64,000 bases of DNA, from assembly GCA_043803405.1 (NCBI GenBank), contig JAZDKB010000019.1, positions 256,001-320,000 of the forward strand. Direction: 5' to 3'. Origin of the DNA: Spirochaetota bacterium (GTDB lineage Bacteria; Spirochaetota; UBA4802; JAFGDQ01). Below, piece after piece: positions 1 through 64,000 of this stretch (within the stretch, counting starts at the first letter, position 1; each line of letters starts with the position of its first letter). Under the pieces are notes generated by a model, which ran no database searches, was not told where the DNA came from, and saw only the letters and a list, made by a program, of their open reading frames with translations. Both the position numbers and the translations under genes were made by a program.

Positions 1-1438
1 CCAGATCTTCAAAAAACTTCTTCTGTGTCTCTTTAGATACAGGCTCAGTTGCAAGACTTATTACTACATAAAGAATTATATCAACAAAAAGGGGCACAAA
101 AATCGGGTGGAACCCGAGAAGCGCCGGTTTATAGAAGAAAGACCCGACTATAAGCCATATCAGACCAACAACTATTCCTGTTATTGCTCCCTGTTTGTTG
201 CCTCTTTTCCAGATTACGCCGCCAACCAGCGCAGGCGCCCACAGAGCGAAACCGGGCGATGCTATATTGCTGAGCAGAAGGCCAAGTTCTGCCGGCCGTG
301 CGATGGCAAGCAAAAAGCTCAGAATAGCAGCAACAACCATTCCGACCCTTGAATACAGCTTCAGTTTGCGGTCGTCCGATCCTGTTATAGCATACAGAAT
401 ATCTCTTGAAACCAATACACCTGAAACCATCAGCTGTGTAGCTACAGTCGAAATGGCTGCAGCCAGTACTGCGAGCAGTGTGGCGCCGGCAGCCCATGCA
501 GGGAGATATTTTGAAATGGCAATCTGAACAACAGCATCAGATGCTTTGCCTGTTAAACCGGGTACAAGTACCGGACAAATAAGATAGCCCCATATTGCTG
601 CTATATTGCAGAAAACTAAAGCAAAAAGAAGCATCGCAACCATCATTTTACGTGTTGCAACAAGGCTCTTTGACTGCATTGTGCTTATAACTATATGCGG
701 CCATGCGAATACCGTGCATCCCGCGAGAGCCAGGCCAATTAAAGTCTGCGTTTTCCATGCTCCGACAGGTCCCGGTACGCCCAATAGTCCGGGCTTTATT
801 TCCTGAACCTTTGTTGCTAAATCTGTAAGGCTTGTATTGTCCGTAGCTACCATAACCCAAACAAGGAAGCCCCAGAATGTGATTGTAAATATTAAACCGA
901 GTAAAACGTTAAGCCATGCCACACTTTTTGTTCCGCCGATGAGGCATATAAGAAGCATTATGACTGTCATATATGCTGCACCGAACCAGAAAGGCAGGTC
1001 AAGAGCCGCTTTCATACCTGCGCCGATTCCTACAGCCTGAAGTCCAAGGTATGGAAAGAGGAATAATACAAGAAGACCGCCTACAAGTACTCTGACAGTA
1101 TTAGACTGGTAGCGCTCACCCAGGTATTCAACCGGCGACAGAAAACCGTATTTTTTTCCGCCAGCCCAAAGTTTGGGGCCTATCATAATGTATAAAAAGG
1201 CAAATGAAGTAAAAGAGAAGAAAAGCATAAATCCCGGACCTGTATTATATATTGTTCCAGGAAAGCCGTAAAATGTCCACGCGCTCGAAATAGCAAAATA
1301 TACATAAAAAAACAGAACAAACGTCCCGATCGCCCTTCCTGCGAGAAGGTAGTCGGCTGCGGTCTTGTTAGACAACTTATACCCATAGGCGCTTATAAGA
1401 ACCAGTAGAACCCCGAGTATCAGAATTATCCAAAGCAT
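1..1438 (-). CDS. Sodium:solute symporter (SSS family), runs off the left window edge near its C-terminus
   Basis: Manual translation from ATG at 1438 (SD GGAGG): MLWIILILGV...DYLLAGR...SAWTFYGFPG...GKKYGFLSPVEYLGERY. The sampled stretches and the window edge (...SKETQKKFFEDL) are in the same frame. Absent from the ORF track because no stop codon lies in the window. Confidence 0.85.
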   Translation of the reverse strand, partial: MLWIILILGVLLVLISAYGYKLSNKTAADYLLAGRAIGTFVLFFYVYFAISSAWTFYGFPGTIYNTGPGFMLFFSFTSFAFLYIMIGPKLWAGGKKYGFLSPVEYLGERYQSNTVRVLVGGLLVLFLFPYLGLQAVGIGAGMKAALDLPFWFGAAYMTVIMLLICLIGGTKSVAWLNVLLGLIFTITFWGFLVWVMVATDNTSLTDLATKVQEIKPGLLGVPGPVGAWKTQTLIGLALAGCTVFAWPHIVISTMQSKSLVATRKMMVAMLLFALVFCNIAAIWGYLICPVLVPGLTGKASDAVVQIAISKYLPAWAAGATLLAVLAAAISTVATQLMVSGVLVSRDILYAITGSDDRKLKLYSRVGMVVAAILSFLLAIARPAELGLLLSNIASPGFALWAPALVGGVIWKRGNKQGAITGIVVGLIWLIVGSFFYKPALLGFHPIFVPLFVDIILYVVISLATEPVSKETQKKFFEDL

Positions 1439-1493
1439 AGTATCCTCCTAGTTTTTGTGTTTTTTTTGTTTTTGTAATGATCCATCCTGCAAC

Positions 1494-1712
1494 TTAACGA
1501 TACGGCCAGTATTTACTTGTGTAAACCCAGAAAGATACGAGCCATACAATGGTCTGTAGGTTGTAAAAAACTACCACGAGCGGCATCCAACCAAACAGCA
1601 GATATGTAGTATCCTGAATAACAACAGGAAGGATAAATACATACCAGATTACGCTTAGGGCCAATATCCATAAAAGAGTTTTACCCGGCGCATGACTTGT
1701 TATTTCTCTCAT
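1494..1712 (-). CDS. Small two-TM membrane protein, probable partner subunit of the adjacent SSS symporter (DUF3311/DUF485-like)
   Basis: 72 aa, hydrophobic, FGWMP motif, SD AAGGAGG, directly upstream of the symporter as is typical for these pairs. Confidence 0.7.
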   Translation of the reverse strand: MREITSHAPGKTLLWILALSVIWYVFILPVVIQDTTYLLFGWMPLVVVFYNLQTIVWLVSFWVYTSKYWPYR

Positions 1713-2087
1713 AAGAAAACCTCCTTATTTAGTGTTATCCGGTAAAAATTATTTTACCCGGCTGTAGCTCCAGATTAATTGTAAATTGTTAAAATGGGTA
1801 TAGATAGAGGTTAAATATTTTACAAAAAAGTTTGCTGCCATCGGATTCTGCTTAACTGCATTATCCGGAAAATCTTTTATATTTACATTGCGCATTTGGT
1901 TTTCTTTGGTTAAAATTTTACTTATATTTTTTATGCTGTGTGAATGCTGCTTTTCAGAATCATTTGCCCTGTTCAGCACATATCCTTTTTAATCTGTTGT
2001 TTTTTGCTTTTGGGCAGACTTGTACTCTTTTCATTTTATGTTTATGCAATTGAAATGTTTGATTGTTATTTGCTCTATATGATATAG

Positions 2088-2127
2088 TTATCGATTGATC
2101 GGTAGAATTATCGATTGATCGGTAGAA
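2088..2127. repeat. Perfect 20-bp tandem duplication of an imperfect palindrome (TTATCGATTGATCGGTAGAA x2), candidate operator pair
   Basis: 2088-2107 is identical to 2108-2127; lies in the intergenic region upstream of the symporter operon. Confidence 0.8.
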
Positions 2128-2517
2128 CATACGGTAAAAAAAGTCAACTATATTTTTTAAATTTTCTAACATTTTTTTGGGATTAAAATTAAGTTTTCGG
2201 CGAAATGATTTTTAACACGATATAACTTATCATTAAATTACCTTAAAATCGGATATTTTACAAATTTTAACCGGTACCGGTCAAATGCTTATGCAAAATG
2301 CTCGAAACAAGATTTTGATACGTTATGACTTACGGTTTGTTTTTAGTTTTGAAATCGTATTACCCGCACTAATCCATTTCGCCTTTTTTGAAGGATTAAA
2401 AAGGCCGCTATTTCTTATTTAAATTTTGCGGATTTATGTTTTTGAATTATATATTAGTTGAAAAACTGATCTTTTAAGTTTTAATGTATACAGTTATATT
2501 TTAAATGTCAATAATAA

Positions 2518-2563
2518 GTTATTCAGCTTGACTGATTTTTTAGTTTTTTTTGAGATGAGTTAT
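2518..2563. repeat. Minimal member of the ACTCATC/GATGAGT palindromic repeat family
   Basis: TTATTCAGCTTGACTGATTTTTT resembles the left end of 61301; TTTTGAGATGAGTT matches the right ends of 9453 and 20153. Confidence 0.55.
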
Positions 2564-2711
2564 AGTAATATTTTTCCCCTAAAGCATATATACTATATGA
2601 GAGTGTCCGGCAGCATGAAAATTTTTTGTTTACGACACCTTGCACAAATTCGATTATTTTAATAATTGGGAAGTTAAATCACTATAAAATTAACTTAAAG
2701 CGGTAATTACA

Positions 2712-3869
2712 ATGCCATTATATACATTAATAGCAACAAGCGCTTTCGGCCTTGAATCGGTAGTTGCAACCGAGCTTAGAGATTTGGGATACAACAATTT
2801 AAAGACAGAAGACGGGAAAGTGACCTTTTCCGGAGATAATATTGATATTGTGCGCTGCAATCTGTGGCTGCGTTGCGCGGACAGGCTGCTTATAAAAATG
2901 GCAGAGTTCAGGGCAATGGATTTCGAGGAGCTTTTTCAGGGCGCGTTTGCAGTCCGCTGGGAAAAGCTTATTCCGGAAAACGGCGTTATGCACGTTACAG
3001 GAAAATCGGTAAGGTCACAGCTGCACAGCGTGCCCGACTGCCAGGCAATAGTAAAAAAAGCGGTTATTGAAGCAATGAAGCGCAAATACAATAAAGACAT
3101 TTTCAAAGAAGACGGGCCTGTTTTCAGAATTGAAGTTGCCATGCTGAAGGATGTCGCTACTTTATCAATAGATACAAGCGGAAACGGCCTTCACAAGCGA
3201 GGCTACGGGCAAACGAGGGGAGAGGCTCCTTTAAGAGAAACGCTTGCTGCTGCGCTTGTTAAGCTGAGCAAATGGGATGCCTCAAGAACTTTTGTAGATC
3301 CTATGTGCGGTTCCGGCACAATAGTTATTGAAGCAGCGCTTATAGGGAACAATATTGCGCCCGGGCTAAGGAGGACTTTCGCTTCGGAGAACTGGCCTGC
3401 CATTCCTAAGAAGATCTGGGACACTATGCGCGCGGAAGCTGAAGAGAAAATTACGGATATTCCGCTTTCCATATTCGCATCGGACATGGACAGTACGGTT
3501 TTTAAACAGGCTGTGGAGAATGCTGAAAAAGCCGGGGTTCAAAGCAGCATAACATTCCAGAAAAAGCCCATCGAAGAATTCAGTTCTAAGAAGAAATATG
3601 GCTGTATAATATGCAATCCGCCTTACGGGGAGCGTCTTGGTGACAAAGACAGTGCTGAAGAATTGTACAGAACAATGGGCAATATCTTTTTAAAACTGGA
3701 CACATGGTCGTTTTTTATTCTAACTTCGCACCCTGAATTTCAACGGCACTTCGGAAAAGAATCTACCAAGAACCGGAAGCTTTATAACGGGAAAATCAAA
3801 TGCTATTTTTACCAGTATTTCGGGCCTCTGCCTAATAAGCATACCAAAGAAATCAATAATCCGGCATAA
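2712..3869 (+). CDS. THUMP-domain class I SAM-dependent RNA methyltransferase (RlmL/YpsC-like)
   Basis: LHKRGY, APLRETLAA, DPMCGSGT and NPPYGERL motifs. Confidence 0.9.
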   Translation: MPLYTLIATSAFGLESVVATELRDLGYNNLKTEDGKVTFSGDNIDIVRCNLWLRCADRLLIKMAEFRAMDFEELFQGAFAVRWEKLIPENGVMHVTGKSVRSQLHSVPDCQAIVKKAVIEAMKRKYNKDIFKEDGPVFRIEVAMLKDVATLSIDTSGNGLHKRGYGQTRGEAPLRETLAAALVKLSKWDASRTFVDPMCGSGTIVIEAALIGNNIAPGLRRTFASENWPAIPKKIWDTMRAEAEEKITDIPLSIFASDMDSTVFKQAVENAEKAGVQSSITFQKKPIEEFSSKKKYGCIICNPPYGERLGDKDSAEELYRTMGNIFLKLDTWSFFILTSHPEFQRHFGKESTKNRKLYNGKIKCYFYQYFGPLPNKHTKEINNPA

Positions 3870-4045
3870 ATATGCCGATAAATAGAAAAAGATATATATT
3901 ATAACATCATGTGTGACTATTAGAAAAAATAAATATTGTGATATTTACATTAAACAAAAAAAGTCGTATATAAAAATATTTCCCGGGAGTGCTTTATTAT
4001 GACTTTAGTAGATTTTAGGACGCGCTCTTAAACCAAATTAAAATT

Positions 4046-5644
4046 ATGACAACATTACTGGCAATATTATTAATTTTTATACTTGTGTTGGTGATCTGGG
4101 CCCTTTTCGGGAAAGGAGGAGGGTCTGTAAAAGATCAGGAAACAAAACCGGAAGCCGGGGAGACTCCGTTAAGGCGCAGAGCCGCGGATAAGGCGATTGA
4201 AGAACAGTTCCCGGACGCAGAAATCCACCCGTTCAGAAGAAAGGAAGATATTGAAGCGCTTGAAGAGATAAGCAAGGTAGACGAGGATTTCAAGCTTCCG
4301 TATTCTGCGAATGAAATAATTCCCGAAGGCTCTAAATACTGGGTGTACAACAGAATATTAATGAATTCCGAGATATATGCAAGGAAAGGGGATTTTCCTA
4401 CTGCCATATCGCTTTATAAAGGCGTTTACGAGAGAATTATCGATCAGCAGGTCAACGACAAGATCAGAACCAATGTCGATTATCTGCAGGAATACCAGAA
4501 AGCCCGGATTCAGAAACAAAGCGAAGCTGCAAGAATAAAGGCAATAGAAAAAAACACAGAGAAGAAAGGAAACGAGATTAAGCTTTCCCTCGACGGTCCT
4601 ATCAAGATTCCGGATAGAATAGAGATAGCATTAACACAGCCTTTGCAGGAGCCGGCTCCCAAATTCGATATTGATAAAATAGTTGATGAGATTGCCGAAA
4701 AAATAGCTGCCAAAGCATTAAAGGAAGCAAAAGCCGATCAATCCGAACTTGAGGATTTAAAAGCGAAAAGCGAAGAAGTTTCTAAACTAAAAGACGGGCT
4801 GTCGAAGCTGCAGGACAGGCTTTTCGATATGCATTACGAGGGAGAGGAAACCAAAAAGGAATTCGAGGAGCTTAAGTCCAGGCTTGAAGAAGCTGGGGAA
4901 GCGGGAGAAGCCGAAAAAGAAAAACCTGCTCTTGAAGAAGCAAAATTCCAGATGCAGGTGCCTAAGCCGAAATTAGTAGAACCGCCGGAAGAAGAACCTG
5001 AAGAATTGGAAGAAGAGAAAGCTGAAACTCCCGAAGAGCCTGAACCCATAGCGGAAGAACCGGAGAAAAAGGTTGAGGAAGTTCTTAGAAAGGTTGAAGA
5101 CAAAGAAGACGACAAGGAAGAAGTCGAACTTCTGAGCCAGTTTGAAAAAGAAGAGGAGCTGTCCGCATTATCAGATGAAGATATTTTTGAGAAAATTTTA
5201 CGCGATGATATTGCCAAGAAGAAAGACGAAAGTTTTGAAATAGTAGGTTATAACAAGGGCGATGAAGCTCACTCGGACGATTTAAACGACAGGGAACTGG
5301 AAGAGAAGCAAAAAGAAGAGGAACAATTTTACAGAAAATTCCTGCGTCACGGCAAAAGGGTCAGGAAAGAGCTGCCCATTTTAAAAGTAAGCTTCGATTT
5401 CTCCAAGCTCCCGGATGAGTTCGGATTATCCAAGGATCAGAATATCCTTCAATATTCTTTTTATAAGTTCAAGCCCATGCTGGAAAAGGCGAATGAGTAT
5501 ATCAGAAGAAGGAATGTGCGTGAAGCTATAAATTATTACAATGTAGTGAAAGATCAGAACATACCGCCGGCATTCAAGGTTATGCTGGATAAGAATATCA
5601 GCGAGCTGACGGAGTATATAGAAAAGTATCTTGCTGCGGATTAA
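4046..5644 (+). CDS. Membrane-anchored hypothetical protein with acidic coiled-coil linker and two TPR-like segments
   Basis: 532-aa ORF, N-terminal TM helix, Glu/Pro-rich middle. Confidence 0.75.
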   Translation: MTTLLAILLIFILVLVIWALFGKGGGSVKDQETKPEAGETPLRRRAADKAIEEQFPDAEIHPFRRKEDIEALEEISKVDEDFKLPYSANEIIPEGSKYWVYNRILMNSEIYARKGDFPTAISLYKGVYERIIDQQVNDKIRTNVDYLQEYQKARIQKQSEAARIKAIEKNTEKKGNEIKLSLDGPIKIPDRIEIALTQPLQEPAPKFDIDKIVDEIAEKIAAKALKEAKADQSELEDLKAKSEEVSKLKDGLSKLQDRLFDMHYEGEETKKEFEELKSRLEEAGEAGEAEKEKPALEEAKFQMQVPKPKLVEPPEEEPEELEEEKAETPEEPEPIAEEPEKKVEEVLRKVEDKEDDKEEVELLSQFEKEEELSALSDEDIFEKILRDDIAKKKDESFEIVGYNKGDEAHSDDLNDRELEEKQKEEEQFYRKFLRHGKRVRKELPILKVSFDFSKLPDEFGLSKDQNILQYSFYKFKPMLEKANEYIRRRNVREAINYYNVVKDQNIPPAFKVMLDKNISELTEYIEKYLAAD

Positions 5645-5729
5645 GCGTGCCTACAACCATTGTTTTGTAATATATTGATTAACATAATCTTCTAATGGAC
5701 ATATCATAAATAATTTTTTTGATAACGCA

Positions 5730-6338
5730 ATGAACGAACCTATCGGACTAGTATTTGCTACAAACATTGAATCGGAACCGTTTGTGAAGGGACTATGCCT
5801 GGAGCAGATAGAAAATAAACCTTTCGGGATTTATTCCGGGGACCGCTATTATCTTGTTAATGCAGGTATAGGCAAAGCAAACGCCGCTATGGCTGCATCG
5901 TATCTTATTTATAAATATAATACAAAAATAATTTTTAACATAGGCGCCGCAGGATCAACAACAACAGGGAAAAAGCTGGGCGATATCTTTCATATTGAAA
6001 AAGCAGTTGAATATGACAGGCCAAAAATTTTCTCCAAGGGCATCAGGATACTCGAACCTGATATGCTGGAAGGATTCAGCACAGCGACGTTAGCTACTCA
6101 GGACAAACCAGTGATCTCTCCGCAGGACAGGCTCGATATATCGATACACGCAGATCTTGTCGACATGGAAGGCGCGTCCGTTATACAGGCATGCAGGCTT
6201 TTCGGAGCCAGATGCTTTTTGTTTAAAATAGTAACCGATACTCCTCTGCACGAAGAAGCTGATATTATAAAAAATGTAAAAAATACGGCAGTAAAAATGT
6301 TCGAATTTTTTAAAGCTGCAGTGTTGAAAAATATTTAA
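5730..6338 (+). CDS. MTA/SAH nucleosidase-like protein (PNP/UDP phosphorylase family)
   Basis: GIGKANAA, NIGAAG, VDMEGA and KIVTD motifs. Confidence 0.75.
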   Translation: MNEPIGLVFATNIESEPFVKGLCLEQIENKPFGIYSGDRYYLVNAGIGKANAAMAASYLIYKYNTKIIFNIGAAGSTTTGKKLGDIFHIEKAVEYDRPKIFSKGIRILEPDMLEGFSTATLATQDKPVISPQDRLDISIHADLVDMEGASVIQACRLFGARCFLFKIVTDTPLHEEADIIKNVKNTAVKMFEFFKAAVLKNI

Positions 6339-6351
6339 TAAAAAAATAAAT

Positions 6352-6380
6352 TTGACTTTTTTTAAACCTGCAATTATAAT
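6352..6380 (+). promoter_or_regulatory. Sigma70-type promoter of the toxin-antitoxin operon
   Basis: TTGACT(6352-57)-N17-TATAAT(6375-80). Confidence 0.75.
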
Positions 6381-6389
6381 ATTTGATAT

Positions 6390-6620
6390 ATGAAGCTATC
6401 AATTAAGAACATACGGGATAACGCTCTGGCTTTACCGTGTATTGAGCGCACAATTCTTATTCGCGATTTGTTATTAAGCTTAGAAGAAGAGTACGATTTC
6501 AATTTAGAGCAGAAGTATGAAGCCGGAATTAAGAGAAGACTGGAATCGGTTAAAGACGGCTCCGCAGAAGCTTATTCCGCAAATACTGTATTTCAGAAGA
6601 TAAAAAAGAATTGCCTGTGA
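6390..6620 (+). CDS. Putative addiction-module antitoxin
   Basis: 76 aa, ALALP..ER..L...LL.SL and IKRR pattern; overlaps the downstream RelE/ParE gene. Confidence 0.75.
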   Translation: MKLSIKNIRDNALALPCIERTILIRDLLLSLEEEYDFNLEQKYEAGIKRRLESVKDGSAEAYSANTVFQKIKKNCL

Positions 6621-6940
6621 CCGACATTAAAATACTTTCCGATGCCCAGCTTGCTTTAATGAATGCCGTTAGATTGTACGAGGAAAAATCTAAAGGCCTT
6701 GGGATGCGTTTATTAAGCGAGATTGAATCTTCCCTGGAAATAATAAGAAGATTCCCCGAATGCTGTCCTGTCCGCAGCGACGACACACGCAGGTATTTAA
6801 TAAATCGATTTCCTTATCTTATAATATATACATTCCATAAAAAAAAGATATGGTTTCTGTCTTTTAGTCAGTGCAGGAGAAAACCTGAATACTGGATAAA
6901 CAGAATGAAAAACGAGTTTCAGGCTGCTTCTTCCCTCTAA
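6611..6940 (+). CDS. RelE/ParE-family type II toxin
   Basis: YE....GLG..L, RRYLINRFPYLIIY and RRKPEYW motifs. Confidence 0.8.
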   Translation: MPVTDIKILSDAQLALMNAVRLYEEKSKGLGMRLLSEIESSLEIIRRFPECCPVRSDDTRRYLINRFPYLIIYTFHKKKIWFLSFSQCRRKPEYWINRMKNEFQAASSL

Positions 6941-7017
6941 TAAAGATTGTTCCTTTTGTTGATAATAATTTATTATTATCCGGCATGACAGCGGAGGCTG
7001 CGCATGCCGTAAATCGG

Positions 7018-7866
7018 TTATTTATTATTTAAATCACCTACTCCAATAAAAGGCACAGCTCCATTGCCTGTCACCTGCGGCAGTATTCCGTTCCATTTCT
7101 CTATCGCCTTTATGTTGGCCTCTACTCTTCTAAGGTCTATCAGGTCCTTTGAAATATTCGCCCTTTGCAGACGTAATGATTCCGCCTCTGCCCTGGCTGA
7201 GGTTATCTTCTGCTCCGCCTCTATCTTAATTCTCTCAAGATCCCTTTGAGCCTTTTGCGCAAGCTGATCGGCTGTCTGCTTTGATTCTATTGCTTCCATG
7301 AATATCTTGCTGAAGCTGAAGCCCACAATGGAAAACGCGACAACAGATATATTATGCTCCTTAAGTCTCTCTGTTAACGTTGATTTCATGGCATCGCTTA
7401 CAGCCGGCCTTTTTGTTATTAGCTGTTCAGCAGTATATTTTGCCGTAATTGCCTTTACTACTTCCTGCACTGCCGGATCAATAATCCGTTCTTTAAATTG
7501 CACGCCTAAAGTCTGGTAGACAATATTCGCTTTATTCGGAGCTATATGGTAGTTAATCGCAACGGTTGAGCTGACATCCTGAAGATCGGATGACGCTGCG
7601 GCTGCTTCGGTAGTCACTTTCTGCACTTTAACATCCATCGGTATAATTTCCTGCACAAGCGGTATTCTGAAATGCAGCCCTTCATCCAACACCGTCTCCT
7701 GAACAGCACCAAAATTAAGAACAACCCCTCTTTCTCCTGCCCCGACTTGAACCCAGGGCCTAAATAACAGTATCAGTATCAAAACCGCAGCTGAAATAAC
7801 TACTGCCCTCATTGGGCCTTTTTTCATGATGAAATCCTTGATCATATTAAAATCTTTTTCTTCCAT
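7018..7866 (-). CDS. SPFH/band-7 (prohibitin-like) membrane protein
   Basis: TM helix, GERGVVLNFG, EGLHFRIP, AIESKQ..EQ coiled coil, IEKWNG.LP. Confidence 0.9.
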   Translation of the reverse strand: MEEKDFNMIKDFIMKKGPMRAVVISAAVLILILLFRPWVQVGAGERGVVLNFGAVQETVLDEGLHFRIPLVQEIIPMDVKVQKVTTEAAAASSDLQDVSSTVAINYHIAPNKANIVYQTLGVQFKERIIDPAVQEVVKAITAKYTAEQLITKRPAVSDAMKSTLTERLKEHNISVVAFSIVGFSFSKIFMEAIESKQTADQLAQKAQRDLERIKIEAEQKITSARAEAESLRLQRANISKDLIDLRRVEANIKAIEKWNGILPQVTGNGAVPFIGVGDLNNK

Positions 7867-8137
7867 ATTGCTGACTCCTTTTTTTTATTTACCGGATTTT
7901 GAACATCCGTTTATTTCAACTTTATTTTTTAATTGCCTGCGAAAGGATTCATGAACATATGAGCAGTAGCCGGATGTCGCAATTCGGGCAATTCGTATTG
8001 GTCTCCGTTATTAAATAATGAAATTATTCTGATTACACGTATAGAGGACATGATTCAGTCACGCGCATATTTATGACTGCAGTAAGCCCTTGCCTGCAGA
8101 ATTGAAGTGAATGTCCGGTTTGCCGGGTACCGGCTAT

Positions 8138-8485
8138 TTAAACGAAAGTGGATCTTGACCATACCGCGTATTTGAACGCGGGCAGTTCACTGTTTTTATA
8201 AGTGGAAATAGATAGTGAAAAACATAATTCGGGCGCTGCAGCATACCTGTAACAGCCTGGTAATTCAGAATCGCTGGAGAAAAATTTAATTTTAAAAAAA
8301 TTATTCCTGTTGTTAAAATACGGGCGTATGTTTTTTGTCTGTTGCTTGGCGAAATGTGTTATATTCCATTTTAACGCAGCACAATCGGACATATCGCCTG
8401 CGATTAACGGGCAGAGTATGGCGGTTAAAGCCGCTAGCGCCGTTATTTTGAATTTTAAATGTATCATTTTGCCGAAAAGACGCAT
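8138..8485 (-). CDS. Hypothetical small protein with signal-peptide-like N-terminus
   Basis: 115-aa ORF with a basic-hydrophobic N-terminus; no recognised domain. Confidence 0.35.
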   Translation of the reverse strand: MRLFGKMIHLKFKITALAALTAILCPLIAGDMSDCAALKWNITHFAKQQTKNIRPYFNNRNNFFKIKFFSSDSELPGCYRYAAAPELCFSLSISTYKNSELPAFKYAVWSRSTFV

Positions 8486-8762
8486 TAGAAAAATTTACCC
8501 TGTAATTATATGAATATATTTTATTCAATTTCCGGTTTCAGTAAATCAAGTAATTCTGAAATGTCAAGCTATATTCCTTGAAAAGGGAAATCGTCATAAG
8601 AAAGCCAGTTAATATAATGTAAAAAAAGCGAATTCTTTGCTGACACACAGACTGGCACTTTTAAAAAAATATAGCGCTCCCTTGCAATAAGAAGTTGCAA
8701 TTATGCAATAGTTGGTTACATCATGTTATCGGTTGATGGCAATCCAAACGGGACAGGACTGT

Positions 8763-9248
8763 ATGCAAAATTTAAGAATTGGAATTGGTTTTGATGTTCA
8801 CGCCTTTGCAAAGGGACGCCCATTATTTCTCGGTGGTGTAAAAATTGATTACGAATACGGTCTGCTTGGGCATTCGGATGCAGATGTTCTTATTCATGCT
8901 ATAATGGATTCCCTCCTGGGCGCTGCAAATCTCGGCGATATCGGCAGGCTGTTTCCGGATACTGATCTGAAATACAAAGACATATCGAGCATTGAGCTGC
9001 TGAAAAACGTGAGCACACTTTTGCGTGAAAAAAATATTGAAATAATAAATATCGATTCTGTTGTAATATGCGAACAGCCGAAGATAAAAGGCTATATCGG
9101 CAGCATGAAGTCGGCTATATCCGGCGCACTTAACGGCCTCACAGCCGACAGGATCGGCATTAAGGGCACCACTACGGAAAAGCTGGGTTTTACAGGCAGA
9201 AAAGAAGGCATTGCTGCGCAGGCTGTCTCGCTTATTCTTCTTGGTTAA
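8763..9248 (+). CDS. ispF: 2-C-methyl-D-erythritol 2,4-cyclodiphosphate synthase
   Basis: RIGIGFDVH, GHSDADV and TTTEKLGFTGRKEGIAA; start moved to ATG 8763 (GGA upstream). Confidence 0.95.
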   Translation: MQNLRIGIGFDVHAFAKGRPLFLGGVKIDYEYGLLGHSDADVLIHAIMDSLLGAANLGDIGRLFPDTDLKYKDISSIELLKNVSTLLREKNIEIINIDSVVICEQPKIKGYIGSMKSAISGALNGLTADRIGIKGTTTEKLGFTGRKEGIAAQAVSLILLG

Positions 9249-9250
9249 TC

Positions 9251-9453
9251 ACAAGTCATCTTAAAATTAAGTCTTATATTCTATAAAATAAAATACATTA
9301 CAAAATTTTCTGCGGAATCAGGCCTTCAACGTTAATTTCTTTAGTCTTTAAAAGTTGTTGCTTCAGGCCTGAAAGGCGTCCTCAAAAATTTTGTAATGTA
9401 TTTTATTTTAAAGTCAGCTATTTTTATAAAATGATATTTTTGAGATGAGTTCT
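9251..9453. repeat. ~200-bp nested palindromic MITE-like element, subfamily A copy 1
   Basis: Perfect 26-bp inner inverted repeat 9284-9309/9385-9410; core nearly identical to 56708-56782; ends TCATCTTAAAA...TTTTGAGATGAGTTCT. Confidence 0.85.
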
Positions 9454-9602
9454 GGTTATTTTATTCTCCCTGAGATCATCTGTTTTTATTTTACTAAAAA
9501 TTAAATTGACAACAGAGTACTTATAAAATCCTTATATAAAAACATTTGAGTTTGATGCTTAATCAGCTTTATCCCCTAATTACAATTTTCAGGAAAATTA
9601 AA

Positions 9603-10817
9603 ATGATCAAGAATGATATAGAAAAGCTAAAAAGAGGAAGCGAAGAAATAATTCCGTTTGATGAATTTCAGAAGAAGCTGGAAAGGTCGGAACGCGAGAA
9701 TAAACCGCTTATTGTTAAAGCGGGCTTTGACCCGACTGCTCCGGACATCCACCTGGGGCACACTGTGCTTTTAAGAAAGATGAAGCAGTTCCAGGAAATG
9801 GGGCACACGGTTGTTTTCCTGATAGGCGATTTTACAGGCATGATAGGCGACCCTACGGGCAAGAGCGAAACAAGGAAAAGATTAACCAAGGAAGAAGTTC
9901 TGCAGAATGCTGAAACATATAAAAAGCAGGTCTATAAGATACTTGATCCTGAAAAGACGGTTCTGGAGTTTAACTCGTCGTGGTGCGAAAAGATGAACTT
10001 CGCAGACGTGCTGACCCTGACTTCACGCTATAATGTTGCAAGAATGCTGGAGCGCGACGATTTTTCTATGAGATACAGGGAAGGCAAACCAATATCGATT
10101 CTTGAGTTCATGTACCCGCTTGTGCAGGGTTACGATTCGGTCGCGTTAAAGGCGGACATTGAGCTTGGCGGCACTGACCAGAAGTTCAACCTCCTTGTGG
10201 GCAGGGATATTCAGAAGGAATACGGGCTTGAGCCGCAGGCAATCGTCACAACTCCTCTTCTGGTTGGGCTGGACGGCGTTCAGAAGATGAGCAAATCATT
10301 GAAGAATTACATAGGCATCAATGAACCGCCAAGAGAGATATTCGGAAAGGTAATGTCCATATCCGACGAACTTATGTTTTTGTATTACGAACTTGTTACA
10401 GATGTCCCGATGGAAGAGATCAACTCGCTCAGGGAAGGGATCAAGAACGGCGCTAAACATCCGAAGGATGTAAAGGTGAGACTCGCCAAAGAGATTTGCG
10501 CACAGTTTTACGACACAGCAACAGCGGATAAGGCGGAAGCGGAATTCAACACTATGTTCGTTAAAAAGGATCTTCCTGATGAAGTTCCGGAATACTTAAT
10601 ACCCGAAGCGGAAAAATCCGGAGGTAAAATATGGCTTATTAAACTGCTTGTGCTTGCGGGAATGGCAAAAACCAATGGCGAAGCGCGCAGGCTTATTCAG
10701 GGAGGCGGAGTTTATTTGGACAGCGAAAGAATAGACAGCGATAAATACGAGCTTCCTTTGCCGGCCGACTGTATTATGAAGGTCGGCAAAAGAAGATTTG
10801 TAAGGCTGAAAGGCTGA
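9603..10817 (+). CDS. tyrS: Tyrosine--tRNA ligase
   Basis: [26 protein letters not shown] and C-terminal S4 domain; start moved to ATG 9603. Confidence 0.97.
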
Positions 10818-10827
10818 TAGATTTAGT

Positions 10828-11394
10828 TTATTTCCTGGGTTTACTTTTGGAAGCAGTTTTGGTTTTATTCTTCTTCATTAAAAATTCGATTGTATCTTTA
10901 AGCTCGGCATGGAATTGTTTTAGTTCGTCGTTTTGTCTAAGCGGCCGTGCTACAGGGTTCTTTCCTTCTCTTACCTCCTTGAGATAATTCGCCATTACAT
11001 AAAGAGGTCCAGAAATTCTGTGCGTTATTAGAATAAATATTAAAAAGATAATAACTGACTGAATGATTATCATAGCAATGATAAAATGGAGCACTACCTC
11101 GCTGTTCCTTTTTATTTCCACCAGCATCCCGATATTGTTCTTAAACGTGTTTTCCGCTCCCTGCACCACGGGATTATTAGAATTTACGAGAGCTGGCGTT
11201 GTTAAAAACATCTCCATCATCTGATCCTGGGTCTTAACGATTGAGTTTATATAATTACTGTTCTTCCCGGCAAAGTAAAGCAGAACGCATCCTAAAACAA
11301 ACACAGTCAGGAGCGAAATTGCAACAGCTTTAATTGAAATCTTCAGCTGTAATTTTTTATCGATAACGTATTGTTTCCTTTTAAAAATAGCCAT
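10828..11394 (-). CDS. Two-TM membrane protein with HAMP-like segment and basic C-terminal tail
   Basis: RKQYVIDKKLQ, THRISGPLY...LRQNDEL; start at ATG 11394 (GAGG upstream). Confidence 0.7.
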   Translation of the reverse strand: MAIFKRKQYVIDKKLQLKISIKAVAISLLTVFVLGCVLLYFAGKNSNYINSIVKTQDQMMEMFLTTPALVNSNNPVVQGAENTFKNNIGMLVEIKRNSEVVLHFIIAMIIIQSVIIFLIFILITHRISGPLYVMANYLKEVREGKNPVARPLRQNDELKQFHAELKDTIEFLMKKNKTKTASKSKPRK

Positions 11395-11640
11395 CTTTAA
11401 CCTCGTAGTATTTATTATTATGATTTTGTCTGCTGCATTTTCCATTTGCGGAAGCATTATAATAAATTAGACTATAACACCTCTATTATTTAGTCAATAA
11501 TTTTTGATTGCATAATTTATATTATTTATCTATAAACAGCCAGTTCGCATAAATATTAATATGAGGAATTTATTAAATCGTAATTAAGTTAAAGATATAA
11601 TTAATAATTCTCAATCTGCTGAAATTAATACTAAGGGAAA

Positions 11641-13791
11641 TTGAAATTTATGATATTTATAAACATAATAAGTCCGCTGGTTGCAGCTATTTTCCTGTTA
11701 GTAATTTCCTTTTTTGTTATTGTAAAAGACTGGAGATCGCAGCTGACCAAGTATTATATTTATTATAATATTTCGAGTATCGGCCTTCTTCTTACATTGT
11801 TTTTAACTTATGCTTACCCCGAGTATTTTGATCTTACATTGTTGAATAAAATTACGCAGATGTTTGCCGTAATTTTCTTCGGCAGTTTTTTTGCCGTGTC
11901 GATTGTATACCCGAAATCCGAATCCGGATATTCGTTTCTAAAAGTGATTTTAATGCTTTTTCCGTCGTTCATTGCAGGAGCCGTCATTGTTGCTACAAAT
12001 ATTACAATTTCCAAAGCGTACTTCGAAAACGATATATTGATCCGCGAGTTCACTCCTTATTATAAATACTATGCTGTGCTTGTATTTATGTATTTATTCG
12101 CAGGCATTATTAATTTTATCCGGAAATATATTAAGATCAAGATCCGTATTTATAAACTGCAAATGCGCTATGTATTTATAGGAGTTTCAGTGGCGCTTGT
12201 ATTCGCAATATTTTTCTCGATTATACTGCCGCTGGTTTTTAATAATTCCGCGCTCTATACGGTAGGCCCGGCTTTAGGAGGATTTATTTCGGCTGTGGCT
12301 CTTTTTTACGCAGTAATCGCCTATGATCTGATGGGAATAAGGATAGCTGTTCTCAGATCGGTGATCTATGTCATACAGTCAATACTGATAATTGCACCGA
12401 TTGCGGCTATTATGATTTTGTATCACAATAAATCATTCATTTTCAGCGAAACACCGTCATACCTTATATCCGCAATAATCGTTTTAATATTCATCGTTTT
12501 TTCCATTAATATACAGCCTTTTTTAGACAGGATATTACAGAGGCCGCGTTATGCCTTTGAAAAATTATTAAATAATTTAATCAGGGAAATACAGTATATC
12601 AAGAATGTTGAAGAAGTTGTAACAAGGGTAGTGGATATTTTACACGGATCCGTTTTTATTAAAAATATTTTTGCGATGCTGCTTAACAGGAATACGAAAA
12701 ATTTTGAATTGTTTTATTTTAAAGGTCAGAATCCGGATATTAAACCGATAGATATTAACTCTCAGGTTATAAGATGGTTTGTCCGCTATAATATGCCGCT
12801 TAATATGGATAAAATATATATTGAGGAAGAAATTTACGGCGAAATAAGAGAAGATATTTTAAATTTATTTCGCGGACTGGATGTAAAAATAATTCTTCCC
12901 TTGTTTAATGATAAACAGATTACAGGACTGGTCTGTCTAGGAGAAAAAAGCTCAATGGCTTCGTATAAGTCCGATGAAATTGCAATACTCCGGCAGTTTA
13001 ATAATGAAAGCAACGTCTACATAACAAACGCTATTGATCACGAGGAATGGAGCAAGGGACAGCTTGTAAGCGGCATTCTTGACCTGTCGTCCGAGATTTT
13101 ATCCAAAGCTGTACCTGTTAATCTCCCGAAAATTCCGGAGATCCTGTTCGGCGCGTTTTATATTCCGCGATACAGGGAAGGCATTGATTATTTTGATTTT
13201 ATTACCCCGACAAATATAGGCGCAGGCGTGATCGCAACCGATATCTCCGGGCGCGGCATAAACAATGCCCTGTACTCTGTAATCCTCAGATCGGCCTTCC
13301 ATTCCTGTATTGAAGATGCCCATTCGACATACACAATTATGCAGAAATTAAACAGGGCGCTGTTCACTTATGCTAAGGATGAAGGCGGTATTGTTAAGGC
13401 TTATTATTTTTATTATAATATTTACACAATGAGGCTGATATACACCAATGCCGGTTTTCAGCCTCTTGAGATTTACAGGGTCGAAAAAAATATTTATGAA
13501 TCAATGGATACCGAAGGATTCCCGCTCGGCACCGATATTTCAACAAACTACGGAATGGGAAGAACCAACTTACTGGTCGGTGATATAGGTTTTTTGTACT
13601 CAAGATCATTTATAGAATCCAAAAATCAGAAAGGTGAAAAATTTGGATTGACACAATTACGCAAAATTATAAAGGAAAACAGACGCAGACACCCGTCTGA
13701 AATTACAAGCATATTAAAAGAAGAATATCATACTTTTATGGGATTATCATCACCCGAATCTAATGTGCTTGTTATTATTTTTAAAGTTTAA
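11641..13791 (+). CDS. Multi-TM sensor + GAF + SpoIIE/PP2C-like domain protein (catalytic motifs degenerate)
   Basis: Many TM helices, ILPL...GLVCLGEK GAF, DYFDF, DISGRG, YTNAG and GEKFG. Confidence 0.8.
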   Translation: MKFMIFINIISPLVAAIFLLVISFFVIVKDWRSQLTKYYIYYNISSIGLLLTLFLTYAYPEYFDLTLLNKITQMFAVIFFGSFFAVSIVYPKSESGYSFLKVILMLFPSFIAGAVIVATNITISKAYFENDILIREFTPYYKYYAVLVFMYLFAGIINFIRKYIKIKIRIYKLQMRYVFIGVSVALVFAIFFSIILPLVFNNSALYTVGPALGGFISAVALFYAVIAYDLMGIRIAVLRSVIYVIQSILIIAPIAAIMILYHNKSFIFSETPSYLISAIIVLIFIVFSINIQPFLDRILQRPRYAFEKLLNNLIREIQYIKNVEEVVTRVVDILHGSVFIKNIFAMLLNRNTKNFELFYFKGQNPDIKPIDINSQVIRWFVRYNMPLNMDKIYIEEEIYGEIREDILNLFRGLDVKIILPLFNDKQITGLVCLGEKSSMASYKSDEIAILRQFNNESNVYITNAIDHEEWSKGQLVSGILDLSSEILSKAVPVNLPKIPEILFGAFYIPRYREGIDYFDFITPTNIGAGVIATDISGRGINNALYSVILRSAFHSCIEDAHSTYTIMQKLNRALFTYAKDEGGIVKAYYFYYNIYTMRLIYTNAGFQPLEIYRVEKNIYESMDTEGFPLGTDISTNYGMGRTNLLVGDIGFLYSRSFIESKNQKGEKFGLTQLRKIIKENRRRHPSEITSILKEEYHTFMGLSSPESNVLVIIFKV

Positions 13792-13881
13792 TATAAAGAT
13801 ATTTTTAGATAGAACCTGTCTTAACTATATTGACTTATATGAGTAAAAAAAATAAAATGAACTATATTACAGGAGCATAAA

Positions 13882-15042
13882 ATGTATAAAATCCAGACAC
13901 TGAATAAAATTTCCTCCAACGGACTCGATCTGTTGTCACATGAACAATATGAATATGCTTCCGAAATTATGCATCCTGATGCAATACTTGTGCGAAGCCA
14001 GCAGATGAGTGCGGCGGATTTGCCTAAATCACTGACTGCAGTTGCACGCGCAGGCGCGGGCGTTAACAATATACCGGTAGATGAATGCTCGGAGCGCGGG
14101 ATAGTCGTTTTCAACACTCCGGGAGCAAATGCGAACGGGGTTAAGGAGCTTGTTATGGCGGGCCTTTTATTATCTTCCAGAAAAATTTTCGAAGGAATAA
14201 CATGGGCTAAAACGCTTACAAAGGAAGCTGATGCGGCAAAGACGATAGAGAAGGGCAAATCTAACTATGAAGGGCCGGAGATTCTGGGAAAGAAACTGGG
14301 CGTAATAGGCTTAGGGGCGATAGGAGTAAAGGTTGCAAATGCGGCATTCGATCTGGGTATGGAAGTTGTGGCATACGATCCTTTTATTTCAATTGAAGCG
14401 GCGTGGGGGGTTTCAAGGTATGTTAAAAAAGCAGTAAGCCTTGACAGCCTTATTTCTGTTTCGGATTACATTACTCTGCATTGCCCTCTTAATAAGGATA
14501 CAAAGGAATTTATTAATAAAAGTAAATTTGCAATAATGAAAAAAGGAGTAAGGCTGGTTAATTTTGCCCGCGGCGAGCTTGTAAACAATGCAGATCTGAT
14601 GGACGCGATAAAAAATGGCATTGTCGCAAAATATGTAACTGATTTCCCAAACAACGATCTCCTTGCTGCGGAAAATATAATTCCGATACCGCATCTAGGC
14701 GCTTCCACTCCGGAATCCGAAGAGAACTGCGCTATTATGGCAGTAAATCAGCTTCGGGATTTTCTTGAAAACGGGAATATTATTAACTCTGTAAATTACC
14801 CGGAATGCGTTCTCGCAGCTACAGGAGCAAAGCGCATCACAGTTGCGAACAGAAATGTTCCCAACATGATAGGCCAGATAACCCAGATTCTTGCCAATCA
14901 TAAGATAAACATAGCAGATATGCTTAATAAAAGCAAAGGCAATTACGCTTATAATATCATTGATGTTGACGGCAATATCAGCGAAGATGTGCTCAAAGAA
15001 ATAAAAAATATCAAAGATGTTATTATGGTCAGGGTTCTGTAA
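13882..15042 (+). CDS. serA: D-3-phosphoglycerate dehydrogenase
   Basis: ARAGAGVNNIP, GLGAIG, NFARG, PHLGAST and C-terminal ACT domain. Confidence 0.9.
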   Translation: MYKIQTLNKISSNGLDLLSHEQYEYASEIMHPDAILVRSQQMSAADLPKSLTAVARAGAGVNNIPVDECSERGIVVFNTPGANANGVKELVMAGLLLSSRKIFEGITWAKTLTKEADAAKTIEKGKSNYEGPEILGKKLGVIGLGAIGVKVANAAFDLGMEVVAYDPFISIEAAWGVSRYVKKAVSLDSLISVSDYITLHCPLNKDTKEFINKSKFAIMKKGVRLVNFARGELVNNADLMDAIKNGIVAKYVTDFPNNDLLAAENIIPIPHLGASTPESEENCAIMAVNQLRDFLENGNIINSVNYPECVLAATGAKRITVANRNVPNMIGQITQILANHKINIADMLNKSKGNYAYNIIDVDGNISEDVLKEIKNIKDVIMVRVL

Positions 15043-15054
15043 ATATAAAATATA

Positions 15055-15672
15055 ATGCACATATCTTTTATAATTTCCATATTCTTTACCCTTTTTATTG
15101 CAGTTGATCCTTTCGGATTGATCCCGATATTCATTATATTTATCACGAAATACGACGCTGCCGAACGCAGAAGAATAATATTCAAAGCAATTATTACGTC
15201 TATTGTAGTTTCAGTTTTTTTTATTTTCCTCGGCAGATTTATTCTATTATATCTCGGCATTTCTCAGGAAGCATTTTTAATTTCCGGCGGCATACTTTTG
15301 TTTTTGATCTCGATGGACCTGATACTGGCCAGGCCTTCGCGCACAAAAATTATGCACGATAATATCGAAGATGTTGAAAAGGAAGATGTGTCGGTTTCCC
15401 CGCTTGCCATACCGATGATATCCGGCCCCGGTACCATTGCGGCTCTTATGATGTTCAGCTCCCAGGTGAAGGATGAGCCGTATATGCTGATCATTATTAC
15501 GTTAATTGCGTTTTTTGTCCTTCTCATCACAATGATAGTTATGTTTTTATCTTCGCATATTGAAAAAGTTCTGGGCAGAACAGGCATATCCGTTATCCAG
15601 AGGATTATGGGGCTTATCCTTTCTGCGCTTGCTGTGCAATTTATTGTTAACGGCATAAAACAAATATTTTAA
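15055..15672 (+). CDS. MarC family membrane protein
   Basis: DPFG..P.F, PLAIPMISGPG and RIMGLIL motifs. Confidence 0.9.
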   Translation: MHISFIISIFFTLFIAVDPFGLIPIFIIFITKYDAAERRRIIFKAIITSIVVSVFFIFLGRFILLYLGISQEAFLISGGILLFLISMDLILARPSRTKIMHDNIEDVEKEDVSVSPLAIPMISGPGTIAALMMFSSQVKDEPYMLIIITLIAFFVLLITMIVMFLSSHIEKVLGRTGISVIQRIMGLILSALAVQFIVNGIKQIF

Positions 15673-15692
15673 ATTCATACATGGAGACCTTG

Positions 15693-17039
15693 ATGAAAAA
15701 ATATTTCTTTTTGATATTAGCTGCTTTTTTATTTATTACAGCATGCGGTAACAAACAAGCGGCCATAGTTAACGGGATAATTATTTACGAGAATGAGGTG
15801 CTTGAAGGGATAAAAGATATGAGCCCGGAAACAATCGAAAGACTGGGGAAAGAGAATGTTAAACAGAATATTCTTGACGGGTTAGTTGAAAGACAACTGC
15901 TGCTTTGTAAAATCAAGGAAGAAAATTACGGCAAAAGCGAAAAGATCCAGAAATTGTGGATCCCCTATAAAAAAGAAATAACCATTAAATATTTTCTAAA
16001 TACATATCTCCCTGACACTAAGCCACTGTCAGGCTCCCTCATAAAAGATGAATATAACAAGAAAAAGGAAATGTTTAAAATCGAAGGCCAGGTACATGTA
16101 AGGCATATTCTTATCAGGACGGGAAACGGATATCATTCGGAGCAGGAAGCTCTGAATAAAATTACATCTATTGCAGGCGAATTGAAAAAGAACGGCAGCA
16201 ATTTTGCAGAACTGGCAAAAAAATATTCGGAGTGTCCTTCAAAGGAGCAGGGCGGCGATCTCAGCTTTATTACACGCGGCCAGATGGTTAAACCTTTCGA
16301 AGACGCTGCGTTCGCCCTGAAAAAGGGAGAAGTCACGGGCAAGCCTGTGAAGACAGTTTACGGCTATCATTTGATTTATGCTGAAGATGTTAAACCTGCA
16401 TCATATACGCCTTTAGCGGAAGTAAAAAAATATATAATGCCCGGAATATATATAGCTGAAATGGAAAAAGAATACGGGCTGACCATATACCCGGAAAAAG
16501 ACAAGGATGCCAATATAGGAGAAATTAAAAAGCTCAATTATAAATACAATCAGAAATCTTTTCGGGATGATCTTGAAATGCTTATAGGAAAAGCAGAGGC
16601 TTCAAATTACACCCGCAACAACCAGGAGATAATGAAAGCAGCCAAAGAGTTAATGTATTTGAAAATATTTGAAGATAAAATGAAGAACATCAATATGGAA
16701 AAAAGCGAGAATTATCAGAAATATTTCAATAAGGCTTATGACGAATTTCTTTCGAGCAATTATGTTGAAAATGTAGTGTTTAAAGATGTTACGGTCACGG
16801 ACGCCGAAGTACGGCAAATTTACAGAACGAGTATTTCGTCGGAAATGCTTGTCCGGCAGTATGGGCCGAAGTTCGGGAGCGATGCTTCGTACAGGAGGCA
16901 GTTAGAGTCCGAAGTAATACTGCCGGGCATCAAGCGCCAGCTGATCGATCAGAAAAAGACCGATCTTTACACCGGCACAATAGACGAATTAAAAAAGAAA
17001 TATCCTGTTGAGATAAAGATAAAATACAAGACGACATAG
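15693..17039 (+). CDS. Parvulin/PpiC-type peptidyl-prolyl isomerase lipoprotein (PrsA/SurA-like)
   Basis: Lipobox FITAC, VRHIL, FAELAKKYS..PSKEQGGDL, MVKPFEDAAF and YGYHLI. Confidence 0.88.
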   Translation: MKKYFFLILAAFLFITACGNKQAAIVNGIIIYENEVLEGIKDMSPETIERLGKENVKQNILDGLVERQLLLCKIKEENYGKSEKIQKLWIPYKKEITIKYFLNTYLPDTKPLSGSLIKDEYNKKKEMFKIEGQVHVRHILIRTGNGYHSEQEALNKITSIAGELKKNGSNFAELAKKYSECPSKEQGGDLSFITRGQMVKPFEDAAFALKKGEVTGKPVKTVYGYHLIYAEDVKPASYTPLAEVKKYIMPGIYIAEMEKEYGLTIYPEKDKDANIGEIKKLNYKYNQKSFRDDLEMLIGKAEASNYTRNNQEIMKAAKELMYLKIFEDKMKNINMEKSENYQKYFNKAYDEFLSSNYVENVVFKDVTVTDAEVRQIYRTSISSEMLVRQYGPKFGSDASYRRQLESEVILPGIKRQLIDQKKTDLYTGTIDELKKKYPVEIKIKYKTT

Positions 17040-17138
17040 AAATCTAACATTCGGTTGATACAATTATCATAAAGAATAATTACAGTGAGGTTTTTTATGC
17101 CCTCACCCCTTGATCCCCTCTAAAAAATATTTTTTTAT

Positions 17139-18965
17139 CTATTTGTTTTTATGAAAGAACTCGTATATTATTTGCGCGCTTTTTTTGCCTATGCCGGGCA
17201 AAGCGAACAGCTCTTCCAGAGAAGCTGCTTTTATTTTTTCTACGGATCCTAAATGTTTTAATAATAGCTTCTTTCTTTTTTCCCCGATGTCAGGTATATC
17301 ATCAATAATCGATTTTTTGAAATCCTTCGCCCTTATTTTTTTATGATATTCAATCGCAAACCTGTGCGCTTCATCGCGTATGTTTTGAATTATTTTTAAA
17401 GCAGGCGATGTTTTATCGAGAACTATGGGTTCTGCCGAATGTTCCGTAAACAGTTCTTCAAAGCGCTTCGCGATTGCTGCGACAGCCACATCAGCGCCGA
17501 GCGCATTTTTTACTTCGAGCGCCCTGCCGAGCTGACCCTTGCCGCCGTCTACTAAAATCAGGTCGGGCATTTGCTTTTCTTCGTTAAGAATATGCTGCAA
17601 CCTTCGTGCAACTGCTTCATGAATCATGGCCGGGTCGTTTGGCGAATCGTACGCTTTTATCCTGTACCTTCTGTAATTTGACTTGTCCGGCGCTCCTTCT
17701 TTAAAGCGAACCATGGAGGCAACCGCGTTCCTGCCCTGAAGGTTGGAGATATCGAAACATTCTATAATTGCAGGCAGGGATTTTAGCGAAAGAACCTCCT
17801 TAAGCTCCAGCAGCCCTCTGCTTTTATCGCGGCTCATCTGTTCAGAGAGCCTGTCTGCGGCAATAACATCAAGGTTTCTTTGAATCATTCTGATAATGCC
17901 GTTGTCTTCCGTTGTTTTAGAAACAGATAACTTTACTTTTTTTGAGCTCAGTTTCGATAAATATTCTTCAACAAGTTCTTTATCCTTGATTTTATACTGG
18001 GAAATAATTCTGGGCGGAGGCTGCATATTTTTATAATAATCAATAATAAATGATTTTATTATTTCTTCTTTGCCGGAAAAGTCGATGTTTTCAAAAACAG
18101 AGATTTTTCTGCCAAGCAGCACGCCGTTCCGGAATTCAAAAATATTTATTATCGCTTCTTTCTCATGAATTAGCAGGCCGATGTAATCCTTGTCTGTTCC
18201 TATAGGAGTGTAAACTTTTTGAGTTTCCGATATTTTACGGACATCGAAAATAATATCCCTTATCCTTGCAGCGTTCTCGTATTCCTGCGCTTCTGAGTAC
18301 TTTGCCATCAGATCATTCAGCTCATTCATTACTGGCTGTATTTTCCCTTCCAGAAAACTAATGGCATTCTCAACGATCTTCAAGTATTCTTCCCGCCTAA
18401 TGCTCCCGCTACACAGGCCGCTGCATTTCTCCATTTGAAAGTTGAGGCATGGCCTTTCGTTTGTTTTTAAAGGCAGCTCCTTTTTACAGAGCCGGAGTTT
18501 GAATATGGCATTGATCGTAGCTACAATTGACCTTGCAGCCGAGGCATCGGTATACGGTCCGAAAAACCGGTCGCTGTTTTGTAAAAGCCTGCGGGTGATT
18601 ATAACACGCGGGTATACTTCGCTGAGTGTAACAGCGATGTACGGGTATCTTTTATCATCCTTAAGCCTTATGTTGTATTTGGGTTTGTATTTTTTTATTA
18701 ATGTGCTTTCGAGAATAAGCGCTTCTATTTCGGAATCCGTTATTACGTATTCAAAATCGTCTATATTACGGACAAGTATTCTTAATTTGGGATCGCTGTT
18801 GAATTTTTGAGCTGTAGTCTGAAAATATGAAGATACCCTTTTTTTTAGAGAAGCAGCTTTACCGACATATATTATATTGCCGGCGGAATCTTTCATGAGA
18901 TACACTCCGGGATCTACCGGAGCATCTGCGGCTTTATTTTTTAATTTCAGGAGAGGATTGTGCAT
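17139..18965 (-). CDS. uvrC: Excinuclease ABC subunit C
   Basis: PGVYLM..IIYVGKA GIY-YIG, ECFDISN, DGGKGQL, RDEAHRFA and HhH. Confidence 0.97.
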   Translation of the reverse strand: MHNPLLKLKNKAADAPVDPGVYLMKDSAGNIIYVGKAASLKKRVSSYFQTTAQKFNSDPKLRILVRNIDDFEYVITDSEIEALILESTLIKKYKPKYNIRLKDDKRYPYIAVTLSEVYPRVIITRRLLQNSDRFFGPYTDASAARSIVATINAIFKLRLCKKELPLKTNERPCLNFQMEKCSGLCSGSIRREEYLKIVENAISFLEGKIQPVMNELNDLMAKYSEAQEYENAARIRDIIFDVRKISETQKVYTPIGTDKDYIGLLIHEKEAIINIFEFRNGVLLGRKISVFENIDFSGKEEIIKSFIIDYYKNMQPPPRIISQYKIKDKELVEEYLSKLSSKKVKLSVSKTTEDNGIIRMIQRNLDVIAADRLSEQMSRDKSRGLLELKEVLSLKSLPAIIECFDISNLQGRNAVASMVRFKEGAPDKSNYRRYRIKAYDSPNDPAMIHEAVARRLQHILNEEKQMPDLILVDGGKGQLGRALEVKNALGADVAVAAIAKRFEELFTEHSAEPIVLDKTSPALKIIQNIRDEAHRFAIEYHKKIRAKDFKKSIIDDIPDIGEKRKKLLLKHLGSVEKIKAASLEELFALPGIGKKSAQIIYEFFHKNK

Positions 18966-20043
18966 TTTTTTTCTGCGATTCCTGCAGCCTTTTTACTTTC
19001 GTGATGTAGTCGAGCGTAATTTCATGTCCCGGGTTGATTTCCAGCGCTTTATTGAACATATTTATGGAAAGATCGAACTCTTTGTTCTTTGCATACGCGA
19101 CACCAAGATTAAAGCTGCTGCCGAATGCATTCGGCCTTGTAATTGTAAGCGTCTTGAAAACAGCTATGGCATCGCTGATGTTTTGTTCTTTAAGGAATTT
19201 AACGCCCTGTTTAAACAGTTCCCCTGTGAAATCTTTTTTTAATTTCAGCTCGGAAAATATACCATTAAAGGAATAAGCGAGCTCGTTAAGATCGTCATCT
19301 TTTACCGGCCCAAGTCCGGCATCAAGCGAGCCTTCGGCGGCTTTTTTTAAATGGCCGGAAAGATTTTTAATAAGCATTGAAAAGTTATAATTAAAAAGCA
19401 AAGTTGTTATTATCACAATAATTACTGCGCAACCGGCTATTATTATTGAGAATCTTTTAATATTATTTATTTTTTCGGAATACTCATTCATTGTGTTTAT
19501 TACTTCCGAACTGGAAACAATAAATTCAATAACATAGTCATAGGAATTAATTTTAAAAGGATGATAAACGGTTTTATAATAGATATTATTTGAGAAATAA
19601 ACGGCAGGATCAATTACCGGTTTTAGCAGTCCCGCTTTCAGGTAATTGATTTCTTTTCTTTCCTGTACGGATTCATTGCTTTCTGCCTGTATTTTTATCA
19701 ACGGATTTAAAGATATCTTCTTCTGGATCCTGAAATAATTTTCATCTGCTGTTTTTGAAAATATTATAATATATAAATAATCGCTGTCCCTTGAACAGTA
19801 TTTTTTGAGCTTTTTGGAGAGCTCTTTAAGGTTCTTGACATCATCAGATATTCCTTCCGCAGCAAGACTTGCCTTTTTTAAAAAATACGAGTCATTGTTT
19901 TTTAATACTATTTCTTTTAAAATGTTTGAATTTATTTTTAGGATATAAAAAAAAGAAAGAACTATTAATATAATTATAACAGAATAAACTACGGAAATTG
20001 TCAGGACAAATCTTGTGGATACGGCAGACCTTCTTTTCAGCAT
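18934..20043 (-). CDS. Membrane protein with periplasmic domain, HAMP and TPR repeats
   Basis: Two TM helices, DDLNELAYSFN HAMP, FNLGVAY...KALEINP TPR; start may be TTG 20067. Confidence 0.75.
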   Translation of the reverse strand: MLKRRSAVSTRFVLTISVVYSVIIILIVLSFFYILKINSNILKEIVLKNNDSYFLKKASLAAEGISDDVKNLKELSKKLKKYCSRDSDYLYIIIFSKTADENYFRIQKKISLNPLIKIQAESNESVQERKEINYLKAGLLKPVIDPAVYFSNNIYYKTVYHPFKINSYDYVIEFIVSSSEVINTMNEYSEKINNIKRFSIIIAGCAVIIVIITTLLFNYNFSMLIKNLSGHLKKAAEGSLDAGLGPVKDDDLNELAYSFNGIFSELKLKKDFTGELFKQGVKFLKEQNISDAIAVFKTLTITRPNAFGSSFNLGVAYAKNKEFDLSINMFNKALEINPGHEITLDYITKVKRLQESQKKNAQSSPEIKK

Positions 20044-20084
20044 AAATTCTATCCTGTGCAGGACCAATATATTTATTTTTACCT

Positions 20085-20153
20085 GAACTCAAAAATAACC
20101 GGCGCCTTAAAAATTTGTCAAATTTAAAGATCGTAATTTTGAGATGAGTTCTA
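20085..20153. repeat. Short member of the ACTCATC/GATGAGT palindromic repeat family
   Basis: GAACTCAAAA...AGATCGTAATTTTGAGATGAGTTCTA. Confidence 0.6.
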
Positions 20154-20539
20154 TTACAGGCAAAATAGTGAAAATTCTTTGTATATAAGACAAGCAAAAT
20201 AATCGGCCGGCGAAATAGCTTGTCAGATACAATTTACTCGTTCAATTCAGAACAAAATGACGTATTAATTGCAAGTAGAATAGCTTTTCATTATAATTGT
20301 TTTCTATTTTTTTTTAAAAAAGGATTGATAAAAACCGGTATTTTCTTTGTAGTTCCAACAAATATTGACTAATCTTAATATAGAAGAGAAAGTTATTATA
20401 TCTCCGATAAAAACTTGGGGGTTTATTCCCTGCCAGCGGCTCGGGATGTCCGGTTTTATAATAACTTTTAAATTTATTTAAGTATCAATTAACATAATAC
20501 ATTTTATGTTCAATAGGTCTACTATAAGGGAGAATAATT

Positions 20540-21364
20540 ATGGCAAAGATTGTAAAAAGGAAAGATCTGGCAGCTGAAGTAGTTTTAATGGAACTTGAAG
20601 CTCCGGAAATAGCCAAAAAGCGCAAGCCGGGTCAATTCATTATTCTGCGTGTTAATGAGCAGGGGGAAAGGATCCCGCTCACAATTGCCGATTCGGATCC
20701 GGATGCAGGCACAATTACAATTATATTTCAGGTGGTCGGAAAAACCACTATGCAGTTAAGGGATCTGCGCGTTGGCGATCAGGTTGCTGATCTGGCCGGC
20801 CCCCTGGGCACTGCGACACATATTAAGAATTTCGGGACTGCGGTTACGATCGGCGGCGGTGTGGGGACCGCGGTAATTTATCCGATTGCAATGGGTTTAA
20901 AAAAGGCCGGGAATAATCTTGTTTCAATTATAGGGGCGCGCACAAAAAGTCTGCTGATCCTCACTGAAGAGATGGAAAAGATCAGCAACCGCCTGGTAGT
21001 AGCAACGGACGACGGCAGTTTCGGCGTACACGGATTTGTTACGGACGTATTAAAACAGGTAATGAACGAAGGAGTAAAACCGGATATTATTTATGCCATT
21101 GGGCCATTGCCCATGATGAAAGCCGTGGCAAACGTAACCAGGCCTCTGGGCATTAAAACAATTGTCAGCCTTAATCCGATAATGATAGACGGCACTGGAA
21201 TGTGCGGCGGCTGCAGGGTGAGCGTAAAGGGACAGACAAAGTTTGCATGTGTTGACGGGCCGGAATTCGACGCTCACGAAGTAGACTTCGATAATCTCGG
21301 CCAGAGATTAAAAGTCTATAACGAACAGGAAAAGGAATCCTGCAGGATTTTCGGCAAAGGTTAA
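20540..21364 (+). CDS. nfnA: NfnA-like FAD/NAD-binding 2Fe-2S subunit (electron-bifurcating transhydrogenase)
   Basis: PGQFII, ERIPLTI, GGGVG and DGTGMCGGCR...FACVDGPEF. Confidence 0.85.
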   Translation: MAKIVKRKDLAAEVVLMELEAPEIAKKRKPGQFIILRVNEQGERIPLTIADSDPDAGTITIIFQVVGKTTMQLRDLRVGDQVADLAGPLGTATHIKNFGTAVTIGGGVGTAVIYPIAMGLKKAGNNLVSIIGARTKSLLILTEEMEKISNRLVVATDDGSFGVHGFVTDVLKQVMNEGVKPDIIYAIGPLPMMKAVANVTRPLGIKTIVSLNPIMIDGTGMCGGCRVSVKGQTKFACVDGPEFDAHEVDFDNLGQRLKVYNEQEKESCRIFGKG

Positions 21365-21431
21365 AATAATATCATAAAAATTATTTTTTAATTACTAATA
21401 ATAAATTTAGAAAAGTCTAAGGAGAATATAA

Positions 21432-22859
21432 ATGGTTGCTGAACAAAAGGAAACTAAACCCAAGAAGGAACGCATACCCAGGCAGGCCATGCCTGAGCAG
21501 AAGCCTGAGGTTAGAAAAAGAAATTTTGACGAGGTTCCATTCGGTTATACGCCTGAACTTGCTCAGAAGGAAGCGGCACGCTGCCTGCAATGCAAAAAAC
21601 CGAAATGCGTTGAGGGATGCCCTGTAAATATTTACATACCTGATTTTATTAAGCTGATTGCTGAAGGAAAATTCACGGAATCTGCACGTAAGATAAAAGA
21701 AGAGAACGCTCTGCCTGCAGTTTGCGGCCGTGTATGTCCGCAGGAAGTTCAATGTGAAGGCCTGTGCATACTGGGCGCTAAAGGCAAAGATAAACCTGTG
21801 GCTATTGGAAATCTTGAAAGATTCGCAGCAGACTGGGAAAGAGATCATAAGGAAGTCACTGTTCCCAACATACAAAAATCCACAGGCAAACGCATTGCGG
21901 TGGTCGGTTCCGGGCCTGCCGGCCTTACTGTTGCAGGCGAGCTTAGAAAGTTAGGGCACGAAGTGACAGTATTTGAAGCTCTGCATAAATCCGGCGGAGT
22001 TCTTGTTTACGGGATCCCGGAATTTCGTCTGCCTAAAGCAATTGTTCAGTCCGAGGTTGATTACCTGAGCAAGATGGGCATTAAAGTAGTAAATAATTAC
22101 ATAGTAGGCAACACGCGCACTGTTGATGAGCTTTTTGCCGACGGTTATGACGCTATATTCGTAGGCGCCGGCGCCGGCGCCCCGATGTTTCTGAATATAC
22201 CGGGCGAAAACCTGAACGGCGTGTTTTCTGCAAACGAATATCTTACCCGTTCGAACCTGATGAAAGCGTATAAGTTCCCTGAATATGATACGCCTATCAT
22301 CAAAGGCAAACGCGTTGCGACAATAGGCGGCGGAAATGTCGCTATGGATTCTGCGAGAACAGCGCTTCGTCTGGGAGCCGAAGAATCGTACATTGTGTAC
22401 AGAAGATCTATGGACGAGCTGCCTGCGCGTATTGCTGAAATTCACCATGCGGAGCAGGAAGGCATCAATTTCAAAATTCTTACTCTGCCTACAAAGATTT
22501 TGGGCGACGAGAGAGGATTCGTGAAAGGCATGGAGTGCCTGAGAATGGAACTCGGCGAACCGGATGAATCCGGCCGCAGACGTCCCGTGCCTGTTAAGGG
22601 TTCGGAATTTATTATCGATGTCGATACTGTTGTTGTAGCGATCGGGAATACTCCGAATCCGCTAATTCCTTCCACTACTCCGGATATTAAAACCACGAAA
22701 CATGGTACAATTATCACCCAGGAAGGAACAGGCGGCCTTACGACAAAACCGAAAGTCTATGCAGGAGGCGACGTTGTTACAGGCGCTGCCACGGTTATTC
22801 TGGCTATGGGCGCAGGCAAAATAGCTGCAAAGGCTATTGATGATATGCTTAAATCATAA
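21432..22859 (+). CDS. nfnB: NfnB-like subunit (GltD/glutamate synthase small-chain family)
   Basis: RCLQC..P.C..GCP, CGRVCPQE.QCE, GSGPAG, YGIPEFRLP and GGGNVAMD; paired with nfnA. Confidence 0.85.
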   Translation: MVAEQKETKPKKERIPRQAMPEQKPEVRKRNFDEVPFGYTPELAQKEAARCLQCKKPKCVEGCPVNIYIPDFIKLIAEGKFTESARKIKEENALPAVCGRVCPQEVQCEGLCILGAKGKDKPVAIGNLERFAADWERDHKEVTVPNIQKSTGKRIAVVGSGPAGLTVAGELRKLGHEVTVFEALHKSGGVLVYGIPEFRLPKAIVQSEVDYLSKMGIKVVNNYIVGNTRTVDELFADGYDAIFVGAGAGAPMFLNIPGENLNGVFSANEYLTRSNLMKAYKFPEYDTPIIKGKRVATIGGGNVAMDSARTALRLGAEESYIVYRRSMDELPARIAEIHHAEQEGINFKILTLPTKILGDERGFVKGMECLRMELGEPDESGRRRPVPVKGSEFIIDVDTVVVAIGNTPNPLIPSTTPDIKTTKHGTIITQEGTGGLTTKPKVYAGGDVVTGAATVILAMGAGKIAAKAIDDMLKS

Positions 22860-22883
22860 CGGAAAAACTAAATAGTTTTATAC

Positions 22884-22921
22884 AAAAAAACCTTCCGGGT
22901 ATTATTCCGGAAGGTTTTTTT
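22884..22921. terminator. Bidirectional intrinsic terminator
   Basis: A7-CCTTCCGG...CCGGAAGG-T7 between convergent genes. Confidence 0.9.
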
Positions 22922-22945
22922 ATTATTAAGTTTTCGAATTGGTTT

Positions 22946-24286
22946 TTATAATATCTTTTCAGGATTTTCATGATTCCAGTCATACATCTTTGCGGATTTT
23001 ATTCCGTCGCCTTCGTTGCAGAAAAACATGCCTATTATGCCGATTACAAAAAATACTCCGGTTGCAAGGATTGCGAAGCGCTGGTTTCCGTCTGTTGCCA
23101 GCACTAAGAGCCCGAATGTCATTGGCCCGATTATGGCGCCGATTTTGCCGGCAAGTCCCCAGAAGCCGAAAAACTCGCCGGACTTGGATTCGGGCGAGAA
23201 AAGCCCTACCATTGCCCTTGACGCGCTCTGTGTTGAACCGAGGGCCAGTCCCGCAATATTGGCCAGCATCCAGAAGCTGTTTTTCGTGTAAGCAAAATAC
23301 GCCCACGTTACGGTTGCCAGCCATAACAGCAGGGTAATTATTATTGTCTTTTTTGAGCCTATCTTATCCTGTATAAAACCGAAAATAAATGCCCCGACCG
23401 AAGCAGTCACATTTACAATAATAATAAGAATAATATTTTCTTCAATAGTGAAATCCAGAACATGGACTGCATAAATTGCAGCGAATGTAATTACTACCAT
23501 TACACCCGAATTAAAAATCAGGAAAATGATAAGAAATTTTATCAGCTCTTTAAATTGTTTTACGCTTTGATAAGTTTCGTGAAGGCGTTTAAATCCTATT
23601 GTAAAATAATTATAATCCTGCGGCATTTTTTCCGTGCACTTTCGTTCTTTTAACCACAGAAAAGTCGGGATAGCTCCAAGGCCGAAAAATGCGGCAGAGA
23701 CGAGAGCTGAAAGTCTTATCGGCAGGGTTTTATCATTAAGATCTTTCATAAATAGTATCAACGCCAGACAGCAGCCGAGTGATAAAAGCCCTCCCCAGTA
23801 ACCGAATGACCAGGCATAACCAGATACTTTACCCATATCTTCCCTGTCTGCAAGCTCTGGTAGAAATGCAGAGGCGAAATTTTCTCCTGAGGCAAAACCG
23901 AAATTCGATATTATGATAAGTATAATGGCAGGCACTATGTCCCCTTCCTTAATAAAAAATAAAAAAGAAGTAAATGTCACGCAGAGCAAATAGGAAGCGA
24001 AAAGAAATTTTTTCTTGGAGCCTGAAAAATCCGCTATGGCTCCCAGAATGGGCCCTGTAAGAATGACAAGGAAATAGGATATCGGGATAGCAACGCTTCC
24101 CCACAAAAATTCCCCGTATCCTTTGCCGAATAATTCTTCCGAAACGACTACGGTTACAAAGTAAGCATTGAAAACAGCAGTGATTATAATAGTAGTAAAT
24201 GACGAGTTTGCGAAATCGAACATACACCATCCGAAAATTTCTTTTGCTGTAGATTTTAATGGATTATTGCTTTTGTTTTTTATCAT
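22946..24286 (-). CDS. MFS transporter (UMF1/Atg22-like family)
   Basis: WCMFDFANS, PILGAIAD, GKVSGYAWSFGY.G and QSASRA; about 12 TM. Confidence 0.88.
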   Translation of the reverse strand: MIKNKSNNPLKSTAKEIFGWCMFDFANSSFTTIIITAVFNAYFVTVVVSEELFGKGYGEFLWGSVAIPISYFLVILTGPILGAIADFSGSKKKFLFASYLLCVTFTSFLFFIKEGDIVPAIILIIISNFGFASGENFASAFLPELADREDMGKVSGYAWSFGYWGGLLSLGCCLALILFMKDLNDKTLPIRLSALVSAAFFGLGAIPTFLWLKERKCTEKMPQDYNYFTIGFKRLHETYQSVKQFKELIKFLIIFLIFNSGVMVVITFAAIYAVHVLDFTIEENIILIIIVNVTASVGAFIFGFIQDKIGSKKTIIITLLLWLATVTWAYFAYTKNSFWMLANIAGLALGSTQSASRAMVGLFSPESKSGEFFGFWGLAGKIGAIIGPMTFGLLVLATDGNQRFAILATGVFFVIGIIGMFFCNEGDGIKSAKMYDWNHENPEKIL

Positions 24287-24494
24287 GACGGATTTCTATT
24301 TAATTGAAACTTTCTCCTTCGAATTGGCAGATTGATTTTATAAAAACCGGATAATTGAAAGATAATCGAGATAAGTGCATAATATTGCAACAACTTCTTT
24401 CTATAGCAGATAATTAAAAACTTGACAATATTATTAATTATTTTATGAGTCTATATATAGAAACAAATATTATTTTATTTAACCTGTATACTTT

Positions 24495-24773
24495 ATGAAA
24501 CAAATAAAAGAAATAGCCCGCGTGCTTGCGGTTACGGAAGATGAAAAAATAATCGAAAAATTCCTCCTAAGCCTTTTAACAAATAATGAAATCAAGGAAA
24601 TTTCTTCGAGATGGGAGCTTGTGCGGCTTCTTGATCTTGGTTTTAGCCAGAGAAAAATATCGGAGAGACTCGGCTTAAGTTTGTGTAAGATTACGCGCGG
24701 TTCAAAAGAATTAAAGAAAAAAATTTCTGCATTTAAATATATGATAGATATTCGCAATAAACTGTTTAACTAA
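24495..24773 (+). CDS. trpR: Trp repressor-like protein (TrpR/YerC family)
   Basis: LLT..E......RW, SQRKIS..LGLSLCKITRGS..LK; directly upstream of trpB2. Confidence 0.8.
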   Translation: MKQIKEIARVLAVTEDEKIIEKFLLSLLTNNEIKEISSRWELVRLLDLGFSQRKISERLGLSLCKITRGSKELKKKISAFKYMIDIRNKLFN

Positions 24774-24928
24774 TCCAATAAGTTAGTTCAGCCGGTTCTA
24801 TAATTAAAAATCATTTATAAGCCTGTATCAGCAGAAAAGTTATTATTTATTATATATTGAAAAAATATCTGCCGGGTAGGCTATATGACAAGTCATATAG
24901 CAAAAATTAAAATTACTATGAGGTCAAT

Positions 24929-26434
24929 ATGAAATCCAAATCAAAATCAACAAAAACAAAAGCAGTAAAAACAAAAACAAAAGCAAAATTAAAAGCAATA
25001 TCGAAAACGACATCTGTAAAAATTAAACCGAAAACAAACGTAAATACAGGCACAAAGGTTTTTTTAAACGAAAGCGATATACCGCGTAAATGGTATAACC
25101 TGGCAGCTGATCTTCCCAGTCCCATGCAGCCTCCATTAGGCCCGGACGGGAAACCGGTTACTCCTGATATGCTTGCTCCTGTTTTCCCGATGAACCTGAT
25201 TGAGCAGGAAGTCAGCCAGGAGAGGTGGATAAACATTCCGCAGGGCGTGCTGGAACTTCTGTACAGGTGGAGGCCATCGCCGCTTCAGAGGGCAATACAT
25301 CTTGAAAGGGCTCTCGGCACTCCGGCAAGGATTTATTTCAAGAACGAAAGCCTTTCGCCTGCCGGCAGCCATAAGCCGAATACCGCTGTGGCGCAGGCCT
25401 GGTACAATAAAGAGTTCGGCATTAAAAGGCTCACTACGGAAACAGGCGCAGGCCAGTGGGGGAGCGCTTTGTCGTTCGCGTGCTCGCTGGTAGGCCTTGA
25501 ATGCAAAGTCTTTATGGTGCGCATCAGCTTTGAGCAGAAGCCGTACAGAAAGATGATGATGCAGGTATGGGGCGGTAAATGCATACCCAGCCCGAGCACT
25601 GAGACACAGGCAGGCCGCGATATACTTGCAAAAGATCCGAATACGCCGGGAAGCCTTGGCATAGCTATAAGCGAGGCTGTTGAAGCTGCGGTCACTGATC
25701 CGACCGGGCAGACCAGATATGCACTGGGCAGCGTGCTGAACCACGTTATGCTTCATCAGACTATAATCGGGCTCGAGGCGCAAAAGCAGCTTAAAATGTT
25801 CGGCGAAAAGAAGCCGGATATTGTAATAGGATGCGCTGGCGGGGGAAGCAATTTTGCAGGCTTGTCTTTTCCGTTTGCAAACGACAAGATTCACGGTGCT
25901 AAGATAGAAATTATACCTGTAGAACCGGCATCATGCCCCACATTGACCAGGGCAAAATTTGTGTACGATCACGGCGATGTTGCAAAAATGACGCCGCTTT
26001 TGGCTATGTATTCCCTGGGACACAGCTTTATTCCTGAACCGATACATGCCGGCGGGCTGCGCTATCACGGCATGTCCCCGCTGGTTTCACAGGCCGTTGT
26101 TGAAGGCCTCATGACCCCAATGGCTATTGCGCAGAACGAATGTTTTGAAGCTGCGCTTACATTCGCCAAAACAGAAGGCATAATTGTTGCTCCTGAAACA
26201 AGCCACGCTGTCGCAGCAGTGATCAGAAAAGCAAAGGAAGCCAAAGAAGAGGGAAAATCAAAAGTGATCATATTTAATCTGAGCGGACACGGGCTTCTGG
26301 ATCTTGCGGGTTATGAGAAATATATGTCCGGGCAGCTTGCGGATCACGAAATGTCACAGGAAGAAGTTAATAACGCGATGAGCGAACTTGAAGGACTTCC
26401 GAAGCCGGCTATTAATAAAACAGGAAAATGGTAG
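24929..26434 (+). CDS. trpB2: Tryptophan synthase beta chain, TrpB2 type, with Lys/Thr-rich N-terminal extension
   Basis: [44 protein letters not shown] and NLSGHG. Confidence 0.92.
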
Positions 26435-26448
26435 TTTAAGGATAATAT

Positions 26449-28197
26449 ATGCGTCTTTCAAGATTTGTTTTACCGACCATGAAGGAAGATCCTTCGGATG
26501 CTGTTATATCGAGCCATAAGCTTATGATGAGGTCAGGGCTTATAAGAAAAGAGTCGGCAGGGATGTACATTTATCTTCCTCTCGGGTTCAGGGTATTGAG
26601 CAAGATAATAAATATTGTAAGAGAGGAAATGAACAGGGCAGGGGCTCTCGAATTTTTAATGCCGGAACTGACAAATGCGGACTTATGGAAGGAGTCCGGC
26701 AGATGGGAGACCATGGGCCCGGAAATGATAAGGATAAAGGACAGGAACGGGCTTGAGTATGTTCTTGCGCCCACGCACGAGGAAGCGTTTACATCTGCAG
26801 TCCGTTCGGTCATTTCATCCTACAGGGATCTGCCGCTGAATGCTTACCAGATAAACACAAAATTCCGCGACGAGATAAGGCCGAGATTCGGCGTTATGAG
26901 AAGCAAGGAATTTATAATGAAGGACGCATACTCGTTCGACATAGACGAGGCAGGACTGGAAGAATCCTATCAGACAATGAGAAAGACTTACAGGCGCATA
27001 TTCGAGCGGTGCGGACTTGAAACGATTCCTGTTCAGGCGGACACTGGCAGCATGGGAGGGAGCAACTCCGAGGAGTTCATGGTTGCTTCCGAAGTGGGCG
27101 AGGAAGCGCTGCTCTTATGCAAATCCTGCGAGTACAAGGCAAACCAGGAACGCGCCGAATATAAGAGAACTGTTCAGAAGAATACCGAACCTGCCTGCAA
27201 TCTTGAAACAGTCGATACCCCAAATGTAAGAACGATCGATGAACTTGCGGCTTTTTTCAACTGCTCTGCTGACAGATTTTTAAAAAGCATAATTTACCTG
27301 GCAGATAATAAGCCGGTAATGGCTGTAGTACCCGGAAGCAGGGAGATAAACGAGCTTAAGCTGAAGAATCATCTTCATGCAAATGAGCTGGAGCTTGCTC
27401 CGAATAATATAGTAGAGGAAGTAACGTCTGCGCCTGTCGGTTTTGCGGGCCCGGTCAATAAATTTAATATCAGAACAATATTCGATATTTCCGTTAAAGA
27501 TATAGCCAACGGAATAACAGGAGCAAATATTGCCGATAAGCATTATAAAAACGTAAACCCCGGAAGAGATTTCAGTATTAAGGACGAAGCCGATATAACT
27601 GTTGCTATGGAAGGCGATATGTGCCCGAAATGCGGTCAGCCCATGACAGTCAAAAGGGGAATTGAAGTCGGTCATATTTTTAAGCTTGGATACAAGTACA
27701 CAAAGTCGATGAACCTTACTGTGCTTGATCAGAACAGCAGGGAGATCCATCCGATTATGGGCTGCTACGGTATAGGCATTAACAGGACATTCGCAGCTGT
27801 CATTGAGCAGAACAATGATGAACGCGGCATTGTGTGGCCGTTATCTGTTGCGCCGTATCACATTCATCTTATCGGTATTGCCAAAACCGATGAAGAAATA
27901 AAGAGTGTTAATGAGATATATTCGAGTATACAGGATGCCGGTATAGATGTAATATACGACGACAGAAAAGCGAGCCCCGGCTACAAGTTTGCGGATGCAG
28001 ACCTTGTAGGCATTCCTGTCCGGGTCACAATCGGTAAAAATTATTTTACAAATAAAGAAATAGAGATTAAACTCAGGAGTTCGGGCGAGCTTAAAAAGAT
28101 CACCGGAGAAAATTTTATTACCTTTTTGAAGGATTTTAAAAGCTTAATCCAAAATAAAGGCATTTCTGTCCGACAAATATTTGAAAAACTAAAATAG
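26449..28197 (+). CDS. proS: Proline--tRNA ligase (bacterial type with editing domain)
   Basis: LAPTHEE, FRDEIRPRFGVMR, IEVGHIFKLG and MGCYGIG. Confidence 0.97.
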   Translation: MRLSRFVLPTMKEDPSDAVISSHKLMMRSGLIRKESAGMYIYLPLGFRVLSKIINIVREEMNRAGALEFLMPELTNADLWKESGRWETMGPEMIRIKDRNGLEYVLAPTHEEAFTSAVRSVISSYRDLPLNAYQINTKFRDEIRPRFGVMRSKEFIMKDAYSFDIDEAGLEESYQTMRKTYRRIFERCGLETIPVQADTGSMGGSNSEEFMVASEVGEEALLLCKSCEYKANQERAEYKRTVQKNTEPACNLETVDTPNVRTIDELAAFFNCSADRFLKSIIYLADNKPVMAVVPGSREINELKLKNHLHANELELAPNNIVEEVTSAPVGFAGPVNKFNIRTIFDISVKDIANGITGANIADKHYKNVNPGRDFSIKDEADITVAMEGDMCPKCGQPMTVKRGIEVGHIFKLGYKYTKSMNLTVLDQNSREIHPIMGCYGIGINRTFAAVIEQNNDERGIVWPLSVAPYHIHLIGIAKTDEEIKSVNEIYSSIQDAGIDVIYDDRKASPGYKFADADLVGIPVRVTIGKNYFTNKEIEIKLRSSGELKKITGENFITFLKDFKSLIQNKGISVRQIFEKLK

Positions 28198-28273
28198 TTG
28201 ATTTATATTAAAACTGCTACCTGCTGCAACAGTTAAAAAGATAAAATTAAACCGGTATTTGTATTTTTTTTAA

Positions 28274-28302
28274 TTGACGCAAAATACGTGTATATTTATT
28301 CT
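28274..28302 (+). promoter_or_regulatory. Sigma70-type promoter for the tRNA pair
   Basis: TTGACG-N17-TATTCT, 12 nt before tRNA-Pro. Confidence 0.6.
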
Positions 28303-28314
28303 CAACTTTCTTAA

Positions 28315-28388
28315 CGGGGCGTGGCGCAGCCCGGTAGCGCATCTGGTTTGGGACCAGAGAGTCGGAGGTTCAAATCCTCTCGCCCCGA
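28315..28388 (+). tRNA. tRNA-Pro (TGG), CCA not encoded
   Basis: Acceptor CGGGGCG/CGCCCCG, anticodon arm TCTGG-TTTGGGA-CCAGA, T-loop TTCAAAT. Confidence 0.95.
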
Positions 28389-28401
28389 AATTGTGAATTG
28401 T

Positions 28402-28475
28402 GCGCCAGTAGCTCAGCTGGATAGAGCAACAGCCTTCTAAGTTGTAGGTCACAGGTTCGAACCCTGTCTGGCGCG
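28402..28475 (+). tRNA. tRNA-Arg (TCT), CCA not encoded
   Basis: Acceptor GCGCCAG/CTGGCGC, anticodon loop CTTCTAA, T-loop TTCGAAC. Confidence 0.95.
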
Positions 28476-28671
28476 ATTACAAAAATCGCCTTCCTTAACT
28501 GCATACCGAAGTCAATTACTATTTCTTTAAAATATTTTGTTGCTAATTTTATTTGTTAAATATAGTATGATATGCTTTTTAAATATTTATTATAAAAAAG
28601 CTTTAACGCGTTTTGGATAGTATGCTGATTTAAATGCGGCATATAGATCACTTTAAAACAGGATATTATAT

Positions 28672-29871
28672 ATGCAACAAAAAGGTAAAAAAGTCGGGAT
28701 TTTGTTTTCAGGCGGACCGGCGCCGAGCGCTAACACTGTAATTTCATCTACAGCGCTGAATTTTCTGGACAGCCATGTGCCCGTGATCGGCATTTTTAAA
28801 GGCTATGAATATCTTCAGGATTTTAATGTCGATTCACCCGATCTTCAGTTAAGGAAAGACATCCATTATACGGATATTACATACGACATTAGCCAGGTTA
28901 GAAATGACAGGGGAATTTACCTTAAAACTTCCAGGGCTAACCCGGGCAAAAATATAGAGAAGCTGGAAGATTTAAAAGATAAAGAAAAAAGTAAAAAGCT
29001 TAAGAATATAATCGACGCTTTTGAGCATCTCAGGATTGAGGCTTTGATCTCAATAGGCGGCGACGATACACTAAAGACGGCTAATTTCCTGTGTAATATG
29101 GAATTTCCTGTGATACATATTCCGAAAACAATTGATAATGACTATTTCGGAATTCCCTGGACTTTCGGATACTGGACTGCTGTGGATACGGCGCAGAAAA
29201 TAATGCTAAACCTAAAAGCGGACGCCCAGGCTACGGAGAGCTTTTATATTGTAGAGCTTATGGGCAGAAAAGCCGGCTGGATAACTTATGCTGCCGGTAT
29301 CGCTTCAGAAGCAATTATGATGCTTTCGAGCGAAGATATCGAAGGGACTGAACTCGATGTGGAAAAAATAAGCGAGAAAATAGCGGATGTAATACTGAAC
29401 CGGAAGAAAAAAGAAAAGCCTTACGGGATCATTGCAGTCTCGGAGGGGCTGGCAGACAAACTCCCCGAAGGCCTTCTGCCTAAGGAAGTTGACAGGCACG
29501 GCAATGTTATGTTCGGCAAAGCGAATATATCAAGATTTCTGGCAAATAAAGTAACCAATAAGTATAAAGAGAGAACAGGCTCCGAAATAAAAATAATTGC
29601 AAAACAGATAGGATACGAAACTCGCGCCAGTTCGCCTATCAGTTTCGATGTGGTTTTAGGAAGCATGCTTGGTTACGGAGCCTATAAATTCTACACTGAA
29701 AAAAAATTCGGAGTAATGGTTTCGGTAAACGACAATTTTGACCTTGTAGCAGTGCCTTTTAAGGAACTTATCGATCCTGTAACGCTGAAGACAAAGCTGC
29801 GCAGCGTTCCCAAAGGAAGCGACTTCTATACACTGAAGGAAAATTTATCTTTCAGAAGACTATGGCAATAA
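28672..29871 (+). CDS. 6-phosphofructokinase, probably pyrophosphate-dependent
   Basis: SGGPAP, GGDDT, PKTIDND, ELMGR..G and GYETR. Confidence 0.88.
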   Translation: MQQKGKKVGILFSGGPAPSANTVISSTALNFLDSHVPVIGIFKGYEYLQDFNVDSPDLQLRKDIHYTDITYDISQVRNDRGIYLKTSRANPGKNIEKLEDLKDKEKSKKLKNIIDAFEHLRIEALISIGGDDTLKTANFLCNMEFPVIHIPKTIDNDYFGIPWTFGYWTAVDTAQKIMLNLKADAQATESFYIVELMGRKAGWITYAAGIASEAIMMLSSEDIEGTELDVEKISEKIADVILNRKKKEKPYGIIAVSEGLADKLPEGLLPKEVDRHGNVMFGKANISRFLANKVTNKYKERTGSEIKIIAKQIGYETRASSPISFDVVLGSMLGYGAYKFYTEKKFGVMVSVNDNFDLVAVPFKELIDPVTLKTKLRSVPKGSDFYTLKENLSFRRLWQ

Positions 29872-29886
29872 AGATCTGCTTATAAT

Positions 29887-29932
29887 TATTGTCTCGTATT
29901 ACGATTTAACAACAGGTTTTGGGATGCACTCT
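29887..29932. repeat. 46-bp dispersed repeat, subfamily C copy 1
   Basis: 40/46 identical to 49797-49842; both lie just after a stop codon. Confidence 0.75.
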
Positions 29933-30046
29933 AAGTAATGTCCGTCATTAGCAAATAGCAGTTGAGCAGGTATTCTGTTTTGATTATTTAAACAAGCATA
30001 ATGATTGTTTAAAAATTAATGTATAATAATATCATGTTGTGAGCAG

Positions 30047-30075
30047 ATCTCCCCGTATGGGGAGATATTTTTTTT
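30047..30075 (+). terminator. Intrinsic terminator between pfk and carB
   Basis: ATCTCCCC-GTAT-GGGGAGAT followed by a T run. Confidence 0.75.
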
Positions 30076-30155
30076 ACTTGATTAAATATTGTTGTTAAAA
30101 TTATTCTCTCTTTATATTTTGTCATAATAATCGGGAAATATGTGTTAATAAGCAA

Positions 30156-33100
30156 ATGCCGAAAAGAAACGATATAAAGAAAATACTGATAATAGGATCG
30201 GGCCCTATAGTTATAGGGCAGGCATGCGAGTTTGATTATTCGGGTTCGCAGGCATGCAAGGCTTTAAAAGAAGAAGGCTTTAAAGTTATACTGATAAATT
30301 CCAATCCCGCCACAATAATGACTGATCCGGAAATGGCAGACAGAACGTATATTGAGCCCATTACTGCGGAAGTAATCGAAAAAATAATTCAAAAAGAAAG
30401 TCCGGATGCCATTCTGCCGACAGTCGGCGGCCAGACTGCTTTGAACGCAGCAATGGATTTACATCACCTGGGAATTCTGGAAAAGTATAATGTTGAGCTG
30501 ATCGGGGCGAACATAGAATCAATAAAAAAAGCGGAAGACCGGGAACTGTTTAAGCAGGCGATGATAAAGATCGGCCTTAATGTGCCGGATTCTGGTATGG
30601 CTTCGAGCATGGAAGAAGCTTTGGAAGTTATGAAAAGAATAGCCCTTCCGATTATTATAAGGCCTGCTTTTACGCTTGGCGGCACGGGCGCGAATATAGT
30701 TTATAACAAGGAAGATTTTGTTGAGCTTGTAAGGAAGGGACTGGATGAATCGCCAATAAATAAGGTATTGCTGGAAGAGTCTGTGCTCGGCTGGAAAGAG
30801 TTCGAGCTTGAGGTAATGAGAGACACTAAGGATAATGTTGTAATAATTTGCTCCATAGAAAATTTTGATCCGATGGGCATACATACAGGCGATTCTATAA
30901 CTGTTGCTCCGCAGCAGACGCTTACAGACCGGGAATATCAGGATCTTAGGGATATGTCGATTGCCATAATAAGGGAGATCGGCGTAGATACCGGCGGGTC
31001 CAATATTCAGTTTGCAGTCAATCCGGCTGACGGCAGGGTGATGGTCATTGAAATGAATCCGCGCGTGTCGCGCTCATCCGCGCTTGCTTCCAAGGCTACC
31101 GGTTTCCCGATCGCAAAGATTGCCGCAAAGCTGGCTGTGGGGCTAACGCTCGATGAGATTGCGAACGATATTACCAGAGAGACGCCCGCCTGCTTTGAGC
31201 CGACTATCGATTATGTTGTTGTAAAAGTGCCAAGATGGGCATTCGAGAAATTTGAGGGAGCCGAGACTACTCTGGGCGCGCAAATGAAGTCCGTGGGCGA
31301 AGCGATGTCGATAGGGCGCACGTTTAAAGAATCCCTGCAAAAGGCGCTAAGGTCGCTCGAGACCGACAGATACGGTCTGGGTTCCGACGGGCACTTCGCT
31401 ATTGAAGAAGCAATCGACGCGCATCCTGCCAATTCCAGGGAGAGCTTTATCAACAGCGCACTTTCAAAACCAAGTGTTGACAGGATATTCTACATTAAAG
31501 AAGCTTTGAAGCGCGGATGGAGCAAGGAAAGCATTTATCAGTTATCATCCATTGATCCGTGGTTTTTAAGCCAGATAGAAGAGCTCGTAACCGCAGAAAA
31601 CGAATTTATCAAAATCAGCAAACCGGGTACGTCCGAGATTCTCAGAATGAAAATGCTGGGCTATTCCGACAGGCAGATCGGGTGTATGTCCGCATATAAC
31701 GAACTATACATATTATTTAAAAAGGGTGTTGAAGCTCAAAAGGAATTTTACAGAACCAGAAAACAAAAGGAAAAAGATGTCAGGGAATTCAGAATCAAGA
31801 ATAATATAATTCCGGGTTACAGGCTTGTGGATACATGCGGCGGCGAATTCGAAGCATACACCCCTTACTATTATTCCTCTTATGACAGTGAAGACGAATC
31901 GAGGGAATCAACACGGAAAAAAATTATGATCCTGGGCGGCGGGCCGAACAGGATAGGGCAGGGTATTGAATTCGATTACTGCTGCTGCCATGCTTCTTAT
32001 GCGTTAAGGGAAGAGGGGATCGATTCCATAATGGTCAACTCGAATCCGGAAACAGTATCCACGGATTACGATACTTCCGACAGGCTGTATTTTGAGCCTC
32101 TTACACTGGAAGATATCCTGCATATTTATGATAGGGAAAAACCAAACGGAGTAATAGTGCAATTCGGGGGGCAAACCCCGCTCCGCCTTGCGAAAGAACT
32201 CGAAGCCAATGGAGTAATTATTATCGGCACGTCGCCGGACTCTATTGACAGGGCGGAGGATAGAGAGAGATTTTCTAAAGTAGTCAGCGATCTTAAGCTG
32301 CTTCAGCCCGAAAACGGAATGGCGTTCACCAGGGATGATGCTGTCGGGATCGCGGAAAGGATCGGGTATCCTGTGCTTGTAAGACCGTCATACGTGCTGG
32401 GCGGCCGGGCAATGTCGATTGTGTACGACGAGAACAGTCTGAACGAATACATAAAGAGCGCTGTGCATCTTTCTCCTGAACATCCTATTTTAATAGATAA
32501 ATTCCTGGATGATGCAATTGAAGTCGATGTGGATGCTATATGCGATGGTCGGGATGTCTTCGTTGGTGCGGTAATGGAACACATTGAGCAGGCGGGTATT
32601 CATTCCGGCGATTCGGCATGTATCATCCCGCCTATGACATTAAAAGGAAAAATTTACGACGATATTATAGATGCTACAAAAAAGCTTGCAATGGAACTGA
32701 ACGTAATAGGGCTTTTAAATATACAGTTTGCAGTTAAGGATAATGAACTGTATGTAATAGAAGTAAATCCGCGCGCATCAAGGACAGTGCCGTTTGTGTC
32801 AAAGACAACAGGAGTACCGCTGGCAAAAATAGCGGTAAAAATAATGCTCGGCAAAAAACTGAAAGACCTTAATTTGATTGAAATGAAAAAGATACCGTAT
32901 GTCAGCGTTAAAGAAGCCGTGCTTCCATTCAGTAAATTTCCGGGCGTTGATACGATCCTTTCCCCTGAGATGAAATCTACAGGCGAGGTAATGGGAATTT
33001 CAGAAAATTTCGGGGAATCGTATTACAAGGCCGAATTGGGCGCCGGTGATATGCTGCCGAAAAAAGGCACGATATTTTTAAGCGTAAACAGAAAATCCAA

Positions 33101-33470
33101 ATATGATCTTCTGGATGAGATGAGGCTTCTTTCCCAGAACGGATTTCATTTAATCGCAACAGAAGGTACGGCGGAGTTCCTGAATAATAACGGGATCCCA
33201 TGCGACAGGATATTTAAGGTAAGCGAAGGGAGACCGAATATAATTGATCTTGTAAAAAATAAAGGCATTGATCTGATTGTGAACACACCGACAGGCAAAA
33301 TTCCAAGGTATGATGCATACACAATCAGGCAGGCTGCCGTAAGGTATCATATTCCTATTATGACGACTATCGCAGCTGCAAAGGCTGCGGTTCGCGGGCT
33401 GTTGGAAGTAAAGGCCAAGGGGGAACTTACCGTAAAGTCGATTCAGGAATATCACGCGGAGGTAACATAG
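30156..33470 (+). CDS. carB: Carbamoyl-phosphate synthase large subunit
   Basis: [29 protein letters not shown], duplicated ATP-grasp and MGS domain. Confidence 0.98.
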
Positions 33471-33474
33471 ATTC

Positions 33475-34014
33475 ATGACTAAAAAACTGATATTGGATAA
33501 TAAAGCGATAAACAAAATAATTGAAAACACAGCGCATGATATGTTTGACAGTTTAAAGTTAAAAGGTGAATTTGCGATTGTAGGTATACAGACCAGAGGT
33601 GTTGAGCTCGCAAACAGATTAAGGAAAAAACTGGAAGTGCTTACAGGCAGGGAAATTAAAAACGGCATTCTTGATATCACATTTTACAGGGATGACCTTG
33701 CCACCAGAGGATACCTGCCGGCCATTAAAGAAACGCGTATTGAATTTGATATAAACGGTATAACAGTTATTATTGTCGACGATGTGCTTTTTACAGGAAG
33801 GACAGTAAAAGCCGCGCTGGAAACATTGACCGGATTCGGCCGGCCTAAAGCGATAAAGCTTTTCACGCTTGTTGACAGAGGCAACAGGGAACTTCCAATA
33901 CAACCGGATTACTGCGGTTTTACAATTGAAACAGATTTGAAAGATGAAGTGCAGGTGCGACTTAACGGTACCGACAAAGTAGAAGATTCCGTATATCTGA
34001 TCAAAGGGCATTAG
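33475..34014 (+). CDS. pyrR: Bifunctional pyrimidine regulator / uracil phosphoribosyltransferase
   Basis: GIQTRG, LDITFYRDDL, VDDVLFTGRT and DRGNRELPI. Confidence 0.92.
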   Translation: MTKKLILDNKAINKIIENTAHDMFDSLKLKGEFAIVGIQTRGVELANRLRKKLEVLTGREIKNGILDITFYRDDLATRGYLPAIKETRIEFDINGITVIIVDDVLFTGRTVKAALETLTGFGRPKAIKLFTLVDRGNRELPIQPDYCGFTIETDLKDEVQVRLNGTDKVEDSVYLIKGH

Positions 34015-34043
34015 TTTCAGGTTATTCTCAGGATAAATATTAT

Positions 34044-34412
34044 ATGTATCGTTTAAAAGTATTTGATCATTTTTCTTCAGCTCATTTTCTAAACGGATAC
34101 AAGGGCAAGTGCGAATCCCTGCACGGGCATAACTGGAAGGTGGAGGCAGAAGTTGAAGGCGAAAAGCTTGACAATTTGGGCATGTTGATTGATTTTAAGA
34201 TATTGCGAAAACTTCTTGGGGAAATTCTAAAAGAAATGGATCATCGGCTTCTTAATGATATGGATGTTTTTAAAAACAGCAATCCCAGCGCTGAGCTTAT
34301 TGCGGAGTATATATATAATAAATTCCGGCAAATGCTGCCCGAAGGAGTAACCGTATCAAGTATCTCCGTATGGGAAACTGAACGGTCACAAGCAATTTAT
34401 TTCAAGGCGTAA
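34044..34412 (+). CDS. queD: 6-carboxytetrahydropterin synthase
   Basis: FSSAH, CESLHGHNW, DH..LN, NPSAE and VWET. Confidence 0.92.
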   Translation: MYRLKVFDHFSSAHFLNGYKGKCESLHGHNWKVEAEVEGEKLDNLGMLIDFKILRKLLGEILKEMDHRLLNDMDVFKNSNPSAELIAEYIYNKFRQMLPEGVTVSSISVWETERSQAIYFKA

Positions 34413-34453
34413 TACTTCGGCCCTTGCGTTGAGGATTAAAACATACTACCTAA

Positions 34454-35008
34454 ATGAATAAAGAAAAAATAAAAAAAGCAATATACGATTTATTAATCGC
34501 AATAGGTGATGATCCGGAACGCCCCGGCATTAAAGACACGCCGGAGAGAATGGCGGAGATGTATTCGGAACTGCTGTCGGGAACCGAAGAGCAGGCAGCG
34601 CGGGTAATTCAGGAGACACACGAGCTTAACCACGATGGAATGGTGCTCTTAAAGGATATTCCGTTTTATTCGATATGTGAACATCATTTATTGCCTTTTT
34701 TTGGCAAGTGCCATATCGCATATATACCGGACGATAACAAGGTTGTCGGAATAAGCAAACTTGCAAAAGTTGTAGATATTCTCAGCAGGGGTCTTCAGAT
34801 ACAGGAAAGGCTTACAACGCAGATAGTTGAAACAATAATGAAGAGCTTAAAGCCAAAAGGTGTGGGAGTTGTAATGGAAGCGAGACATCTTTGCATGGAG
34901 ATGAGAGGAATACAGAAACAAAATGCTTTCACAATAACTTCCGATGTTAGAGGAGTATTCCGCGCGGACATTAGAACACGGGAAGAATTTTTAAAATTAA
35001 TAAAATAA
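34454..35008 (+). CDS. folE: GTP cyclohydrolase I
   Basis: DTPER, SICEHHLLPF, QIQERLT and HLCMEMRG. Confidence 0.95.
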   Translation: MNKEKIKKAIYDLLIAIGDDPERPGIKDTPERMAEMYSELLSGTEEQAARVIQETHELNHDGMVLLKDIPFYSICEHHLLPFFGKCHIAYIPDDNKVVGISKLAKVVDILSRGLQIQERLTTQIVETIMKSLKPKGVGVVMEARHLCMEMRGIQKQNAFTITSDVRGVFRADIRTREEFLKLIK

Positions 35009-35036
35009 TTACGTGAATTTATATTTTAAAGGGTAA

Positions 35037-35981
35037 ATGGTTATGAGCGATAAGATGAAAATTTTTTCAGGGACTTCCAATCCTAAACTGGCTAAAGGCA
35101 TTACAGATCATCTTGGTATGACTCTGTCGGATATTGAATTAAAAAAATTCAGCGATGGAGAAATATCTGTAAAGATCAAGGAAAATGTCCGGGGCGCTGA
35201 GATTTTTGTAGTCCAATCTACATGCGGTCCTGTTAACGATAACATAATTGAGTTATTGCTGATAATTGATGCAGCGCGACGGGCATCGGCGAATAGTATT
35301 ACTGCCGTAATCCCGTATTTCGGCTATGCGCGCCAGGACAGGAAAGTGGAACCCCGTGTACCGATCTCCTCAAAAGTAATGGCCAATATACTTCAGACCT
35401 CCGGAATAAAAAGAGTTCTCACAATGGATCTGCATGCCGACCAGATTCAGGGTTTTTTCGATATTCCGGTCGATAATTTGTTCGGTTCTCTTATGTGCGT
35501 TGATCATATACTGAAAATGAAGATAAAAGATCTGGTAGTTGTTTCTCCTGATGCAGGCGGTGTCGACAGGGCGAGATTCTATGCAAGAAAAGTCAATGCC
35601 GGTCTGGCTATTATAGATAAACGCAGGGAAATGGCAAATGTCTCCGAAGTAATGAATATACTTGGGGATGTCAGGGGAAAGAACTGCATTTTAATTGATG
35701 ATATTATTGATACAGCCGGTTCTATTTCGGGCGCTGCAAGAGCATTAAGGGAAAATGGGGCAGATAAAGTGTTCTGTTATGCCGCTCACGGGGTTTTCTC
35801 GGGCAAGGCATACGAAAAGCTGAAAGAGGCGCCATTTGAAGAAATTATTTTTACTGATACAATCCCTGTCGATGAAACCAAGAAACTCAATAATATGCGT
35901 ATATTGTCTGTAGCCAGTTTGTTCGGAGAAGCCATAAAGAGAATATATAAAGGAGAATCCATCAGTTCTCTTTTTGTTTGA
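35037..35981 (+). CDS. prs: Ribose-phosphate pyrophosphokinase
   Basis: FSDGEI, YARQDRK, DLHADQIQGFF, SPDAGG and DDIIDTAGS. Confidence 0.96.
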   Translation: MVMSDKMKIFSGTSNPKLAKGITDHLGMTLSDIELKKFSDGEISVKIKENVRGAEIFVVQSTCGPVNDNIIELLLIIDAARRASANSITAVIPYFGYARQDRKVEPRVPISSKVMANILQTSGIKRVLTMDLHADQIQGFFDIPVDNLFGSLMCVDHILKMKIKDLVVVSPDAGGVDRARFYARKVNAGLAIIDKRREMANVSEVMNILGDVRGKNCILIDDIIDTAGSISGAARALRENGADKVFCYAAHGVFSGKAYEKLKEAPFEEIIFTDTIPVDETKKLNNMRILSVASLFGEAIKRIYKGESISSLFV

Positions 35982-36025
35982 GATTCAAAATTTTAAAAAT
36001 ATATCTGAGCAATAATAAATACTTA

Positions 36026-37111
36026 ATGAAAGTTAACGGAAAAGATTACAGAACGATCTGGATGGAAGGTCAGGTTATACGCATAATAAATCAGGTTCTT
36101 CTTCCTCATTCATTTGAAATTATCAATATTAATAATCTTGAAGAGTTAAAGAAATCGATCAATGATATGAATATACGCGGGGCCGGAGCAATCGGAGCTG
36201 CTGCCGGATACGGACTCGCGCAGGCCGGGCTTTCTGCAAATAACGCTGACTTTTTTCAGAAAGTCGGACTGGCTGCCGATGAATTAAAACGCACGCGCCC
36301 GACAGCGCAGAATTTGTTTACTATAGTTAACGGTATTTTAAAAAAAGTCAACAATTACACCGATCCGGATAAGGCGAGGGATGCGCTTGTAAAAGAAGCA
36401 CAGTATTATGCGGACCTGGATGCCGAAGCGTGCAGAAAGATCGGAATGTACGGCTCAGGTTTAATCAAGGACGGAGCGCAGATATCGACACACTGTAATG
36501 CAGGCTGGCTTGCATTTGTCGACTGGGGTAGCGCACTTTCGCCTGTCTATTATGCGGTGAAAGAACAAAAAAAGAATGTTTTTGTTTACGTGGATGAGAC
36601 AAGGCCAAGATGTCAGGGTGCAAACCTGACAGCCTGGGAACTTCTTCAGGAAAATATTCCTCATTCAATAATAGCGGATAATGTTACGGGCGCTCTTATG
36701 TGGAGAGGAAAAATTGACATAGTAATCGTAGGAGCAGACAGGATTGCACGTAATGGAGATGTTGCCAATAAAATCGGCACTTATTCATCTGCCGTTGTTG
36801 CGAAGGAAAACAAAATTCCATTTTATGTGGCTGCGCCTATAACAACAATAGATCCGAATTGCGAATCAGGCAGATCAATACCAATCGAAGAGAGGGATCA
36901 GGATGAAACTCTTTTTATGTCGGGGCTAGATGCAAAAGGGAATCTGTCAAAAGTCAGAATAGCTCCCAAGGGATGCACGGCGTTAAACATAGGATTCGAT
37001 GTTACCCCTGCTGAATATATAAAAGGAATAATCACCGAAAACGGTATTTTCCCGGCAAGTAAAAAAGGGATTGAAGAAATATTAAAGGGCAGTTCAAATG
37101 TATACAAATAA
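36026..37111 (+). CDS. mtnA: S-methyl-5-thioribose-1-phosphate isomerase
   Basis: IRGAGAIG, RPTA.NL, THCNAGWLA, DETRP..QG and GADRIA.NGD.ANKIGT; start moved to ATG 36026. Confidence 0.93.
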   Translation: MKVNGKDYRTIWMEGQVIRIINQVLLPHSFEIININNLEELKKSINDMNIRGAGAIGAAAGYGLAQAGLSANNADFFQKVGLAADELKRTRPTAQNLFTIVNGILKKVNNYTDPDKARDALVKEAQYYADLDAEACRKIGMYGSGLIKDGAQISTHCNAGWLAFVDWGSALSPVYYAVKEQKKNVFVYVDETRPRCQGANLTAWELLQENIPHSIIADNVTGALMWRGKIDIVIVGADRIARNGDVANKIGTYSSAVVAKENKIPFYVAAPITTIDPNCESGRSIPIEERDQDETLFMSGLDAKGNLSKVRIAPKGCTALNIGFDVTPAEYIKGIITENGIFPASKKGIEEILKGSSNVYK

Positions 37112-37532
37112 AAAAATAATTGTCGGGTCCGATCATGGGGGATTCGAGTTAAAAAGTATAATTCTAAGGCACTTAAGGGATTCCGGTTTAGATGTTGAAG
37201 ATGCCGGATGCCACTCGCAGGATTCATGCGATTATCCTGTTTACGGGAAGATAGTTGCCGATAAGGTTATTGAAGCAAAATGCCGGGGGATCCTTTTATG
37301 CGGCACAGGCATTGGAATGAGCATTGTTGCCAACCGTATTCCGGGCATAAGAGCTGCTCTTTGCCATAACGAATATACAGCCAGGATGTCGAGAATGCAT
37401 AATGATGCAAATATTCTTATTCTCGGCGCAAGGGTCATCGGGTCAGGGCTGGCAATTGATATTGTGAATATATGGCTTAATACGGAATTCGAAGGCGGCC
37501 GCCATCAGAAAAGACTGGATTTAATAAAATAA
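37098..37532 (+). CDS. rpiB: Ribose-5-phosphate isomerase B
   Basis: GSDHGG, DYP, CGTGIGMS, HNDANIL and FEGGRH. Confidence 0.95.
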   Translation: MYTNKKIIVGSDHGGFELKSIILRHLRDSGLDVEDAGCHSQDSCDYPVYGKIVADKVIEAKCRGILLCGTGIGMSIVANRIPGIRAALCHNEYTARMSRMHNDANILILGARVIGSGLAIDIVNIWLNTEFEGGRHQKRLDLIK

Positions 37533-37735
37533 TTTACTCATGTTGGCTGATTTTTTCCGTAATATTATTGTTAAATTATGAATAAATGTCATAGTAATCA
37601 TCAATTTTGAGGCGGCAGGACGCCGCCGCGAGCCGCTTCTTACAGGATGTATGCATTAGCGGCGAGAAAAATGATGATTACTATGACATTTATCTTGTAT
37701 GCATAATAAAAAAGTCAGTAAAGTTGAGTTAATTA
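37530..37735. repeat. ~200-bp nested palindromic MITE-like element, subfamily B copy 1 (core with two CAGGA hairpins)
   Basis: Inner inverted repeat 37582-37608/37667-37693 (26/27); core nearly identical to 61364-61421. Confidence 0.88.
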
Positions 37736-37838
37736 CAAAAAGATGCAAGTAAATTTAACTTTATAGATCATAATAGCAAAAATTGAGTTAAAGATAATTA
37801 AAATTTCTTTAAAAATTTAAAACGGAGAGTAATAAATC

Positions 37839-38987
37839 ATGAAAGATTTTCTTTTTACATCCGAGTCGGTTTCAGAAGGCCATCCGGATAAAGTTGCAGA
37901 TCAGATATCGGACGCGGTTGTTGACGCATATATAGCGAAGGATCCTAAATCCAGGGTTGCCTGCGAAACTCTGGTTACAACCAATCTGATAGTGATGTCG
38001 GGCGAGATAACTTCAAAGGGAGAGGTTGACTTTGAAAAGATAGCCAGGAAGGTTGTTGCAGATATCGGGTATAATGACCCGGAAGTAGGGTTCGATGCAA
38101 ATTCATGCAAGGTTGAACTTTATATGCATCCGCAGTCGCCGGATATATCCCAGGGAGTAACAGAAGGAGAAGGACTTTTTAAAGAACAGGGTGCCGGGGA
38201 CCAGGGCATGATGTTCGGATACGCAATAAACGAAACCGACGTTTTAATGCCTATGCCGATTCTGTACGCCCACAGGCTGGTTGAATATTTAGCTAAAATT
38301 CGCAAAGAAAAAAAGCTTTCATTTCTAAGACCCGATTCCAAATCACAGGTTACAATAGAATACAGGGATAATAAACCGTACAGGGTCGATACTATCGTAA
38401 TATCAACCCAGCATTCTCCCGAAGCAACACACAAACAGATCACGGAAGGCGTAATCGAGGAAGTAATAAAGAAAATCATCCCGGATAAATTATTAAGCAA
38501 GGATACAAAAATCTATGTGAATCCTACCGGAAGATTTGAAATAGGCGGGCCTCATGGAGATACAGGATTAACAGGCAGAAAAATAATTGTAGATACATAC
38601 GGCGGATGGGGGAGACACGGCGGCGGAGCTTTTTCCGGCAAAGATCCGTCAAAAGTAGACAGGTCTGCGGCATATATGGGACGCTATGTTGCAAAAAATA
38701 TAGTTGCAGCAGGATTGGCGGAAAGATGCGAAGTGCAGATTGCTTATGCAATAGGCGTTGCCGAACCAGTGTCCGTATTGATCGATACATTCGGGACAAA
38801 TAAAATAGATGAAAAGCAAATCAGCGAGCGCGTGCGTAAAGTGTTCGGATTAAAACCAGCTGAAATAATCAGTACGTTGAATTTACTGCGGCCGGTATTT
38901 TTGCCTACAGCATCTTATGGGCATTTCGGCAGGACTGGAGACGGATTTACGTGGGAGAAAACCGATAAAGCCGATAAACTAAAATAA
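37839..38987 (+). CDS. metK: S-adenosylmethionine synthetase
   Basis: [27 protein letters not shown] and GGGAFSGKD. Confidence 0.98.
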
Positions 38988-38998
38988 AGGTATAATCT

Positions 38999-39520
38999 AT
39001 GAACATACTTGATATTAAAAAGATTATTCGCGATGTGCATGATTTCCCCAAAAAAGGAATAATCTTTAAAGATATAACGACGCATCTAAAGCACCCACTG
39101 GCCTTTAAAACATCAATTGATCTATTGGCTAAAGAATGTAAGAAATATTCTGTGCAAAAGGTGCTCGGTATTGAGTCCAGAGGATTTATCTTTGCCGTAC
39201 CAATTGCGATGGAACTTAACGTTGGTTTTGTACCTATAAGAAAACCTGGCAAATTACCCGCAGATACAATTTCAGAAACATACGACCTGGAATATGGTAC
39301 AGACTCCATCGAAATACATAAAGACGCAATAAATCCGGGTGAGAATGTAGTAATCATTGATGATTTGCTTGCTACCGGAGGGACTGCGGCAGCAGCATGT
39401 AAATTGGTTGAAAAATGCGGCGGTAATCCGGTACTTATTGCATTTTTAATAGAGCTTACATTTTTGGACGGACGTGAAAAACTTAAAGGCCGAAATGTGT
39501 TTGCGTTGCTGGATTTTTAA
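38999..39520 (+). CDS. apt: Adenine phosphoribosyltransferase
   Basis: DFPK.GI.FKDIT, ESRGF, RKPGKLP, LEYG and DDLLATGGT. Confidence 0.96.
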   Translation: MNILDIKKIIRDVHDFPKKGIIFKDITTHLKHPLAFKTSIDLLAKECKKYSVQKVLGIESRGFIFAVPIAMELNVGFVPIRKPGKLPADTISETYDLEYGTDSIEIHKDAINPGENVVIIDDLLATGGTAAAACKLVEKCGGNPVLIAFLIELTFLDGREKLKGRNVFALLDF

Positions 39521-39544
39521 AGTTTTTGTGGTATTTTTACATCA

Positions 39545-39586
39545 CACAGAGATTGTAGTCAGTAATTACTTTCTATGATCTCTGTG
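39545..39586. terminator. Stem-loop between convergent genes
   Basis: CACAGAGATTGTAG...CTATGATCTCTGTG inverted repeat. Confidence 0.55.
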
Positions 39587-39618
39587 GATTTTATTAGGAA
39601 TGATTTTGTTTTAACTAT

Positions 39619-40464
39619 TTAACTTATTAAATTTTCCAGAGTTTTCCTGCCATGTTTTGTTAATTCAACCATAACCGGATCATTGATATTGCCTTTACAG
39701 TAATTAAGCATATTAAAATGGCTTAACCATGTAAAAATGCTGAAGTCAAGAAAAGATGAAAGTAATAAATCGCCGGTGCAGTAGAATTTTATCTTTTTAA
39801 AAAAGGTATTGGATATTTTATCTATCCGGAATTGGCCATGTTTGGAAAGCATTAGATCAATTAGTAAGTTTTTGTTTTTTTGTAAAACATCGGCAGCTTC
39901 CGGCATTGAAGGAAACAGCTCCCTCCACTTACTTTTATTCCAGAATGAATTTAGCAGCATAAAAAATAATTGAATATTCATATACGCAAGATCTTTGACT
40001 GTTATGAATTCGTTTAGAAGATTAGTAGTATCGGTATTCTTTAAAATTAGTATAAATTGTTTAATATATAATAAAATTAATTCCTCATCATTATATTTAT
40101 TAAATAAAAAAGCGCTCAAAGAATGATTCAAACAGCAATGACAGAATTCCTCGTTTAAAATATATTTTAAATTCTTGTTGCTGGAATTTTTATCAACGTT
40201 TTGCAGCGCAATTCGTGAAAATCGCATTATAATTGAATTATTAATTGCCCCATGAAAATCGCGATCAATTTTATTGATAAGTAAGTGCCGCGAATCACAG
40301 ACTGCCGCATTGCATTTTTTCCGGCCTAATGTCAGGCTGAGAGGATTAATCGCTAACCTATGATTAATTTTATCTGTACTTCTGTTCGGATTTAGATATA
40401 GAGCATCCTTGATCTTGCTGTTCTTTTCACTGATACTGCTGATCTCAAAATTGCTTTTTTTCAT
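39619..40464 (-). CDS. Hypothetical protein
   Basis: 281-aa ORF in an AT-rich segment; no recognised motif. Confidence 0.6.
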   Translation of the reverse strand: MKKSNFEISSISEKNSKIKDALYLNPNRSTDKINHRLAINPLSLTLGRKKCNAAVCDSRHLLINKIDRDFHGAINNSIIMRFSRIALQNVDKNSSNKNLKYILNEEFCHCCLNHSLSAFLFNKYNDEELILLYIKQFILILKNTDTTNLLNEFITVKDLAYMNIQLFFMLLNSFWNKSKWRELFPSMPEAADVLQKNKNLLIDLMLSKHGQFRIDKISNTFFKKIKFYCTGDLLLSSFLDFSIFTWLSHFNMLNYCKGNINDPVMVELTKHGRKTLENLIS

Positions 40465-40720
40465 TAATTTTACTCTTGCTCCATGAATAATTAATGTTAA
40501 ATTTAAAATTGAATAATGAAAAAAATATTCTTTTTTGTATAAAATAAAAAATTTGCAGATGTTAAAGCTCTAAATCAGATGATTTTTTAATATATCGAGA
40601 ATTAGAAGTCAACGATTATTGTAATTAATTGGCAAATTAATCCGATTTTTTAAAAAAAATTAAAAAATTTTTTATATTGTATTATTTGCATTGGTTGTAA
40701 TTTTTTTTATTAAAACATTT

Positions 40721-40757
40721 TGTTGATAATATAGTAATAAGTGTTGATAATATAGTA
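40721..40757. repeat. 16-bp direct repeat (TGTTGATAATATAGTA x2, 21-bp period)
   Basis: 40721-40736 is identical to 40742-40757. Confidence 0.75.
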
Positions 40758-40942
40758 GATTATTTGTTAATATATGTCGGTATACTAGATGCGGATTTTA
40801 TGTGACCTGGTTTTTAATATTTTTAAAAAAAATGGAAAAGTTTTTTTTATTTATGGGAATATACCCGGACATACTTATAAAACTCATAGTGTGACAATTA
40901 TTTTAGGACTGGAATTAATCTTTCAGCATTAATCCCTGGTTA

Positions 40943-41860
40943 TTAACTTTTTTTGGATAAATATTTCAGGGGGTCTTCCGGTTTCCCCGAATGGCCTATC
41001 TGAAAATGGAGTTTATTTCCTTCGGTTTTGCCAATACTTTTACCTGCAGAAATTTTTTCACCTTCGCATACTTTTATATCTTTTAAATTAGAATAAATAG
41101 TTAAATATTTATTATTATGCGTTAAAATTATATAATTCCCGAATCCGCGCATATAGCCTACTTTTTTTACGATACCGTCTGCTGATGAAAATACAGTCGT
41201 ATCCGGCTCACTTAAAATAAGTATTCCTATTGACTTTACTCCGTCCAGCCCATCCCTCTTTGTACCATATACATGTTTAATCGGCCAGCAAAAATCAGGA
41301 TTTTTTAATTGAACCTGATTATTTGGTGTGTAACTCGTTTGTTGTTTATCCTCCGGAAATTTTAAAATCATTCCTTCATGAATTTTATCATTATTTTTGA
41401 TATTATTAATTCTGGTTATTTCATTAATATTAGTATTAAATTTTTTAGATAATTTTAATAAACTATCTCCTTTCTTTACTTTATAAAGTATTTTATTGGT
41501 TTTACCCGGTTTATTGGAAATTACAGGTTCTGAAGGGAAGTTTTGTATTTTATCGGAATGAAAAACGTTTTTCAAATTTTCCCTCTTACTGTTGGTTCGA
41601 ATTAAATTTTCTTTATTTAAAGAATTTCTTGAGGGTTTATTTGTTTGTTTCTTATGGGGAAAGTCATCCCTACTAATCATTATTTCCGGAATATCATTAT
41701 CTTCTTCATCTTTATCGGATGACCAGTTATAAAATGAATAATCTGATGATAGATTTGTTTTTTTATTATAATTGTTTTGCTGGCGAATATATTTATCGGG
41801 CGTACATTTTAGCATAATAAATAAAAATATTAATATGAATATATGTTTTTGTCTCGACAT
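40943..41860 (-). CDS. LysM + M23 peptidase-domain lipoprotein (NlpD/EnvC-like)
   Basis: Signal ending ...LKC, YKVKKGDSL LysM, WPI, GFGNYIIL.H and LHFQI. Confidence 0.85.
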   Translation of the reverse strand: MSRQKHIFILIFLFIMLKCTPDKYIRQQNNYNKKTNLSSDYSFYNWSSDKDEEDNDIPEIMISRDDFPHKKQTNKPSRNSLNKENLIRTNSKRENLKNVFHSDKIQNFPSEPVISNKPGKTNKILYKVKKGDSLLKLSKKFNTNINEITRINNIKNNDKIHEGMILKFPEDKQQTSYTPNNQVQLKNPDFCWPIKHVYGTKRDGLDGVKSIGILILSEPDTTVFSSADGIVKKVGYMRGFGNYIILTHNNKYLTIYSNLKDIKVCEGEKISAGKSIGKTEGNKLHFQIGHSGKPEDPLKYLSKKS

Positions 41861-42190
41861 CCGTATTGTCCGTAGAGGATCATATCCGTATGATCCTGAA
41901 TGAAATATAATTTATCAGAAGGAATTATAGAAATATTTCACCTTATCATGTATTTCGGTGTAATCTGGCCGGTAATTGAGCAATTTTTTGCTTCAAGGCC
42001 TTGAAACATAATATCTTTGCTTTTGCGTCGGCCGATACCGAAGGTGGCGGCTGGTACATCGGTACCGGGGGGCTACACCGGGGAATTTTATTTTCTTTTG
42101 ATTTCAGACAGTGACATTTTTTAAGTAATATTTGTTGCTTTTTAAAATAATATGTAATAGATTACGTTTAAAGCATTCCAGAGTAAAAAA

Positions 42191-43318
42191 ATGAAAAGCG
42201 TTAAATTGATAAATAGTAATATTTTTTCCGTTATTACAATATTTTTTGTTTTATTTTCAGCCGGCTTTATTTCGCAGGTAAAGACACTGCATGCGGAAAT
42301 TGCCGCAGAATACTGGACCAGCGATATTCATAAAAATTATATTAGCATAAAAACGACAAAAGGAAAGTTTTATGCATATATTGTTCTTCTGTTTAATGAA
42401 AATCCGCATTTTATTAATTTAATACAGGAAGACAGCATTACTCCCGAAACGCTGCAGAAAGATGGCTTCCATGTAAAGGAATATATTAATTATTTGGACT
42501 CAATAAAAAATACAGATCAAAAAAAGCTCGCGGAGCAAATGCTTAATATTTATCTACATCCGAATAAATTTAAAGAAAAAGCCCTGGAGTCAATACAGGA
42601 AGAACTGACAAAGCATAATGTAATTTTGCGATTTTCGAAAATCAAGACGGCCAGTTCTGAAAAAATAGTTCTGGATTACTGTATTTATGGAAGAAAAGAA
42701 CCAATCAATATTTCCCACCCGCTTTTTGAGACACAGGAAAAATTGTTCAACATACAGCCTTTCATTTATTATGACGAATTTTCCACCAGTAATTCGACCT
42801 TCTATTTCGATATGGTTTATATAAATCCGGATGAAGTAAATAACGATTATCTCATTGCTCAAAATATTATAAGCGGGAAAAATGTCGAGTCGATGTTTTT
42901 TGTCGGCGCAAAAATAAATGACAATATAAAATATTGTATAATACATGCTTTTAATAAATCGGGAAATATTAAAAGCGAAATATTGCATATGTTTATTATT
43001 CATGAAATTACACATAAAATATTGAACAATCATTATAATTATTTTGATCAAATAACGGGCGAGGAACTGGCTCTGCTGAGTACAATTTATCAAAATCCTT
43101 ATCTGGGCTTGTCGGTATTATACAGTTATCTTGATTATAACCGGATAAACTCGCATAGAATCGCCGCGACAAATATTATAAGGTTTATTGCGAACAAAAC
43201 TGCCAAACCCGGATTGGTTGACGATCCTTCCGACCTTAGATTGCTTGGAATAAACGAGGTTAAACGTCTTACCAGGGAACATTTCAATTCAATAATGAGA
43301 AATGTTAAGAATAATTAA
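42191..43318 (+). CDS. Hypothetical exported protein with HExxH motif (possible zinc metallopeptidase)
   Basis: Signal peptide, IIHEITHK followed by a downstream Glu (GEELA). Confidence 0.65.
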   Translation: MKSVKLINSNIFSVITIFFVLFSAGFISQVKTLHAEIAAEYWTSDIHKNYISIKTTKGKFYAYIVLLFNENPHFINLIQEDSITPETLQKDGFHVKEYINYLDSIKNTDQKKLAEQMLNIYLHPNKFKEKALESIQEELTKHNVILRFSKIKTASSEKIVLDYCIYGRKEPINISHPLFETQEKLFNIQPFIYYDEFSTSNSTFYFDMVYINPDEVNNDYLIAQNIISGKNVESMFFVGAKINDNIKYCIIHAFNKSGNIKSEILHMFIIHEITHKILNNHYNYFDQITGEELALLSTIYQNPYLGLSVLYSYLDYNRINSHRIAATNIIRFIANKTAKPGLVDDPSDLRLLGINEVKRLTREHFNSIMRNVKNN

Positions 43319-44415
43319 AAATGCAGGTGGATCGGATTTTGAAGATTCATACTGTTGAAATCTTTTTCAAATACTCCTGTAATAGCATTGATCTTTAGCT
43401 CATTCTCAATTTTTGATGTATCCCCGGACTTGCTAAAAAGAATCTCTTCAATTTTTTTCCATATATCAGCTATCCGTTCACAGGAGATAAACAGCAAGTC
43501 TTTCACGGATTCATAGTGTAGTCCGCTTGAACCGGTAGGGTGGAACCATCTCTCTTTATGAAGATTCAATACGTGAGTATTCAATTTGCCCGACGGCGGA
43601 TACTTTATTAGATAGTCAGAATAAAATAGTTTTTTCTTTTTTATGTAGTTAATTATTTTAATAAGCTGTGGATTCCTGCTATTTTTTATTTTAAAAGAAA
43701 ATTTAATAAAAATCGGTATTAAATTCATAATAAAAATTGCAGGCAATATTTCATTATCTTTTTGTTTGATTATTATTAACTTGTTGTAAGTTTCGGGGTG
43801 AGCTTCTTTTATTGAATTTAAAAGAAAAGTTTTAATCGGATGTTCCACCTGCTGCAGACCGTATTTTTCCCATTCCGGAAGCATGTCGTCTAAATTAAAA
43901 TCGTATGGATTTTTATTATAATCGCCGTCAAACGGCTGGCTGAAAAAAACATCCAGATTATTTTCCAATAAAAGATGCTGTTCCCTGAAATATTTCTGTT
44001 CAGCTTTATTACCTGAAGTGGTAAAGCCGGACCAGTAATAAATGTAAGGATTAAAGAATGAATCCGAGATTAAATGCGATATCAGCCCGTATAGATATGC
44101 ACGTTGATTGGATGCCCATTCATTATTCTGATCTTTGTAGGATATCAATGTAAATAGCATTGATTTTAATAATTTTTCATTTTGATTGGAGTGAAGCTCG
44201 TATGAAATTTCACTTCCGCTGATATAATTATTTTTTTTGAATGGCAGATAAGCGAAAATATTGGGGCCAAGAGCTCCGAAAAGGCCGGCTTTTTTGAAAT
44301 TTTTAGATTTGAAAAGAATCTCAATGGATTTTGAGTAAATATTACTATGTTTTTCTTTTTTTAGAAAATTAATTGATTCATAAAACACTCTGCTGTGAGT
44401 AATAATTCCAGGCAT
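43315..44415 (-). CDS. Zinc-dependent phospholipase C family protein
   Basis: MPGIITH, GALGPN, YLYG.ISH..SD and H..LE..LD pattern. Confidence 0.7.
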   Translation of the reverse strand: MPGIITHSRVFYESINFLKKEKHSNIYSKSIEILFKSKNFKKAGLFGALGPNIFAYLPFKKNNYISGSEISYELHSNQNEKLLKSMLFTLISYKDQNNEWASNQRAYLYGLISHLISDSFFNPYIYYWSGFTTSGNKAEQKYFREQHLLLENNLDVFFSQPFDGDYNKNPYDFNLDDMLPEWEKYGLQQVEHPIKTFLLNSIKEAHPETYNKLIIIKQKDNEILPAIFIMNLIPIFIKFSFKIKNSRNPQLIKIINYIKKKKLFYSDYLIKYPPSGKLNTHVLNLHKERWFHPTGSSGLHYESVKDLLFISCERIADIWKKIEEILFSKSGDTSKIENELKINAITGVFEKDFNSMNLQNPIHLHF

Positions 44416-44667
44416 TGTTTACCTTGTAATGCTAGTATTAATGAATAATTAATACTATTGTATTTCTTCGGATTGTCAACAAAATATCAATTTAAACATT
44501 TTTTTCAGAAACTGAAAAAAATTCAAAAGCAGACTATTCATATCAAAAATTATCCATATTTTTAAATAATCATATATAATCATCTATAATTGTTAATATT
44601 TGCCCTTAATTCGTTCACCAAAGGGGACGAAAAGACGTATATGGAAGAGTGTTTCCATGTCTTAAAG

Positions 44668-44680
44668 GTTCTTTGAAAAC
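44668..44680 (+). promoter_or_regulatory. rRNA-type boxA antitermination motif upstream of the first flagellin
   Basis: GTTCTTTGAAAAC, preceded by hairpin 44639-44660. Confidence 0.65.
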
Positions 44681-44849
44681 GCTGGGGTAATGATTTGCCT
44701 GTTTAAGCAACATGTACTTTTGTTATTTCTATTCCAGTCTTGTATTGCCCATAAATAAGCCTGGAAGGGCTGACATATTCCGGCTGTTTGTAAACAGTCG
44801 TTATGTTGGTAAAGACGACCGGTTCTTTCCTGCCCTTGAGAGTCCGGTT

Positions 44850-44880
44850 GGCAAGGAAGCCTTCAAATAACAAAGGAGTG
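44850..44880 (+). promoter_or_regulatory. CsrA-type binding sites in the flagellin leader
   Basis: GGC-AAGGAA-GCC hairpin plus AAAGGAG overlapping the SD. Confidence 0.6.
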
Positions 44881-44884
44881 TAAA

Positions 44885-45733
44885 ATGATAATAAATCACA
44901 ACATGAGTGCAGTAAATGCAAACAGGGCGTTAAAGTTCACGCACTGGGAAGTTAACAAAAGCATGGAGAAGCTTGCATCAGGTGAACGCATCAATAAAGC
45001 CGGCGACGATGCTTCCGGATTAGCTGTTTCGGAGAAAATGAGAACCCAGATTCAGGGTTTAAGGCAGGCTGAAAGAAATACGGAAGACGGTATGTCTTTT
45101 GTACAGACTGCGGAAGGTTATTTGAATCAATCTGCTCAGATTATTCAACGAATCCGCGTTCTCTCTGTTCAGGCTGCAAACGGGATTTATTCTCCTGAAG
45201 ACAGACAGATAATCCAGGTGGAAGTATCTGCGCTGGTAGATGAAGTTGACCGGATTGCTTCACAGGCCGAGTTTAACAGGTTTAAAGTCCTAACCGGTGA
45301 ATTCTCAAGGATCAATGCCAAGGCTAGCATGTGGTTCCATCTTGGTCCCAATATGAATCAGCGCGAGCGGGTTTATATCGGCACTATGACTGCCCAGGCA
45401 TTCAGATTCAGGGATGTTTCGGGTAGAATAGCTATATCACTGTCGACTCCTGACGGCGCTAACAAATCTATTGGGATAATGGATGCAAGTCTGCAAAAGC
45501 TTGCTAAACAAAGAGCCGACCTTGGAGCTTACTATAATAGGCTTGAGATGACATCAAAAGGACTAATGACCGCCTATGAAAATACTCAGGCAGCTGAGTC
45601 CAGGATTAGGGATGCCGATATGGCAGAGACAATGGTTGATTTTACAAGAAGTAATGTTCTTGTAAATACAGGTACTGCCATGCTGGCCCAGGCAAATTTA
45701 CAACCCCAGTCAGTATTAAGATTATTAGGATAA
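44885..45733 (+). CDS. flaB: Flagellar filament core protein (spirochaetal FlaB type)
   Basis: [30 protein letters not shown] and SRIRDADMA. Confidence 0.96.
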
Positions 45734-45757
45734 AATAATTTTAATACCAGCTTATTT

Positions 45758-45770
45758 GTTCTTTGAAAAC
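45758..45770 (+). promoter_or_regulatory. Second boxA motif, upstream of the second flagellin
   Basis: GTTCTTTGAAAAC, identical to 44668-44680. Confidence 0.65.
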
Positions 45771-45798
45771 TATTTTAGGTTCTCACTTTCCTTCCTGT

Positions 45799-46022
45799 TC
45801 GCCGGGGAAACCCGGCGATCACCGGCTGTTCCGGCAGTTGGTGATGTCGGAGGGCATCACTGGCTGCCGGAACAATCCGGCGCCGGTGTTGTCTGAATAA
45901 TGGGCAGTTCGGACTGCACCATAAGGAGTAAACCTTTGATCTGTTTAATATGGATCCGGTTTCTGCGCAAGCGGAAGCCAGAAAAATCCTGAACCGTTTA
46001 TACAAACTAAAAAGAAACGGTT
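45799..46022 (+). ncRNA. Candidate structured RNA / leader between the two flagellins
   Basis: Five hairpins including GAAA and GCAA tetraloops and a 22-bp stem whose only non-Watson-Crick pairs are G-U on the + strand. Confidence 0.55.
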
Positions 46023-46057
46023 TTGCATTAAACAACCACAGGGAGGGAAAGTTTAAT

Positions 46058-46903
46058 ATGAGAATCAATCATAATATGAGTGCCATATTCGCAAATCGGC
46101 AGCTTAAATTTATTGCTGTGAATCTGGGTAAGTCAATTGAGAAGCTGGCATCCGGTGAAAGGATAAATACGGCTGGTGACGATGCTTCTGGTCTGGCTGT
46201 ATCTGAAAAGATGCGGACTCAGATAAACGGCCTGTTCCAGGCTGAAAAGAACGCTCAGAACGGGCTTTCTTTTGTACAGGTCGCAGAAGGATCACTTCAT
46301 CAGCTTAATGATATCCTTCAGAGAGTGCGGATGCTTTCGGTCCAGGCTGCTAATGGAATTTATTCTAATGCCGACAGACAGCAGCTTCAGGTGGAAGTCT
46401 CGCAGTTGATAGATGAGGTTGACAGGATTTCAACCTCGTCGGAATTCAACAGATTGAAAATGCTTACCGGGCGCTATTCCAGAGGGAGTAAAATCGGCAG
46501 TATGTTCTTTCACGTGGGGCCAAACCAGGATCAGCGGATCAAAGCTTTTATTGCAACAATGAGCGCAAAGTCCCTTAATCTTATTGAGGCGGGAGACCGT
46601 AAGCGTTCTATTTCAACTGTCGGAAATGCAAACGCCATGATTGGATATGTCGATGTAGCTTTAAACAAGCTTAATCGGCAAAGGGCAGATCTGGGCGCGT
46701 ATTACAACAGGATGGAGAATACAATAATGGCGCTTACCAGGAATTACGAAAATATGGTAGCGGCCGATTCCCGCATAAGGGATACGGATATGGCTTCAGA
46801 GTTGATTGAGTTTACAAAGAACCAGATTCTTTTGCAGAGTAGTACTTCGATGTTGGCACAGGCTAATTTAATGCCTAAAACAGTCCTGGAACTACTTAAA
46901 TAA
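46058..46903 (+). CDS. flaB: Second FlaB-type flagellin
   Basis: MRINHN start at ATG 46058 (SD GGAGG), [14 protein letters not shown] and SRIRDTDMA. Confidence 0.95.
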   Translation: MRINHNMSAIFANRQLKFIAVNLGKSIEKLASGERINTAGDDASGLAVSEKMRTQINGLFQAEKNAQNGLSFVQVAEGSLHQLNDILQRVRMLSVQAANGIYSNADRQQLQVEVSQLIDEVDRISTSSEFNRLKMLTGRYSRGSKIGSMFFHVGPNQDQRIKAFIATMSAKSLNLIEAGDRKRSISTVGNANAMIGYVDVALNKLNRQRADLGAYYNRMENTIMALTRNYENMVAADSRIRDTDMASELIEFTKNQILLQSSTSMLAQANLMPKTVLELLK

Positions 46904-46943
46904 GAATCTTTAGGATGCAGATCAACTCTGCAGCGGAGTTGAT

Positions 46944-46987
46944 TTTCTCCTCTCTGGGATTTTTTTAGAGAGGAGAAACTTTTTTTT
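46944..46987 (+). terminator. Intrinsic terminator after the second flagellin
   Basis: TTTCTCCTCTCT...AGAGAGGAGAAA followed by a T run; a second hairpin lies at 46920-46944. Confidence 0.75.
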
Positions 46988-47004
46988 AAAGAAGGAGGTT
47001 ATAT

Positions 47005-47067
47005 ATGCGGTTATTTGGAATTTTATTTTCAATTGCCGCTTACATGGAGGTAGTTTATGGACATTAA
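47005..47067 (+). CDS. Candidate 20-aa upstream ORF overlapping the flaG start (MRLFGILFSIAAYMEVVYGH)
   Basis: Perfect SD AAGGAGG 6 nt before the ATG. Confidence 0.35.
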   Translation: MRLFGILFSIAAYMEVVYGH

Positions 47068-47407
47068 TAATGTAATTGCAAACAAAATTGACAACATTTC
47101 ACAATCAAGAATTGGGAATGTTAAAAACCAGACAGAACACATTTCATCGGAAAATGTAAAGCTGGGAAGAGATCTAAAATTGACTAAGGAAAATACTGAC
47201 AATTTAATTGATACTCTTAACTCGGCGGCTAAATCCGTCAATCAGAGGGTGAGCTTCAGCTTTAGTGATAAAACCAACAGGGTTATTATGAAATTCCTTG
47301 ATGGCGATACAAATGAAGTTGTAAGGGAGATTCCTCAAAAAGAAATGATCAGACTGTTGGAACATATGCACGAGTTAATCGGCATGTTTGTTGATGAATC
47401 CCGTTAG
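47057..47407 (+). CDS. flaG: Flagellar protein FlaG
   Basis: F......RVI.K..D..T.EVVREIP..E...L...G..VDE pattern; lies between flagellin and fliD. Confidence 0.88.
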   Translation: MDINNVIANKIDNISQSRIGNVKNQTEHISSENVKLGRDLKLTKENTDNLIDTLNSAAKSVNQRVSFSFSDKTNRVIMKFLDGDTNEVVREIPQKEMIRLLEHMHELIGMFVDESR

Positions 47408-47488
47408 GGATCATCCGGATAAGGATTTATTATAGATCTTATTTATTCTATCGTGGACAAAATAGCCTTTTGTTTTGACGTGACAGCT

Positions 47489-47541
47489 ATATACTCATCC
47501 TGAATGCATTTTAAAATAAAAGTCAATCAGGGTGAGTATAT
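47489..47541. repeat. Minimal member of the ACTCATC palindromic repeat family
   Basis: ATATACTCATCCTGA...AAAAGTCAATCAGGGTGAGTATAT inverted repeat. Confidence 0.55.
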
Positions 47542-47763
47542 TAATATGATAAAAACTTCCTTAAATATCCTGCCATTCTTCTCAATCGAATCTAAAAAAA
47601 ACATATTATGTCATATTTTTTTGTATTTTTGCTCAGTAATTTTATTATCTAATTCTGCTATTTTACCGATAATATATTGAAATATTTTGTGATTTAATTT
47701 ATATTAAAATGAACTTATTGAAGCCTTGTTGTAATTAAAATAACAAATAATTGGGATAAAATT

Positions 47764-49788
47764 ATGCCGGTCACTATGGGCGGTTTGGCCTCCGGGCTGG
47801 ATACGGATAATATAATTCAGAAACTTGTTGAAGTTGAGGCAAGACCCATACATCAATGGACTGGTGAAAGAGAGAATTCCAGGAAAAGAAAAGATGCATT
47901 AGGAGATTTAAAAACCAACCTGGTAAAACTGAATGAGTCTGCAAAAGATCTTTACGGATACAGGGCTTCTTTTAATGATAAGAAGGCCATTTCTTCCAAT
48001 CAAAGCATTGTTGAAGCTTCGGCGAATAAAATTGCCGAAAAAGGCATCAAAGAATTAAAAGTAAAAGAGCTTGCTTCGAATAATAAAATTTCAACTGATA
48101 AAATCGGTAAAGATGAAAAGCTTCCTGCCGGTAAATTTAAAATTACTGTTAACGGCGAATCGCAGTCAGTAAATTTTAAAGGCGGAACGCTGGAAAAGCT
48201 TCGCGACAGAATTACAGAAGTTGCTGCTGAAATTATATCTCCAACCTACGTTAAAACAGACAGTAATAATTACATCATGACTATAGAATCGAAAACACCT
48301 GGTAAAAAAGGTGAAATTATTCTGACCGGCGATAAGGATTTACTAAAAAAGATCGGTTTGGTAACCGGCGAGAAAGGAGAGAATCAGGAAAAGACAAAGC
48401 TGATTTTCGATAGAAAATTTTTTAAAACATACAGCGGCATCAAAGAAATACCAAAGGAAGACGGCAGTATGGAAGTAGCTCAGGACGGCAATTCAATTAA
48501 GATTGAGGGAATTCTTTGGAGAGAATATGAACTTCCAATAGCCGCACCAATAAAAAAAGATACGGTACTTGAATTAAATATCGATTATCAGAAGGAAGTT
48601 GTTGAAGAGGATACCACTCCGTATCGCGTGGAAATCGGGCCGGCTGAGGAAGTAACCATTAAAGGTATAAAGCTGAAAGGTTATAATGTTTCCAGGATCA
48701 GGCAGATTGAGAAATCGGATGATAAAAAGAAAACTCCTGATGTGCTTGGTATCGGTGTTGTCGTAATGGAGAATGATAAACGAACGGAAAAAATATATGA
48801 ACGCGGGCCGGACGTTAAAGGGAAGCAGATTCTTCCTGTAGGCAATGATTTTGACGGTAAGACAATATCAAAAATTATTTTTTACTGCAACGAGGGAGCT
48901 GCTAAATTTTCGGCCGCAAATATTCTGACTCCTCTAAAAGGAACAGGAATTCTGGAAGCAAAGAACGTGATTAAAAATGCTGCGGATGCAAAAATTGAGA
49001 TCGATGGCGTTGAAATAGTCAGGGATAAAAATAATAATTTGAATGATGTTATTAAAGGCGTTGATTTAAATTTAAAGAGAAGTTCTGCTGATCCTGTAAC
49101 AATAACAATTGAGCCCGATATCGATAAAGCCATTGATAAGATAAAAAAATTCGTAAAAGCTTATAATGACTATCTGGATTTAAATATAAAACTAACAAAA
49201 ACAGCTAAGATTTTGAAACCGGATAATTTTGCAAAGTCAAAAGATGAAATGGGTCTATTTATCGGGGATATGACGATTTTAAGGCTGGAAAATTCTTTAA
49301 AGACCGCTGTCGGCGAATCTTATCCGTCAAGACTTGATAATCCGATCAGGATACTTGTGCAAACCGGAGTGTCTACAGGCGCAATTAATTCTGAGTGGGA
49401 ATCAATTAAAGAAGGCAAACTTGTAGTTGACGAGACAAAACTGCGGACCACAATTGACGCAAATCCTGAGGGCATAACAGAATTCTTCGGATCAGATACG
49501 GACGGTGATAACAGAATAGATAACGGCATGGCCTTCAGGGTTGAGAGCCTGCTAAAACCGTACATAATGTCGGGCAGAAGCGTCATTGCCGCCAAGGTCG
49601 ATCAGGAAAATGAATCGATAAAAAGCGTGGATAGCAGAATAGACAGACATAAAGAGCACTTAAAAAAATACGAGGAAAAGCTTAGAACTAAATTTGCTTC
49701 TATGGAAAAATCCGTTTCGGATTCCAAAGCACAGGGCAGTTGGATGAAGATGAACCTGGGCATTCAGGATTCTGACGGTAAAAAATAA
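47764..49788 (+). CDS. fliD: Flagellar filament capping protein
   Basis: GLASGLDT..II.KL..E..P, N.LNDVIKGV, IKKFV.AYN and L..KF..ME. Confidence 0.93.
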   Translation: MPVTMGGLASGLDTDNIIQKLVEVEARPIHQWTGERENSRKRKDALGDLKTNLVKLNESAKDLYGYRASFNDKKAISSNQSIVEASANKIAEKGIKELKVKELASNNKISTDKIGKDEKLPAGKFKITVNGESQSVNFKGGTLEKLRDRITEVAAEIISPTYVKTDSNNYIMTIESKTPGKKGEIILTGDKDLLKKIGLVTGEKGENQEKTKLIFDRKFFKTYSGIKEIPKEDGSMEVAQDGNSIKIEGILWREYELPIAAPIKKDTVLELNIDYQKEVVEEDTTPYRVEIGPAEEVTIKGIKLKGYNVSRIRQIEKSDDKKKTPDVLGIGVVVMENDKRTEKIYERGPDVKGKQILPVGNDFDGKTISKIIFYCNEGAAKFSAANILTPLKGTGILEAKNVIKNAADAKIEIDGVEIVRDKNNNLNDVIKGVDLNLKRSSADPVTITIEPDIDKAIDKIKKFVKAYNDYLDLNIKLTKTAKILKPDNFAKSKDEMGLFIGDMTILRLENSLKTAVGESYPSRLDNPIRILVQTGVSTGAINSEWESIKEGKLVVDETKLRTTIDANPEGITEFFGSDTDGDNRIDNGMAFRVESLLKPYIMSGRSVIAAKVDQENESIKSVDSRIDRHKEHLKKYEEKLRTKFASMEKSVSDSKAQGSWMKMNLGIQDSDGKK

Positions 49789-49796
49789 TTGATTAC

Positions 49797-49842
49797 TATT
49801 GTCCCGTATTACGATCTCACAGCAGGTTTTGGGACACACTCT
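49797..49842. repeat. 46-bp dispersed repeat, subfamily C copy 2
   Basis: 40/46 identical to 29887-29932. Confidence 0.75.
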
Positions 49843-49910
49843 TGAATAAATGACACATCGTAAAAGTTGTAGTTGTATTTTTGATAAATTTAAATTTGCA
49901 GCGAGGTAAT

Positions 49911-50915
49911 ATGGAAATTCTAATAAATGGATGTCCATTGAATATTGAATTAAATGATGATTGGACCCTTCACGATGTAATTTCTTTCGTCGCAGACTGG
50001 TCTTATCAAAGAGACCTGATATTTACGGAAGCTGCGGTTAACAATAAGAGTTATGCGATTGATACTTTACCTAATTTCTCGATCCCGGAAGTTAAAACAT
50101 TAAATTGTTTTCTTCAGTCGAAATCCGATGTTGTAATCGATTCTCTTCATATCGGTGTTGATTATTGCACCAGGATACAAAAATTCTTTAAAGAATCAAT
50201 TGCCGCCGGAAAGGTAAATGTTGATGAAATAAAACATATTGTCGGTGGTATTAACTGGATTATTGAAGTAATTACTAAAATATCGGAAATGCTGGGAGTT
50301 GATATATATGAGATCAAGTATAAAGATAATTCGATAGCATTTTATTTTGAAAAGCTTAACGGATTCAAGAAGGATATAACAGATAATAATAATTCTGACT
50401 GGTTAGTTGATTATTTTAAAAAAAACGATGAAATATTTTCCGCTATTAGCGGTGTTTTAAAAATGCTATTAATGAGCGAAAACATGAAAACGCTTGTTAT
50501 CCAAAGCATAGATTCCCCCGATGTTTTATTAAAATCAATTAAGAACATTAAAGGTGAAGTCCCTGCCCAAATAAAAAATCTTGAGGAGATTGCTATCTCA
50601 TATCAGACAAAGAGGGATGATGAAGCTTCCAAAAAGCTTGAAAATTTTATAGATTTTATTTTTGATTACGGCAGGACATGTTATCAGATTGCTCCTGTTT
50701 TTAATATCGATCTGGAATCTATTATTGTGAATGATGTTCCGTTAAGCAAAAGGAATATTGAGCTTCAGGGATTTTTGTTTAATGTAATAAATGCAATGGA
50801 AAATAACGATATCATCAGTCTGTCGGATGTCCTGGAATATGAAATTAAATCCTTACTTGAAAATCTGGGCGGCTATATTGATATTTTAATTGATAATATC
50901 GAGAAAAAAAGTTAA
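49911..50915 (+). CDS. Hypothetical protein downstream of fliD
   Basis: MEILING start (GAGG upstream); C-terminal AMENND...LSDVLEYEI helix motif. Confidence 0.75.
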   Translation: MEILINGCPLNIELNDDWTLHDVISFVADWSYQRDLIFTEAAVNNKSYAIDTLPNFSIPEVKTLNCFLQSKSDVVIDSLHIGVDYCTRIQKFFKESIAAGKVNVDEIKHIVGGINWIIEVITKISEMLGVDIYEIKYKDNSIAFYFEKLNGFKKDITDNNNSDWLVDYFKKNDEIFSAISGVLKMLLMSENMKTLVIQSIDSPDVLLKSIKNIKGEVPAQIKNLEEIAISYQTKRDDEASKKLENFIDFIFDYGRTCYQIAPVFNIDLESIIVNDVPLSKRNIELQGFLFNVINAMENNDIISLSDVLEYEIKSLLENLGGYIDILIDNIEKKS

Positions 50916-51056
50916 TTGATTTAACCGCTTTTATTGCAACACCCTGGCTTTCTTCTGAAAAAAAGAAATTATAAATATATTATTAATATTTTAAGATATG
51001 ATTTATGCAAAAAAGAACCTGTCTTGATTATGTGATTAGATCCGTGAAAATAATAT

Positions 51057-52454
51057 ATGAATCAAAATAAAAAATTATGGGGCGGCAGATTCAGCGAGCC
51101 AACATCAAATATAACAGAGAATATTTCTTCTTCTATACATTTTGATGTAAGATTATATAAACAGGATATTGCCGGTTCCATTGCTCACGCAAAAATGCTG
51201 AACAGGATTGGCGTATTATCTGAGAGCGAACTTCTTGGCATTATTAGCGGACTCAAACAAATATTAAATGAGATCGAATCGGGTTCATTTGAATTTAAAG
51301 CATCTCTTGAAGATATTCACATGAATATCGAATCAAAGTTGACGGAACGGATAGGGGAAGCCGGTAAAAAGCTTCATACCGCAAGGTCGCGAAATGATCA
51401 GATAGCACTTGATCTGCGTTTGTATATACTGGACGAATCTCTTGAAATAGAAAATAAGCTGAAAAGTCTTATAGAGCTTTTAACCGATATTGCTGAAAAG
51501 AATATCGGGGTTATTCTCCCCGGCTATACGCATCTCCAGGTTGCCCAGCCTGTGAGGTTAAGCCATCACATCCTCGTTTATGCATGGCAATTGCTGCGGG
51601 ACATGAGAAGGCTTAAGTATGCTGCCGAAGCCTGCGATGCTATGCCGCTAGGCACAGGCGCGCTTGCCGGAGTGAACTATAAAAACGACCGGGAATTTTT
51701 AAAAAGCGAGCTTGGTTTTTCGGAAATTACCCAAAACTCCATGGATACGGTCAGCGACAGGGACTTTGTTCTTGACTTTTTATATTTTGCTGCTGTTTTA
51801 GGTACGCATTTTTCGCGGCTTTGCGAGGAGCTTGTTCTATGGTCGACTTCCGAGTTTGCTTTTATACGGCTTTCGGATAAAGTTACCACAGGCTCATCAA
51901 TTATGCCTCAGAAAAGAAATCCGGATGTTGCTGAGCTTGTCAGAGGCAAAAGCGGCAGGCTATACGGCAATTTGATGAGTCTGCTTACAACGCTAAAGGG
52001 ATTGCCTTTGACATATAACAGGGATTTGCAGGAAGATAAAGAGCCGTTATTCGATTCCGTTGATACAATTAAGCTCTGTATAGAGGGCGTTTACGAAATG
52101 CTGTCTTCAGTAAAGATAAACGATGAGCGTATGAAGGATGCGCTTTACAGCAATTTCTCCACTGCAACGGACGCTGCCGATTATCTTGTGAAGAAGGGTG
52201 TGCCCTTTAGGGAATCGCATGAAATTGTCGGCAATATTGTGAATTATTGTGAAAAGAACAAGACCGGATTTTTTAATATTCCCGCTGAAATTTTAAAGAA
52301 TTTTTCGCCGCAATTTAGCGAAGATATTAAAGAAATTCTGAATCCGGTGACTTCTACTGAGAGAAAAGAGTCGGCAGGCGGAACATCGACAAAAGAAATA
52401 CAGAAGCAAATCGGACTAATAAAAAAACTTCTCCGGGAGAATTTATTTGGATGA
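51057..52454 (+). CDS. argH: Argininosuccinate lyase
   Basis: KLWGGRF, HTARSRNDQ, GYTHLQ.AQP and TGSSIMPQKRNPD. Confidence 0.97.
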   Translation: MNQNKKLWGGRFSEPTSNITENISSSIHFDVRLYKQDIAGSIAHAKMLNRIGVLSESELLGIISGLKQILNEIESGSFEFKASLEDIHMNIESKLTERIGEAGKKLHTARSRNDQIALDLRLYILDESLEIENKLKSLIELLTDIAEKNIGVILPGYTHLQVAQPVRLSHHILVYAWQLLRDMRRLKYAAEACDAMPLGTGALAGVNYKNDREFLKSELGFSEITQNSMDTVSDRDFVLDFLYFAAVLGTHFSRLCEELVLWSTSEFAFIRLSDKVTTGSSIMPQKRNPDVAELVRGKSGRLYGNLMSLLTTLKGLPLTYNRDLQEDKEPLFDSVDTIKLCIEGVYEMLSSVKINDERMKDALYSNFSTATDAADYLVKKGVPFRESHEIVGNIVNYCEKNKTGFFNIPAEILKNFSPQFSEDIKEILNPVTSTERKESAGGTSTKEIQKQIGLIKKLLRENLFG

Positions 52455-53142
52455 GTTATTAAAAGAATTTAGTATTTTTTCGCCATTGATAGTTCTGGTA
52501 AGGCTTCTTTTCGCAACCTTTGCAGGATTTTTAATTGGCCTTGACAGGGAAAGGCACAGTCAGCCTGCTGGGTTGCGTACTCATATGGTTATTTCTCTGG
52601 GCGCCTGCCTGCTGATGATAATTTCTATTTACATCCCTATCGAATATAATCAGAAAGGATTCAATTCGGATCCAACAAGGCTTGCTGCGCAGGTCATCAG
52701 CGGAATCGGATTTCTGGGAGCAGGAGCGATTTTTAAGTTCGGGTTTAATGTAAAGGGGCTAACAACAGCAGCTTCTATATGGACTACTTCGGGTATAGGG
52801 CTTTGCTTCGGAGCAGGGTATTATTTACTTGGAGGCATATCCACAGCTTTTCTTATTATTATTTTATATGTATTCGATAAACTTGAAGATTTAATCATTG
52901 AACGCCGTAACTGGCGTGTAATTACAGTGGATTTTAATTCAAAAATATTATCTGGCTCGGATATTTTTTCCGTTATAAGAGATTTCGGGATCAGTGTTAA
53001 ACAGCCTTCAATAATAGAAAATCTGGAAACCAAATCTACCGAAGTAATAATTAACTGCAGGATAGAGGAAGATTTCCAGATCAAGGCATTATTTGACAGA
53101 ATAAAATCCTTAGGAAATATTAAAACAGTTAAAATTGATTAA
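52447..53142 (+). CDS. MgtC/SapB family membrane protein
   Basis: IGLDRE....AGLRTH, DPTRLAAQVISGIGFLGAG and GLTTAASIW. Confidence 0.92.
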   Translation: MDELLKEFSIFSPLIVLVRLLFATFAGFLIGLDRERHSQPAGLRTHMVISLGACLLMIISIYIPIEYNQKGFNSDPTRLAAQVISGIGFLGAGAIFKFGFNVKGLTTAASIWTTSGIGLCFGAGYYLLGGISTAFLIIILYVFDKLEDLIIERRNWRVITVDFNSKILSGSDIFSVIRDFGISVKQPSIIENLETKSTEVIINCRIEEDFQIKALFDRIKSLGNIKTVKID

Positions 53143-53169
53143 AAATAAATTCCTGCTTGTTGAATCCGG

Positions 53170-54804
53170 TTATTCCTTTATCTTATAAATTTTTATTTTC
53201 TGTATCTCATCCGTAAAATAATAATTATCTTTAATATATTTTTCAATTTTCGGAGTTGGTTTATAATGAAACGTTGAAAGACCGTTTCCAGAAGTGTCTG
53301 CAAAAAGCACAGGCTTTTTTAAGCGCATATTATTAATAAAATCATTTTCCATTGCTTCTGCATTTTTTATTGAATCATTGTCTGCTTTATCGTAAAGACT
53401 GCTGATAACAAATATAGTCGTCTTTGGCCACAAATGGTTGATTCCCATTCTCCTCCCGGAAAAGTAATATAAATATGGTCCGTCGCCCCATACGAAAATT
53501 CTGTCTCCGGGCTTTGTAATAGTGCGGATGTATGCGCAGGCGTCTTTGTAGGATGCTTCCGGAAGAAGATAATCGTTGAATGTGCCGATGAGCGCAGCAC
53601 GCATCCAGTACATCGTTCTCCCTTCGTTGTAAAATGCCTGCTGAAAATAATGTTTAATGAGAATATCTTTTGTGTTCCATGCGATAAAAAAAACTGTCGG
53701 AATTAAAATTAGTATTGTGATTTTATCTTTAATTTTTTTTATTGCAGGAAAATTCACTTCATTAAGCGAATAAGCGCCTGTAATGCACAGGGCAGGGTAG
53801 ACTGATATAAAGTAATGAAAATATAATCTTGATCCGCCTGCGAATATCAGTAAATAGGTAATTATAAATAATACTGCGGAAGCAGAAACAAGGAGGGATT
53901 CATTTCTAAATTTATTTTTAATGAACAGAAATAGAAATACGAATGCCGATATCCACACCGCGAAGTGCCATAATGAAAGCATGAGCTGCCTGTGGATATA
54001 TTTTGCAGAAAAGACAAGCGGACTAAAGCCCTGTACCGAGCTGTATGTTAACTTGCCTGCGGCATCTGTTAAAAGTCTTTGCGCAAAGATGTGCGTTACG
54101 AAATAATCCAGAACTGAAAGTGAGATAAGTGCTGCAATGACCGATAACAATGCAGAGAAATATTTTAGCGTAAATTTCTTTTTATAATACGGCACGTAAA
54201 TTATAAGCATAAATGCCATGAAAATAAAAAATATAAGGCCGTGGAATTTTACATAAGCAGCGCAAACGCCCATTACCGTACTTAGACAAAGAAATATAAA
54301 TCGTTTCCCTGTTTTATATTGTTCATCAAGAAACAGAATAAAGAAATAGAATCCTGCTGAAACCGGAAGATTGTAAACGATTTCGCCGTTTGTAGCCATG
54401 AAATGCCGGTTGAATGAAGAGATTAAGACAGCATAAAGCAGGGAAGCCAGCGCTCCTGTTTTAAAGCCGTTTATTTTATCGCCTGTTGAATAAATAAAAA
54501 TTGCTGTTAAGAAGATAATGAAAACAGTAAACACGTGCACAAGCACCCAGCCGTTTTGCGGCATTAAAAAATAAGCTGCTTTAAAGATCGCGTGGTAAAG
54601 CGGGAGTTTGCTCTCGGTAAAATCTTTTCCAGGGACATCGCCTGCCATGTATTCGTGGGTCTGTACAATAGCTGCCAGCTCGTCTACGTCATAGAAGTCG
54701 TTAAATAGTGTGGGCAGACGGCATAACAAGGTTGCTGCAAAAAGAATCAGCAGAAATAGATATTTTTTCTGCTCGAGCTTATTGATGAATGTTAACAGAT
54801 GCAT
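53170..54804 (-). CDS. GT-C fold membrane glycosyltransferase (ArnT/PMT-like)
   Basis: DVDE acidic loop after TM1, KLPL, many TM helices, Y.HYF and IFVWG. Confidence 0.75.
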   Translation of the reverse strand: MHLLTFINKLEQKKYLFLLILFAATLLCRLPTLFNDFYDVDELAAIVQTHEYMAGDVPGKDFTESKLPLYHAIFKAAYFLMPQNGWVLVHVFTVFIIFLTAIFIYSTGDKINGFKTGALASLLYAVLISSFNRHFMATNGEIVYNLPVSAGFYFFILFLDEQYKTGKRFIFLCLSTVMGVCAAYVKFHGLIFFIFMAFMLIIYVPYYKKKFTLKYFSALLSVIAALISLSVLDYFVTHIFAQRLLTDAAGKLTYSSVQGFSPLVFSAKYIHRQLMLSLWHFAVWISAFVFLFLFIKNKFRNESLLVSASAVLFIITYLLIFAGGSRLYFHYFISVYPALCITGAYSLNEVNFPAIKKIKDKITILILIPTVFFIAWNTKDILIKHYFQQAFYNEGRTMYWMRAALIGTFNDYLLPEASYKDACAYIRTITKPGDRIFVWGDGPYLYYFSGRRMGINHLWPKTTIFVISSLYDKADNDSIKNAEAMENDFINNMRLKKPVLFADTSGNGLSTFHYKPTPKIEKYIKDNYYFTDEIQKIKIYKIKE

Positions 54805-54925
54805 ATTTATTTGTGCCTTTTTGCTGATCTTTGCATTGTTTGTGGCCTTTATGTTAATTTGAAATAAAGAATAAAAAGTATATTTGTTTGCCGGAGCTGA
54901 ATTATAAGCCTGTTACACTGTGCTT

Positions 54926-55615
54926 CTATATTGCTTTTCCCGCGATAAATTCCGCCAGCTCAAGATCGAATGCATTTGTAATTTTAATATTGCGTGAATC
55001 GCCTTCAACGATCTTAACTTTAAATCCGGCGTTCAGGACAAGCTGCACATCATCGGTCGGATTGTGAAGGCCGTTAGAAATCGCGAGTTCATGAGCTTTT
55101 TTAATAATGTTGTAACGAAAGGCCTGCGGTGTCTGCGTATAGTATAGTTTATCGCGGTCTGGAATATACCGAACAAAGCCTTCGTTTATCTTAGCAATTG
55201 TATCGGTTGCTTTCAGATAAACACCAGAAGCGCCGTGTGCATCGGCTTCTTTAATGCATAGTTCTATTGTTTGTGTTTCGATAAAAGGCCTTGCTGCATC
55301 ATGAAAGACAAGGATGTCGTCATTATGAAAGTCCATGCATGTAATTGCGTTGTACGAAGAGCCCTGTCTTGTTTCTCCGCCCTTGATTATTTTTATGATA
55401 TTTTGAACCGCAAATTCTTTAATTAACTTGCCGGTATAATCGATAAAATCTTCCGGCACTGTAATTATTATACCCGTTATTTGCGGCAGAACAAATCTTT
55501 CGATAGTACGAATAATGACGGGTTTATTTTTTATTTTTATAAATTGCTTTGGAGTATCCTGCCCCATGCGTTTCCCGATGCCGCCCGCCAGGATTATTGC
55601 ATAAATATTTGACAT
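54926..55615 (-). CDS. ispD: 2-C-methyl-D-erythritol 4-phosphate cytidylyltransferase (IspD/TarI family)
   Basis: ILAGGIGKRM...PKQF, GGETRQ.S, HDAARPF, QTPQAF, TDD and NIKIT. Confidence 0.88.
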   Translation of the reverse strand: MSNIYAIILAGGIGKRMGQDTPKQFIKIKNKPVIIRTIERFVLPQITGIIITVPEDFIDYTGKLIKEFAVQNIIKIIKGGETRQGSSYNAITCMDFHNDDILVFHDAARPFIETQTIELCIKEADAHGASGVYLKATDTIAKINEGFVRYIPDRDKLYYTQTPQAFRYNIIKKAHELAISNGLHNPTDDVQLVLNAGFKVKIVEGDSRNIKITNAFDLELAEFIAGKAI

Positions 55616-55673
55616 TTACTTAACCATGAACTTTTATATCATAATTAAATACAGATAATATATTTGCAGTTTT

Positions 55674-56504
55674 TTATTTCCAGGTGATCCTGGGTTTTCT
55701 GCGCTGAGGCAAACGATAGTAACGTGGGACAGGGTATCCCAGCATCATCGGGTAATGATGTATGCGGTCTTCTGCAAGCCCGAGCGATTTGAAAGCAGAC
55801 GGCCAGTTCTTAAGAGCATTCTCAAGCAGGCCTGCCCAGCATGTGCCCAGTCCGAACAATGGAGCCGATAACTCCAGATAAGATAAAGCAAGCGATATAT
55901 CCACCATTCCGTAGACTACATCTTTCGGCGCTGATATTATAATCAGAGCAGGTGCATCCCTGAGAATCATGTCTTTCCCTGCTTCCCATGCTTCAACGAT
56001 GAGAGGATAATATGGCGCGCTCGGCACCCCGTTATGTTTTTTTATGTCGTCGCGTATCCAGTCTACTGCAAATCCGGACAAAGCCTTCATTTCGGCCTTA
56101 TCCGTGTAAACCAGCCATTCCAGGCGCTGCGCATTCCTTGCTGTCGGTGCGTATTTTGCAATCTCGATCAGCTGCTCTATTTTTTCTTTCTCCACAGCTT
56201 TGTCTTTAAAACGTCTAATGGAGCGTCTTGACCTTAGGAATTGTATTGCCTGATCTTTGTTTATAGCAAGTTTATCGTCGATTAAAGGAGACTCTTCTAT
56301 AGGGACATTCGTATGGCTGATTGCATCATGGGGACACACTGCGACGCAATGTCCGCATGAATTGCATATTTTTTCAGCATTGGGTATCAGCTTCGGATAA
56401 CCGTTCTCCTTATCCGTTTCAATCAAGTTGAATGGGCATTCGTCAATGCAAAGCATGTCTTTTTTACATTTTGTCCGGTCAATGATCAGATAATCTTCTT
56501 TCAT
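55674..56504 (-). CDS. Nitroreductase with N-terminal 4Fe-4S ferredoxin domain
   Basis: CxxDxxCxxxCP and CxxCxxCxxxCP, SRRSIRRF, APTA.N.Q and GLGTCWAG. Confidence 0.9.
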   Translation of the reverse strand: MKEDYLIIDRTKCKKDMLCIDECPFNLIETDKENGYPKLIPNAEKICNSCGHCVAVCPHDAISHTNVPIEESPLIDDKLAINKDQAIQFLRSRRSIRRFKDKAVEKEKIEQLIEIAKYAPTARNAQRLEWLVYTDKAEMKALSGFAVDWIRDDIKKHNGVPSAPYYPLIVEAWEAGKDMILRDAPALIIISAPKDVVYGMVDISLALSYLELSAPLFGLGTCWAGLLENALKNWPSAFKSLGLAEDRIHHYPMMLGYPVPRYYRLPQRRKPRITWK

Positions 56505-56635
56505 TTTGTTAATAGCATATAAAGTGAACTGGAAATAATAAAAAATTAAACAGACTAAATACTAATTCAATATTAAAATATTATTGTGAATTATATTAAA
56601 ACTAGTCAAGGAGTAATTAAACGCAATTGAAATAT

Positions 56636-56843
56636 TTAGAACTCATCTCGAAAATATATTCCTACACAAGATAGCTGATTTTAAATTGAAATACATAACA
56701 AAATTTTCTGCGGAATCAGGCCTTCAAAGAAAATTTTTCAAGTTTTTAAGGGTTATTGCTTCAGGCCTGAAAGGCGTCCTCAAAAATTTGGTTATGTATT
56801 TCAATATATCATATATAAAACTTAATTTTGAGATGAATTCTAA
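56636..56843. repeat. ~200-bp nested palindromic MITE-like element, subfamily A copy 2
   Basis: Ends TTAGAACTCATCTC/GAGATGAATTCTAA; inner inverted repeat 56685-56707/56783-56805 (22/23). Confidence 0.88.
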
Positions 56844-56983
56844 TCCATTAAGTCTATAAATATTATTACTGCAGGTTTGCATAGCGGATAATTTCTTCTA
56901 AAAAATCGCTTTACTATTGAACATGTATAAATAATTTATAACAATACATTATTAAACAAAATATTTTCAAGGAAAATTAAATT

Positions 56984-57856
56984 ATGAAGGGAATAATTCT
57001 GGCCGGGGGCGCAGGCACAAGGCTTTATCCGATAACACATGTTGTCTGCAAACAGCTTCTTCCTGTGTATGATAAACCTATGATATATTATCCGCTGTCG
57101 ACTCTTATGCTGGCAGGCATCAGGGATATACTTATTATTTCAACTCCTGAAGACCTTCCGAAGATAAAAAATCTGCTGGGGAACGGGAGCAATCTTGGAC
57201 TTTCTCTGCATTATAAGGTTCAGGAAGTCCCGCGCGGTCTTGCGGACGCGTTTATTGTAGGCGAGGAATTTGCCGGCAATGACAAAATTTGCCTTATACT
57301 CGGCGATAACATATTCTACGGCCACGGCCTGCCGGAGATTATGAAGGAAGCGGGTTCGCACGAAAAAGGAGCAACTGTTTTCGGGTATTATGTGAGCGAC
57401 CCTGAGAGATACGGAGTTGTGGATTTTGATGACAAGGGCAATGTGCTTTCGCTTGAAGAGAAGCCTGCGACACCGAAATCCAATTATGCTGTTGTTGGTT
57501 TATATTTTTACGACAATACTGTTGTCCGGAAAGCGAAAGCTTTAAAGCCTTCAAAAAGAGGGGAGATTGAGATAACGGATTTAAACAATGTGTATTTGAA
57601 GGAAAATCAGCTTCGCGTAAAACTTATGGGACGCGGATTTGCCTGGCTCGATACTGGCACTCATTCATCCATGATAGATGCTGCTTTATATGTTAAGACA
57701 ATCGAGGACAGGCAGGGACTTAAGATTTCGTGTATTGAAGAGATCGCGTATACTATGGGATTTATTGATGCCGACCAGCTGAGAAAAATAGCGGAACCTT
57801 TAAGAAAGTCCGGATACGGCGAATATCTTTTGAAAATACTGGAGATGAAAAAGTAA
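56984..57856 (+). CDS. rfbA: Glucose-1-phosphate thymidylyltransferase
   Basis: [34 protein letters not shown] and WLDTGT. Confidence 0.96.
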
Positions 57857-58405
57857 ATGCCGTTTAATTTTATTAAACAGAATATTAGCGGCCTTGTGCT
57901 GGTTGAGCCTAAAGTGTTTGCCGATGAGAGGGGCTTTTTTGTTGAGTCGTACAAAAGGTCCGAGTTTGCAGCCAACGGTATAGACAGCAGCTTTTTACAG
58001 GATAATCATTCGCTTTCAAAAAAGAATGTGTTACGCGGTCTGCATTATCAGCACAGCCCGCATGCGCAAGGCAAGCTTGTTAAGGTTATTAAGGGTGCTG
58101 TGTGGGATGTTGCCGTAGATATTCGCAGGAGTTCGCCGACATTCTTAAAGTGGCTGGCTTATGAGCTTTCGGAGGATAACAGGAGCATGCTTTACATTCC
58201 CCCGGGCTTTGCGCACGGCTTCCTGGCGCTCACGGACGATGTGCATCTTACATATAAATGCACAGAGGAATACGATATGAAGCTCGACGCTGGCATCCGC
58301 TGGGATGATCCGGACATTGCAGTAAAATGGCCGGTTGCCAGACCGGTCGTTTCTGCAAAGGACGCGGTTCTGCCTTTGCTTAAGGATGCAAAGGTTTTTG
58401 ACTGA
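57857..58405 (+). CDS. rfbC: dTDP-4-dehydrorhamnose 3,5-epimerase
   Basis: DERGFF, QDNHS, LRGLHYQ, QGKLV, DVAVDIR and PGFAHGF. Confidence 0.96.
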   Translation: MPFNFIKQNISGLVLVEPKVFADERGFFVESYKRSEFAANGIDSSFLQDNHSLSKKNVLRGLHYQHSPHAQGKLVKVIKGAVWDVAVDIRRSSPTFLKWLAYELSEDNRSMLYIPPGFAHGFLALTDDVHLTYKCTEEYDMKLDAGIRWDDPDIAVKWPVARPVVSAKDAVLPLLKDAKVFD

Positions 58406-58542
58406 AGGCAGGGGATTTATAAAATCCTTGCGTTATATTTAAATATGTTATATAATCCGGTCAACATGCCTGCTACACTATTTAAAGAATATGTATAATC
58501 ACAACACATTATTTTAATCAATAGAGCCAAGGGGTTATACTC

Positions 58543-58704
58543 ATGAGAGCAATAAAAAAAGTTACGTACGTTCAAAACAGCACTCTTATAATTGACGGCC
58601 TGGATTCGCTAAATTATAAAGAAGTTGAAGTTATAATAGTGCCTTTAACTGATAAAGAACCCGTAATAAATACGGGAAACAGTTTTCCTTCTCGCAGAAA
58701 ATAA
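58543..58704 (+). CDS. 53-aa small protein, antitoxin-like (MRAIKK...KEVEVIIVP)
   Basis: Manual translation; SD AAGGGG; below the ORF-track length cutoff. Confidence 0.45.
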   Translation: MRAIKKVTYVQNSTLIIDGLDSLNYKEVEVIIVPLTDKEPVINTGNSFPSRRK

Positions 58705-58867
58705 TATGTTTAAATCTTTTTCTCTATCTTCCTGAAATTAGATTTTTTTAAAAAAAACATATAAAATTCAATTGACTTTTTAAATGCCTTTTACCGAAGC
58801 TAGTATTTATCGTCCTCCATGCTAATTGATGGAGAATTATATATAATTAATAAGAGAGGGAATAATA

Positions 58868-60025
58868 ATGGATTTTTCATTAACAGAAGAACAACAAATG
58901 CTGCAAGACATGGCGCGTAAATTCGCAAAAAACGAAATCGCTCCATTTGTCGAAGAGGATGAAGAGAATCATTTCTATCGCAGGGAAATCCTTACCAAGA
59001 TGGGGGAACTTGGACTATTGGGATTCAACATTCCTGAAGAATACGGCGGAAACGGAATGGGATGGATGGAAGGAGTTATAGCCCTTTACGAAATCTCCAA
59101 AGTTCACACATCATGGAGACTCAGTGTCAGCGGCAATACATGGGGACCGGCTCTCACCATTAATCAGTATGGCACCAAAGAGCAGAAAGAAAAATATATT
59201 CCAAAACTAGTAAGCGGCGAAGCAGTTGGAAGTTTTGCAATTACCGAAGCCGACACTGGTTCAGACGTTGCCAGCATGAAGACTTTCGCAGAAGATAAAG
59301 GCGACCACTTTGTAATAAACGGCTCCAAAATGTGGATATCCGGCGGTCACACATGCGATTACGGACTGCTTTATGCTGTAACAACAAAAGGCGCTGGAGT
59401 TAAAGGTTTATCCGCTTTTGTAATTGATTACAACAATACTAAGGGCATTACTAGGATTCCGATCACTAAAAAAGTAGGCATGTGGCCGGCTCCAACTTCA
59501 GAATTAGTTTTTGAAAATGCCATAGTTCCCAAAGAAAACCTATTGGGACCCCTGAACCAGGGTTTCTTTGTATGCATGTGGCAGTTAAACAACACCCGTA
59601 TGGGCTGCGCAACCGGCGGAGCCTCACTCTCAGCAGCAGCTCTTGAAGGCGCGGTTCAGTACGCAAACGATCGTAAGCAATTCGGTCAGCCTATTGGCAA
59701 ATTCCAGATGGTTCAGGCACAGATAGCTGAAATGAAACTGGAAGATGAAGCAGCTAAATTCATGCTTTATCACGCAGCATGGCTGAAAGATAATAAACTG
59801 CCGAGCCAGCAGGCCACTTCGATGTCAAAGCTGTTCAGTTGCCAGGCCGCTGTTCATGGTGCCAATCTGGCCATGAAGATTTACGGTTCTTACGGCTATT
59901 CAACTGAATATCCCTGCGGAAGATGGCTGCGCGATGCAAAACAGTTTGAAACCCTTGAAGGGACATCAAACATCCATATGGGAATTGTTGCTAATATTGA
60001 ACTTGGATTTCAGCCTAATCGTTAG
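58868..60025 (+). CDS. Acyl-CoA dehydrogenase (resembles the non-decarboxylating glutaryl-CoA dehydrogenase group)
   Basis: PEEYGG, FAITE...GSD, NGSKMWIS, RKQFG.PI..FQ, GYSTEYP and EGTSNI. Confidence 0.9.
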   Translation: MDFSLTEEQQMLQDMARKFAKNEIAPFVEEDEENHFYRREILTKMGELGLLGFNIPEEYGGNGMGWMEGVIALYEISKVHTSWRLSVSGNTWGPALTINQYGTKEQKEKYIPKLVSGEAVGSFAITEADTGSDVASMKTFAEDKGDHFVINGSKMWISGGHTCDYGLLYAVTTKGAGVKGLSAFVIDYNNTKGITRIPITKKVGMWPAPTSELVFENAIVPKENLLGPLNQGFFVCMWQLNNTRMGCATGGASLSAAALEGAVQYANDRKQFGQPIGKFQMVQAQIAEMKLEDEAAKFMLYHAAWLKDNKLPSQQATSMSKLFSCQAAVHGANLAMKIYGSYGYSTEYPCGRWLRDAKQFETLEGTSNIHMGIVANIELGFQPNR

Positions 60026-60097
60026 TATAAGCAGTCTTTATGCTGCGTTTTTATAATTCAGCATATTGCAATATAATCAGGTAAGTTTTTGCTTCGG

Positions 60098-60131
60098 ATA
60101 CCCCGACAATGCTGTCGGGGTATTTTGTTTT
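60098..60131 (+). terminator. Intrinsic terminator after the acyl-CoA dehydrogenase
   Basis: ATACCCCGACA-ATGC-TGTCGGGGTAT followed by a T-rich tail. Confidence 0.8.
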
Positions 60132-60188
60132 TTATGCATGATATGCTTTTTTTACTTGCTGATTTTTCCACAAAGTCAATGTTATGCT

Positions 60189-61190
60189 ATGCTGCCTGCT
60201 TCTTTCCCATATTGTTTTGCGCCAATGGATAATCTGAGCAACCCTGTGCTCAGAAATTTGATTGCCGCTACACTGCCGACCGGAACGCAGATGGCCTTTT
60301 TTAGCCCTGCAATTAATCCCAATTCAGTCCTGAGCAAAAGACCCAATTTGAAAGAAAATCTGCCGATTAATCCGGGTGAAATTCTATATTACAACATGAT
60401 GCACGGCGACCCGGATATTATACTTGCCGGAATGGAAAAAATGCTCGAGCTAAATCCCGCTGGATTTAACCTGAACTGCGGCTGTCCAAGGTCAAAAATC
60501 CAGAAAAAAGGGAAGTGTCCCATAGGCGTTGCACTGATGGATCATCCTGCGCAGGTCGCAGCTATTGTAAAGGCAGCGAAAAAGACATTCCCGTCTGTTC
60601 ATTTCAGCATCAAGATCAGGGCCGGCGTGCGGCACAACCTGCCGGCGCTCTATGACTTTTGCAGGCAGGCTGAAGATGCCGGATGCGACGCAATTATTTT
60701 TCATGCCCGTTCCGCTGAAGACCAGTTCAAAAGGCCTGCACGGCACACCATGTTCGGCGAGTTGAAGCAGCGTCTGGGCGTTCCGCTGATAGGTAACGGA
60801 GATATTATTACGGATGAACAGGCTGTTGCTGTGAAAGAGAAATACGGGCTTGATGGCGTAATGATAGGCAGGGGCGCTCTGCTTACTCCAGGCATATTCC
60901 GGGCAATTGCATACAGGCTGGCCGGAAAACCGCTTAGCCATCCTGTCATGTCGTGGACAGAAAAAAGGGATTTCCTGATGTGGTTTGTTCAGGCTACGGA
61001 AATTAAATTCGGAACAGCCGTTATGCTTCGCAGAACCAGGCTGTTTGCCCGCTGGCTGTGTCAGGGCCTGGAATCCGGGCTAGCGCTTGACGGCAATCTC
61101 CACAAAGCAAAAACTTTGGAAGATACGCTTGCAACAATTAATAAATTTTTTGAAAAGCCCAGAAGGCAGTACACAGATGTGATTTTATAA
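60189..61190 (+). CDS. tRNA-dihydrouridine synthase family protein
   Basis: FAPM, NLNCGCP, SIKIRAG, HAR, IGNGDI and GVMIGRGAL; start moved to ATG 60189, after the terminator. Confidence 0.88.
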   Translation: MLPASFPYCFAPMDNLSNPVLRNLIAATLPTGTQMAFFSPAINPNSVLSKRPNLKENLPINPGEILYYNMMHGDPDIILAGMEKMLELNPAGFNLNCGCPRSKIQKKGKCPIGVALMDHPAQVAAIVKAAKKTFPSVHFSIKIRAGVRHNLPALYDFCRQAEDAGCDAIIFHARSAEDQFKRPARHTMFGELKQRLGVPLIGNGDIITDEQAVAVKEKYGLDGVMIGRGALLTPGIFRAIAYRLAGKPLSHPVMSWTEKRDFLMWFVQATEIKFGTAVMLRRTRLFARWLCQGLESGLALDGNLHKAKTLEDTLATINKFFEKPRRQYTDVIL

Positions 61191-61300
61191 TCCTTCCATA
61201 ATTATTTTTCAGCAGGATTGTTTTTTTGCTATAATAAAAATATTAATCTGTGCATTCTTTCCGGACATTGCATGCAGAACTTCATCAAAATATATAATAT

Positions 61301-61500
61301 ACTTATTCAATTTGACTGATTTTTTTTACTTTCAAGATAAATGTCATAGTAATTATCAATTTTAAGGCGGCAGGATGCCGCCGCTAGCCGCTTCTTACAG
61401 GATGTATGCATTAGCGGCGAGAAAATTGATGATTACTATGACATTTATCCATAAGTTAACTTTAATATTACATAAAAAAAGTCAGCCAAGATGAGTTATT
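61301..61500. repeat. ~200-bp nested palindromic MITE-like element, subfamily B copy 2
   Basis: Inner inverted repeat 61336-61363/61422-61449 (27/28); core as in 37609-37666. Confidence 0.88.
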
Positions 61501-61526
61501 TAATAATAATATTCGATAATATTAAT

Positions 61527-62528
61527 ATGTTTGCCGACTATCAAATACATAATTTCATAAAAAGTTCAACCGGCGAATCCTATGAGGTCTCAAAGCTAAA
61601 GGGAGACGCGTCTGCCAGAGAATATTACAGGATCAATTCCGGCAATAAAAGTTATATGCTCTGCATAGATAATAATTTGAAGGGAATTACCCCGGAACAA
61701 TACGCGTTCTGCATTGTGCATAATTTATTAAGGAAGAACGGGATTCCTGTCCCGGATATTTACTCTATTGATGAAAAAGCAGGATTGCTTCTCATCCAGG
61801 ACCTGGGTGATTCTCTCATTGAGCAGAACTTTGAGAGCATGAGCAAAAGCGAACGCGCCGGGTTATACGGCGATCTTATCGACACAGTTGCAAAAATTCA
61901 ATTCATTAGCGGCGATGAAAAAACTGTTCCATTCAGTTTGTCTTTCGACGTTCCAAAGCTAATGTACGAGTTTAATTTTTTTATTGATAACGCCCTTATC
62001 GGTTATTTTAAATCCGGTATATCGGGTGATCTTCTTGAAGAGCTTCGCAGCGAATTTAATAAGATATCCGTGATCCTGTATAAGCCCGAACTTTTTGTTC
62101 TGAATCACAGGGATCTTCATAGCAGAAATATAATGATACGCGACAGCAAACCATACCTGATTGACTTTCAGGACGCGAGGATGGGACTGCCGCAGTATGA
62201 TGTGGTTTCTCTTTTGCGCGATTCATACCTGCGGATTGAAGACGGCCTTGTCGACAGTCTTAAAAAAAAGCATTTTAATATCCTGAAAGCGAGAGGTTAC
62301 AGCCGTATGGAGTACGACGAATACGAATATTATTTTGATATCATGGCCTTTCAGAGAAATGTAAAGGCACTCGGAACCTTCGGTTACCAGGTTACAACAT
62401 TGGGAAAGAATCTTTATCAAAGATATATTATGCCAACTATGGCGTATTTGAAGGATTATATTAAAAGAAGAAGCGACCTATCCGGGGCCGCAGGAATTCT
62501 AAAAAGATTTATAGAGGTGGACTGGTGA
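61527..62528 (+). CDS. AmgK-like anomeric sugar kinase (APH family)
   Basis: GDASAREYYR, QDLGD, HRDLHSRNIM, IDFQDA..G...YD.VSLL.D and QRNVKALGTF; start moved to 61527. Confidence 0.85.
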   Translation: MFADYQIHNFIKSSTGESYEVSKLKGDASAREYYRINSGNKSYMLCIDNNLKGITPEQYAFCIVHNLLRKNGIPVPDIYSIDEKAGLLLIQDLGDSLIEQNFESMSKSERAGLYGDLIDTVAKIQFISGDEKTVPFSLSFDVPKLMYEFNFFIDNALIGYFKSGISGDLLEELRSEFNKISVILYKPELFVLNHRDLHSRNIMIRDSKPYLIDFQDARMGLPQYDVVSLLRDSYLRIEDGLVDSLKKKHFNILKARGYSRMEYDEYEYYFDIMAFQRNVKALGTFGYQVTTLGKNLYQRYIMPTMAYLKDYIKRRSDLSGAAGILKRFIEVDW

Positions 62529-63457
62529 AGGGTTTTATTTTCGCGGCAGGCTTTGGGGAAAGGCTGCGGCCTCTTACAAACGAGATGCCAAAGTCACTTC
62601 TTCCTGTTCTAAATCTGCCGTCCATCTGCTATGCTGTTTTCCTTCTAAAGGAAGCCGGTATTGATCAGATAATATGCAATCTTCATTACAGGTATCAGGA
62701 TATAATTTATTTTTTCAGATTAAATAATAATTTTGGCCTTGATATTAAATTTTCCATAGAAGAGACGATACTTGGAACCGGCGGCGGTCTGAAGAAATGC
62801 GCGGATATGATAGGAGATTCGGATGTTCTGCTTTTAAACAGCGATGTTATTATTGATCTTGATCTGATATCGCTGATTATCTGCCACAGGGAGAATAAGT
62901 CGCCCGCTACTCTTGTTTTAAAAAAAACTGATGAAGCGCAGATCATTGGTCCGGTTAGCGTTGACAGGAACAGAATTACAGATTTTAAAAACTTTCTGGG
63001 GACAAATAGAATTTCCGAATATATATATACAGGGGCTGGAATTGTATCGCCTGTTATATTTGATTACCTTGTCAGCGACTTTTCCAGCGTAGTGTACACA
63101 GGTTACGTTGAGTTGATAAAGAAGCACTTTATAAGCTTTTATGAACACACGGGATACTGGCAGGATATCGGGACAATTGACTCGTACTGGAAAGCCAATA
63201 TTGATCTGATGAATAAATTCGGGAGCCTTGAGCAAAGAATGTTGCCTGTGCTCGGCATAGGCCCGAGTATTGTATTTCCTGACCGGGAAATAAAGAATGA
63301 AATAAACATCAGGGATTCTGTGATAGGGAAGGGCGCAACAATCGGGGACGGAGCTGTTATTGAGACATCGGTTTTGCTGCCAGGTTCGGTAGTAAAAAAG
63401 GGCGCATTGATCAGGGATTCGGTTGTTTTCAGGGATCGGATTTTCAAAGTAAAATAA
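62525..63457 (+). CDS. MurU-like nucleotidyltransferase with C-terminal hexapeptide repeats
   Basis: AAGFGERLRPLT..PKSL, LGTGGG, NSD and WQDIGT; overlaps the kinase stop. Confidence 0.85.
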   Translation: MKGFIFAAGFGERLRPLTNEMPKSLLPVLNLPSICYAVFLLKEAGIDQIICNLHYRYQDIIYFFRLNNNFGLDIKFSIEETILGTGGGLKKCADMIGDSDVLLLNSDVIIDLDLISLIICHRENKSPATLVLKKTDEAQIIGPVSVDRNRITDFKNFLGTNRISEYIYTGAGIVSPVIFDYLVSDFSSVVYTGYVELIKKHFISFYEHTGYWQDIGTIDSYWKANIDLMNKFGSLEQRMLPVLGIGPSIVFPDREIKNEINIRDSVIGKGATIGDGAVIETSVLLPGSVVKKGALIRDSVVFRDRIFKVK

Positions 63458-63505
63458 GCTTATTATGCAAATAGCATGATCCTTCATGCACAGTTCTGCT
63501 TTAAC

Positions 63506-63579
63506 GTGGTAAGGTGACAGGAAAGCTAATTGCAATGGGGAAGAATCCCCAGGCTCTACGTGTCAGCAAAGGAAACCAT
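63506..63579 (+). ncRNA. Candidate riboswitch (Na+-I/DUF1646-like) upstream of the SSS symporter
   Basis: Nested pairings GTGGT/ACCAT, TGACA/TGTCA and GGGGA/TCCCC, with TTGCAATGGG...CCAGG internal segments; family match is from memory. Confidence 0.45.
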
Positions 63580-63622
63580 TAATTTACACCAATAAACACG
63601 TCAAAAATCAACCGGTGAATAT

Positions 63623-64000
63623 ATGAACATAGATATCGCAATATTGTTTATTTATCTTATTGCAATAAACCTTATTGGAATTAAGTTTTCCGGGTTTAAA
63701 AACATAAACGAGTATTTTCTGGGAGGTAAATCGATACCGTGGATATTGATCTGTATATCGATAGTTGCTACTGAAACCAGTTCGCTTACATTTATATCTA
63801 TACCAGGGGTTTCGTATACAACAGACATGGGTTTTCTGCAGGTAGCATTCGGGCTATTAATCGGCAGAATACTTGTTGCCGTTATTCTGATCCCGAAGTA
63901 TTTCGAAGGTAATTTTGAGACAGTATACCAGTTTATCCAGGCCAGGTTCGGTATATCATCCAGAAAAGTAATTGCAATTGTGTTCCATGTGACCAGGCTT
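63623..64000 (+). CDS. Sodium:solute symporter (SSS family), N-terminal part, runs off the right edge
   Basis: MNIDIAILFIY...EYFLGGKSIPW...SIVATETSSLTFISIPG...YQFIQARFG. Confidence 0.88.
   Translation, partial: MNIDIAILFIYLIAINLIGIKFSGFKNINEYFLGGKSIPWILICISIVATETSSLTFISIPGVSYTTDMGFLQVAFGLLIGRILVAVILIPKYFEGNFETVYQFIQARFGISSRKVIAIVFHVTRL

Follow-up and report, generated by a model that had tools for sequence, protein, structure and literature searches.

The DNA examined here (the window) is a 64,000-nucleotide stretch of a Spirochaetota genome that carries two tandem flagellin genes, flaB1 and flaB2, after which flaG and fliD follow (Table 1). The start of flaB2 was re-placed from the longest-ORF start at 45950 to 46058, where the product begins MRINHN and a Shine-Dalgarno (SD) sequence is present. 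The original prediction held that a 13-mer, GTTCTTTGAAAAC, precedes both flagellins as an rRNA-type boxA and occurs nowhere else in the window. The positional part of this claim was confirmed: the copies at 44668-44680 and 45758-45770 are the window's sole exact matches, each lies ahead of a flagellin gene, and a scan of the whole genome (3,975,434 bases) returned the same two copies, compared with 0.35-0.51 expected under Markov models. The distance from boxA to the start codon is 217 nt for flaB1 and 300 nt for flaB2 (96-332 nt over the paralogues), which places both sites outside the ~50 nt from the start codon that characterize a suhB-type boxA. This genome has a third flagellin gene (G000:C6:144180), situated where its contig ends; about 150 nt ahead of this gene the variant GGTCTTTAATAAC is present. 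A terminator search of the region found no terminator-like site between flaB1 and flaB2.

Table 1 Features of the flaB1-flaB2 region, with positions given in the window
Feature	Position	Strand	Basis or remark
AT-rich promoter region, six (A/T)TA(A/T)T words with 10-bp period	44556..44610	+	sequence, relatives
sigma70-like TTTAAA-18-TATAAT	44561-44590	+	promoter search
Short hairpin 5' of boxA, boxB-like position	44641..44658 (arms 44641-44646, 44653-44658)	+	folding, relatives
boxA no. 1, GTTCTTTGAAAAC, predicted NusB-S10 loading site	44668..44680	+	exact match, clade 16S leaders, conservation
Anti-RBS strand, leader 1	44717..44728	+	pairs with 44865-44876
Conserved hairpin, invariant GCCCA loop (44747-44751)	44732..44766	+	alignment/consensus fold
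Variable long hairpin	44769..44810	+	folding
CUGCCC hairpin loop, near-invariant	44830..44835	+	alignment
GGC-AAGGAA-GCC hairpin (GGA in loop) and ACAAAGGAGTG over SD	44850..44880	+	alignment/consensus fold
flaB, first gene (paralogue clade A), 282 aa	44885..45733	+	protein similarity
boxA no. 2	45758..45770	+	24 nt 3' of flaB1 stop, 300 nt 5' of flaB2 start
Anti-start/anti-SD strand, leader 2	45778..45797	+	pairs with 46039-46051 (SD) and 46060-46066 (codons after AUG); closes whole leader
20-bp covarying hairpin, GGAG-containing loop	45827..45874	+	13/20 pairs with two-sided change
Hairpin loop AUGGGCAG, UGGGC invariant	45900..45907	+	alignment
flaB, second gene (paralogue clade B), MRINHN start	46058..46903	+	protein similarity, SD present
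Intrinsic-terminator-like hairpin and U tract	46944..46978	+	between flaB2 and flaG-fliD
flaG	47057-47407		window; after flaB2
fliD	47764-49788		window; after flaG

Analysis of rRNA leaders bears on whether the word is a boxA. Among the 22 16S leaders of relatives with a readable anchor (21 genomes; one locus without an anchor was left out), 21 contain GTTCTTTGAAAAC exactly and the remaining one contains GCTCTTTGAAAAC. A short GGG...CCC hairpin, of similar GGGG(A)...(U)CCC form, usually precedes boxA in these leaders. The single 16S leader of this genome reads GTTTTTTGAAAAC, with C4 changed to T, and its spacer reads GATCTTTTAAAAC; C4 is reported as the position altered in inactive E. coli boxA mutants (PMC5725501). 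The designation as an rRNA-type boxA is upheld by the leaders of the clade, and the differing 16S boxA of this genome counts in part against the original prediction by its own refutation terms. A scan of 41 genomes of the order gave 135 exact matches to the 13-mer and 2 to a reversed control. The 55 sites without assignment to a listed flagellin or 16S gene comprised 12 rRNA-leader-like sites, 9 sites before CRISPR-type repeat arrays and 2 more flagellin leaders, while the others had no assigned class or lay within ORFs. On account of these site classes, the 13-mer marks flagellins together with rRNA and CRISPR transcripts, for which Nus antitermination is known, and by this sequence evidence it is the boxA of the clade.

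The rrn boxA of Bacillus subtilis, consensus AUGAUCUUUGAAA, is reported to bind NusB directly (PMC13753749), and its likeness to the flaB boxA makes NusB-S10 binding at the latter very probable. NusB, Rho, CsrA, FliW, FliA and RNase III are encoded in this genome, with csrA and fliW adjacent, and a nusB match was detected in 292 of 301 genomes of the phylum. Loss of nusB together with boxA was considered as a natural experiment in one genome without a nusB match (G014) and was set aside, as all three congeners have nusB and the absence is probably an assembly gap. A SuhB-family gene (PF00459) was present in 26 of the 31 genomes searched and was found neither in this genome (94% complete) nor in two congeners (0/3). 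Because SuhB was not found in the genus and the genome's own 16S boxA carries the C4 change, the Nus complex here may differ from that of E. coli.

To define the distribution of boxA, 220 flagellin genes were gathered by protein similarity, independently of the motif, and placed in a tree; truncated ORFs and genes with less than 100 nt of upstream DNA were dropped. Clade A contains the first flaB of the window, clade B the second, clade C a third paralogue and clade D a short-leader paralogue. Within the order, the pattern G.TCTTT(G/A)A precedes 32/34 genes of clade A, 31/33 of clade B and 26/27 of clade C, and none of the 19 clade D genes from the same genomes, whose leaders look short. Conservation before flaB in relatives, which the original prediction had left to be checked, is thus present and specific to particular paralogues. 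Elsewhere in the phylum, a protein-anchored sample showed boxA before 15/37 second-in-tandem flagellins, 2/38 first-in-tandem and 3/32 solo flagellins, and before none of the sampled genes of one flagellin family (f15). These protein-anchored figures are preferable to those of a first pattern search of the phylum (35/46 in the order, 3/255 outside), whose fixed distance window and start-codon pattern make it miss cases outside the order. When GTDB genomes were scanned with a pattern, at least 119 stretches matched; of the 119 listed, 115 scored as flagellin, and all 115 have a G at boxA position 1, a base that the pattern did not specify. Among the 80 listed matches with a title, 77 were from spirochaetes (Treponema, Spirochaeta, Sediminispirochaeta, Alkalispirochaeta alkalica and uncultured groups), and two came from other phyla, both non-flagellin chance matches; in Treponema, Alkalispirochaeta and Sediminispirochaeta records the flagellins with boxA include second-in-tandem genes. 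In the leader alignments the boxA core is invariant and its flanks vary, and the word, which is non-palindromic, always lies on the sense strand relative to the downstream unit.

A point that the original prediction missed is that boxA is followed by a covarying strand which pairs with the gene's own ribosome-binding site (RBS), in a helix that closes a structured leader of 180-300 nt; because of this strand, boxA is tied to translational control as well. In clade B the boxA G and the beginning of the anti-start strand are 17-23 nt apart, and 16 of 24 leaders have a spacing of 20 nt. Cognate pairings exceeded non-cognate pairings in permutation tests, all of which are inflated by kinship (shared sequence) among the leaders: -27.5 versus -24.3 kcal/mol in clade B (0/10000 permutations) and, more weakly, -18.9 versus -16.6 kcal/mol in clade A (0/10000), with an earlier and partly different set giving 0/20000 for leader 2 and only 94/20000 for leader 1. 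The same test on the 71 distinct GGAGG-type leaders among the GTDB matches listed gave -17.1 versus -13.8, with -9.5 for shuffled sequences (0/20000, likewise inflated). Here the anti-SD, typically ACCCUCC, lies almost directly 3' of boxA, its core 3-5 nt past the 12-nt boxA in most cases (45/71), and A. alkalica has a compensated anti-SD/SD pair, GAUCCU/AGGAUC. A cognate anti-RBS strand is missing from clade C, although boxA is present there (-9.7 versus -9.4; 2055/10000). With no protein included, the SD has a mean P(unpaired) of 0.23-0.30, indicating that the RBS is already closed by RNA pairing. Judged from the leaders, boxA is located at flagellin starts with about 100-330 nt of ribosome-free RNA upstream, and the RBSs of clade A, clade B and the second-in-tandem genes are predicted to be self-occluded in addition.

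The interiors of both leaders are structured. In leader 1, the hairpin claimed to precede boxA has the arms listed in Table 1 and is kept in relatives (mean z -2.3; 25/27 leaders below z -1). The region 44600-44900 folds better than 100/100 shuffles (z -3.3), and the hairpin given as an example of a structured leader, now placed at 44769-44810, is part of this fold. The GGA of the 44850-44880 hairpin and the GGA of the SD would constitute a CsrA-type site pair, and such GGA-loop hairpins with an SD GGA resemble the CsrA sites described for Leptospira flaB (PMC8668096). No Rfam match at the gathering score was obtained in 43000-48000 of the window or in 15 related loci. Leader 2 folds with z = -9.9; two-sided changes affect 40 of the 62 pairs in its consensus, which scored above 500/500 shuffles and all slid controls, although the consensus structure came from the same alignment as was scored, which favours it. 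The 45827-45874 hairpin is a possible CsrA site or RNase III substrate. In relatives, the 45900-45907 loop pairs in cis with a CUGUCC strand and covaries with it (3/10000), either as a pseudoknot or as an alternative helix.

All sigma70-like matches on the + strand upstream of flaB1 end at 44590 or before. A sigma28 promoter gained no support, as the KCCGATA word occurs in 1 of 34 clade A upstream regions, although FliA is encoded. In a groundwater metatranscriptome, an identical 259-nt contig covers 44641-44899 at depth 4 with no cover on 42500-44640, and in a wetland run a relative's contig corresponding to 45677-45846 spans the end of flaB1 and the second boxA, both contigs giving neither strand nor start site, with DNA carry-over possible. 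Contigs from RNA libraries cover both flagellin genes but cannot rank their levels; three further runs (X2, X3 and X5) contain relatives only, at a small share, and carry no information on levels.

We regard it as an even chance (probability about 0.5) that a Nus complex at boxA protects the flagellin message and helps to close its leader, with translation released later; an antitermination, a chaperoning and a switch-on step are what we infer from the combined analyses. NusB-S10, with NusA and NusG, would load on RNA polymerase at boxA as at the rRNA and CRISPR leaders of the clade. The leaders appear built to remain untranslated, with the strand 3' of boxA pairing with the SD (and in flaB2 with the start region) and with GGA loops that could supply CsrA sites. 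While translation is off, the complex would shield the ribosome-free RNA from Rho, allowing the flaB1-flaB2 message to be completed, and would keep the anti-RBS strand, as the 5' partner, tethered at the exit channel during the looping-out of 180-300 nt, so that the closing helix forms. Translation would be turned on post-transcriptionally, probably by FliW-CsrA flagellin feedback or by opening or cutting of the leader. A tethering of this kind has been proposed for boxA-boxC, where NusB on boxA would retain boxC at the exit channel up to the emergence of the pre-16S trailer, a model that the insertion tests described in the same report support only partly (PMC10250234).

The Nus complex is favoured as both protector and leader-closer because of the ribosome-free stretch, a setting where Rho acts and for which rRNA and CRISPR transcripts employ boxA, and because of the fixed spacing from boxA to the helix; the second boxA is located where ribosomes leave flaB1. 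Against protection, both leaders are rich in G over C and tightly folded, which makes them poor Rho loading sites, and any exposure to Rho may arise within the untranslated ORF and not within the leader. According to a 2025 review, boxA stimulates or inhibits Rho depending on context (PMC12360218). In Treponema denticola, FlaB3 is reported as minor (0.18 versus 0.71 for FlaB1) and rises about five-fold upon flaB1 deletion (PMC9481697); compared on published levels alone, these figures would fit a self-silenced second gene under feedback.

A Nus-dependent repression of the E. coli suhB and lambda N type is the strongest alternative, although we consider it somewhat unlikely. Ribosome loading would be blocked, and the resulting uncoupling would let Rho terminate within flaB, with assistance from the anti-RBS helix, such that boxA lowers flagellin output or sets paralogue stoichiometry rather than protecting the message. 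The mRNA boxA sites reported as tested (suhB, a Citrobacter toxin gene and lambda nutL-N) repress translation (PMC5725501, PMC12360218), and distance is not prohibitive: inserting up to 100 nt between boxA and SD is described as leaving suhB repressed, and nutL of lambda, ~200 nt upstream, as repressing N translation across a structured leader (PMC5725501). The closing helix would also place boxA spatially beside the SD, and the low FlaB3 level of T. denticola and its rise without flaB1 agree with repression too. However, the same word stands at the CRISPR arrays and rRNA leaders of the clade, where its known role is protection; the RBS is closed by RNA pairing alone; and contigs over both flagellin genes are present in RNA libraries, though they cannot rank levels.

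A phylum-wide reading, which we hold to be doubtful, is that the Nus complex acts as a co-transcriptional RNA chaperone under which leaders, tethered through boxA, shut over the RBS and meet sequences behind the ORF. The contacts would pair the GCCC loops of leader 1 with the UGGGCAG loop in leader 2 and, around the third paralogue, GGUAUUCCCU with AGGGAAUACC. Whether one flagellin is translated could in this way determine whether the following one is, which would fix filament stoichiometry.

Improbable by comparison is a translational ON switch in which NusB-S10 on boxA covers the adjacent anti-SD and opens the RBS, possibly sensing free S10. The anti-SD core is indeed within reach of a protein footprint in the 45 of 71 listed GGAGG-type leaders that have it 3-5 nt after boxA, and clades A and C have at the SD an invariant CAAAGG to which the boxA core UCUUUG is complementary. 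When 13-30 nt from boxA were forced unpaired, however, the SD stayed shut (P 0.22-0.28 in leader 1, 0.03-0.10 in leader 2), and that of leader 2 opened only at 40 nt. A boxA:SD pairing proposed by RNAalifold was not adopted, as its pairs never vary and thus lack covariation support and the same CAAAGGAGTG SD is found in phylum members without boxA.

We also think it improbable that the word, instead of being a Nus site, serves as a DNA operator or as a nuclease or processing signal that forms one half of an RNase III-type stem. RNase III is encoded, and 12/12 rRNA operons pair boxA from its first base with the 16S trailer, from which part of the conservation of boxA at rRNA could stem. An rRNA-like stalk with boxA around the flagellin mRNA was nevertheless not found in clades A, B or C: a trailer-like complement is present downstream in 0/29 flaB loci and duplexes of boxA with the 3'UTR equal shuffled controls. 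The word, moreover, is non-palindromic, always lies on the sense strand of the downstream unit and also heads CRISPR arrays, and the direct binding of NusB by the near-identical B. subtilis rrn boxA (PMC13753749) argues for a Nus site. A chance match or passive remnant, for which one could cite an expectation of ~0.4 copies of the 13-mer per genome and some matches of relatives inside long ORFs, is refuted by conservation and paralogue contrast, given that 2/2 genomic copies precede flagellins, that 89/94 genes of clades A-C have boxA versus 0/19 of clade D, and that an invariant core stands between variable flanks.

Host boxA sites are known from rRNA operons, from CRISPR arrays and from a small number of mRNAs in gammaproteobacteria, which they repress. 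The flaB leaders share with the boxB-boxA-boxC leader of rrn operons and its antitermination complex (NusA/B/E/G, SuhB and S4) the boxA word and a 5' hairpin, and with rrn boxA-boxC a long-range helix, its 5' strand being set at a short and constant spacing downstream of boxA. They differ in that the target is an mRNA, that the long-range partner is the gene's own SD/start region, that boxA lies outside the long-range helix whereas the rRNA boxA of the clade lies inside the stem, and that the three genomes of this genus yielded no member of the SuhB family, which belongs to the E. coli complex. In common with CsrA-FliW control (B. subtilis hag; Borrelia, Leptospira and Treponema flaB) are the GGA-loop hairpin, the SD GGA and the adjacent csrA and fliW, but the leaders here are far longer and self-closing. 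RNase III has a role at the lambda pL leader (nutL, N), with which the flaB leaders share a long hairpin as a potential RNase III target; no N-like protein or GNRA-type boxB loop was identified at flaB, and the genes are host flagellins. As described for lambda, boxA lies ~200 nt before the start codon across a structured leader (PMC5725501). Ahead of CRISPR arrays, where boxA is reported to direct Nus antitermination (PMC13753749), the same word in this order likewise heads a long ribosome-free stretch, which at flaB is instead a regulated 5' leader and a protein-coding gene. With E. coli suhB the flaB sites share location in an mRNA 5' leader and a link to translation initiation, but the suhB boxA is given as 6 nt from the SD in a short leader and that of flaB is about 100-330 nt upstream beside an anti-RBS helix (PMC5725501).

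The published survey of mRNA boxA sites, as its report describes it, covered gammaproteobacteria only and sites within 50 bp of the start codon, and four supplements examined as text contain no flagellin term (PMC5725501). The accessible text of the T. denticola paper has no mention of boxA, and no publication linking boxA to flagellin genes or to spirochaetes turned up in our search, although most subscription journals fell outside it and absence from print is not proven. Whichever direction its effect takes, boxA on flagellin mRNAs is a real, conserved and apparently undescribed boxA/Nus variant. Its conserved and paralogue-specific occurrence in two Spirochaetota branches defines a new class of predicted Nus-factor target. 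The leader design of boxA, anti-RBS strand, structured interior and RBS is likewise undescribed and suggests flagellin messages that are made complete yet silent until needed. Spirochaete flagellins are reported to rely on post-transcriptional control whose mechanisms are only partly known (PMC3757020), and the flagellin boxA offers a concrete, mutable element for such control. It also provides a natural mRNA case for the debate over Nus factors as antiterminators versus RNA folding chaperones. If the chaperone reading were true, it would add a phylum-wide regulatory layer bearing on why spirochaetes keep several FlaB proteins in set ratios.

Several further observations concern the leaders and their surroundings. 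The (A/T)TA(A/T)T words at 44556-44610 have a similar phasing in relatives and point to a bent promoter or to a regulator that binds as a multimer. Clade A leaders also conserve CC-N3-GG and CG-N6-CG elements at 44614-44640, immediately next to the boxB-like hairpin on its 5' side. The hairpin at 46944-46978 parts flaB2 from flaG-fliD, and if a Nus complex weakened this terminator, boxA would set flaG-fliD expression too. The conserved GCCC loops of leader 1 (44747-44751 and 44830-44835) could pair by sequence with the UGGGC loop of leader 2, which is invariant, and a switch between the two leaders through these loops is possible. Kissing of the loops was not adopted: they are complementary, but no covariation was seen, and two loci (L029 and L402) change CUGCCC to CUACCC without a partner change.

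In clade C, the leader word GGUAUUCCCU matches AGGGAAUACC just past the stop codon in 18 of 20 loci (L417-L436). The leader word GGTATTCCCT is complementary to AGGGAATACC, 22-43 nt past the stop, in 18 of 20 loci, and the genome's own copy lies ~70 nt upstream of its third flagellin gene (G000:C6:144180). This leader-trailer pairing is near-invariant and the cognate test was not significant (8762/10000); one locus, L435, has a matching change on both sides. The words could act as a bracket around the ORF from its 5' and 3' sides, or as an operator in the DNA that is split in two.

In one rRNA operon of the set (L001) and 11 related operons, boxA lies wholly within the 16S leader-trailer stem with an opposed G-G, and trailer pairing in these operons would displace NusB. 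In a second genus (G008 and G025) no inositol-monophosphatase/SuhB-family gene was found either, and its flaB2 boxA is altered (GTTCTTTGAAATT). In another genome (G005), five copies of the boxA word (L150-L154) each follow a shared CCCTACGAT-like repeat end, and these copies may be part of a mobile element or of a group II intron. Repeated elements with boxA at their end, several of them at contig ends, also occur at L155-L159 and L201-L203 (G006) and at L172, and probably represent a multicopy unit (array, rRNA or mobile element) that was assembled incompletely.
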